A stretch of DNA of 64,000 bases from the human T2T-CHM13v2.0 reference genome, Homo sapiens, in NCBI RefSeq assembly GCF_009914755.1, contig NC_060946.1; one strand, given 5' to 3'. Below the pieces are notes generated by a model. It saw only the letters and a program-made list of their open reading frames with translations, did not search any database and was not told where the DNA came from. Positions 1 through 64,000 of this stretch are shown piece after piece (positions within the stretch are counted from its first letter, which is position 1; the number at the start of each line of letters is the position of its first letter). The translations under genes and the position numbers were made by a program.

Positions 1-3000
1 CTATCACAAGGTGAGTATCAAGAAGATGTTTCTTAACCATTGGTGAAAGTTCTGCCTCCTACCACCCACACCCCTCACTGTTTCCAGGCAGAAGCCTGAG
101 GAAGAGGCAGAGCCACTAGGAAAACCTCTAATAGGGCAGAGCAGAAAAAGTATATGGGCTTGGAGGCCCCACACAGGAGGTTACCATCCTCAGACCCCAG
201 ATTCATAGACTCACCAACAGCTTGCACTCTCAGTATGGAAAAGCTACAGGCACTCAACAACAGCCCAGCCTATGAGGGCAGCCATGGGGGCTACACCCTG
301 CAAAGCCATAGGTGCACTGCCCTGGTGGAGGTTTTCCTTGAGGCTTTGCCTCTGCAGCAGGCTACTCCCCCTTACTACTGCCCACGAACCTCTCACTACC
401 CTACTGCCAGCCTACTCCTCCTCATCCTACCCATTTGTTTTCCCTTCCACCCCTACCAACCTCCCGTTTGTGATTAAATCACCTCCCACCAGGCCCAACC
501 TACAACTGTCAGGAATACAATTCCCCATGAGTTTTTGTAGGGAAACACAGCCAAACCATACTATCCTGACCCTGACACCCCCACATCTCATGTCCTTCTC
601 ACACAGAAAAATACAAACATGCCTTTTCAAAAGTTTCAAAAAGTCTTAACTCATTCCAGCAGTAACTCAAATGTAGTAAGTTCAAGTCTCATCCAAGACA
701 AGGCTGCAATCCCTTCTGCCTATGAGTCCCTGAATGTAAAAGACAATTCTTTTCTTTCAAGTTACAATGATGGCACAGGCACTGGGTAGGCTTTCTTAAA
801 CCAAAGGGAAGGTTTTCCCAGAAAAATAACACAAATGGGACACAGGCCCAATCTGACTCCAAAACCCAGCAGGACAGCATTCATTTATCACGAGAACTCA
901 CTATCACACAGACTGCATTAAGGAGATAGTATTTAACCATTTGTGAAGGATCTGCCACCTATCCCCATGTTTCACCCTCACCCACACCATGAACCTCCAT
1001 TCTCCCACATCCCCCTTCCAACCCCCATTCTCTACCATGATTAAATCACCTTCTACCAAGCCCCACACTTAACATTCCCTATTATAATTCCACGTGAGTT
1101 TTGGTAGGGACACAGAGCCAAATCGTATTATTCTCCCTTTGGCCCCCCAATCTCACATCCTTCTCATACTTCAAAATACAATGATGCATTCTCTACAGTC
1201 CCCCAGTGTCTGAACTCATTCCAGCATTTACTCAAATGTCCATTTGTGAAGGACCTACCCCCTACCCCTGCCTTTCACCCCCAACCCCACCACAATCGCC
1301 CCCAACCCTCCCCACCCCTTAATCCCCCCAACCCTCCCCACCCCCCAACCATCTAACCTCTACTCTTCACCATGATTGACTCACCTTCCACCAGCCCCCA
1401 CCTTTAGCATTTCCCATTAAAATTCTACATGAGTTTTGGTAGAGACACAGAGCCAAAACATATTATTCTGTCCCTGGTCCCCCAAAGTTCATGTCTTTCT
1501 CACATTGCAAAATGCAATGAGGCCTTCCCTAGAGTCCCCCAAATCTTAACTCATCCCAGTATTTACTCAAATGTCCAAAGGCCAAAGTCTCCTCTGAGAC
1601 AAGGCTGCCATATCTTCTGCCCTGAGCCTCTGAAATACAAAGCAAGTTAACCACTTCCAAGTTACAATGATTGTACAGGCATTGGGTAAGCATTCCAAGC
1701 CAAAAAGAAGAAATTTCCCAGAAAGAAGCACAAAACACAGATGGGACTTACAAACCCCCTGCAAGTCAAAAACCCAGCAGGCCAGGCATTCCATCATACA
1801 GCTCCAAATCATCTTTTTGGAATCTATGTCCACATCCAGAGCACAGCGTTTTGTGATGGCTGGGATCCCAAGGCCTTGGGCAGCTCTGCACATGTGGCAT
1901 TGCAGAATCTTCCCCCTACAGCTGACTTCATTGGCTAGGCTGGCGTTGAGTACCTGTAGCTTTTCAACACTAAGGGTGCAAGCAGCTGGTGGGTCTATGA
2001 AACTGAGGTCTGGAAAATGGTGCCTCCCTCTATGGGGACTCCAACCCTATACTTTCCTTGTGTACTACCTGAGTAGAGATTTACCATGAGGCTCTGCCTC
2101 TTGGAAAAGCTTCTGGCTAGACACTCAGGCTTTCTGATATATTCTTTGGAGTCCAGACGAAGGCTCTGAAGCTTCTAGTCCTGTGCTTTATGCACCTGCT
2201 GGCTTAACACTATGTAGAAGCCACCAAGGCTTGGAGCTTGCATCCTCTGAAGCAGTGATGCAAGCTGTACCTGTACATCTTTCATCCATGGCTGAAGCTG
2301 GAAAAGGAGCTGCAGGGATGCAGGCAGTAGTGTCCTGAGGCTGCACACAGCAGTGGAGCCATGGGGCTGAGCCAGGAAACTATTCTTTTCTCCTAAACCC
2401 CAGGGCCAGTGACAGCAAGGACTGCTACAAAGGTCTCTGAAATGCCTTCAAGGCCTTTTTCCCATTGTCTTGAATTATTAGCATTGGGCTCCTTTTTATG
2501 CAAATATCCTAAGCCTTCTTGATTTTCCCCCTGAAAATCAGCTTTTCTTTTTGACCACTTGTCCAGATTACAAATTTTCCAAATGTTGAAGCTCTGTTTC
2601 TCATTTAAATATAAGTTCCAACTTATGGTCATTTCTTTCACCACACATAGGAGCACAGGCTGTTCGATGTAGGCAGTACAACTCTTGAACTTTGCTGCTT
2701 AGAAGTTCATTCCACCAAATACACCCTAAATTATCACCCTCGAGTTCAGTTTCACAGATCTCCCGGGAAGGGTCACTGTGTAGCCAATTACTTTGCTAAG
2801 TCAAAACAAAAAAACCTTGGCTCCTTTTCCCAGTAAGTTCCTCATTTTCATCTGAGACCTTACAAGGCTGGTCTTCACTGTCCATCCTTCTGTCAGCTTT
2901 TTACTCACAACTATTTAATAAGTCTCTGCAATGGTCCAAACTTTCCCTCATCTTCCTGTCTTCTTCCAAGCTCTCCAAACTCTCTAACCTCTGGCCACTA

Positions 3001-6000
3001 CCCAATTTGGAACCTGCGTCTACACTGTCAGCTATCTTTGCTGCAGCCTGGCAATGTGGTAAAAGAAGAAAAGTCCATTATCAGGCGGAAACATCAAGAT
3101 GGCCTCCAATATTTGCACTGAAAAAAGCTCAGTGCTAATAGCCAAGAGAATGGGGGAAATTCCTCGAAGTCATTTCATAACTTCACTTCACAGCATTAAT
3201 TTTCTGTATCTACATAAAGAAAAGAGGTCTAATTGACTCACAGTTCTTCAGGCTGTAAAGAAAGCATAGTGGTTTCTGCTTGTAGGGGGACTCAGGAAGC
3301 CTCCCAATTATACCAGAAGGCCAAGCAGCAATGAAATGTTTCATATGGCAGGAGTAGAAGCAAGACAGAGAGAGGAAAGAAGTGCAATATCCAGTTATAC
3401 CACTAGATCTCATGAGAGCTCACTATCAGAAGATCAGCATCAAGATGGTGCTTAACTGTTGGTGAAGGATCCGCCCACCACCCCATATCCACTACCCACT
3501 GTTTCCAAGCAAAAGCCTGAGGCAGAGACAGATCCGCCTGGAAAACCTCTACTAGGGCAGTGCAAAAGGAAAATATGGGCTTGGAGCCCCCACGCCACCA
3601 TCCTCCAGCCCAAGAGTCATGGACCTACCAACAGCTCACACCCCCAGTATGGAAAAGCTTCAGGCACTCAACAGCAGCCCAGCCCATGAGAGCAGCTGCA
3701 GGTGCTAAACCCTGCAAAGCCACAGGTGCACTGCCTTAGTAGAGGTTTTCCATGAGCCTCTGCCTCTGTGGCAGGCTACTCCCCTCCTGCTACACACCAC
3801 CCTACAGCCAGCCTACGCCTCCCCACCTTACCCACCTGTTTTTACTTCCAACCCCACCCCTCTCCCATCCATGAATAAGTCACTTCCCACCAGGCCCCAC
3901 CTGCAACATTCAGGATTACAATTACATGTGAGTTTAGGTAGGGACACGCAGCTAAATCACACTATTCTGACCCTGATCCCCCAAATATCATATCCTTCTC
4001 ACAGAGTAAAATACAATCATGCCTTTTCAAAAGTTGCCAAAAGTCTTAAGTCATTTCAGCATTAACTCGAATGTAAAAAGTTCCACGTCTCACCTGAGAA
4101 AAGGCTACAGTCCCTTTTGCCTATAAGTCCCTGAATTTAAAAGTGAGTTCTTTTCTTTCAAGGTACAATGATGGTACAGGCATTGGGTAAGTTTTCTCAA
4201 TCCAAAGGGTAGAAGTTTGCCAGGAAAATAACACAAATGTGATCACAGGGCCAACGCAAGTCCAAAACCCAGGAGGCCAGTATCCATTCAATCTCACAGC
4301 TCCAAAACCGTCACGAGAACTCACCATCATGAGGAAAGGATTAAGGAGATGGTGTTTAACTACTTGTGAGGGATCATCCCCCCACCCCCACTTTTCACCC
4401 CTCACCCCCAGCATAATCCACCCATCATCCCCAATCTCCACCTTCCAACACCCAGTGCCCTCCATGATTAAATCACCTTCCACGTGGCCCCAATTTTAAC
4501 ATTTCTGATTACAATTCCACATGAGTTTCCATAGGGACACACAGCCGAATCTTATTCTTCTGTCCCTGCCTCCCCAAATCTCATGTCCTTCTCACTTTGC
4601 AAAATACAGTGATGCCTTACTTACCATTCCCCAAGCCACTATGTTTTTTTTTTTATAGCCTGTGGAACGATGAGCCAATTAAACCCCTTTTTGTTATGAT
4701 CATACAGAAAATTAGTACTGTGAAGTGAAGCTATGAAACGCCTTTAATGACTTTTCCCCATCGTCTTGGCTAAAACCCCCAACGTCTTAACTCATTCCAG
4801 CATTTACTTAAATGTCTGAAGCCCAAAGTGTCATCTGAGACAAAGATGCTGTCCCTTCTGCTCCTGAGCCTCTGAAATACAAAGCAAGTTAACTACTTCC
4901 AAGGTATGATTGTCCAGGCATTGAGTAAGAATTCCCACCCTAAAGGAAGATTTTTGCCAGAGAAGCAATGAAACACAAATGGGACTTACAGGTCCCATGA
5001 AAATCCAAAACCCAGCAGGCCAGTTATTAAAACCTACAGCTCCAAAGTCATCCTTTTTTAATCCTTGCCCCACATCCAGGGCACAAGGGCATGAGGGCTG
5101 GGCTCCCAAGGCCTTGGGCAGGTCTGCACCTGTGGCTTTGCAGTTTTCAGTCCCCACAGCTGCCCTCATGGGCTGTGCTGGTGTTGAGTGCCTGTAGTTT
5201 TCACCCACAGAGGGTACAAAGCTCTTGGTGGGTCTATGAGTCTGGGGTCTGCATGATGGTGGCCTCCGGTGTGGGGGCTCCAACCCCATATTTTCCTTCT
5301 GCACTGCCCTAGTAGAGGTTTCCCAAGAGGCTCTGCTTTTTGGCAGCCTTCTGTCTGGACACCCAAGCATTTTCGTACATCTTCCAAAATCTATATGAGG
5401 GCTCCAAAGCCTCTGGGCTAGTGCTCTATGGACTCGCTGGCTTAACACTATGTGGAAGCCATGAAGCCTTATAGCTTGTACCCTCTGAAGCAGTGATGCA
5501 ATCTGTAGCTGTGTATCTTTCAGCCAAGGTCGGAGCAGGAGCTGGGCTTCTGGGATGCAGGCAGCAGTGTCCTGAGGCTGCACACAGCAGCAGGGCCATG
5601 GGGCTGGCCCCGGAAACCATTCTTCTCTCCTAGGCCCCAGGGTCTGTGACAGTAAATGCTGCTGTAAACATCTCTGAAATGCCTCCAAGGCTTTTTCCCC
5701 CATTGTCTTGGCTATTAGCACTGGCCTCCATTTTCTGCAAATTTCTGGAGCCTTCATGAATTTTCCCCCGAAAATCAGCTTTTCTTTTTGACCACTTGGC
5801 CAGGCTGCAAATGTTCCAAACTTTTGAGCTCTGCTTGTCATTTTTAAATGTAAGTTCCAACTTGAGGTCATTTCCTCAGTCACACATAACCTCGGTCACA
5901 CAAGAGCACAGGCTGTTTGATGCAGACAGGATCCCCCCTGTGCTATGCTGCCTAGAAGTTCATTCCACCAGATATGTACTAAATCATCACCCTCAAGTTC

Positions 6001-9000
6001 AAAGTTTCACAGATCTCGAGGGCAAGGTCGCCCTGCAGCCATGTTCTTTGCTATAGCAAAACAAAAGTAACCTTGGCTCCTGTTCCCAGTAATTTCCTCA
6101 TTTTCATCTGAGACCTTGTAAGCCTGGCCTTCACTGTCCATCCTTCTGCCAGCCTTTTAATCACAACTATTCAACAAGTGCCTACTATGGTCCAAAATTT
6201 CTTTCATCTTCCTGTCTTCTTTCAAGCTCTCCAAACTCTCCAACCTCTGGCTTTTACCCACTTCTGAACCTGCTTTACATTTTCAGCTATCTTTATTGCA
6301 GCCTGGCAATGTAGAAGAAAAAGAAGTCCATTTTCAGGGGGAAACTTCAAAAGGCTTCAGATATTTGCATTAAAAAGAAGTCCAGTGCTAATAGCCAAGA
6401 CGAGGGGGAAATGTCATTGCAGATATTTCATAGCTCCACTTCACAGTACTTTATTTTCTGTATGATCATAATGAAAAGGGGTTTAATTGGCTCATGGTTC
6501 TGCAGGCTGTAAAGAAAGCATAGTGGCTTCTGCTTCTGGGAGGACTCAGGAAGACTCCCAATCATACCAGTAGGAAAACAGCAATGAAATGTTTCATACG
6601 GCAGGAGTAAGAGCAAGGCTGAGAGAGGAAAGAGGTGCCACACCGTTATATAACCAGATCTCACGAGGACTCACTATCACTAGGTCAGCATCAAGAAGAT
6701 GGTGCTTAACCATTGGTGAAGGATCCGCCCCCCAACACAGCTCCACCTCCTAGTGTTCCAGACAGAAGTCTGCTGCAGAGGCAGAGGCTCTTGGGAATCC
6801 TGTACTATGGCAGTGCGGAAGGAAAATAAGGGCTTTGAGTGACTATGCAGGAGGCCACCATCCTCTAGACCCCAGATTCCTAGACCTACCAACAGTTCAC
6901 ACCCTCAGTATGGAAAAGTGATAGGCACTCAACACCAGCCCAGCCCATGAGAGAAGCCATGGGGGCTAAAGCCTGCAAAGCCACAGGCACACTGCCCTGC
7001 TAGAGGTTTCCATGAGCCTCTGCCTCTGCAGCAGTCTACTCCCCCTTCCTACTACCCACCACCCTCCCACCACCCTACAGCCAGCCTACTCTTCCCCACC
7101 CTACCCACCCCATTTTTTTCCACCCCTACCCCTCCCATCCATGATTAAATAATCTCCCACCAGGTCCTGCCTCCAACATTTGGCATTACAATTCCACATC
7201 AGTTTTTCCAGGGGCACACAGCCAAATCATACTATGCTGACCTTGACCCCCCAAACCTCATATCCTTCTCACAGAATAAAATACATTCATACCTTTTCAA
7301 AAGTTTCCAAAAGCCTTAACTCCTTCCTGCATTAACTCAAATGTAAAAAGTTCAAAGTCTCATCTGAGACAACGCTACAGTTTCTTCTGCCTATGATTCC
7401 CTGAAGCTAAAAGGGTGTTTGTTTCTTTCAAGGTACAATGATGGTACAGGTACTGGGTAAGCTTTCTCAATCCAAAGGAAAGAAATTTCCAAGAAAAATA
7501 ACACAAATGGGGCCACAGGCCCAATGGACATCCAAAATACAGTAGGTCAGTGTTCATTCAATCTCACAGCTCCAAACTCATGAAGAGAACTCACTATCAG
7601 AAGGACAGCATTAAGGAGATGGTGTTTAACCATTTGTGAAGGATCCACCCCCACCCCTGCCTTTCACCCCCAACCCCACCACAATCCCCTCCAACCCTCC
7701 CAACCCCCAATCCCCTCCAACCCTCCTCGCCCCCCAATCCCCCAACCCTCCCCGCCCCCCAACCATCCATCCTCCACTCTTCACCATGATGAAATCACCT
7801 TCTACCAGCCCCCACTTTTAACATTTCCCATTAATATTCCACATGAGCTTTGGTAGAGACAGAGAGCCAAAACATATTATTCTGTCCCTGGTCCCCCAAA
7901 GTTCATGTCTTTCTCACATTGCAAAATGCAATGATGCCTTCCCTAGAGTCTCTCAAATCTTAACTCATTCCAGCATTTACTCAAAGGCCCAAAGCCCAGA
8001 GTCTTATCTGAGACAAGTTTACAGTCCCTTCTGCCCATGAGTCACTGAATTATAAAGAAAATTTACTACTTCCAAGGTACAAGGATTGTATAGGCAATGG
8101 GTAAGCATTCCCAGCCAACAGAAAAAAATAATTCCTAGAAAGAAGCACAAAACACAGAAGGGACTCATAGGATACATAAATGTCCAAAACGCAGCAGGCC
8201 AGTCACTCAATGCTACATCTCCAAAATCATCATTTTTGAATCCTTGTCCCATATCCATGGCACAGGGCTGTGAGGGCTGAGCTCCCAAGGCCTTGGGCAG
8301 ATCTGCCCCTGTGGCTTTGCAGCGTTCAGCCTCCGTGGCTGTCTCTCATGGACAGGGCTGTTGTTGAGTGCCCATAGCTTTTCCACACCAGGGGTGCAAG
8401 CTGTTTGTGGGTCTATGAATCTGGGGTTTAGAGAGTGATGCCTCCCTGTGTGGGGGCTTCAACCTTATATGTCCCTTCTTTGCTCCCCTAGTAGAGGTTC
8501 CCCATAAGGCTCTGCCTCTTGGAAAAGCTTCTTCCTGAACATCCAGGATTTTCTGTACATCTTCTGGAGTTTAGACGGGAGCTCCCAAGCCTCTAGTCTC
8601 TTTCTCTGTGCACCTACTGGCTTAACCCTATATGGAAACCTTCAAGACTTTGAGCCACCTCTGAAGCAATGACCCGAGCTGTACCTGTATGTCTTTCAGC
8701 CATGGCTGGTGCTGGAGCTGCACAGATGCAGGCAGCAGTGTCCTGCGGCTGAACACAGCAGCAGGGCCATGGGACTGGAGTAGGAAACCATTCTTCTCTC
8801 CTAGGTCCCGGGGCCTGTGACAGCAAGGGCTGCTGCAGACTTCTCTAAAATACCTTCAAGGCCGGTTTCAAACTGTCTTGGCTATTTGCACTGGGTTCCT
8901 TTTTATGCAAATACCCTAAGCCTTCTTGAATTTTCCCCCTCAAAATCGGCTTTTCTTTTTGACCACTTGGCCAGGCTCCAAATTTTCCAAACTTTAGATC

Positions 9001-11782
9001 TCCACTTGAAGTTCCAACTTGAAGTCATTTCTTAGGTCACCCTTAAGAACACAGGCTGTTCAATGCGGACAGGTCACCTCTTGTGTTATGCTGCCTAGAT
9101 GTTCATTTCACCAAATACATCCTAAATCATCACCCCCAAGTTCCTAGTTTCACAGATCTCCAGGGCAGGGTCCCCGTGCAGCCAGCTTCTTTGCTAAGGC
9201 CAATCAAATGTAATCTTGGCTTCTATTAATAGGAAATTCCTCATTTTCATCTGAGACCTTTTAAGTCTGGACTTCAGTGTTTAACTTTTGTCAGCCTTCT
9301 GATCACAAGTATTTAACAATTCTCTATAGTGGTCCAATATTTTCCTCATCTTGCTGTCTTCTAAGCTTTCCCAATTCTTCTGACCTCTGTCTTTTACTCA
9401 CTCTGAACCTGGTTCTACATTGTCAGCTATCTTTATCAGAGCCTGGCAATGTGGTAAAACAGAAAAGTCCATTTTCGGGGGAAAATTCACGAAGGCTTCA
9501 GATATTTGCATGAAAAGAAGCTGAGTGCTGGTTGCCAAGACAAAGGGGAAAGGGCCTTGAAGGCATTTCATGGCTCCACTTCATAGCACTGATTTTCTGT
9601 ATGATCATAAAGAAAAGAGGTTTAATTGGCTCACTATACAGCAGGCTGTAAAGGAAGCATAGTGGCTTCTGCTTCTGGGAGGATCAGATCAGGAAGCCTC
9701 CCAATCATACCAGAAGGCCAAGGGGCAATGAGATATTTCAAATGGCAGGATTAGAAGCAAGACTGCGAGAGGAAAGAGTTACCACCCCCTGTTATATAAC
9801 CAGATCTCATGAGAACACACTATCATGAGGACAGCATCAAGAAGACGTTGCCTAACCATTGGTGAAGGATCTGCCTCCCACACCCACCTCCTACTGTTTC
9901 CACGCAGTAGCCTCCTGCAGACGAAGAGTTATTGGGAAACCTCTACTAGGGCAGTGCAGAAGGAAAATATGGACTTGGAGCCCCCATGCTACCACCCTCC
10001 AGACCCCAGATACATAGACCCACCAACAGCTTGCACCCTCCGTGTGGAAAAGCTACAGGCACTCAACACTAGTCCAGTCTATGAGAGCAGCCATGGGGGC
10101 TCAGACCTGCAAAGCCACAGGTGCAATTCCCCAGTAGGGATTTTCCATGAGGCTCTGCCTCTGCAGCAGGCTACTCCCCCTTCCTACTACCCACCACCTT
10201 CCCACCACCATACAGCCAGTCTACTCCCTCCCACCCTACCCACCCCTTTTTCCCTTCCACATCCACCCCCACCCATCCATGATTAAATCACTCCCTCCCA
10301 CTCCCTCTAGTACTCTAATCCCTCCAAGCCCTTCCAATCTTTGTTTGCTACCCACTATTGAGCCTGCTTCTACTTTTTTAGCTATCTGTATAGCAGGTTG
10401 GCTAGGTAGCAATAACAAAAATCCCATTTAAGGGGAAACATTCAAGAAGATTTCAGAAATTTGCATATAAAGAAGCCCTGTGCTAATAGCCAAGACAAAG
10501 GGAAAAAGGCCTTGAAGACATTTCACAGCTCCTCTCTGCACTTCTAATTTTCTGTATTATTGTAAATAAAAGACGTGTAATTGACTCATGTTTCTGCAAG
10601 CTGTGAAGGAATCATTGTGTCTTCTGTTTCTGGGAGGAATCAGGAAGACTCCTCGTTATATCAGAAAGCCAAGGGACAATGAGATGTCTCCTAAAGCAGG
10701 AGTAGGAGGAAGACAGAGTGAGGAAAGAGGTTCCACAGCCTGTTAAACAACCAGATCTCATGAGAAGTCACTCACTATCAGGAGGATAGCATCAAGGTGA
10801 TGGTCCTTTATCATTCGTGAAGTATCTACCTGCACCATTTTATGACTAAATCTTTTTCCACCTAGGCCCCGCCTCTAACATTACAAAATATAATTCCATA
10901 AGAGTTTTGGTAGGGACATAGAGAAAAACCGTATTATTCTGTCCCTGACCCCATGAATCTCATGTCCTTCTCACATTGCAAAATACAATCATGCCTTGCC
11001 AGCAGTCTCCCAAAGTGTTAACTCATTTCAGGATTAACTCAAAGTTACAAAGTCCAAATCTCATCTGGGTCAAGGCTGCAGTCTCTTTTGCCTATGAGTC
11101 TCTGAAAAAAGCAAGTTCACTGCTTCTAAGGTACAATGATGGTACAGGCATTGTGTAAGCTTTCCATATCCAAAATAAAGACATTTTCCAGAAAGCTTAT
11201 TTCTCTCTGAGACCTCCTCAGTCTGGTCTTCATTGTCCATGTTTCTGTCAGGATTTTTGTCACAACAATTGAGCCAGACTCTAAGATGGTCCAAAAGTTT
11301 TCTCATCTATCTGTCTTCTTTTGAGCCTTCCAAACTCTTCCAACCTCCATCCATTACCGGGTTCCAAAGCTGCTTCCACATTTCCAGGTATCTTTATAGC
11401 AGTGCTCCAGTCCTCATTTGCCATTTTCTGTATGATTTATTTTGAAAAATAGGTTTAATTGTCTCATGGTTCTAAGCACAGTGCTTCTGCTTCTAGGAGG
11501 CCTCAGAAATCTTTCAATAATCATGGAAGGCAAAGAAAGAATTAGTTGTCTCACATGGCAAGGGGAAAACACGGAGAGTAGGGAGGTGACATAGAGTTTT
11601 CAGTGACCAGACCTCATGAGAAGTCACTCATTATTGTGAGGACGGTACAAGGGGATGGTGCTGAACCATTCATGAGAAATTTGCCTTCATAATTCAATTA
11701 CCTTATGCCAGGATCCACCTTCCACATTAGGAAATATAATTCAACATGAGATTCGGAGGAGACACATATTCAAATTGCATCA
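1..11782 (-). repeat. Tandem array (macrosatellite) of rearranged MaLR MST-type LTR and internal fragments; ~3.3 units plus terminal LTR segments; continues off the left edge
   Basis: The marker 'ctatca..agcatcaagaagatggtgcttaaccattggtgaaggatc' recurs at 1, 3423, 6674 and 9820 (periods 3422, 3251, 3146). The + strand repeatedly shows reverse-complement MST/THE1 LTR starts ('atgagttttggtagggacacagagccaaa'). MaLR internal-ORF peptides (RAVQKENMGLEPPH, PCKATG) appear in the ORF track. Confidence 0.9.
11429..11782 (-). mobile_element. MST-type MaLR LTR ending the array
   Basis: The minus strand begins 'tgatgcaatttgaatatgtgtctcc..aatctcatgttgaattata' and ends '..taca'. The segment is ~350 bp with TG...CA termini. 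Confidence 0.75.
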
Positions 11783-12845
11783 TCAATCTTTGAATATAAA
11801 GACATCCACAGTAGGCTTTATCCAGCCAACTTCTTTGAGAATCTTTATAGGGTTTGAGGTCTAGATCATATACACTAAAATATTCATTCTTCAAAAAGCA
11901 ATAAAGTGGTATTATCATTTTTCCAAAAGTTACAGCAGTAGTTTAGGCATTCATAGCATGATTTAGTTCACATTTGCTACTGTTTCTATTCTATCACCAT
12001 ATTAACTGTTTCCTATACAATTCTCTATTCAGCTGGATTTCAGTTGAGCACAAAACCATCCTTGTACTAGCTCTTTGCTAGTGTTATTATTCTGCTGTAG
12101 AAAGTATCCTTGAACTGGAAACAGTCCACGATTGAGTATTGAGTCATTCAACACTATCAATTCCTCAGTGACTTTTTGAAAAAGTAGTATCTCTTGTTGC
12201 AAGAAATGCTGCACCTGTGAGTCCATGTCTCTCACTGGAATTGGATGGAAGTGGTGAATTTCAGCCAAAGTAGCCAAAGAAATCCTGTTCCTGTGATTCT
12301 GACATCATCAGCCTCTGCACCTCTGTATTCCCTTCTGCCACATGTTGCCTGCTCTCCGTGACTTTGGTAAGAGCTTCCTTGTGTATCTGGATGATGTCCA
12401 AGATGTTGGTCTTGTGTACCTGAGACAGCACTAACAGGCCCATGGCTGGGTCGGGGTCCTGCCTGGACTGATTGGCAAAGAGCTCACTGACAATGTGGAA
12501 GATGCTCTTTCTTAAAGCCTGTCACCACTCATTGGCTGTGAAGTTGACCTGAGAGCCCTGTTGTCCATCTTCTTGGTGAAGCACTTGAAGCCGTCAATCT
12601 TGCTCTCCCACTCCTAAAGGTTGAGTGTCACTCTGAGGGAGGGCTCAGGGCCAGGAAGAATCTGGCACTCACCATCTCATCCTTCTCAGCCTTCCTCTTG
12701 TCCTGTCTCCAGGCTGTCTCTTCAGTGCTGGGGGGGTACATCAGGAGGTGACAAAAAATGTGGCACTGTGCCTGCACCCAGATGCTGGTTGTGTGGTTCA
12801 TCTACCAGATTGGGCCCTTTCTGCACTTGAACATAGATCCACTTC
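11783..12845 (-). pseudogene. SNX18P: SNX18 (sorting nexin 18) processed pseudogene: end of PX domain, BAR domain and 3'UTR; frameshifted, with stops
   Basis: Minus-strand translation gives [64 protein letters not shown] and ATLAEIHHFHPIPVRDMDSQVQHFLQQEILLFQKVT, matching the SNX18 C-terminal half. The sequence is contiguous across the HVQKG/ALTKV exon junction. Confidence 0.9.
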
Positions 12846-12999
12846 ACCATAGATGCATTCCACACTGTCAGTGAGCTCTTTGCCAATCAGCCCAGGCAGG
12901 ACCTGGACCCAGTCATGGACCTGTTAGTGCTGTCTCAGGGACACCAGGCCAACATTCTGGACATCATCCACATACACAAGGAAGCTCTTACCAGAGTCA
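12843..12999 (+). pseudogene. SNX18P: Inverted second fragment of the SNX18 BAR-coding sequence
   Basis: The + strand reads ..[44 protein letters not shown]. It is the reverse complement of ~12358-12505. Confidence 0.85.
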
Positions 13000-14458
13000 T
13001 CCTCCAGATGGCCTGTGGTCTGCCTCTTGGCACCTGAGAAGCCCACAGTGCTGTAGAAGCCCCTATGCATGGACTGGAGCCCCAAAGGTGGCACACACCC
13101 CGCTCCTGAGCCTGCTGCTCCTTTCCTCTATGTGGCTCCATTTGCAGCACATTTGTTGCACTGAGTCCTATGCATCCCAGGCAAAGCCAAGCTGGCTCAA
13201 AGAGCAACCAGCCACCTCTGCAAGGGTGTGCCAGGAGCCGATAGACCAGCCACCAACGTCACTCCCTGCCAGCCAGGGTAAATCAGTTACTCTGCCCTGG
13301 AGGTGGAGCCCCAGTGCCATCTGCTTTTCCTCAGGCCTCTACTCCATCAGCTGTCAGGTGGTGGTCATTCAGACTGTGGGAACCTGGCCATCCCTGTTTC
13401 CTTGAGTGGGTGAGGTTGGTGACAGCTCCACCTGCTCCTGGCACACCCTTGCAGAGGTAGCTGGTTGCTCTTTGAGCCAGCTTGTCCTTGCCTGGCATGC
13501 ACAGGCCCCAGGTACTGAGAAGTTGCTCCGAGTAAGCTTGTCTTGGGCCAAATTCTAAGTCTGGCCAGGGCCACAGAAGGCCGAGTCCCCTGGGTGGTAA
13601 TCCTGGCTGCTGCAGGGAACCCATGGTGCCCCTCCCCTCCCAGGGCTCAGGATGAGGTCCGACTGGGACAGGATGCTTTAGGTATGGGGCTTGTGCCCCA
13701 GGAGGGGGCCTCTGTCACACAGGTTGGGTGAGAAGATGTATGCCATGCTGCTGGCTGCTGGCTGCCGGCTGCCAGGGCTTTTGGGATGCACGTTCACCCT
13801 TCCTTTCAGGGACCTCAAAGTGACCAGCTTCCCTTTTAAGAATGACTTCCCAAGGCCCAGGAGCCATCTGGGGCTGCAGAGCTGCATGCTGCCCTGGCTT
13901 CTTCCATGTTGTGCTGGTCACTACCCACCAAGGGGGATCAGATGCAGGCACGATGCAGGACGGTTGACTCTGGACCTGTGTCTTGGTTATCATGGAGCTG
14001 GACTGGGCCAGGTGACAGGGCCCTGATGGGGTTGTCCTGGGTGGTCAGGGGGGTGATGAGAAAAATGCAGAATGGAATTGCTGTGAGGATGAATGAGACG
14101 ACTGTCAGCACAAAACAGGCACCCGGTGAGTGTTCAGGGATTACCCTCAGTAGCTGCCCAGAGGCCAAAACCACCCACCTGATAGTGACTGTCCCCAAGC
14201 CAGGAGGAAGAGAGGAGAGCAGGTCCCACTCACCTGAGTCTGATCAGTGAGCTGTGTTGAGATGTGTCTCTCATCTAGAAAATGGTCCTTCATGCAGAGC
14301 TACTCACAGACACTGCTGTGTGTCTCTAACTTCTCCACAACACAGAGGCGATGGGGACTCAGGAAGAGTGACATTGTGGGTTGACAACCCACCACAACGG
14401 GAGCCTGCTTGGGTCAACAGGGCTCAGAGTCAGTGTCCTTTATCCCCTGAACTGACAT

Positions 14459-14525
14459 GTGTATATACAATGTGTTTGTGTACGCATGTGTGCCTGTGTG
14501 TGTGTGAGCGTGTATGTGTGTGTTT
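14459..14525. repeat. Imperfect (TG)n microsatellite
   Basis: A TG-dinucleotide run is directly visible. Confidence 0.8.
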
Positions 14526-14884
14526 GTCTTGCTTCTCTGGACAGGCCTAGCTTCTCCACTCATGGGTGCACCCAGGTCCTCATCACTGTCACCTTAGAGC
14601 ATTAGAGCCTCTATAGGTGCTCCCCAATCTCTGCCCTCCCCACCCATGGTGGTCCTGGGGATGCAGACAGAGGAGGGGCACTTCATAATGCTGAGAGGGC
14701 TGGCACCCTCTCTAGGTGGAACACAGGTCATTTGTAAAGTTGTAGGTTTGTCAAGCAGTATTGGATTCAACACATCTTCTCACCTTCTCTTTCCAGCCAC
14801 CCTCTAGGGTGCCCAGACTCGTCTTCCCTGCAGATGGAGGCAAGGAGGTGACAGAGAAAAGCCCCCTGCCTAAGGTCACATAGT

Positions 14885-15510
14885 GGCCAGCAGGCCACGT
14901 ACTCACCAATCATCCCTGACCAGGTTCCCAGTGATGAGTGATGAGGCCCCTAATGACCACTCCTCCATTGACCAGGTCCCACTGATCAAGTCCCCGCTGA
15001 CCATGTCTTCCTAACCAGGCCCACACTTAATAGGCCTCATGGACCAGACCCCACTGACCAATTTTCCACTGACCTGGTCCCCACTGACAAGACCGGGTTC
15101 CCACTGACAAGACCACAATTTACCAGGTTGCTGCTGACCCGACCCCCCACTGAACAATTCTCCATGGATGAGTCCCTAGCTGACCGAGCCCCCTCTGACC
15201 AGGCCCTCATTGACCAGGCTCCAAGCCACTAAGGCCCCACATTGACCAGGGACCAGGCCTCTGGTATACTGTATATGCCTCACCAACCAGTTTTTCATTG
15301 TTTATGTTCCAACTGATCAGGCCCCACTAATAAGGCCACCACTGACTAGGTCCCCCCACTGACCAGGCTTCCAATGATTAGGTCACCAGGTCCCCACTGA
15401 TGAGGCCTTTACTGAGGAGGCCGCCACTAACCAGGCCCCTGCTGATCAGGTCCCACATGACTAGGTCCTGATGACCAGGTCATCTCTGACCATGGTCCAC
15501 TGACCAGGCC
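14885..15510. repeat. Degenerate ~15-17 bp minisatellite, consensus ~CCCCACTGACCAGG(C/T)
   Basis: Dozens of adjacent variants of 'ccccactgaccagg'. Confidence 0.85.
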
Positions 15511-17149
15511 CATGAGCAACGGGGCTCAAAGTCTCATTACAATGTCCCCCTCAGCTCATAGACCCTCCCTCCCTGCATGTGTGCCCAGAGGTCAGGCTCT
15601 GGGGTTTTTTTTGAGACATGGCCTTTCCTCCAAGACACAGGGAGAGACAGTTGGCCTCAGGCTCCAGGTTCCCAGCTCCACACTCACCCCAAAGGCCCTC
15701 TGGGCCCGTCTCAAAGGAGAAAGTGAGGTGGCCTGACACTGCCTGGACACACCATCTACCCTATTCCTGAGTGTCAGAGTGTGAGGAAGGGAGGGACATT
15801 TGGCAGATGAGACACACTGTGCTGTTGGGTCTCCCAGGGCCCTTCCCATATAGCCCCGATCTAAAGACACAACACAGAGGCTACAGGAAGACTAATCCAG
15901 AACCTCTGAGGCTCAGCCAGGGACCACATGAGGACTCTCTCCAGACAGCCAGAAGACCCTTTGCTAGTTTCCTGGTACCTCAGTGGATGTGGCAGCAGTT
16001 CTTCTGTTGGGGACCAGTGAGTACACACTGGGGAGGGCTCACCTGTGCTTCCTCATTGGCTCCACCTCTGCTTCTAAAAAAAATTACTCATTCCAAAGCT
16101 GGGACAGAGAAAATACAAGATGAGCTTAGAACATCTTCTGCCAGAAATTAAAAAAGTGCTGGCAGAGTAATGGAGACAAATCAAAGAGACATAAAGTCAG
16201 CTTGGAATGTCTACTACTGGCCTAATCTTGGGGAATTGAAGCATCAGAATCAAGAGCTTTCCTTCTCCCTTATTTATTGGTTTTATTTCTCCATGTAGAA
16301 CAAAGAAGACAATAAGAAAATAATCATCTGGCAACCATCAAAGTAATAATTGTTCAAACACAAGTCATCCATGAAATGCTAAATCTAGTGGGTTCTGAGG
16401 AGTAACAAGATATTTACAGAGCCTCAAAGTATCTCCATACAAAATACGGTTGAACTACAAAAAGAAAATCATAACATTAGCATGGACAAACCTGGCAGGT
16501 ACTCCTTAAGTCTCCTAAGTAATAAAAACTGTAAAATGCAAATAAGCCTTCGATGACCTTTACTAACTTTTACTAAAGTATCAATGATGACTTGGTTGTT
16601 TAAACAGCTGACATTTGGGCAATTTGAGTATGTCAAACTCAATAATACTGGTTTTCATTTGCAAGATCCACTTAAAACTTAAGGAGGCTAAAAAACATCA
16701 TTTAAAATACCCTATAAATTATCATCATATATATCATACAAAAATATCCTACTTCAGTAAATATTGTAATGTTATACATTTTATGAGAAACAACTAAAAT
16801 GTGTAAATAGCCCAGTAATAAAGTTTTATAATCTTTTAAATCATACAATTTTTCTTTAAGACATTATGGTTAAATATTCTCTTCGTTAGATGTGGCTTAC
16901 CCGTGGATTCTAGAGAAGAAAGTAGATGGGAGCAAGTGTCCAACACAGCAGCAGCTGGAAAGAAAAATAAAGAATTATGTTCTTTACCTAAAACACTTCA
17001 GTTGACTAAGTGTACGTTTAAAAACTAAAGAGTTGATAACTTTATCAGAGTTAATAAGAATGAGAAATATGTATGTGCATTTACAATACAAAATTACTAT
17101 TTAATAATTTACACATGGCATTAATTCTAATTGTGTTTAAATATCAGAG

Positions 17150-17690
17150 TTTCTCATTCTTCATTCATGTAATCAACAGCCACATGCTAAGGTACTAGAA
17201 CCAGCACTGGAATTACAAGATGAAGATGGCATGGTCCACCTCCCAACAGTCATATGCTATAACCTAAAAAAACAGACAGGCAGGCAATGTCCATATAGAG
17301 TCAAAGATACCATGACAGGTATACAGCAGGGCACTACAGGAACACATAGAAGGGACATCTACCCACTTTTATGTCAATATCATGGGCTTTCTGGTGGAGG
17401 AGATAACATAGATTGATACCTGAAGGACAAGAAAAAGCTTCCCAGATAGAGGGAAGAGGGGAAGGCAAAGAGCCAGAGGTGAGGAAGAGCCCTGCAGAGT
17501 TCCACTCCATCCAGTTTGGTGCTAGAGCAAAGGGCAGAGTGCAGTAAGTGGCGAGAGACAAGGCTGAGTAACTTGACGAGAATTACTTTGATATGGGTGT
17601 TTTTATTTCATGGTGAAAAATTTGGAACTTTTCCTGAGAACAAGTGTAAGCCAATGACACAGTAATTGACAGGAGATTTAAAATGTCACC
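17150..17690 (-). mobile_element. Old L2 fragment
   Basis: 'tcattcttcattcatgtaatcaac' resembles the L2 tail and is followed by L2-like 3' sequence. It is highly degraded. Confidence 0.45.
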
Positions 17691-18095
17691 TGTCAAGTGA
17701 CTGCTTATGAAGGGTTATTGCTCAGCTAAGTATTTCTGAATGAGTCTTATGTCTGTTGGCCTTCAATCTCTACCGAAACCCTGAGAACTTGATGATGCTT
17801 TTGTTTTCTGAGAATCGTTTCAGTGTGCTGGCTGACAGTTCCATGAGGATGGCAAAACTTAAGAAAGTGTAGAGTCAGTGAAAAAGAGATGCACAGACTT
17901 CTTGGGAACTGTTTAAGCTTTGGAACATGATGAATTTATGGTGTATAAGTACAGTCTTCTCTGTGAAAGTTTCTGTTTTCACATCTTTCATTAGATGTGT
18001 GTAAGAAAAAAAATATTGATGTAGTATCTACTAACCCAAGAATGAAAAGGAATGTCATTTGCTTTTTACACTTTATTTCTAAAATAAACCTAAAT

Positions 18096-18167
18096 TTAAT
18101 TAATAAATTTTGGCAAAGTACTTCTCTTTGTTTCTCTAATTATTTGTTCTATACAGTCCGGCTCCAT
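18096..18167 (-). pseudogene. Terminal coding exon, ANKRD18B-like
   Basis: ttttag|MEPDCIEQIIRETKRSTLPKFIN*, which resembles the ANKRD18B C-terminus. Confidence 0.75.
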
Positions 18168-18435
18168 CTAAAATAAGTAAAAAAAAAATAATGTTTAAGT
18201 TAAACAAGAAACATTATCATAAAAATAAGACATCACTTACAAAATGTGACCTTTAGTATTTTTAGTGACTAGACATAACTTGAAGTTTGCTTACATAGAA
18301 AAATAATCACATAAATAAAGTAAAATTTCTACTTATTTTAAGATTAGATAACAGAGGATGTATATGTGTAATGCTGTTTAGAGTAATCTGACAAAAATGC
18401 AGTTAATATTGATCTATTGCATATACATGATTTTA

Positions 18436-18828
<393 letters not shown>

Positions 18829-18904
18829 TTATAAAAGTTTAACCCATTTTTTACTTCAATAAATTTTATCTTAAAAAGAAATTTCTGTTCTCTACTTATA
18901 GTAA

Positions 18905-20065
18905 ACTTTTCTTTTTTTTTCTAGTTTGTATTCTAAATTAACGTGGTACCTCTGTAGGTTTCTTTCAAAGGCATATTTAGGGATGCCGAGGTTTGCAGCA
19001 CAATAGAACTCATCACACAGGTAGTGAGCATAGGACCCAAGAAGTAGTTTTTCAACCCTGGCCCACTCTGTCCCTCCCCGTTCTTATTTTCCAGTGTCTA
19101 TTATTCCCGTGTTTATGACAATGTGCACCCAATGTGTAGCTCCCACGTGAGTGAAAACATGAGATATTTGGTTTCTGTTTCTGTGTTGGTTTGCTTAGGA
19201 GAGTGGATTCCAGCTGTATCCTTGTTGCTGCAAACGATGTGATTTTGTTCTTTTTATGGCTGCATAGTATTCCATGGTATATATGGAATTTTCCAATCTA
19301 CCTTGGATTTTCAACGTACCTTGGATGCACCTGGATTGACTCCACGTCTTTGTTATTGTGAATAGTGCTGCAGTGAACATACATGTGTATGCATCTTTTT
19401 GTTACAATGATTTATTATCCTTCTGGTATACCCCTAGTGTAGTAATGGGGTTGCTGTATCCAACAGTCTTTCTTACTTCTTAATTTCCAAACTCTCCAGA
19501 ATAGCTGAATTAATTAACTTTGCCACAAACAGTGTGTGTTCACTTTTCTCCACAGCCTCCCCAACATCTTTTTTAATTTTTTTATTTATTATTTTTTTTA
19601 ACAAAAGTCATTCTGACTGGTGTGAAATGGTATCTCACTGATGTTTTGTTTGTCATTTTTATGATAATTAGCAACGGCAAGCATTTGTTAATGTTTGTTG
19701 GCCACTACAAGTGTTATTTTGAGAACTATCTGTTCATGTCCTTTGCCCATTTTTCATGGTGTTATTTATTTTTTGCTTGTTGATTTGTTTAGGTCTCTTA
19801 TGGATTCTGGATAATAGGATAATAGGCGTTTGCTATATCCATAGTTTGTGAATATTTTCTTCTATTCTTTAGTCTGTCTGTTTAATCCTGTGATAGTTTA
19901 TCATGCTGTGCAGAAGTTATTTAGCTAAATTAGATCACACTTGTCAATTTTTGTTATTCTTGCAATTGCTTTTGAGGACTTAGCCATAAATTAATTGACA
20001 AATATGATGTCTAGAGGAGAATTTCCTAGGTTTTCTTCCAGGATTTTTATAGTCAGAAGATGTAC
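18905..20065 (-). mobile_element. L1 3' end (L1PA-old/L1PB type)
   Basis: Reverse-complement L1 3'UTR and ORF2 end ('gtgaaaacatgagatatttggtttctg', 'tatggctgcatagtattccatgg'). Confidence 0.85.
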
Positions 20066-20089
20066 TCTTATGTAAGAAAAGCACAAACA

Positions 20090-20395
20090 TTTTTATTTTT
20101 TTTATTTTTATTTTTTTTGAGATGGAGTCTCCATCACCCAGGCTATAGTGCAGTGGTATGATCTTGGCTTACTGCAACCTCTGTCTCCTGGGTTCAAGTG
20201 ATTCTCCTGCCTCAGCCTCCTGAGTATCTGAGATTACACATGCCTGCCAACACCCCTTGCTAACTTTTGTATGTTTACTGGAGACAGGTTTCATCATGTT
20301 GGCCAGGCTGTTCTCAAACTCCTGACCTCAAGTGATTCACCTACCTCGGCCTCCCCAAATTTTGGGATTACAAGTGTGAGCCACCGTGCCTGGCC
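20090..20395 (-). mobile_element. AluS
   Basis: Full Alu with TSD-like 'aagcacaaa' on both sides. Confidence 0.95.
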
Positions 20396-20573
20396 AAGCA
20401 CAAAGCTTTTAACATAAAAATGGAACTGAACATTTTAGTGTTTTGTTTAATTAATAAAATGCAATTATTTTGGATTCTACTAAATAATAAACATCCATAT
20501 GTGGTAAAGTGTTTGGATGCCAATCATTCAGTTGTGATTATGGGTGGGAAGAATTGAGATGGTGCAAATAAAC

Positions 20574-20880
20574 TTTTTTTAAAATTTTTTATTTTCAAGA
20601 CGGAATCTTGCCCTGTCACCCAGGCTGGAGTGCAGTGGTGCAATCTCAGCTCCTGCAACCTCCATCTCCCAGGTTCAAGCAATTCTCTGCCTCAGCCTTC
20701 CTAGTAGCTGGGATTACAGGTGCCCACCACCACACCAGGCTAATATATTTTTTTGTACTTTTAGTAGAGATGGGGTTTCACCATCTTGGCCAGGCTGATC
20801 TTGAACTCCTGACCTCGTGATACATCTGCCTCAGCCTCCCAAAGTGCTGGGATTACAGGCATGAGCCACAGCACCTGGCC
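20574..20880 (-). mobile_element. AluS
   Basis: Full Alu; TSD gtgcaaa(t/g)aaacttt. Confidence 0.95.
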
Positions 20881-20908
20881 AGTGCAAAGAAACTTTAAAA
20901 GTGACATG

Positions 20909-21167
20909 GGCCGGGTGCGGTGGCTCAGATCACAAGGTCAGGAGTTCAAGAAGAGCCTGGCCAATATGGTGAAACCCTGTCTCTACTAAAAATACAAACA
21001 TTAGCTGGGTGTAATGGTGGGTGCTTGTAGTCTCAGCTACTCAGGAGGCTGAGGCAGGAGAATCACTTGAACCCGGGAGGTGGAGGTTGCAGTGAGTGGA
21101 GATGGCACCAAGAAACCCCAGCCTGGGCGACAGAGTGAGACACTGCCTCAAAAAAAAGAAAAAAAAA
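20909..21167 (+). mobile_element. AluS with a ~40 bp deletion in the left arm
   Basis: 'ggccgggtgcggtggctca|gatcacaaggtcagg'; TSD aaaagtg(ac/gt)atg. Confidence 0.93.
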
Positions 21168-21515
21168 GTGGTATGAACCACAGCTAAACTACAATGAATT
21201 AGAGAGTAAGCCAAAGCATCTCAAAGTATATCATCAGTTATCAGGCAATAACATGTAATTTCTAAAACCTAACTTAAATGCAGCTTTTAAAGACATTTTA
21301 AATGTGTCAGTTTAGTCACATTTATTGAATAAAGTTAGCAAATGGATATCTCTTGAAAATGAGGGCTCCAGGGAATTAAAAAATGTAAAATTCCCATTTC
21401 CTTTCTGTGTTAACACAGCTAATTATGATCTTTACTTCACATGCAAAAGTCAACAGAACAACTCAGTATTTCACCAAATTATAAACAAGAATTACGCTAG
21501 AGAAATGAAACCCTA

Positions 21516-21764
<249 letters not shown>

Positions 21765-23104
21765 TTAAAGATAACAAAGACAAATGCTTAGTATTTCATA
21801 TTTCCTTAAATGAATCTTAATGACTTGCAGTCATTACATTTAAAGTGTTGTCCTGAGAGTAAACCAAATTACCCACTAAATAGTGTTTTCACACCGAAGA
21901 TGTGTAAGAGCATACCTGTTGTAAGGAATTATAATTTTAAAATCATTCTAAAGAAGCACCTTTGTTTCTAAGGTGATTTACACTGAACAAGCAGTTCAAA
22001 CAAAGTAGACAGGGAAGAGAAATTCCTATCAGTGGTGTATGGCTCAACAGGCAAAATTTGCTGCCTTCTAAAATGGCTCTACTTGTAAGATTCTGAAGAT
22101 TCCATTAGAAATACTTGTATTTAAAGGGCAATAATGTGGGAAAATGAATATGTTGATTTGCTTGATTATAAGAACCACTTCACTAGAAATAATTATATCA
22201 AAACATCATGTTGTACTCCTTAATGTAGGTTAAGAAAACTAAAATGAATAAAAATAATCTAGGAGTACTTGTGTTTAGTAAACCAGTTTTAGATTTCACC
22301 CTTGTACATTTCACCCATTATCTAGAACCAATTAAACATTTGGCACTGAAGAATAATTCAGAGCAACAACTCCTAGGGGAGAACTAGATTGTCTGGTTGG
22401 TGATCAAAAAGAACTAAAGCATCTCTGAAGGCAATTAGCCCCCAACACTGTGACCAAGGCCCAGGAGGTGGGACACGTTCTTTCTGCCTTCCACACACTC
22501 CTTCAGGCTGAACAAGGTGTTATTTTTTAACAGCTTTGTGAATTACACTTCTTTAAAATCCTGTGATAATTATTCCTTATTTCACAAGGATGCCTTTCTG
22601 TAACATCTTGAATATGTTACACAAATAGTCTTTCTTGATGCACCCTCTGATGATAATACTAAAGATCACAATCAAAAACGATTGTGCCCAAAGTAGCAGT
22701 ACCACTTTTCATTTAGGTTGTGATCCACTGAAAAAGAAATTAAACTCATTAATATTTCTATTTAGGGAAATTCTGACAAGTAATTTTATAACAGGATCAC
22801 TTCATTAATTATAAAGCTTCAAAAATACATAGTGAAAAAAACTAACAGATCAGTTTAATTACATGAGACTTTTCAGGGGAAAAAGCCATACAAAAACAAA
22901 CAAAAAAAAAAATGAGAGGAGAGACAAAAACTATCGTTGACTAACATTAAAAGGTAAGATTATTTACTAACATTGTTTTTCAAAATTACATTGTCAAATT
23001 AACATTCACTTCCTACTAATATCCTGAAGCCATCTCACTAAAAATTATGCTTTTGAAACAAATTAATGAGCTTAATTCATTCTCTGAGTGTATGTTTTGA
23101 CTTA

Positions 23105-23317
<213 letters not shown>

Positions 23318-23803
23318 CTAAAACAAAGGAAAATAATACACTTTTAAAACAATAACATAATTATTATATGTTTGTTGCCTTTCATTTTGAGTCAGTGATT
23401 CAAAGAACATTTCTGAATATGTTAAAAAAGAGGCTGAAGCTTAAAATACTTCAGCAATATCAAAACTAATAACTGAATTCAGAATTAAGACTGATTTATA
23501 AAAATTTGAAATCATAATTATGTTAGTATTAATGTAATCTGGTCATATAAAAAGTAATAGAATCCATTCATAATTTGAAAAAGTGATCAATGAACAATGT
23601 AGCTTAACACCAATTCAAAAGTATCACATAATTTCTAAATCACAATTTTTTCCTATGCCAACTGGTCTTAATCATCAAATGACTCCATAATGAGAATCAT
23701 TACTCTGAAAGATTGATTTTCTCATAATAATAATGGAAATTTAAATATTTAAAAGAAAAAACAGATGCCATTTTTTTCTACAACTCTACAAAGCAGATTG
23801 CTA

Positions 23804-24307
<504 letters not shown>

Positions 24308-24651
24308 TTATCAGTAATGCATCAGATTCTTCAAATGTGAACCCTTAAATTACTCAGAATTTTAAGAACAATGTTAAAGCTACCATGAGTCATAAAAATA
24401 TATTCTTATCATCATCTTTGCCACAGAACTTTTGTACTTCATCTTACTTTTATTTTTCTGATAATTTATTTTTGTTCCTCCTTAAATGGCACAAAGTTAT
24501 CTCCTAGTAAAAATGTCTAATCCCCTTCCCTCATTATCATTCCCCACAATATGTAAAAAAAAGTTTCAGAGATATCATATTGAGTTATTTAGGCCAAAGT
24601 CAATACATGGCTCTAGGAATAAGACTTTGAAATTAATATTACACTCTATAC

Positions 24652-24806
24652 TAGGCATGGTGGCTCATGACGGTAATCCCATCACTTTAAAAAGCTGTGG
24701 CAGAAAGATCACTTGAGGTCAGGAATTTGAGATCAGCCAGAGCAACATAGTGAGACCCCCATCTCTAGAAAAAAATTTTTTTAAATTACCCGGGCATGGT
24801 GGCTCA
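24652..24806 (+). mobile_element. Truncated old Alu (left arm and start of right arm)
   Basis: Alu left monomer and linker, then 'cgggcatggtggctca' joined to mtDNA-derived sequence. Confidence 0.85.
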
Positions 24807-25322
24807 GAAATATTCCTCTTCGCTGGATTCTTTTGAGCATTCTACCATTCTAGCCTAGCCCCTACTCCAGAATTAGGAGGGCATTGACCCCCAACAGGTA
24901 TTTCTCCCCTTGACCCCCTGGAAGTACCTCTTCTGAATCCATCTGTATTACTTGCATCAGGAGTTTCAACTACTTGAGCCCATCACAGCCTAACAAAAAA
25001 TAATCAAAAACATACAATCCAAGCACTACTTGTTACAATTATATTAGGTATTTACTTCACCTTCCTACAAGTCTCAGAATACTTCAAAGCTCCCTTTGTT
25101 ATTTCTGATGGTATTTATGGCTCAACATTTTTTTATAGCTACAGGCTTTCACAGAATTCACGTCATTATTGGATCAACATTCCTCAGTCTGCCTTCTCCG
25201 CCAATTAAAATACCACTTTACATCTAGTCATCACTTTGCCTTTGAAGCCGCTGCCTGATATCGACACTTTGTAGATGTAGTATGACTATTCTTGTATGTT
25301 TCTATTTATTGATGAGGATCTT
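24803..25322 (+). pseudogene. MTCO3P: NUMT: 3' two-thirds of mitochondrial COX3
   Basis: In the mito code it reads ..[63 protein letters not shown].. to ..[26 protein letters not shown], with frameshifts. Confidence 0.95.
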
Positions 25323-25383
25323 ACTCTTTTAGTATAAATAGTACCATGATTTCCAAAGTTTTGATAGCATCCGAAAAACAGTA
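25323..25383 (+). tRNA. NUMT mt-tRNA-Gly pseudogene (internal deletion)
   Basis: 'actcttttagtataaatagtacc..ttccaa..' lies between COX3 and ND3 in mtDNA order. About 7 nt after the anticodon are missing. Confidence 0.88.
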
Positions 25384-25690
25384 ATTCACCTAACATTAAC
25401 CCTAGTAATCAACACCCTATTAGCCCTGTTACTAATAATTATTACATTTTGGCTCCCACAACTTAATATATATATGTAGAGAGAGAGAAAAATATATATA
25501 TATGTATAAAATAAATATATATAGAAAAATCTAGCCCTTATGAATGCAGATTTGACCCTCTATCCTCTGCCCACTTTCCCTTCTCCATAAAATTCTTTCT
25601 AGTAGCCATCACATTTCCCCTATTTGAGTTAGAACTCGCCCTACTACTACCCTTACTGTGAGCCCTTCAAACAATCTGATACTAATAATC
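25384..25690 (+). pseudogene. MTND3P: NUMT: mitochondrial ND3, 3'-truncated, interrupted by a TA/GA microsatellite
   Basis: ..[20 protein letters not shown][insertion][44 protein letters not shown]. Confidence 0.93.
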
Positions 25691-28600
25691 CCTGCGATAT
25701 GTGTAGCAACTTCACACTTCACCCCCCCGCCGGATATTATGGCCAATATCAGAGTGGAGTGTGCACCCCCTGCAATATGGGGAGTGATATCATCCTCTCC
25801 CCACTGGATGTTATGGACAATATCACAGGAGGTTTACTTTCTCTGGGTTATGGGGAAAAATATCCTCCTGTCCCCGCCTGGATGTTAGACATATTTAGAG
25901 GGGGGTGTCCACCCCCTGTGATATGGGGAGTAGTAATATACTCTCCTGCCCTGGATGTTATGGACAATATATAGGGAGATATACAATCCCTTCGATATGG
26001 GGAGTAATATCATCCTCTTCCCCCTAAACGTTACGAACAGTATCACAGGGGGGTGTACACCCCCTGCAATATCTGGAGTAGTATCATCCCCTTCTTCCCT
26101 AAATGTTACAGAGACTATCACAGGGGTGTGTACACCTTCTGAAACATGGGAATAATATTCTCTTCCCCTCTGGATGTTATTATGGACAACATTACAGCCG
26201 TGTGCACCCTCTATGATATGCAGAGTAATATCATCCTCTCCCCCCTGGATGTAAGTGATAATACCACAAACGGGTTTACATCCCCTGTGATATGGGGAGT
26301 AATATCATCCTCTTTCCCACTGGATATTAACAATATCACTTGGGGTGTACAACCCCTGTGATATTCGGGATAATATCTTCTAATCCACTGAAAATTATAA
26401 ACAATATCACCAGTGTACACTCCCTGTGATATTGGAAGTAATATCATCCTCTAATCCCCTAAAATTATGAACAGTATCACAGGGGAGTGTATACTTCCTA
26501 CTATATTGGGAGTAATATCATCCTGTCGTCTTCTAAATATTATGAACAATATTACAGGGGATGTAACACTCCCTGCGATATGTGGAGTAATATCATCCTC
26601 TCCTTCCCTAAATATTGTGAACAATATCACAGGAGGTTGTACACAATCTGCGATATTGTTTGTAGTATCCAGTGGGAAAGAGGATGCTATTACTCCCCAT
26701 ATCACAGGGGGTGTACACCCCCACTGTGATATATTCAATAACATCCAGAAGTAATATTACTGACAAAATTGCAGGGGGGTGTAAACCCCACCTGTGATAC
26801 CGTTCCTAATATCCCGGGGAAGAGAGGATGATATTATTCCCAATATTGCAGGGGTTGTACACCCACCCTATGATATTGTTATTAATACCCAGGAGGGGAG
26901 ACAATGGTATTACTCACAGTATCAAAGAGGTTGTACAGCCCCCCTGTGATAGTTTCTAATATCCAGGGGGTGTATACCACCCTTGTGATATTGTTTCTAA
27001 TATGTAGGGGGAAGGACAATGATATTACTGTCCGTATCACAGGGGGTGTACAACAAGCCCCCCGGGATATCATTCCTAATATCCATGGGAAGAAAGAATA
27101 TTATAATATCACAGAAGTTGTACACCCCCTCTGTGATATTGTTCCTAATATCAAAGACAGAAGGGTATGATGTTCTTCCCAAAATCACAGGAAGTGTATA
27201 CACACCCTGTGCTATTTTTCCTAATATCGAGAGTGAGAGACAATGATACTTCCAATATCGTAAGGAGTGTACACTCTCCCCGTGATACCAGGTGGGGAAA
27301 TGTTGATATTACTCCAAATGTCACAGTGGGTGTACACACGTTTTGCGATATTGTTCCTAATAGCAAGTGGGGAGGAGGATTGTATTACTCCCACCATATT
27401 ACTCCCCACACCCCATTATACTGTTCTTAATATCCAGATTTGGAGAGGATGATATTACTCCCAAAATCTCAGGAGGTGTAGACCTCTTCTGTGATACTGT
27501 TTCTTATATCCAGGGGAAGACTAGATGATAGTACTCCCAACAGTGCAGGGTGTTACACGCCACCCCCCATGATATTGTCTCTAATATCAAGTTGGGGAGA
27601 GGGTGATATTGCTCCAAATAGTGTAAAGGGTGCACACCAGCACTGTGATATTATTCCTAGTATCCAGAGAAGGAGAGAATGGTATTATTTTTAATATCAC
27701 AGAGGGTGCACACCCCCCTTGTGATACTGCTCCTAACATCCAAGGGGTAGAGGATGAAATTACTCCCAATATCACAGTGGGTATACACCCCCCGTGGTAT
27801 TGTTCCTAATATCCAGGGGGTATAGGATGATAGTACTATAAATATCGCAAGGGGTGTACACCCCTTCTGATATTGTTACTAATATCCGTGGGGGGAGTCG
27901 ATGATATTACTTCCAATATCACAGGGCATGTACACCCCACTTGTGATATTGTTCCTAATATCCTGGGAGGAGACTACGATATTACTGGCAATATCGCAGG
28001 GTGTGTGCATTCCCGTGATATTGTTCCTAATGTCCAGCAAGGGAGAAAATATTACTCCCAATATGGCGGGGGTGTACACTTCCCATGCGATATTGTTCCT
28101 AATATCCATGGGGGAAAAGGATGATATTACTCTAAATGTCGCAGGAGGTGTAAACCGCCCCTGTGATATTGTTCTCAATATCCATGGGGGGAGAGAATGA
28201 TATTACTCCCAATATCACAGGTGGTGTACACCCCACCTGTTATATTATTCCTAATATCCAGATTGGGAGAGAATAATATTACAGGTAAAATAGCAGGGGG
28301 TGTACACTCCGCCTGTGATATTGTTCCTAATATTCCGGGGAAGAGTGGACAATATTACTCTCAATATCGCAGGATGTGTACACCCCCTTTGTGATATTGT
28401 TCCTAATATCCATAGGGGGAGAGGGTGATACCACTCCCAATAGTGCAGAAAAGGTACAGCCCTGCTGTGATATCATTCCTAATATCCAGAGGGGACAGGA
28501 TGATATTACTCCCAATATCACAGAGGGCATACACCCCTTCCCCATGATATTGTTCATAATACCCAGGGGGTAGAGGATGATATTACTCCCAATATCGCAG

Positions 28601-29543
28601 TGGGTGTACAACCACCCTGTGATATTGTTCCTAATATCCATGTGGAAAGGGTATAAAGTTACTCCCAATATCACAGGGGTTGTACAACCCCCTTGTGATA
28701 TTGTTCCTTATATTCGGGGGAGAGACAATGATATAGCTGTCCATATTGCAGGTGGTGTACAACCCCCTGGGAATTTGTTCCTAATATTCAGTGGGGAAGA
28801 TGATATTAATTAAAATGTCACGGGGGGTATACAACCCCTTTGTGATATTATTCCTAATATCCAGGGAAAGAAAGAATATTATTCCCAATATCGCAGGGGA
28901 TGTACACCCCTCTCTGACACTCTTTCTAATATCCCTGGGGGGAGTCTATAATATTACTGGCAATATCATAAGGAGTGTATACCCCCTGTTATATTGTTCC
29001 TTATGTCCAGCAAGGGAGAAAATATTAATCCCAATATGGAACAGGGTATACACACCCAAGAGGTATTGTTCCTAATATCCAGGGAGGGAAAGGATGATAT
29101 TACTCCCAATGTTGCAGTGGTGTATAACCCCCCGCGATATTGTTCCTAATATCTAGGTGGGGAAAGTACAGTATTATTCCCAATATAGCAGGGGTTGTAC
29201 ACCACCTTTGTGATATTGTTCTACATATCCATGGGGAAAGAAAATGATAGTACTCCCCAATATCACAGGTGGTGTACAACCCCTTGTGATACTGTTTCTA
29301 ATATCCATGTTGGGGGAGGATATTACTCCCAATATTGCACGTGTTGCACAGACCCCCTTTGATATTGCTTGCACTATGCAGGGTGTGGGGGGAGAGGATG
29401 ATATTGGGAGTAATATCACCCTCTCTCCCCGGATATTAAAAGCAACATTCAGGGTGGTCGACACTTCCTGCAATATTGAGTATAATATCCTCTCCCAACC
29501 TGGATATTAGGAACAATATCACAGGGGCATGTACACTCCCTTC
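25690..29543. repeat. SATR1/SATR2-type satellite, ~76-bp monomer with an internal palindrome; three orientation blocks
   Basis: The monomer 'gatattgttcctaatatccagggggagaggatgatattactcccaatatcgcagggggtgtacacccccctgt' starts at 28317, 28393, 28469, 28546 and 28621. Orientation switches at ~26640 and ~29403. Confidence 0.85.
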
Positions 29544-31575
29544 CTTTCACCATATACAAAAATCAACTCAAGATGGATGAAGGACTTATGTAAGACCCAA
29601 AACTATATAAACCCTAGAAGAAAACTTAGGAAATATCATTCTGGACATAGGCGCAGGCAAATATTTCATGATGAAGATTCCAAAAGCAATTGCAACAAGA
29701 AGAATTGACGAGTGGGACCTAATGAAACTAAAGAGCTTCAGCACAGCAAAAGAAACTATCAACAGAGAACACCCTACAGAACAGAAGAAAATATTTTCAA
29801 ATTACATATCTGAAAAAGGTCTAATACTTAGCATGTATAAAGAATCAATAAGCAAAAAACAAACCCACTACAAATAGGCAAAGAACATGAACCCCCACAT
29901 TCACCATCCTCAAGTCCATGTGCAACTTCTTTCTGGATGCTGGACAAGGACTTGGGTACCAAGAGAGCACTGAACGGGTTAACACTTAAGCCGTCTGTGG
30001 ATTCTTTTTTCAAAAGACAACGTATGTATGGCAAACAACCATGTGAAAAAATACTCAACATCACTAATCATCAGAAAATCAGAACCATGAGATACCATAT
30101 CACACCGGTCAGAATGGCTACAATTAAAAAATCAAAACATAACAGACGGTGCCGAGTTTGTGGAAAAAAGGGAATGCTTATACACTGCTGCTGGTGATAT
30201 AGAAAGGAGACAGGGAAATACTGGGTAGAAGAGAGTGGTTCCCTGGCAAAGCCCTGCCCACAAGCCTGGAAACCCATGGCCCTAAATGGGAACAGGCATT
30301 CCTGCTTTTGCACCCAAAAGTTGTCTTTCAGCTCACCATGCACCCCCTGTCCTGTACCCATATATGCCCCAGACCCCAGGCTCCAGAAGCAGACAAGCAG
30401 ATGAGGAGATGAACAGAAGAGCAGAATTGCAGAATGATGTGGAAGAAAGAAGAGAAGGAGCATCTGAATGCCAAGAGGAGTTTGGCTGGCAGTGGTTGGA
30501 GAGATCAGCCTCTGGATGGCAAAGCTCCCGGGGAAGATCATCTTCCCATTCCATCCCCTTTCCAGCTTCCCATCCATCCCATTGAGTGCCACCTCCACCA
30601 CTCAATAAAACCCCCACATTCACCATCCTCAAGTCTGTGTGCAACTTAATTCTTTCTGGATGCTGGACAAGGAACTGGGTACCAAGAGGGCACTGAACAG
30701 GTTAACACTTAAGCCGTCTGTGGATGGCAAAGCTAAAAGAGTGCACTGTAACACATGCCCACTTGGGCTGTGGGAGTCGCATGAACCCACCCCTAGACAG
30801 TACCATGGCCACTTGCCCTGCCTATTGCACCTGCCTGTCTGCATGCTTCCCTGCCCAGTAAGGGGTTTGACAGCACACACGGTGGCCAGACAAGCCACAC
30901 CCCTGTTGCACATCCTGCCAAGGGGAGTCAGGGAAGTCTCCAGTTTCATCAGGAATGTAAATTTGTTCAGCCATTGTGGAAAGCAGTTTGGAGATTTCTG
31001 AAATAACTTAAAACAGAACTACCATTCAACCCAGCAATCCCATTATTGGGTATATACCCAAATGAATATATATCATTCTGTCATAGACATATGCACGCAT
31101 ATTTTCATTATAACACTATTCACAATAGCAAAGACACGGAATCAACTTAGATGCCTGTTAACAGAAGACTGGATTAAAAAAATGCAGCGTACATACACCA
31201 TGGAATACTACACACCTATAAAATAGGATGAAATAATGTCTTTTGCAGCAACATGAATGGAGCTGGATACCATTATTCTAAGTGAATTAATGCAGGAACA
31301 GAAAACCAAACAAACACTGCATGTTCTCACTTATAAGTGGGGGCTAAACATTGAGTCCACATGGACACAGAGAAGGGAACAATAGACACAAGGTCTACTG
31401 TGGGTGGAGGGTGGGGGGAGAGTGAGGATCAAAAAACTCCCTATTAGATACTACGTTCACTACCTGGATGACTACGTAATCTGTACACCAAATCCCATTG
31501 ACACACATTTTACCCATATAATAAACCTGCACATGTACCCGCTGAACCTAAAATAAATGTTGGAAGGAAATAAAG
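29544..31575 (+). mobile_element. L1 (L1PB-type) ORF2 end and 3'UTR, interrupted by an LTR
   Basis: Runs from 'catatacaaaaatcaactcaagatgga' to 'cacatgtacccgctgaacctaaaataaa'. Confidence 0.9.
30195..30948 (+). mobile_element. Solo ERV1 LTR, MER50-like
   Basis: Starts 'tgatatagaaaggagacagggaaatactgggtagaagag', ends 'tttca', and has an internal aataaa. It splits L1 at 'tacactgctg..|..ggaatgtaaat'. Confidence 0.8.
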
Positions 31576-33406
31576 TTACAACCAACTCTTGTACTATTGT
31601 GAGGAAACAATCATATGTGTTGACAAAAAATCAGCTACTAATAGATTTATAATAGTATATATGTAGCAGAAAAATATCAGATATAACTTATATACCCAAA
31701 AGTATGACTTAAAAACAGCATGACAATCTTTATGATGGGATATTGTGCAACTACTAGAAGCATATTTTCAGAGATTATTTATTAACATATGATAATGACT
31801 ACATTGAGTGGTTTTTAGAAGCATGAATTGAAACCATGTATAAGCATGACTTTATTGAACTTATATATAACATTACACACACATTTACATAATTATAAAA
31901 TAAGTATGCTCATGTTCATAATATGTATTTATTTATATTCATATGTAAGGCCAATAGGAAGTAATCTCTGTATCTGAGTTATTATTTCATAAATAATTTA
32001 TGCTTGTTCTGTGAAAATAAAAACACTGCTATGGATCTTCCAAGTATCCTGAAAGGATACCGTTTATAATTAAACAATAACAATTTTAGAAATAATTATT
32101 TTAAATAAGGCTATGATAAATCTGGTTTCATTGCACACTTTAACTTTGGAACATTTCATGAAGCTTCCCTTGATCACGACTCTCATATTCAGGAGTTTTT
32201 TGAGATCAAAATGGGACAATCAGTATGAATCTATTTTTTAGACATGCAAATGGATAACTTTAAATAGCAGTAGCGATATAATCAGAGTGCACAGTTGCTC
32301 TGGGACAAAACTTGGAAATGAGCATATTTTTAGATTCTTAATGTTTTACACACTTTAGCATTCCACAGCACCATTACATACTCATTTTTCTACTAGAATA
32401 CCTTGGTAAAAATTCACAGTAGAGATCAGGCTTGTCCTTCATACATTAACTAATCAAGTAGGAAAGTGCAAATGAGAACACAGTGCCAAACATAGGCACC
32501 ACATGGAAACAAGCATGGAACTGCCAGGAAGCCATCTTTGTAGCTTTGTAGCCCAATTATATTTTTCCTAATGTATTGCACACAAAACTTGGGGGAAAAA
32601 AAAAGAGGCAGAGAGAAAACAGGTTATATCAGCCCTATCTCACAATCCACAAGTTCATCCTGTTAGAGGAGTAACTATGTAAAACAAATTTTATCTGTTG
32701 AATGTCCTATTTAGTTAATCGCAAAACTGTACGAGAACACACTTGTGACTTATTTAGCAGCTTGTTTGTTCGCTTTCCACTGGCTTCACAAATGTCCTTT
32801 GGAAATAGAATGTACATTTGGAACCTTGTACACCTTTTCTTTCTCCAGTACCCTCTTGTCACTTCCATCACTAAGGTGACAGAAGCAACTAGGGGCAATG
32901 CATATGTAGCACACCTGGGTCAGAGGTATCCTCCAGGGGAAGGATCAGACCTGCTTGAAAGCATGTCGTTGGAATTGGGAGGCTTCTAGTAGCTATAACA
33001 TAAGCACTGATGTTTACTCTTCCCTGCCCTCCACTTTGATCACTCTGGGAAACGTTTTTTTTCTTAAAAAATCAATTGTATTGAAACATAATTTACATAA
33101 AATAAATACTATTTTAAAGTGCACAGTTTGCTGAGTTTTGCCAGATGTAACCATCCAGGTGAATAAAATTGATTAAACTGATCTTTCAAATAATAAATTA
33201 ACTTTGCAATCTTGCTAGAAATTTAATTTGTTCACAGTTTATTATCCATTCTATGTACTGCTACATTCAATTGGTTATTATGTTTTAAGGACTTTTGAGT
33301 CTATGTTTATGAGGGATAAACATCAAAGTTGTATAATGCCTTTGTCTCGATTTGGAATCGGCAATACTGGGTTCATAAAATAAGATAGGAAATGTCCCTT
33401 TAAATT

Positions 33407-33715
<309 letters not shown>

Positions 33716-33760
33716 CTTAAATTCTATTTCTTAAAAAGATTCCGTTCAAGATTGATATTA

Positions 33761-34106
33761 TAGATACTCCTCAACTTACAATTGTCTTATGTCTTAATGA
33801 ACTCATCCTAAATTGAAAATATTGTAAGTCTAAAACGCATTTAATATATTTAACCTACTGAATATCATGACTTAGCCTCACCTACCTTAAACTTGCTCAG
33901 AACACTTACATTATCCTACAATTGGGCAAAATCATCTACCACAAGGCCCATTTTAAAATATTGAGTATCTCATGAAATTTGTTGAAAACTATACTGATAG
34001 TGAAAAACTGGTCATATTGATGCTCATCATTAACGTACACAGATGAAAGCACCATTATCAAGTAAGAAGAGCACAAGTCAAACCACTGTAAGTTGAGGAC
34101 TCTCTG
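33761..34106. mobile_element. Tigger4/MER46-type DNA transposon fossil
   Basis: Terminal inverted repeats 'agatactcctcaacttaca' and 'tgtaagttgaggactctctg', with flanking TA. Confidence 0.75.
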
Positions 34107-35373
34107 TACTTTCTTAAATGTTTGATAGAATTCACCTGAGAAAGCATGTAGCCTGTAATTATAGAAATCTTTTTAAATTAAAAAAATTCTTCAATACATA
34201 GAGAAGCTATTACTTTTTCTATTTCATTTTGCATTAGTTTTAAGAATTAGTTTTACAAATAATTTCCCATGTTATTTTAATTGTCAAATGTATTGGCCTA
34301 AAGTTTTCATAATTATATTGATGTCTGTAGGTTCTGTAGTTACATCCTCTATTTAATTCCCATTATCTACATTATGTAGCTTCTCTAATTTTTTTCGAGA
34401 TAATCTTGCTAGCCATTGTTTATTAAAAAAATTTTTTTCAAAGAACCAATTTGTGGGTATATTAATTAGCTCCACCTTTTGTTATTTGCTATGTTGTTGG
34501 TTTACATTTTTATCTTTATCATCTTCCTTCTTCTTAATTTGGATATACTTTGCTTATTTTTTAGCCTCTTAAAAAAGAACCTAAAGGTCATTGATTGAAG
34601 CCTTTTATTTTCAATATATTACATGTATAAATGTACCTTTAAGAAACGATTTATCTGCATCCCACATTTTATTAAGTTTTTAAAAAATTTTCTTTCAGTT
34701 TAAACTATTTTTTTTGTGTGTGAAACTTTTCTTGGCCAATGGGTTTTTCTGAAGTATTTTGTTTAATGTTCAAATGTTGGGGTGTTATTGTACATATCCT
34801 ACTGTTGTCCATCTCTGGTTCATGATACAATGCATGTTCTCCATTGCACTTAGATAACATGCCTCCATGTCTCTGGAGAATTCCTCAGTCTTTCTAAAAT
34901 GCTTTTGATGAATACTGGCAGTTATTTTGTAGAATGTCTCGCCTCAATTTCAGTTAGTCTGATGTTTTCTCACGGTTAGGACTAAAGTTATACATTTTGT
35001 CTAAGAATACCATAGAATTGATGTTTTGTCCTACTCAGTGCATCATATAAGAAATTACGTGAAGTTCATTTATCTTATTATTAGTAATGTTAACTTTGAT
35101 CACTTGGCTAAGTTGACATCTCCACTTTGAAGTTACTATTCTATAATTATCTTGTGGGAAGATACTTTCATATTATGCAAATATGTTCTTTCCCAACATA
35201 TATTCACCACTAATCTTAGCATTCCTCCAAGGTTCTTTCTTGCAACAATTATTACTATGATATTTGCAAAGTGATGATTCTTATATTTTATGTCTCCTAC
35301 ATTTAATGAAATCTTACTGTAATAAAATACTACCCACTCTCAATCTTTGGTTTATTATTTATGTCAATATGGA

Positions 35374-35665
35374 TTTTTTTTTTGAGTTGGAGTCTTGTTT
35401 TGTCATCCAGGCTGGTGTGCAATGGTGCGATTTCCGCTCACTGCACTTCCACCTTCCGGGATTCAAGCCATTCTCCTGCCTCAGCCTCCGGAGTAGCTGG
35501 GACTACAGGCATGTGCCACCATGCCCAGATAATTTTTGTATTTTTAGTAGAGGCAGGGATTCACCACATTGGTCAGGCTGGTCTCGAACTCCTGACCTCA
35601 AGTGATCTGCCCGCCTCTGCCTCCCAAAGGGCTGGGAATACAGGCATGAGCAACTGCACTCGGCC
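35374..35665 (-). mobile_element. AluSx-like
   Basis: Full Alu. Confidence 0.93.
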
Positions 35666-36989
35666 TGGATTAATTGAAAATTTTCTTCTGTAGATTGTAA
35701 TATATTACTATTGTTATCTATTTTATTGCCCCAATTTTCTCAAATTTGGCTATGGAAGTTTATTCAAAGTGGATCTGTTTCCCTTTCACATTTTCCCCAT
35801 TTTGTGAGCATTTCCTTACTTCCTAACATGACAAAATATTTCAAACTAATCTTGTATTTTCCCTGCCCAATCCTCATATCAAATATGTCCCCAAGGAGCC
35901 TTGGTTCCTTTAATTGGAGAATGGTGTTCTCATTGTTACTGGGATGATGTTGTTTCTAGGCCCTTTTGTTAGAGGAGCTAGAAAATATATGTATGTATAC
36001 TCACACATTTATACACATCTGTACTTATTTATACAATTATCCATCTGTACATATACTAAAAACAATGATTTCATGAAACTTTTGATCCCAATCCAACACT
36101 AGATAAAGACGATATAGGCCCATTTATTTGCAAATCAGCACATAAACATAGAAGAATTATTAACAATATAAGCTGTAGCTTATGCTAAATGTTGGTTGGA
36201 ACAGACAATAAGTTATGGAGAACTTCAGAGGACACTAAGGTTGGATGGGATTTTGGAAGTTGTACAGGTCAATGCCACTCCATCTATTGGCTGAGATTCA
36301 CTAGGTTAATACATGAACAAGAACAAAAATAACCTAGATCAGAAGTTAAAGATCATTTTATTGACTATCTGCCGTGTCTGTGCCATTGCAGTGTACTAGG
36401 TGCACTTACGAGTCCTCTACTTACAAACTGCTTCTCACAAAATATGAAACTCCAGGCAAAGGTTCAGACATACGACGTTTGTTTTTAAAATCTTTCTACA
36501 GCCTTGTATCCTTTTTCCTTTCCTTCCTTTTACCCTTTTTAAAATGTGTTATGAGTTTTATCTTAGACTAACATCATCTGTAATGTTGCTATACGCCAGT
36601 ATTCAGTTGCTGTGTTTGATGAATCATAAAATGGTGTAAAAGTTCAATTAGTGTACTTTTTAAATAAAGTATCTATGAATGCATCCAGCAAAATGTTTAT
36701 GATTTGAGTATTCACACAATATTACTTTTCTCTGGATCTAACAATAATGTGAAAACACAAAATGAATATAAAATATTAGCTAATAATAGATTTCAAAGTA
36801 TTGTACAAGTATGAAAAATATATGATATTGTTACTTTCATATATGTAAAACATTAATCATTTTTGTCAACATAAACATCATCTTTACACCTAAACTTGTA
36901 TTAATTCAATTAAGAGTTAATATAGTATCCTAAAGTCATCAAATATTCAAAAATAGGATGTATTCTGACTTGGAATATACATAAAATTA

Positions 36990-37358
<369 letters not shown>

Positions 37359-37990
37359 CTAATAATCCTGAGTTTGGTTTTCTTGGTTTTATTTTTTCAT
37401 TTAGTTTTGTTCACTTTGACCAGTGGGCTGGTGGTTCTTAGGTGCACCAAGGTTTTCATTTTTCAGTTCAAGATTTTAAAACCTTAATGTGGTAATTTCT
37501 CTAATTTTTTTGACATTTACGTCCCAGGTTGCAAGTTAAAATAAAATTCCCATTTTACTAAAGTCCTTGGTTTATTAATTATTTTATAATGACTTAATAT
37601 ATAATTTAAGAAGTAATGAGGGGTACTACATTTCAGAAATAAACACTGAAGAACATATTCATGGAACCAAACACCACCTGTTTCTCAAACACCTATTAAA
37701 ATAAAAATACATATAAATAATTTTTAAAAATAAACACTAAAAATAAAGTGAAAATGAAAAAATATATATCCAGGTTAAAAAAAAAAAACTACTTCAGTTA
37801 AACAATAAATACTTTCTGGGGGGACTCAACTCTACTGCAAAATTATTCGTTGTTTATTATAATCAATAATACAGGTAAAAGAATGAGTTTTTAAAAATGG
37901 AAAAATTGTAAAAAATAAAACGATATTAACAAATATTGGTATACTGGTGAAGGCCGGGCTCAGTGGCTGCTTTCCAAAGTGGTTACACCA

Positions 37991-42500
<4,510 letters not shown>

Positions 42501-42504
42501 TTCA

Positions 42505-42870
42505 TGTTCATTTCTTCTTGCTGCTGTTACAAACTACCCTACATTGAGTGGCTTAATACACCACAAATCTACTAACTAAGAGGTCTAGGGGCCAGAAGTC
42601 CAAAATAGGTCTAATAAGGCTAAAGTCAAGGTGCCAGCAGGACTGCATCCCTTCTGGAGGTTCTGGAGAGAATATGTTCCCTTGTCTTTCCCAGTTGCTA
42701 AAGCCACTGCTATTCTTTGGCTCATGGCTCCTAACTGCATCTTCAAAGCCAGAAGCAAAGCATATTCGAATCTCCCTCTGTGACCTGTGCTTCCATCATC
42801 AAATCTCCTTCAATTCGGACTCTCTTACCTCCCTCTTTCACTTATAAAGACCTCTTGTGATTGCTGGACA
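42505..42870 (-). mobile_element. MLT1-type MaLR LTR fragment
   Basis: 'gctgctgttacaaactacc..gtggcttaa..ggccagaagtccaaaat..aaggtgccagcagg'. Confidence 0.75.
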
Positions 42871-43153
42871 CAGAGGCCGTGGCTCACAACCATAATCCCA
42901 ACAGTTTAGGAGGTCAAAGCAGGAGAAACGCTTGAGGCCAAAACTTCAGGACCAGCCTGGGAAACACGGCGAGACCCCCTCAATTAAACAACAAAAAGAA
43001 ATAAGAAAAAATTAGCTGGGCATGGTAGTATGCATCTGTAGTTTCAGCTACTTGAGAGGTTGTGGTGAAAGGATCGCTTTAGCCCCAGAGTTCAAGACCA
43101 GCCTCGGCAATATAACAAGATCCCATCTCTACAAAAAAAAAATACAAAAATTA

Positions 43154-43243
<90 letters not shown>

Positions 43244-43319
43244 TTAGCTACAACACCATCACTGCACTCCAGATCGGGTGAAACAGAGACTCTGTGTTCA
43301 AAAGAAAAAGAAGAAATAC

Positions 43320-44810
<1,491 letters not shown>

Positions 44811-44959
44811 CAGAGGTGTTTGACCGTAACTACTATTCACGAAAAAGGTCTACTCATTAGAACTAAAAATCACAAAATTGTAAGTTCTACAAAAACAAAT
44901 CAACCTTATCTACCGCCCAGTCCTACTGAACTACAGAATGTGAGAACAGAAGGTCTGAC

Positions 44960-45077
44960 CATGGAGTCGAGAGCTGACAGGAATGTCACCACCATCCTGC
45001 TCTCCAAGGACTCCTCATCTTCAACAGACTCCTCATCTTCAATGGGCAGGGTGGAAACTGCAACTTGTGCCATGATC
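44960..45077 (-). pseudogene. GTF2IP: GTF2I/GTF2IRD2 first coding exon, copy 1 (GTF2IP-type fragment)
   Basis: ATG at 45073 gives [38 protein letters not shown]|gtcaga. GTF2I begins [33 protein letters not shown]. Confidence 0.9.
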
Positions 45078-45297
45078 CTTGCACAAGAAAAGTAGTAAGA
45101 AAATGAGTGGTAGAAATCCAGTGTCCTAAACTCACATCCGGAGCTGTGAGAGTTTTTTACTGGCTGGATAATTCACAGTTTTCTTGAATCAGGGGAAAAA
45201 TACGACTCAGAAAGTAGGAATTCGTTTTGCCCAAAACTCTCATCAGATACAGAATCCATCCACTAACTATCTAGTATTATTTCCATAAGTTAGATCA

Positions 45298-46130
<833 letters not shown>

Positions 46131-46877
46131 AAGAAGTTCCTCTTCTTACTTAGAAAACAGATCACAGGGCATCAAGTAACACGTAAAATCCTTTATAATA
46201 AGCAGTATTATTTTTGGAAAACCTTTCCTAATATTTTGGTATCAGCAAAAAGCCTCAGATTAATTTCAAACACTATAAAAATACAATACATAAACAGAAA
46301 ATATTAACTGTCAGCAAGGCTATAGAGAAATTGGAAGCTGTATGCATTGCTTTTTGGAATGTAAAATGGTACAGCCCACTGTGGAAAATGGTTTAGCAGC
46401 TCCTTAAAAATATGAAGCATAGAATTATATGATCCATCAACACCCTTTAAGCGTATATACCCAAAAGAACTGAGAGCAGGGACTCAAACAGGTATTTGTA
46501 CACCCGATTAACAGCAGCATTATTCACAGTGGCCAGAAGGTAGCCCAAACCTAATGCCCATCAGTAGGTGAATAGATAAAGAAAATGTAATATATACATA
46601 CACAGAGTATTATTCAGCCATAAAAAGAAAAATATCTGGCCAGATTCAGGGGCTTACACCTGTAATCCCAGTATTTTGGGAGGCCAAGGTGGGCAGGTCT
46701 CTTGAGCCCCATATTTTGAGACCAGACTGGACAACATGGCACTTTTGTTTAGAAGTGTTTGACCATAACTACTATTCCAGAAAAAGATCTACTCATTAGA
46801 ACTACAAATCATAAAATTATAAGTTCTACAAAAACAAATCAACCTTATCTACCACCCAGTTCTACCCAATTATATCA

Positions 46878-47063
<186 letters not shown>

Positions 47064-47249
47064 CTAAACTCACATCCAGAGCTGTGAGAGTTTCTCACCG
47101 GCTGCCAAATTGTTTTTTGGGTCAGAGAAAAAAATAAAACTTGGTAACCTGGTACTCCACTTGCCCCAAACTCTCTTCAGATAGAGAATCTATCCGCTAA
47201 CTTTCTATCTAGTATTATTTCCATGAAGTTACATCAATATCACTCCCAA

Positions 47250-49561
47250 AATAAATCCAGGTGGAAGACTAAATCCAAAGCTAGCAGAAGGAAAGAAATA
47301 ATAAAGAGCATAATTAGAGCATAAATCAATCAAATAGAAGGTTGGAGAGCAGTAGAATGAAAAAATTTAGATTCTTTGAAAGATCAAACCTTTCACTATA
47401 TTGACTGAGCAAAAGATGGAAGACTAATTATTAAAATAATAAATGAAAACAGAGCCATTACTACCAACTTTACAGAAATACAAAAGGATTATAGGAGTAT
47501 ACTGTGAACAACTGTCTAGCAACAAATTAGGTGCCCTGGATGAAATGGATGAATCGCTAGAAAGACACAAACTACCAAAGTGGCTCAAGAAGAAAGAGAA
47601 CATCTGAATAGACCTATAACCTAGGAGATTGAATTAGTAATCGAAAGCGATTAACAAAGAAACATTTATGACCAAATAGCTGCATTAACTGGTGAGTCAA
47701 CCTAACATTTAAAGAAGAATTAATACCATTTCTTCTCAAACTCTTCTGACAAAATATATGAAGAAGGAATACTTGCTAATTCATTTTTTGATAACAGCAT
47801 TATCCTTATATCAAAGGATATAATCAAAGGATTGTAAACTATCACCCTTTGAGATTTATCCCCAAAATGCAAGGGTGGTTCAACATATAAAAAATCAATC
47901 AGTGTAATATGCTGTAACAGTAAAATGAATAAGCACGTGATTATTTCAATTGATGCAGAGAAAACATTGATGAAATACAACACCCTTCTATAATAAAAAT
48001 ACTCAATAAACCAGGCATAGAAGGGATCTTCTGCAACATGACAATGGGATGTACAAAAACCCAACAGTTAATATCATGATGAATGATGAAACACTGAAAG
48101 CTGTTTTCCTAACATCTAGAAGAAAAGGATGGTGCATTTGCCACTTGTATTCAACGTAGCACTGGCAGTTCTAGCCAGAGCAATTAGGCAAGACAAAGAA
48201 ATAAAAGGCATCTAAATTAGAAATAAAAAATAGGTGTAAAATTATATCTACACATGATCTTATAGGTATAAAGCTCCAAACAAAACACAAAACCGATTAT
48301 AACTAATAAAAGAGGCAGGATGCAAACAAACATAGGCAAATGAGCTATATTTCTATATAGTTGTAAAGAACTATGAAAACATTTTAAAAATTCTATTTAT
48401 AATGACATCAAAGAATACGTTATTCAGGCATAAATCTAACCATGGTGGTATACACAAAACATTGCTGCAAAAAACTAAAGAGAGTGGAAATAAGTGGAAA
48501 GACATTCTGTGTTCACGGGTTGTAAGACAATATTGTTAAGATGACAATACCATCTAAAGTAATCTACAGATTCAATGCAATACCATCAAAATCCCAAAGA
48601 CATTTTTGCAGAAACAAAGAAACTCATTCTAAAATCATACAAAAATTCAAAGGATCTGACAGACAAAAGAGTCTTGAAAAAGAACATTGGAAAACTTACA
48701 TTTTTCAGTTTCACAGCCTACTACAAATCTACAGTAATCAAGAGAGTGTGGTACTGGAATAAGACCAATAGACTTTCAGACAAATACAATAGAACAGATT
48801 TGAGATCCTACAAGTTAGTCCTCACATATATGGTCAATGACTGTTCAACAAGGTGGCCAAGTCTAGTCAAGGGAGGAAAGAACAGTCTCTTCAACAGTTG
48901 GATGTCAGTGCACAAGAGAGAAGTTAGACCCCTACCTTGCAGTATATACAAAAATTAATTCTAAATTAATAAAAGACTTAAATGTAAGGACTAAAAATAT
49001 GTAACTCTTAGAAGAAAACACACGGTAAACCTTTATGACCTTTGAGTTTTAAGTGTATTTTGAAATATGACAGAAAAGCACAGATAACAAAAGAAAATAC
49101 ACGAAAATTAGATTTAATCAAAATAAAAAACCCTTTATGCATCAAAGGACACTATCAAGGGAGTGAAAAGACAACCCATAATATGTGAGAAAATATGTAT
49201 CTGATAAAATCAAAATGTGTATCTGATAAAAGCTTAATATCCCACAACTCAACAACAGAATTTCTAAGATCCCAATTAAAAAAATAGACAAAGGACTTGA
49301 ACAGACATTTCTCCAAAGAAGATACACAAATGTCTAAGAAGGAAAAGAAAAGATGCTAAACACCATTATTCATTAATAAAATGCAAGGCAAAACCCAAAT
49401 GAGATGCCACTTTGCATCCACTAGTAAGGCTTTCATAACAACGACACAGAAAATCAATGCTGCTAAGGAGGTGGAGAAACTGGAGCCCTCATGAACTGGC
49501 TGCTAGGAATAGAAAATGATGCACTTGCTGTGGAAAACAGTTTGGTGGTTCCTCAAAGAAT
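47250..49561 (+). mobile_element. Old L1 (L1M) ORF2 region, degraded
   Basis: L1 ORF2-like peptides (IYRFNAIP.., YYKSTVIKRVWYW..) with many frameshifts. Confidence 0.85.
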
Positions 49562-49574
49562 CACACAGAGAAAC

Positions 49575-50650
49575 AGGCGCCGCTGGCTTGCGGGTTCTCC
49601 TGGGCTGGTGCAGGACGTCCCGGAATCGCAGGCGCCCATTCCTTCCCGCCTGAGGGCCCGCCTGGCCGTGACTCCTGCCCCTCTCCTCCTCCGAAGAGAG
49701 ATCGGGGCCGCCCCAGGGGCCGTCTGCAGCCACCGGGGATGGGGCTGAGGGTCGGTTCCTGCCCCGGTGCAGCCGCCCCTGGGCAGACCGCCTGGCTTGG
49801 TCGCAGCCACGACGACATCTAGCCCCAGTTCTGCGAGGCTGGACGCGCCAGCCAGCTTGGGAGTCGCCCGGCGCCTGAAGCTGTGTGCCCAGGTGGTGGA
49901 GCATGCCCTGGGCCGCCTCTGGATCGCGGGTGCCCCTGGCCTGAGAGACTGCCAGACCCTGCCCCGGCCTGGCTCCTCCTCTGTCAGAGCTCCAGATATC
50001 TATCCAGGGGCCCTCTGCAGCCACCGGGGATGGGGCTGAGGGCCGGTTCCCGCCCATGTGCAGCTGCTGCAGGACAGACCGCCTGGCTTGGCCACAGCCA
50101 CAGGGACATTTGGCCCTGCTTCCGAGATGTGGTTAGTGTGGGCGAGCTCGGGAGTTGCCTGGAGGCTGCTGCCTGCACGCAGAAGGCGGCTGCAGCTCGG
50201 GTGCCCAGGCGGGCTGGAAGTGCATGGCCTGGTCGGCCTTGGGATTGCCAGCGCGCCCAGCCTGAGGGCCCCCAGGCCGTGCCTCCCGACCACTCCTCCA
50301 CCTGAGGGAGATCGGAGCCGTTTGTATGGGCACTCGGCAGTCACCTCGTGTGGGGTTGAGCGGTGGGTTCTCAGTTCTCGCTCCTGTGCAGCTGCTGCCG
50401 CAGGGCAGAATGCCTGGCTTGGCTGCAGCCACTGGGACACGTGGCCCTGCTTCTGTGATGCTAGGAGCGCGAGCGGGCTCGGGGGTTGCCAGGCAGCTGC
50501 TGCCTGCACACAGAGGGCGACGGCAGCTTGGGCGCCCAGATGGCGGAGCATGGTTTGGGTGGCCTCTGGAATGCGTGCGCGCCAGGCCTGAGGGTCACCC
50601 TGGTGGGGCCACATACCCCGGTCTTCCTCTGCTGGAGCCTGGAGCAGTTG
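49575..50650. repeat. CpG-rich block of ~3.3 diverged 290-320 bp units (CpG-island-like)
   Basis: Variants of 'gcagccaccggggatggggctgag..cctggcttgg..cagccac' occur at 49727, 50017 and 50337. Confidence 0.8.
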
Positions 50651-50919
50651 GAATGGCCACTATTCCGTCACAGGGGATAGAGTTAAGTTTTCTTATCCCA
50701 CCCATGCACACAAAAAGGTGACGATTCTGTGAGGTAATAAACGTGTTAATTGACTACATTCATGCCACTCTGCACCCACAAGTAAGGCTTTCATAACAAT
50801 GACACAGAAAATAAATGTTGCTAAGGAGGTGGAGAAGTTGGAGCCCTCATGATCTGGCTGTTAGGAATAGAAAATGATGCCCTTGTTGCGGAAAACAATT
50901 TGGTTGTTCCTCACAGAAT

Positions 50920-53463
<2,544 letters not shown>

Positions 53464-53756
53464 ACCCCTGAACCTGACCCTGACCCCTGACCCTGATCCC
53501 TAACCCCTGACCCTGACCCCTAACCCCTGACCCTAACCCTAACCCTTAACCGTAACCCCTAAGCCTAACCCCTAACCACAACCCTCACCCTCACACTAAT
53601 CCAACCCTAACCCCTTATCCCTAACCCCTAACCTCTCTTAACCTCTAACTCTAAACGTTGACTCTTAACTCTTAACTCTGACCCCAACCCCTATCTCCAA
53701 CCCCTAACCCTAAACTTAACCCCTAACCCCTAACCCTAACACCAACCTTAACCCTA
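53464..53756. repeat. Interstitial degenerate telomeric tract (CCCTAA/CCCTGA/CCCTCA variants)
   Basis: About 290 bp of directly visible hexamer variants. Confidence 0.95.
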
Positions 53757-54525
53757 GGTTCGTTACTACGTTTGTACTATGTCAATGTTGATTATTATGA
53801 TCTCTGTCTTAGGACTGCATGGCAGCAAGGGGATTGCGGATCTTATATTAATATTTTTGTATTGAGGCAGTGCATTAGCATTACAGGTGCTTGTTACATG
53901 AGCAATGGGAGTGTCATAATTTGGGTGTCATGTCTGCATTAGGAATGCTGCATTTGTCTTCCGAAGCTGCGGTGTGGATCTCGCACTGTGGCCGCCTCGG
54001 CTTGGCTGGGGAGAACCTCGGTTGGCAGGATTCAGAGGGGCTTTTGGTTTCCCTTTTCCACACTGAGCCCTTCTAACTGGTCTCTGGCCCTGATTATTCA
54101 GGGCTGCAAAAGGGAAGGATTTTATTCACCGTCTATGCGGTCCCGAGTTGTCCCAAAGCGAGGCAGTGCCCCAAAGGTCTGTGCTGAGGAGAACGCTGCT
54201 CTGCCTTAGCGGTGTCCCCCGGGTCTGTGCTGAGCAGAACGCAGCTCCGCCCTCGCGGTGCCCCCGGCCCGCCTGGGTCTGTGCTGAGGAGAACACTGCT
54301 CCGCCTTCGCTGTATCTCTGAAGTCTGTGCAGAGGAGAACTCAGCTCCGCCCTGGCGATGCTCTCCTTGGCTGTGCTGGGAAGAACGCAGCTCCGCCCTC
54401 GCAAAGGCGCACAGCGCCGGCACAGGCGCAGAGAGGCCCACAGCGCTGGCGAAAGGCGCAGAGAGGCCCACAGTGCCGGCGCAGGCGCAGAGAGGCCCAC
54501 AGCGCCGGCGCAGGCGCAGAGAGGC
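53757..54525. repeat. TAR1 telomere-associated repeat, including 37-bp-type repeats (~54177-54405) and 29-bp repeats (~54405-54525)
   Basis: 'gtctgtgctgaggagaacgcagctccgccctcgc' x5 and 'ggcccacagcgccggcgcaggcgcagaga' x4, next to the telomeric tract. Confidence 0.9.
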
Positions 54526-56052
54526 AGAAGGCCCATGAGGGGAAGGTGAGACACCTGGGGCAAAGAAGAAAAAAAAATGCGCCGCGAAGCAGTGTCTGGG
54601 TCATCCAGGGACGAAAGTTTTTTCCCATCAGCCCTTGCGCTGGGCCCCAGGGACCCTGGCATCCCTGGTTCACGCCCGGGGTGTGCCTCAGGCGACTAGG
54701 GGCACCCCAACTTGGACAGAAGGCCCATGAGTGGAAGTTGAAGTTTGTGGGAGGAGAGGTGAGGCACCAGGGGCAGAAAAAATAAAAAAAGAGGACCGCG
54801 TCTCAGAGAAGCGGGGCCTGGGTCCCCCACGGATGAAAGTGCCTTCCCATCAGGCCCTATGCTGGGCCTGGTGGACCCTGGCGACCCTGGTTCGAGCCCA
54901 GGGTGAGCCTCGGGACAGCTTGGGGTACCACAAAGCAAAGAAAAGGTCCATGAGGGGAAGGTGAGGCACCTGAGGCAGAGAAAAAAAAATGCTCAGCCGA
55001 GAAGCAGTGCCTGGGTCCCCCACGTATGAAAGTGACATCCCATCAGCCCCTTCGCTGGGCCCTGGGGACCCTGGCGTCCCTGGTTTGACCCTGGGGTATG
55101 CCTCGGGACAGTAGGGGTACCCCAAGGCGGGCAGAAAACCCCTAAGGGGAAGGTGAGGCACCTAGGGCAGAGAAAAAAAAAACTTCACCGCGGAGAAACA
55201 CGGCCTGGGTGCCCCACAGACGAAAGTGTCTTCCCATCAGTCCCTGCACTGGGACCCAGGGACCCTGGTGTCCCTCGTTCGAGCTCAGGGTGTGCCTCGG
55301 CCGCTAAGTGCACCCCAAGGGGGCTTTGGGGATACAAAACCCGTGAGGGGAAGGTGAGTTTTGAGGGAGGAGAGGTGAGGCACCTGTCACAGAAAAAGAA
55401 AAAAAAGAAACCCGCACCGCGGAAAGGTGGGGCCTGGGTACCCCACGGATGAAAGTGCCTTCCCATCAGCCCCTGCGCTGGGCCCCGGGGAACCTAGAGT
55501 CCCTGGTTGGAGCTCAGGGAGAGTCTCGGGCCACTAGGGATACCCCAACGCGGTGGAAAGTCCATGAGAGGAAGGTGAGCTGTGAGGGAGGAGAGGTGAG
55601 GCACTTGTGGCAGAAAAGAAAAAGAAACCGCGTCACGGAAAAGTGGGGCCTGGGTCTCCCATGGAAAAAAAGTGCCTTCCCATCAGTCCCTGAGCTGGGC
55701 CCCGTGGACCCAGGCGACCCTGGTTCTAGGCCTGGGTGCACCTCGGGCCCGCTAGGTGTACCCCAAAATGGGCAGAAGGCCCATGAGGGGAAGGTGAGGT
55801 TTGAGGGAAGAGAGGTGAGGCACCTGCGGCAGAAAAAAAAATAACCGTGGGGAAGAGAAGCGGGGCCTGGGTCTCCCACGGACGAAAGTGCCTTCTCATC
55901 AGCCCCTGCGCTGGGCCCCCTGGACTCTGGCGACCCTAGTTCAAGGACCAGAAGAGACTCCGGCATGCTAGGGTACCCTAAGGAAGCCAGAAAGCCCATG
56001 AGGGGAAGGCGAGATTTAAGGGAGGAGAGGTGAGTCACCTGTGGCAGAAAAA

Positions 56053-56129
<77 letters not shown>

Positions 56130-57555
56130 CACCTCGGAGAAGCCGGGCCTGGGTCCCCACTGATGAAAGTGCCTTCCCAACTCGGGCCTGCTCGTGGTAC
56201 CCCAAAGCAGGCAGAAGGCCAGTGAGGGGAAGGTGAGGCACCAGGGGCGGAGAAAAAAATCCGCAGCTTTGAGAAGCGGGGCCTGGATACGCACCGATGA
56301 AGGTACCTTCCCATCAGCCCCTGCGCTAGGCCCCAGCAACCATGGCATCCATGGTTCGAGTCCAGGGAGAGCCTTGGGCCGCTAGGGGTACCCCAAGTAG
56401 AGCAGAAAGCCCATGATGGGAAGTTGACATTTGAGGGAGGAGAGGTGAGGAACCTGTGGCAGAAAAAAAAAAAAGAAAACAAGCCGCGCCTAGGAGAAGC
56501 TGGGCCTGGGTCCCCCAAGGATGAAAATGCCTTCCCATCAGTCCCTGCGCTGGGCCCTGTGGACGCTGGAAACCCCGGTTCGAGCTCCGGGTGCACCTCG
56601 GGCCTGCTAGGGGTACCACAAGGGGGGCAGAAATCCCATGAGGGGCAGTTGAGGTTTGAGGAAGGAGAGGTGAGGCACCTGTGGCAGAAAAAAAAAACTG
56701 CACCACGAAGAAGCGGAGCCTGGGTCCCCAACGGACGAAAGGGTCTTCCCATCAGCCCTTGCGCTGGGCACAGGGGACCCTGGCATTCCTGGTTTGAGAC
56801 CAGGGTGCGCTTCAGGCCGCTAGGGGTACCCCAAGACAGACAGAAGGCCCATGAGGGAAAGGTGAGACACCTGGGGCAGAGAACAAAATAGAAAAGTGCG
56901 CCCCCCAGAAGTGGGGCCTGGGTTCCCCATGGACGAACGTCCCTACCCATAAGCCCTACACTGGGCCCCGGAGACCCTAGCATCCCTGGCTCAAAACAAG
57001 GGTGCGCCTCGGGCCGGCTAGGGGTACCTCAGGGCGGGCAGAAAGCCCATGACGGGAAAGTGAGGCACCTGGGGAAAAGAAAAGAAAAAAAACGCCACAA
57101 AGAAGCAGAGCCTGGGTCCCCGAGGAAGAACGTGTCTTATCATCAGCCACTGCGCTTGACCCTGTGGAACCTGGCTTACATGGTTCGAGCCCAGGGTGTG
57201 CCTTGGGCCGCTAGGGGTACCCCAAAGCGTGCAGAAGGCACAAGAGGGGAAGGTGAGGTACCTGGGGCAGAGAAAAAAAAATCCAGCCGCGGAGAAGCGG
57301 GGACTGGGTCCTCCACACGGACGAAAGTGTCTTCCCATCAGGCCTTGGGCTGGGCCTCAGGGACCCCGGAGTCCCTGGTTCGATCCCACAGTGCACCTCG
57401 GGCGGCTAGGTGTACCCCAAGGCAGACAGAAGGCACATGAGGGGAAGGTGAGATTTGAGGAATGAGAGGAGAGGCATCTATGGGAGGAAAAAAAAAACCG
57501 CGCAACGGAGAAGCAGGGCATGGGTTCCCCACAGACGAAAGTGCCTTCCCATCAG
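54526..57555. repeat. GC-rich ~190-225 bp tandem repeat with A-tracts (~15 units), a subunit of the ACRO composite repeat
   Basis: Units of 'cagaaggcccatgaggggaaggtgag..gcacctg..gcagaaaaaaa..gaaagtgccttcccatcag..ctaggggtacccc' start at ~54526, 54717, 54941, 55131, 55334, 55555, 55773, 55988, 56212, 56403, 56628, 56841, 57039, 57232 and 57427. Confidence 0.85.
56061..56126. repeat. (AT)33 microsatellite
   Basis: A perfect run following an A-tract. Confidence 0.97.
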
Positions 57556-57740
57556 GCACTGAGGGTTTGAAACAGAATGAGGAGTGACTAATGTCTACTG
57601 GGTTTTTCTCTGGTCGGGGGTGATAAGACGTTCTACAATGGATTGCGAATTAAAATTGAATGTGCACAACCACAGGTATACTAAAAACCACTCAATTCAT
57701 GACTTTTAATGGGGGAATCTTAAGTGGCGCACTCTCATGG
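57556..57740 (+). mobile_element. L1M (L1MB-like) 3'UTR fragment
   Basis: 'gaggagtgactaatg..gggtttttc..ggggtgataa..tatactaaaaaccactcaatt'. Confidence 0.65.
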
Positions 57741-58379
57741 AGACCACGGCAGACATAGTGAGAGAGAAAAAGGTGAGTAAATACCTGAAACGGAGGCAGA
57801 AACAGAGAGAATGAAAAGCCCTGTGAATGGAAGGGAGAGCGAAAAGGGAAAATGGTCCTATTTAAAATGACAGATGTGAAACTGGGGTTCACATCAACAG
57901 TGTCACCGCCAGGAAGGAGGGTGATGCTAGCCACGTCACCGGTAGTGTGTCCCGCAGGGACGCCGACCTGCTGGAGCGTCATACCAGCATGGGCTCTGGC
58001 AGCCATGTGGGCCAGCAGGAGGTTCCCGCTGCAGAGCTGTGGGGTGAGGATAGACTGGGTGGTAATATCGGCCATGACAGGGGCCTCTTCTGCTGGCAAG
58101 AGTGTGACAGTAGCAAGTAGATGGACAGGCCTGCGTGTGAGGACAGAATGCAGGAGCGGCTCTTGTGCGGCTTGGTGTGGGGCCCTCACGGGAACCGTGG
58201 AGTAATGACCATGTAACTGCGTCATGTGGGCTAGTAGACTGGCCAGGGATTCGAACTGAAGGACAATAACGGGGAGTAGCTGTCAGGCCCTGGGAGTGTC
58301 TGAGTGTAAGTGGAGATGGGTTTGGGGTCACTGAGGGATGCGTGGGAGCCATCCCTGTATAGGTACAGGTCATAGGGAG

Positions 58380-60110
58380 ATAGTCTCGTGTGGCCTGTGA
58401 GTGTCTAGGGTTGTCCTGGGTGCCAGGGGCTGACTGTGGCAGAAATGTGGGGAAGGCTGGAGAGAAGCTGGGAGACCCAGGAGAGTCCCTGAAGGCAGGG
58501 GGTGAAGAGGTGAAAGAAATGAGGGAGGGTTGCAGTAAGGTCCGTGAGTTTGTAGGTGATTCCTGGGTGCGGGAAGCTGACTCCAGGTGAAATCTGGAGA
58601 TGGTTGCAGAGTAGCTGAGAGAGACAGAAGAGTCCCTGAGGGCTGGGGGTGAGCACATGAGGGAGACTGGGGAGTAAGTCAGTGAAATTCGTGAGTTCGG
58701 TGGTGTATCGTGGGTGCCTGGAACTGACTCCAGCTAGAATCTACAGAAGTTTGAGAGTAGCTGAAAGAGACACAAGAGTCCCTGTGGGCTGAGGGCAAAG
58801 ACCTGAGAGAGACCAGGGAGGACGTCAGTGAAGTCTGTGAGTCCGTAGGTGATTCTGGAGTGTGGGAGGCTGACTCCCGCTGAAATCTGGGCGTGGTGGG
58901 GGAGTAGCTGGGACAGACAGGCGAGTCCCTGAGGGTTCGAGATAAAGAGGGGCTAGAGACTGGGGAGTAACTCAGTGAAAGTGGTGGGCTTGGCGGTGAT
59001 CCCTGGGTTCCTGGAACTGACTCCCGCTGAAATGCGGGTGTGGTTGGAGAGTAGCTGGGACAGACTGGAGGGTCCCAGGGGGCTGGGGGTGAAGACATGA
59101 GAGAGACTGGGGAGTAACTCAGTGAAACTGCTGAGTTTGTAGGTGATACCTGGGTGCCTGGAACTGACTCACGCTGAAATCTGGGCATGGTTGGAGAGTA
59201 GCTGGGACACACAGGAGAGTCCCTGAGGGCTGGGGGTGAAGACATGAGAGAGACCGGGGAGTAACTGAGTGAAACTTTTGAGTTTGGTGGTGACCCCGGG
59301 GTGCCTGGAACTGACTCCAGCTGCAATGTGGGCGTGGTTGGAGAGTAGCTGGGACAGACGGGAGAGTCCCTGAGGGCTGGTGAAGACATGAGAGAGACTG
59401 GAGAGTAATTGAGTGAAATTGGTGAGTTTGGTGGTGATTCCTGGGTGCCTGGAACTGACTCCCGCTGAAGTGTGGGCGTGGATGGAGAGTAGCTGGGACA
59501 CACAGGAGAGTCCCTGAGGGTTGGAGATAAAGACGTGCTAGAGACTGAGGAGTAACTGAGTGAAATTGGTGAGTTTGGTGGTGATTCCGGGGTGCCTGGA
59601 ACTGACTCCAGCTGCAATGTGGGCGTGGTTGGAGAGTAGCTGGGACAGACGGGAGAGTCCCTGAGTGATGGTGAAGACATGAGAGAGACTGGGGAGTAAC
59701 GCAGTGAAATTGGTGAGTTTGGTGGTGATTTCTGGGTGCCTGCAACGGACTCCCGCTGAAGTGTGGGCGTGTTTGGAGAGTAGCTGGGACAGACAGGCGA
59801 GTCCCTGAGGGTTGGAGATAAAGACGTGCTAGAGACTGGGGAGTAACTCAGTGAAAGTGGTGGGCTTGGCGGTGATCCCTGGGTTCCTGGAACTGACCCG
59901 CGCTGAAATGTGGGCGTGGTTGGAGAGTAGCTGGGACAGACTGGAGGGTCTGTAAGGGCTGGGGGTGAAGACGTGAGAGAGACTGCCCAGGATCTCACTG
60001 AGGTCTGTGAGTTTGTAGGTGTTTCTGGGGTGTGGGGTACAGACTGCCGCGGAAATCTGGGCGTGGTTGGAGAGTAGCTGGGACAGACAGGAGAGTCATG
60101 GGTGGCTGGG
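58380..60110. repeat. ACRO1-type 147-bp satellite (~12 units; further degenerate units at 60440-60720)
   Basis: 'gagagtagctgggac' occurs at 59047, 59194, 59341, 59485, 59632, 59776, 59923 and 60070, giving periods of 147 or 144 bp. Confidence 0.88.
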
Positions 60111-60571
60111 GGTGAGCTGCTGGATGATGGCAGTAAGAACATATGGTATATTATTGATGAATGAGGTGACTGTGAAGAATCTCCAGAGGAGGACACGGGA
60201 GAACACAATGACATGAGTGACTGTCCTGCTTGGTTAGGAAAGGGAAACGTAAAGCTGTGGAATTCTGTTGATGATGGATGTGAGAGTGGTGAAGCCCTGC
60301 GGGATGATGTAGAGTACTTCCACATCCCTGGTGAGGAGCTGCCCCTTGGGACTGAGTTTCTGGGAGGGGAGAGGGAGAAGCTGGGTGAGGCAGGCATGAA
60401 TCTTGAGGAGTCAGGGCTGGGGGACCGCTCATATTCTCCCGAGACCTGTGAGTCTCTGGGGGACTCCAGGGTGCATGGGGCTGACTCCCGCAGGAACCTG
60501 GGGATGGCTGGAGAGTAACTGGGATCCACAGGAGAGTCCCTGAGGCCTGAGGGTGAAGAGACGGAAGACAC
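58679..60571 (-). CDS. 630-codon open frame of 48/49-aa repeats (RDSPVCPSYSPTTPTLQRESVPGTQESPPNSPISLSYSPVSLMSSPAL); RPB1-CTD-like, predicted disordered
   Basis: From the ORF track. It starts at GTG, and the first in-frame ATG at 60397 would give 572 aa. It contains 16 YSP motifs, 6 of them YSPTTP. Expression is not shown. Confidence 0.45.
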   Translation of the reverse strand: MSSVSSPSGLRDSPVDPSYSPAIPRFLRESAPCTLESPRDSQVSGEYERSPSPDSSRFMPASPSFSLSPPRNSVPRGSSSPGMWKYSTSSRRASPLSHPSSTEFHSFTFPFPNQAGQSLMSLCSPVSSSGDSSQSPHSSIIYHMFLLPSSSSSPPATHDSPVCPSYSPTTPRFPRQSVPHTPETPTNSQTSVRSWAVSLTSSPPALTDPPVCPSYSPTTPTFQRGSVPGTQGSPPSPPLSLSYSPVSSTSLSPTLRDSPVCPSYSPNTPTLQRESVAGTQKSPPNSPISLRYSPVSLMSSPSLRDSPVCPSYSPTTPTLQLESVPGTPESPPNSPISLSYSSVSSTSLSPTLRDSPVCPSYSPSTPTLQRESVPGTQESPPNSPISLNYSPVSLMSSPALRDSPVCPSYSPTTPTLQLESVPGTPGSPPNSKVSLSYSPVSLMSSPPALRDSPVCPSYSPTMPRFQRESVPGTQVSPTNSAVSLSYSPVSLMSSPPAPWDPPVCPSYSPTTPAFQRESVPGTQGSPPSPPLSLSYSPVSSPSLSRTLRDSPVCPSYSPTTPRFQRESASHTPESPTDSQTSLTSSLVSLRSLPSAHRDSCVSFSYSQTSVDSSWSQFQAPTIHHRTHEFH

Positions 60572-61074
60572 AGGGGTGGAGCACCGTGAGGCTCATGAGT
60601 TTGTAGGTGATTCCTGGGTGTGGGGGGCTGACTCCAGCTGAAATCTGGGGTTGTTTGGAGAGTAGCTGGGAGACACAGGAGACCCCCCGAGAGCTGGGGG
60701 TGAGCTGCTGGGTGATGGCAGTAAGAACATGTGGTATATTATTGATGAACGTGGGGACTCTGAGGAATCCTCAGAGGAGGACACGGGAGAGCCCGATGGC
60801 TTCATTGATTGCCCATCACGGTGAGGACAGGGAAATGCGAGCTTGTGGGATTCTGGTGATGACAGAGGTGAGTGTGGTGAAGCCCTAGGGGATGGTGAAT
60901 GGTAGCTCCGGATCCCTGGTGAGGAGCTTCCCCTTAAGCCTGAGCTTCTGAGAGGGGAGAGGGAGAAGCTGGGTGAGGCTCGCATGGACCTTGGGGTGTC
61001 CGGGCTGGGGGACCGTTCATAAGAAGAGCCAGACAAGACCCTACTGTTCTTAGGTGCAGACATGATTAGGAAAC

Positions 61075-61244
61075 CTGCAGCTCCCAGGGGCCCCTACTAA
61101 TTTTCTAACTCGCAGAAGGAAGGAGTGTGTGTGCTTGTGTGTGTGTGTGTGTGCGTGTGTGTGCGTGTGTGTGTCTGTGTGTGTGCGGTGTGAGGTATGT
61201 GCCCCTTAAGAAAATGGAAATCAACCAACCAATGAGACAGACAC

Positions 61245-61285
<41 letters not shown>

Positions 61286-61292
61286 GATTCAC
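61075..61292 (-). other. Predicted 218-nt 5'UTR intron containing (TCTG)n and (CA)n tracts
   Basis: Donor CAA|gtgaat at 61292 and acceptor ctgcag|G at 61075, 11 nt before the ATG at 61063. Both sites are non-optimal. Confidence 0.5.
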
Positions 61293-61406
61293 TTGCCCAA
61301 GTGTTCTGTCCTTTCCTCTGAATCTGCTTCCAAGTGGCAAGACGCCGTGAGCTCCAAGTCCACGCACAGTCCGCCAAACGCTCCGACCGCTGATCCGCTC
61401 CGCGAA

Positions 61407-61498
61407 GATCTGAGTACAGGCCAGCCAGGGTGGGTTTAAATACCCTCGGGCGCAGCCTAGCAGCGGAAAGGGCGGAGCTTCACCCCTCCTTTCCGTCA
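61407..61498 (-). promoter_or_regulatory. Pol II core promoter: half-CRE, GC box, TATA and Inr
   Basis: TATTTAAA lies at 61442-61435 and the Inr TCAGATC has A+1 at 61411, putting TATA at -31. GGGCGG is at 61470-61475 and TGACG at 61498-61494. Confidence 0.6.
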
Positions 61499-61789
61499 GT
61501 CACCCCCAACTTTCCCAGGCTACACCTCGTAGGAAACTGTTCTCCTGCTTTGATTTCATGCGCCACCTTTGGGACAATCTAAGAACTTCCAAGTTTTCTT
61601 GGCCAGATATATTAGGAATTGTATGCACTGAAACACTGAAAAGCAACTAGTGGTTCTGTGGTTCCCACGTTGTGGTTTTGACACCAGCAGCATCCTTGCC
61701 ACAATCAAACCCCGGAGATCCACAGATCTGTGTTGTAACAAGACCTCCCCCTGACCCTGATGCATGGCAGTTTAAGAAGTCTTTCCGTG

Positions 61790-62490
61790 TAAGCGAAAAG
61801 ACTTTGAAGAAAGGGTGGAGATATGCGTTGTATAAACATTCTTTTGCTCCGGAACCACGTGGAGTCTTGGGAGCCAGTTGGGTGGAGCATTCGTTGGATG
61901 AGGGTGCTCGGGTTCGGAATATCAAGGTGTGGTTCCAGATAATCCAATCATCTAATTAAGATTCCAGTTGTGCTCATCTGTTTTAAAATTCCGTTTGGGT
62001 AAATTCTTTTAGTCAGACTGAGAATGGCAAAGCCTCAATCCCAATTTCCAGGGAGGGTTGACAGCCTCAGGTGGAGTTGATCACCAATAGCCTATGGTTT
62101 AACCCATCATGCCTATAGAATGAGGTCTCCATAAAAACCCAAAAGGACTGGGTTCAGGGAGCTTCTGGATAACACTTCCTGGAAGGTAGTGCGCCCCTCC
62201 CCACATGCCGGGCCCCACATTTATTTCTGAGCTTTTTGCAATGTCCGCTAAAATACAACGGCAAATGTGAGTGTTTCCCTGAGTGCTGTGAGCTCTTCCA
62301 GCAAATGAATGCAACTAAATCTGGGAGTGGTGGCAACCTGATTTATAGCAAGTTGCTGAGAAGCACAGGTGAAACAACGTAGGGCTTCCCATTGTTATTA
62401 GTGTGGGAGGCCTGTCTGGCGGGACTCGGCCCTTTGGAATCTAATGCTATGTCCCGGTAGATAGCGTCACCATTGAATTAGAAGACACAC
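61790..62490 (+). mobile_element. MER21-type LTR (preceded by a MER5-like fragment at ~61649-61780)
   Basis: 'gagttgatcaccaat..catgcctat..ctccataaaaacccaaaaggactgggttcagggagcttc', 'gtgtttccctgagtgctgtgagc'. Confidence 0.7.
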
Positions 62491-62659
62491 ATATGTTGAG
62501 AATAATCTTTCTGGTCATTTGCCGCATGTCCTATTTACAATATGTAATCAAATTCTTTATCCTGACCTTATGGCACCTGGGTTGAGAACCATGATTTGAA
62601 CCAAACATTGGTCTGTCACTTTCGGAGTTGGAAACTTTATTTTGCCTTTAGCGTTTTGC

Positions 62660-62965
62660 TATTGCTTTTTCGTTTTCTTTTGTTTCGTTTCGTTTCTAAG
62701 TGCTGGGGTATACGTGCAGGATGGGCAGATTTGTTACTAAGGTAAACGTGTGCCATGGTGGTTTGCTGCACCTGTCAACCCATCACCTAGGTATTAAGCC
62801 CAGCATGCAGGAGCTGTTTTTCTTAACGCTCTGCCTCCCGAAAGGCCCCAGTGTGTGTTGTTCCCCTTCCTGTGTCCATGTGATCTCATTTTTCAGCTCC
62901 CATTATAAGTGAGAATGTGGCGTTTGGTTTTCTTTCCCTGGATTAGTTTGCTGAGGATAATGACC
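62660..62965 (-). mobile_element. L1PA 3' end fragment
   Basis: 'ggtaaacgtgtgccatggtggtttgctgcacctgtcaacccatcacctaggtattaagccc'. Confidence 0.88.
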
Positions 62966-63706
62966 ACACATCACCACTGATTTGTTTTTTAGTATAAAGA
63001 GTAGTATTTTATTGAATAAGATTTGCTCACAGAAAAATAAGCTTAAATCTACAATGAATGCCAGACTCTACAGCAGAAAGCAATTTTCTCACTTTTCCAC
63101 ACACAATGGTTCCTACTAAGTGAAAAAAGCCATAAAATTTCATTCACAAATGTACTACTCTGTCTCAAAACATCTCACATAATCATGCACTGTACTAAAG
63201 CCATTAGATCAGTTCTTCAGTCAGGTTAAAGAAGTATCCCTCTAATAACTGACTTTTGTAATGCTATCAGTAGGCACTCCCAATCAGTCTGCCATTGTTA
63301 ATGGTGTACAGCATTACTGCATACACTGGAATTGATGACACCCATATCCACGGACAAACCGAGACTTATGATGGTTTGATTCATGATTTTTCAACGTTAT
63401 GATGGGTTTATTGGAATATTAGATGCGTTTCTGAGTTACACTGGGTTTATGAGTATGCGACCCTATACTCCAGAAACAGCTGTATAAGGAAAAACAGGTG
63501 TACCTAATAAAAATATGCTTAGTGACTTGGGATAAACCAATAGATGTTCACAACTGATGGAGAGCCGTGAAAGAGAGATAGCGGTAAATAGTTACAATAA
63601 CACAAGTTTCCTGCACCTGTCGAGGATTTCCCCAAAAAAACGCAGAATGTGGGATGCACCTAAGGCATATGAAAGAGAGAGGGCAGAAGGAGTAAGAGAG
63701 AAATAG

Positions 63707-63805
63707 GAGGAAGGAAGGAAGGAAGGAAAGAAGGAAGGTAGGAAGGAAGGAAGGAAGGAAAGAAGGAAGGAAGGAAGGAAGCAAAGAAGGACGAACGGAA
63801 GGAGG
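63707..63805. repeat. (GGAA)n microsatellite
   Basis: Directly visible. Confidence 0.92.
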
Positions 63806-63854
63806 AAACACCCGGTGTTACTAAAACCCCCCAAAAATATGGTTTCCCCCTGTG

Positions 63855-64000
63855 GGTAAGCCTACAGTGTGGATGAATCTTGAAAATATTGTGCTACGTG
63901 TTATGTCAGTCATAACAGCTCACCTATTGTGCAATTCCGTTTATAGGAAATGTCCACAATATGGAAATCTATGCATATGGGGTTGATCGCACTAGGTAGT
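63855..64000 (+). mobile_element. L1M (L1MB-like) 3'UTR fragment; the part lying upstream of the 57556-57740 piece
   Basis: 'gtggatgaatcttgaaaatattgtgctacgtg..tattgtgcaattccgtttataggaaatgtcca'. Confidence 0.65.

What the first reader, a model, noticed from the sequence alone, without database searches (positions are those of the whole stretch)
58679..60571. The encoded repeat is a spaced-out mimic of the Pol II CTD
Seen: each 48/49-aa unit has PSYSPTTP (CTD register: PSYSPTSP) and usually a second YSPVS. There are 16 YSP motifs in the 630-codon frame and many further SP/TP sites. Established: CTD heptads are substrates for CDK7/9/12 and Pin1, bind CID/WW readers, and drive condensate partitioning. 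Inference: the protein could act as a CTD decoy or condensate scaffold, and could cross-react with anti-CTD antibodies.
Basis: partly seen in the sequence, partly recalled or inferred. Interest (0 to 1): 0.7.

Follow-up and report, generated by a model that had tools for sequence, protein, structure and literature searches.

The report
ACRO1 satellite with CTD-like reading frame
This stretch is a copy of the known human ACRO1 satellite, whose resemblance to the tail of RNA polymerase II when translated was already published in 2020, and this copy's reading frame is broken.

Summary
The minus strand of 58679-60592 is open for 637 codons with 16 YSP and 10 PSYSP, from a 147-bp (49-codon) tandem repeat.

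It is the ACRO1 satellite inside the ~6-kb ACRO composite ("ACRE"). Unit size, anatomy, ~6.2-kb tandem period and chromosome spread all fit.

The CTD likeness is in print. Boots et al. 2020 (PMC7714431) report 23 of 49 residues identical and show that ACRO1 RNA binds Pol II and silences transcription in cis.

New here:
- The likeness also holds at DNA level. The unit is seven 21-nt sub-repeats, 82/147 identical in register to the POLR2A heptad consensus; shuffles reach at most 72.
- In 12 of 18 fully covered copies the frame runs 955-1101 codons with a shared Met and end. A collinear marmoset predicted protein exists.
- Copy-to-copy variants look neutral. Older differences show a weak excess of synonymous changes.
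- YSP is not specially conserved.

The window copy is the array's edge copy, with a stop and a 1-bp deletion. A CTD-decoy protein is unsupported.

The parts
57561..64000 (-). Left-most (edge) copy of a tandem array of the ~6.2-kb ACRO composite (ACRE). The array continues beyond the window's right end.
   Evidence: Megablast of the next copies (L021) against the window aligns from 57561 to 64000 at 92.5-96.5% identity. The next copies lie 6177, 6167 and 6163 bp further on.
58458..60115 (-). Long ACRO1 array: 147-bp units, 11.3 copies, two of them 144 bp. It encodes the 48/49-residue units.
   Evidence: TRF; unit spacing of 49/48 residues; 16-mer core GGAGAGTAGCTGGGAC at 147/144-bp spacing.
58679..60592 (-). 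It is an internal fragment of the family's 955-1101-codon frame.
60092..60436 (-). Non-array spacer module A, about 115 codons and S/P-rich. [quoted passage not shown]
   Evidence: supplementary text of PMC7714431. Coordinates derived by me from the residue positions.
60437..60679 (-). Short ACRO1 array, about 1.7 units.
   Evidence: core copies at 60510 and 60657. The published ACRE has 'two more' units here.
60593..60595 (-). In-frame TGA that breaks the family frame in this copy. L011 reads Arg at this codon, and no other copy whose frame runs through this point has a stop here.
   Evidence: Sequence (tca on the + strand); ORF list; comparison.
60680..61093 (-). Spacer module A' (an older duplicate of A, offset 588 nt = 4 x 147) plus the N-terminal end with the family's shared Met codon at 61061-61063.
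58750..58752 (-). 1-bp deletion in an A4/T4 run. It shifts the frame, so the tail is read in another frame.
   Evidence: The C segment is 842 nt instead of 843 in the window copy only, 1 of 17 copies. Position read.
57936..58733 (-). Decayed ACRO1 units and the non-repeat tail of the family frame, here in a shifted frame (265 codons). It overlaps exon 57907-58225 of the annotated pseudogene LOC124908435.
   Evidence: the hub's gene table.
61940..61950 (+). TAATCCAATCA, a match to the DUX4 binding consensus (motif recalled from memory), about 880 nt upstream of the Met.
   Evidence: 1 match in the window, 0.82 expected by chance. It is present at the same relative place in 19 of 20 copies with upstream cover.

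Best explanation
The stretch is a copy of the primate-specific ACRO1 satellite: 147-bp units inside the ~6-kb ACRO composite, ACRE. This one is the diverged edge copy of an array on the short arm of chromosome 22.

Its CT-rich strand reads as a Ser/Pro-rich frame that resembles the Pol II CTD. The 147-bp unit is built from seven diverged 21-nt sub-repeats, and these most likely descend from heptad-coding DNA of the POLR2A CTD type. This origin is inferred.

The frame stays open for three reasons:
- The period is a multiple of three.
- The strand is poor in stop-prone codons.
- The copies are young and homogenised.

In this copy the frame is already broken, and nothing suggests it makes a protein. 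The activity that has been shown for the family is at RNA level. The nascent ACRO1 transcript binds Pol II and aborts its own transcription in cis (shown by others, PMC7714431). Transcription is induced by DUX4 and peaks in the early embryo (shown by others).
For: Identity as ACRO1/ACRE:
- 147-bp period, 11.3 units.
- About 345-nt spacer, then about 1.7 more units. This matches the published pattern of 7-15 units, about 332 bp, and two units.
- Tandem period of 6163-6177 bp and about 6.3-6.6 kb elsewhere.
- Copies on chr13, 14, 15, 21, 22 short arms, the chr4 pericentromere and chr3, as published.
- My hand count is 22 of 49 residues identical to PTSPSYS x7, against the published 23 of 49.

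Descent from heptad-coding DNA:
- Cyclic autocorrelation of the unit peaks at lags 21/42/63 (65/61/62 matches). My estimate of the background, from the other lags printed, is about 41.
- 82/147 nt are identical to the POLR2A consensus 21-mer in register. The other 20 registers give 29-63. 2000 base shuffles and 2000 codon shuffles give means of 57.9 and 59.4, maximum 72.
- Only 2 of 12 Ser codons are AGY, and both sit just before TAC. In the CTD, Ser7 is AGY in 22 of 26 cases.
- blastn of the ACRE frame against the POLR2A locus gives 263 HSPs, best E 6e-17. The 15 best listed all lie inside the heptad region. The reversed control has best E 0.72.

Non-coding now:
- Among unique copy-to-copy substitutions in 1846 nt of non-array frame, synonymous changes are 26 against 33.0 expected and 24 against 24.1 expected.
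- Stop-gains are 3 against 6.0 and 3 against 3.4.
- The window copy has a stop and a frameshift.
- No Pfam domain and no Rfam family.
Against: - The family frame is longer and more regular than a satellite needs. It runs 955-1101 codons with one shared Met and one shared end in 12 of 18 fully covered copies. It crosses about 400 codons that are not ACRO1 units, while the other two sense frames of those segments hold 4-10 stops each.
- A marmoset database protein of 832 aa is collinear from the same Met to the same tail, with 398/591 identical and only 4 gap positions.
- Older differences lean synonymous in this frame only. Module A against A' gives 42 against 32.0 expected (P 0.026) and NG86 dN/dS 0.53. 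Unit against unit gives 35 against 26.1 (P 0.016) with 0 stops against 2.3.
- I could not align the window to the Dfam/Repbase ACRO1 consensus or to GenBank KF726396, so the family name rests on anatomy and distribution.
- Descent from POLR2A is not proven. No homology outside the heptads appeared among the 15 best HSPs listed.
Confidence: 0.75

Rival explanations
1. The ACRE carries a real, multi-copy, primate-specific protein-coding gene. It has about 950-1100 codons in a single exon, starts at the shared Met, and is transcribed under DUX4 at embryonic genome activation. Its product is a disordered Ser/Pro-rich protein with degenerate CTD-like heptads. The window copy is a dead member of that family.
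For: - Shared Met and shared end in 12 of 18 fully covered copies.
- A at -3 of the Met, no upstream ATG within 300 nt, and a poly(A) hexamer 226 nt after the stop in 4 of the 5 copies examined, 289 nt in the fifth.
- A collinear marmoset predicted protein with almost no gaps.
- A synonymous excess in older differences in this frame only.
- A DUX4-consensus motif about 850-880 nt upstream in 19 of 20 copies.
- Published DUX4 induction, a 4-cell-stage peak and germline hypomethylation of ACRO1 (passages read in PMC8990217, PMC12776069, PMC6545021, PMC5832720).
- In a family of hundreds of copies, selection on any one copy is weak. Neutral copy-level variation therefore does not exclude it (inference).
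Against: - Copy-level variants show no amino-acid constraint, and stop-gains occur near the neutral rate: 6 observed against 9.4 expected.
- The apparent lack of indels in the frame is largely explained by microsatellites and homopolymers in the control segments. About 28 of the 34 control indels lie in them.
- The P values for older constraint are about 0.02 each, with three frames tested.
- The YSP motifs are not conserved in marmoset.
- 1.1-1.4 kb of ACRO1 nearly abolishes the RNA product of a reporter in the aptamer orientation, and no stable transcript was found in HeLa (PMC7714431). This makes a full-length mRNA unlikely if the aptamer strand is the coding strand, which I infer but could not check.
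- The marmoset entry is an automatic model, and I had no DNA for it.
Confidence: 0.13
2. The CTD likeness is a coincidence of composition. Any CT-rich 147-bp repeat read in an open frame gives Ser/Pro/Thr-rich text, and there is no historical link to POLR2A.
For: - The PDB matches carry very high bias scores.
- Pfam's CTD repeat model PF05001 is not matched at E<=1.
- There is no exact YSPTSPS.
- No homology to POLR2A outside the heptads appeared among the 15 best HSPs listed.
- Marmoset units are less CTD-like at the first motif than the human young units. Part of the likeness may therefore have been fixed late by homogenisation.
Against: - In-register DNA identity is 82/147, against a maximum of 72 in 4000 shuffles and 29-63 in the other registers.
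- The unit has 21-nt internal periodicity.
- The AGY/TCN serine codon classes are placed as in the CTD.
- blastn gives E 6e-17 against 0.72 for the reversed control.
- BLASTP with compositional adjustment gives E 1e-6.
Confidence: 0.1

Closest known systems
ACRO1 satellite / ACRO composite repeat ('ACRE'; Boots et al. 2020, PMC7714431; 'ACRO' in bioRxiv 10.64898/2025.12.22.696095)
   Same: 147-bp unit. A long array of 7-15 units, a spacer of about 332 bp, and two more units. A roughly 6-kb composite in tandem. Location on the acrocentric short arms, the chr4 pericentromere and chr3. A translation about half identical to the CTD.
   Different: Nothing in kind. This copy is the diverged edge copy of its array, 92.5-96.5% identical to its neighbours, and its frame is broken. 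Among the 10 papers matched by my search 'ACRO1' + 'open reading frame' (8 listed, seen as a listing only), none looked from its title or abstract to be about a family-wide 955-1101-codon frame.
C-terminal domain of RNA polymerase II largest subunit (RPB1/POLR2A heptads YSPTSPS, Pfam PF05001)
   Same: Seven-residue register of Ser-Pro. A PSYSPT core with the same codon classes (CCC AGC TAC TCN CCN ACN). 82/147 nt identical to the consensus 21-mer in register.
   Different: Only 2 of 7 heptads per unit keep Tyr. There is no exact YSPTSPS and no Pfam match. There is no polymerase body. The units are 49 residues and sit in heterochromatic satellite arrays.
Marmoset database protein P0003 (UniRef/nr entry named 'DNA-directed RNA polymerase II subunit RPB1', Callithrix jacchus, 832 aa)
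   Same: Collinear with the human ACRE frame from the same Met through both spacer modules, the array and the tail: 398/591 identical with 4 gap positions.
   Different: It has fewer units, and most units lack YSP at the first motif. One stretch is read in the alternative frame (my reading). It is an automatic prediction named by similarity, not a polymerase.

Membership tests
ACRO1 satellite / ACRE composite | Tandem unit of 147 bp | tested here: met
   TRF period 147, 11.3 copies, 58458-60115. The 16-mer core recurs at 147/144-bp spacing.
ACRO1 satellite / ACRE composite | Long array of 7-15 units, then about 325-362 bp of other sequence, then two more units (supplementary text of PMC7714431) | tested here: met
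   11.3 units, a spacer of about 345 nt (60092-60436), and a short array of about 243 nt (60437-60679).
ACRO1 satellite / ACRE composite | Part of a ~6-kb composite repeated head to tail, mostly on acrocentric short arms, and also at the chr4 pericentromere | tested here: met
   Periods of 6163-6177 bp next to the window and about 6.3-6.6 kb elsewhere. Copies on chr13, 14, 15, 21, 22, 4 and 3. 264 matches and 481 first-look candidates, both lower bounds.
ACRO1 satellite / ACRE composite | Sequence match to the Dfam/Repbase ACRO1 consensus or GenBank KF726396 | not testable with these tools
   No repeat library or GenBank access was available, and the paper's text and readable supplements print no ACRO1 sequence.
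RNA polymerase II CTD (Pfam PF05001 heptad repeat) | Tandem heptads matching YSPTSPS well enough for the family model | tested here: not met
   No PF05001 hit at E<=1 and 0 exact YSPTSPS. The genome-wide PF05001 search found nothing at all, POLR2A included, so it is uninformative.
RNA polymerase II CTD (Pfam PF05001 heptad repeat) | Sits at the C-terminus of an RPB1 polymerase body | tested here: not met
   No Pfam domain in any of the three frame pieces. PDB matches are confined to the CTD part of RPB1 chains.
RNA polymerase II CTD (Pfam PF05001 heptad repeat) | Phosphorylated by CDK7/9/12 and read by CID/WW domains | not testable with these tools
   Needs expression and biochemistry.
Functional protein-coding gene | Intact frame in this copy | tested here: not met
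   TGA at 60593-60595 and a 1-bp deletion at 58750-52.
Functional protein-coding gene | Purifying selection on the encoded residues | tested here: inconclusive
   Copy-level variants are neutral: synonymous 50 against 57.1 expected, stops 6 against 9.4. Older differences show a synonymous excess at P 0.016-0.026 in this frame only.
Functional protein-coding gene | Transcript of the coding strand that is translated | not testable with these tools
   Only published statements on ACRO1 RNA levels were available, and the passages I read gave no strand.

The most novel reading that the evidence does not exclude
The ACRO composite is not only a satellite. It would also be a several-hundred-copy, primate-specific gene family. 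Each intact copy would carry a single-exon frame of about 950-1100 codons, kept from marmoset to human, with its own Met, a nearby DUX4 site and a poly(A) signal. It would be switched on at embryonic genome activation. Its product would be a disordered Ser/Pro-rich protein descended from Pol II CTD heptads, which could compete for CTD kinases or readers, or join Pol II condensates, just when the embryo's genome first fires. The window copy would be a dead edge member.
Probability: 0.12. Interest if true: 0.8.

Novelty: already known. Interest (0 to 1): 0.3.

Why it matters
It therefore adds little by itself.

- The likeness holds at DNA level, in 21-nt register and in serine codon class. This turns the published speculation that ACRO1 descends from CTD-coding sequence into a testable claim.
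- The frame is far longer and more regular across copies, and in a New World monkey, than a satellite requires.
- ACRO1 is among the repeats that DUX4 turns on in the cleavage-stage embryo.

Complete ape genomes and embryo ribosome profiling now exist. Whether these arrays are ever translated can be settled with existing data.

Tried and rejected
- Pfam scan of the three frame pieces found only an insignificant DCR hit, E 0.28.
- Rfam at gathering thresholds over 53000-64000 found nothing.
- The genome-wide search with Pfam PF05001 returned nothing, not even POLR2A, so it says nothing. I found POLR2A instead with a degenerate heptad pattern. It gave 25 matches, all at chr17:7417171-7418126 and none in ACRO1.
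- I first read the lack of indels in the frame (1 in 1846 nt against 34 in 3295 nt of control) as selection. I withdrew that reading after seeing that about 28 of the 34 control indels lie in microsatellites or homopolymer runs. With those removed the contrast is not significant (my estimate).
- The spacer modules are not clearly decayed ACRO1 units. In-phase identity is 35-47%, against a shuffled background of 42.8 +/- 5.3 of 147. Only their 3' ends are unit-like.
Statements on marmoset motifs are my reading of the alignment.
The 18 fully covered copies come from the best-scoring hits and are not a random sample of the 481 or more candidates.
- The supplementary figures of PMC7714431 are PDFs and could not be read. 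These hold the ACRE map, the SELEX read stacks on the unit and the ACRO1-CTD alignment. I therefore could not check which part and which strand of the unit is the Pol II aptamer.
Full report
**The observation**

The minus strand of 58679-60592 is open from stop to stop for 637 codons. It holds 16 YSP, 10 PSYSP, 6 PSYSPTTP, 6 YSPVS, 56 SP and no exact YSPTSPS. So the count of 16 is exact, but "each unit has PSYSPTTP" is overstated.

The frame is made by a tandem repeat of 147 bp at 58458-60115, with 11.3 copies, 78% matches and higher-order periods of 291 and 438 bp. Two units are 144 bp long, giving the 48/49-residue units.

From the residue counts, composition alone would give about one YSP (my arithmetic). 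The copies are duplicates, however, so the independent content is two motifs per unit.

**What it is**

A paper search led to Boots et al. 2020, Transcription 11:217 (PMC7714431). I read the abstract, sections 7, 12 and 15, and the supplementary text. It describes the ACRO1 satellite as follows:
- A 147-bp unit.
- All of this inside a ~6-kb higher-order element, the ACRE.
- Copies clustered at the chr4 pericentromere and on the acrocentric short arms.

A 2025-26 preprint describes the same 6-kb ACRO composite (ACRO1 + L1PA10 + MER21B + L1MB8), with more than 90% of its bases on acrocentrics (passages read).

The window fits on every point I could test:
- 11.3 units, a spacer of about 345 nt (60092-60436), and about 1.7 more units (60437-60679).
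- The same element repeats 6177, 6167 and 6163 bp further along chr22, just beyond the window.
- Near-identical copies in 6.3-6.6-kb register lie on chr13, 14, 15, 21, 22, 4 and 3. The searches gave 264 matches and 481 first-look candidates, both lower bounds.

I could not align the window to the Dfam/Repbase consensus or to GenBank KF726396. The name therefore rests on anatomy and distribution. Homology to the neighbouring copies starts at 57561, so the window holds the left-most, edge copy of its array.

The same paper states that the ACRO1 consensus, translated in silico, is identical to a CTD fragment at 23 of 49 residues and reflects the heptad repeat. It also states:
- ACRO1 RNA was among the most enriched Pol II binders in a genomic SELEX (1029 sense against 1 antisense mappings).
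- 1.1-1.4 kb of ACRO1 nearly abolishes the RNA product of a reporter in cis, co-transcriptionally. The reverse complement does not.
- The authors speculate that ACRO1 derives from CTD mRNA.

My hand count on the unit consensus gives 22 of 49 against PTSPSYS x7.

**Is the likeness more than composition?**

Yes, and it holds at DNA level. I located the POLR2A heptads at chr17:7417171-7418126 with a degenerate motif pattern. All 25 matches were there and none was in ACRO1. I then tabulated their codons.

- The ACRO1 unit shows internal periodicity. Cyclic autocorrelation gives 65, 61 and 62 matches at lags 21, 42 and 63. My estimate of the background, from the other lags printed, is about 41. So 147 bp = 7 x 21.
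- Laid in register on the CTD consensus 21-mer, 82 of 147 bases agree. The other 20 registers give 29-63. Over 2000 base shuffles and 2000 codon shuffles, taking the best register each time, the means are 57.9 and 59.4 and the maximum is 72.
- Of 12 serine codons in the unit only 2 are AGY, and both stand directly before TAC. In the CTD, Ser7 is AGY in 22 of 26 cases.
- blastn of the whole ACRE frame against the 3-kb POLR2A locus gives 263 HSPs, best E 6e-17. The 15 best listed are 213-371 nt at 56-60% identity and all lie inside the heptad region. Against the reversed locus the best E is 0.72.
- BLASTP with compositional adjustment gives E 1e-6.
- All 13 PDB sequences matched are RPB1, though with high bias.
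- Pfam's CTD model is not matched.

I read this as descent from heptad-coding DNA. It is not membership of the CTD family.

**Is it a gene?**

In other copies the frame is much longer. I examined 18 fully covered copies: 12 loci, three neighbours of the window, one each from chr14 and chr21, and the window itself.
- 12 have a frame of 955-1101 codons with the same beginning (including one Met) and the same end.
- 3 have 895-1058 codons with a shortened start or end.
- 3, the window among them, are broken into pieces.

These copies came from the best-scoring hits and are 96-100% identical, so they are not independent. I collapsed copy-to-copy differences to unique events. I compared them with 1000 re-placements of the same base changes on sites of the same base and CpG status:

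| Segment | Length | Unique events | Synonymous obs / exp | Stop-gain obs / exp |
|---|---|---|---|---|
| N-terminal | 1003 nt | 126 | 26 / 33.0 | 3 / 6.0 |
| C-terminal | 843 nt | 92 | 24 / 24.1 | 3 / 3.4 |

The other two frames behave alike. Substitution density equals that of the non-frame parts of the ACRE: 126 and 109 per kb against 96 and 120. Recent evolution is therefore neutral in this frame.

The frame segments have 1 indel event against 34 in the control segments. About 28 of those 34 lie in (TTCC)n, (TCTG)n, (CA)n or homopolymer runs. I do not count this as evidence of selection.

**Signals the other way**

- The two spacer modules A' and A are an old duplication, offset by 588 nt (4 x 147). 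They align without a gap at 76% identity. Differences by codon position are 35/46/61. NG86 dN/dS is 0.53, against 1.57 and 0.88 in the other frames.
- By re-placement over the first 540 nt, synonymous differences are 42 against 32.0 expected (P 0.026; 44 against 33.5, P 0.021, on the other background). This is seen in this frame only.
- Unit-to-unit differences give 35 synonymous against 26.1 expected (P 0.016) and 0 stops against 2.3.
- A search with an intact neighbour frame found six database proteins. One is a marmoset entry of 832 residues that a pipeline named "DNA-directed RNA polymerase II subunit RPB1". It runs collinear with the human frame from the same Met through both spacers, the array and the tail: 398 of 591 identical with 4 gap positions. 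One stretch is read in the alternative frame (my reading). Another hit is a "Plasmodium ovale" hypothetical protein at 96% identity. That fits published human-repeat contamination of assemblies (PMC6581058; passages read).
- The Met has A at -3 and no ATG within 300 nt upstream. A poly(A) hexamer lies 226 nt after the stop in 4 of the 5 copies examined, and 289 nt after it in the fifth.
- A match to the DUX4 consensus (motif recalled) lies about 850-880 nt upstream in 19 of 20 copies. In the window itself one match is no more than chance: 0.82 are expected.
- Published passages say DUX4 activates ACRO1 transcription, that ACRO1 RNA peaks at the 4-cell stage, and that ACRO1 is hypomethylated in the male germline.

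Among human units the first motif (CPSYSP, 15-18 nt) has no variant at all, synonymous positions included. The second YSP has 7 events in 9 nt, against 0.54-0.59 events per nt in the rest of the unit. Events by codon position are 25/22/30 and 22/28/33.

In the marmoset alignment the first motif keeps YSP in 3 of 8 aligned units (my reading). The YSP codons are thus not selectively kept. The invariance in human is the mark of recent homogenisation of one variant, or of a DNA/RNA-level constraint.

**State of the window copy**

- A TGA at 60593-60595 separates the 637-codon piece from the 166-codon piece that holds the Met. L011 reads Arg at this codon, and no other copy whose frame runs through this point has a stop here.
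- A 1-bp deletion at 58750-52, unique among 17 copies, throws the tail into another frame.
- The tail overlaps an exon of the annotated pseudogene LOC124908435.

**How it most likely works**

Shown by others: ACRO1 RNA binds Pol II and stops its own transcription in cis, and the repeat is activated by DUX4 and in early embryos.

Shown here: this locus is such a repeat. The CTD likeness is in 21-nt register. The frame is family-wide but recently neutral.

Inferred: the unit descends from CTD-type heptad-coding DNA. The open frame is mainly a legacy of that origin, kept by period, strand composition and homogenisation. The aptamer strand is the CT-rich strand, which I could not verify because the figures are unreadable here.

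A translated CTD-like protein is not excluded at the level of the family. I put it at about 0.12. It is unsupported for this copy.

Noticed in passing
window 53463-53756: Interstitial telomere-type repeat (CCCTAA)n with degenerate variants, about 290 bp, 3.8 kb to the left of the ACRE array boundary.
   Followed up: no
window 54176-57452: A block of GC-rich tandem repeats with periods 46/100, 29/59 and 193-225 bp. It lies between the telomere-type repeat and the ACRE array and looks subtelomere-like. I did not identify the family.
   Followed up: no
window 61940-61950 and the same place in 19 of 20 other ACRE copies: TAATCCAATCA, a match to the DUX4 binding consensus (recalled), about 850-880 nt upstream of the family frame's Met. 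This fits published DUX4 activation of ACRO1.
   Followed up: partly
window 58899-60084; core 16-mer at 147/144-bp spacing: GGAGAGTAGCTGGGAC is exact in 8 units, has 1 mismatch in 2 more, and has 2 mismatches in another 2. It is the reverse complement of the CPSYSP codons and the most invariant part of the unit. Part of it (AGTAGCTGGGA) also occurs in Alu elements (recalled). Whether it is the published Pol II-binding region is unknown to me.
   Followed up: partly
protein P0005: A 'hypothetical protein' of Plasmodium ovale wallikeri, also labelled PIR superfamily in UniRef, is 96% identical to the human ACRE frame. It is almost certainly human satellite contamination in that assembly.
   Followed up: no
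N and C segments of the ACRE frame across copies: Transitions are only 57 of 126 and 44 of 92 unique substitutions. This is low for human point mutation. Gene conversion between the two 76-79%-identical modules, or assembly error, might contribute.
   Followed up: no
window 61125-61285: (GT)n and (AGAC)n microsatellites just upstream of the frame. They are the main source of length differences between ACRE copies.
   Followed up: partly
L026 (chr21:6532000-6539000): Two ACRE copies in opposite orientation. One has its frame running into unrelated sequence after 726 codons, which suggests an inversion or insertion breakpoint inside an array.
   Followed up: no
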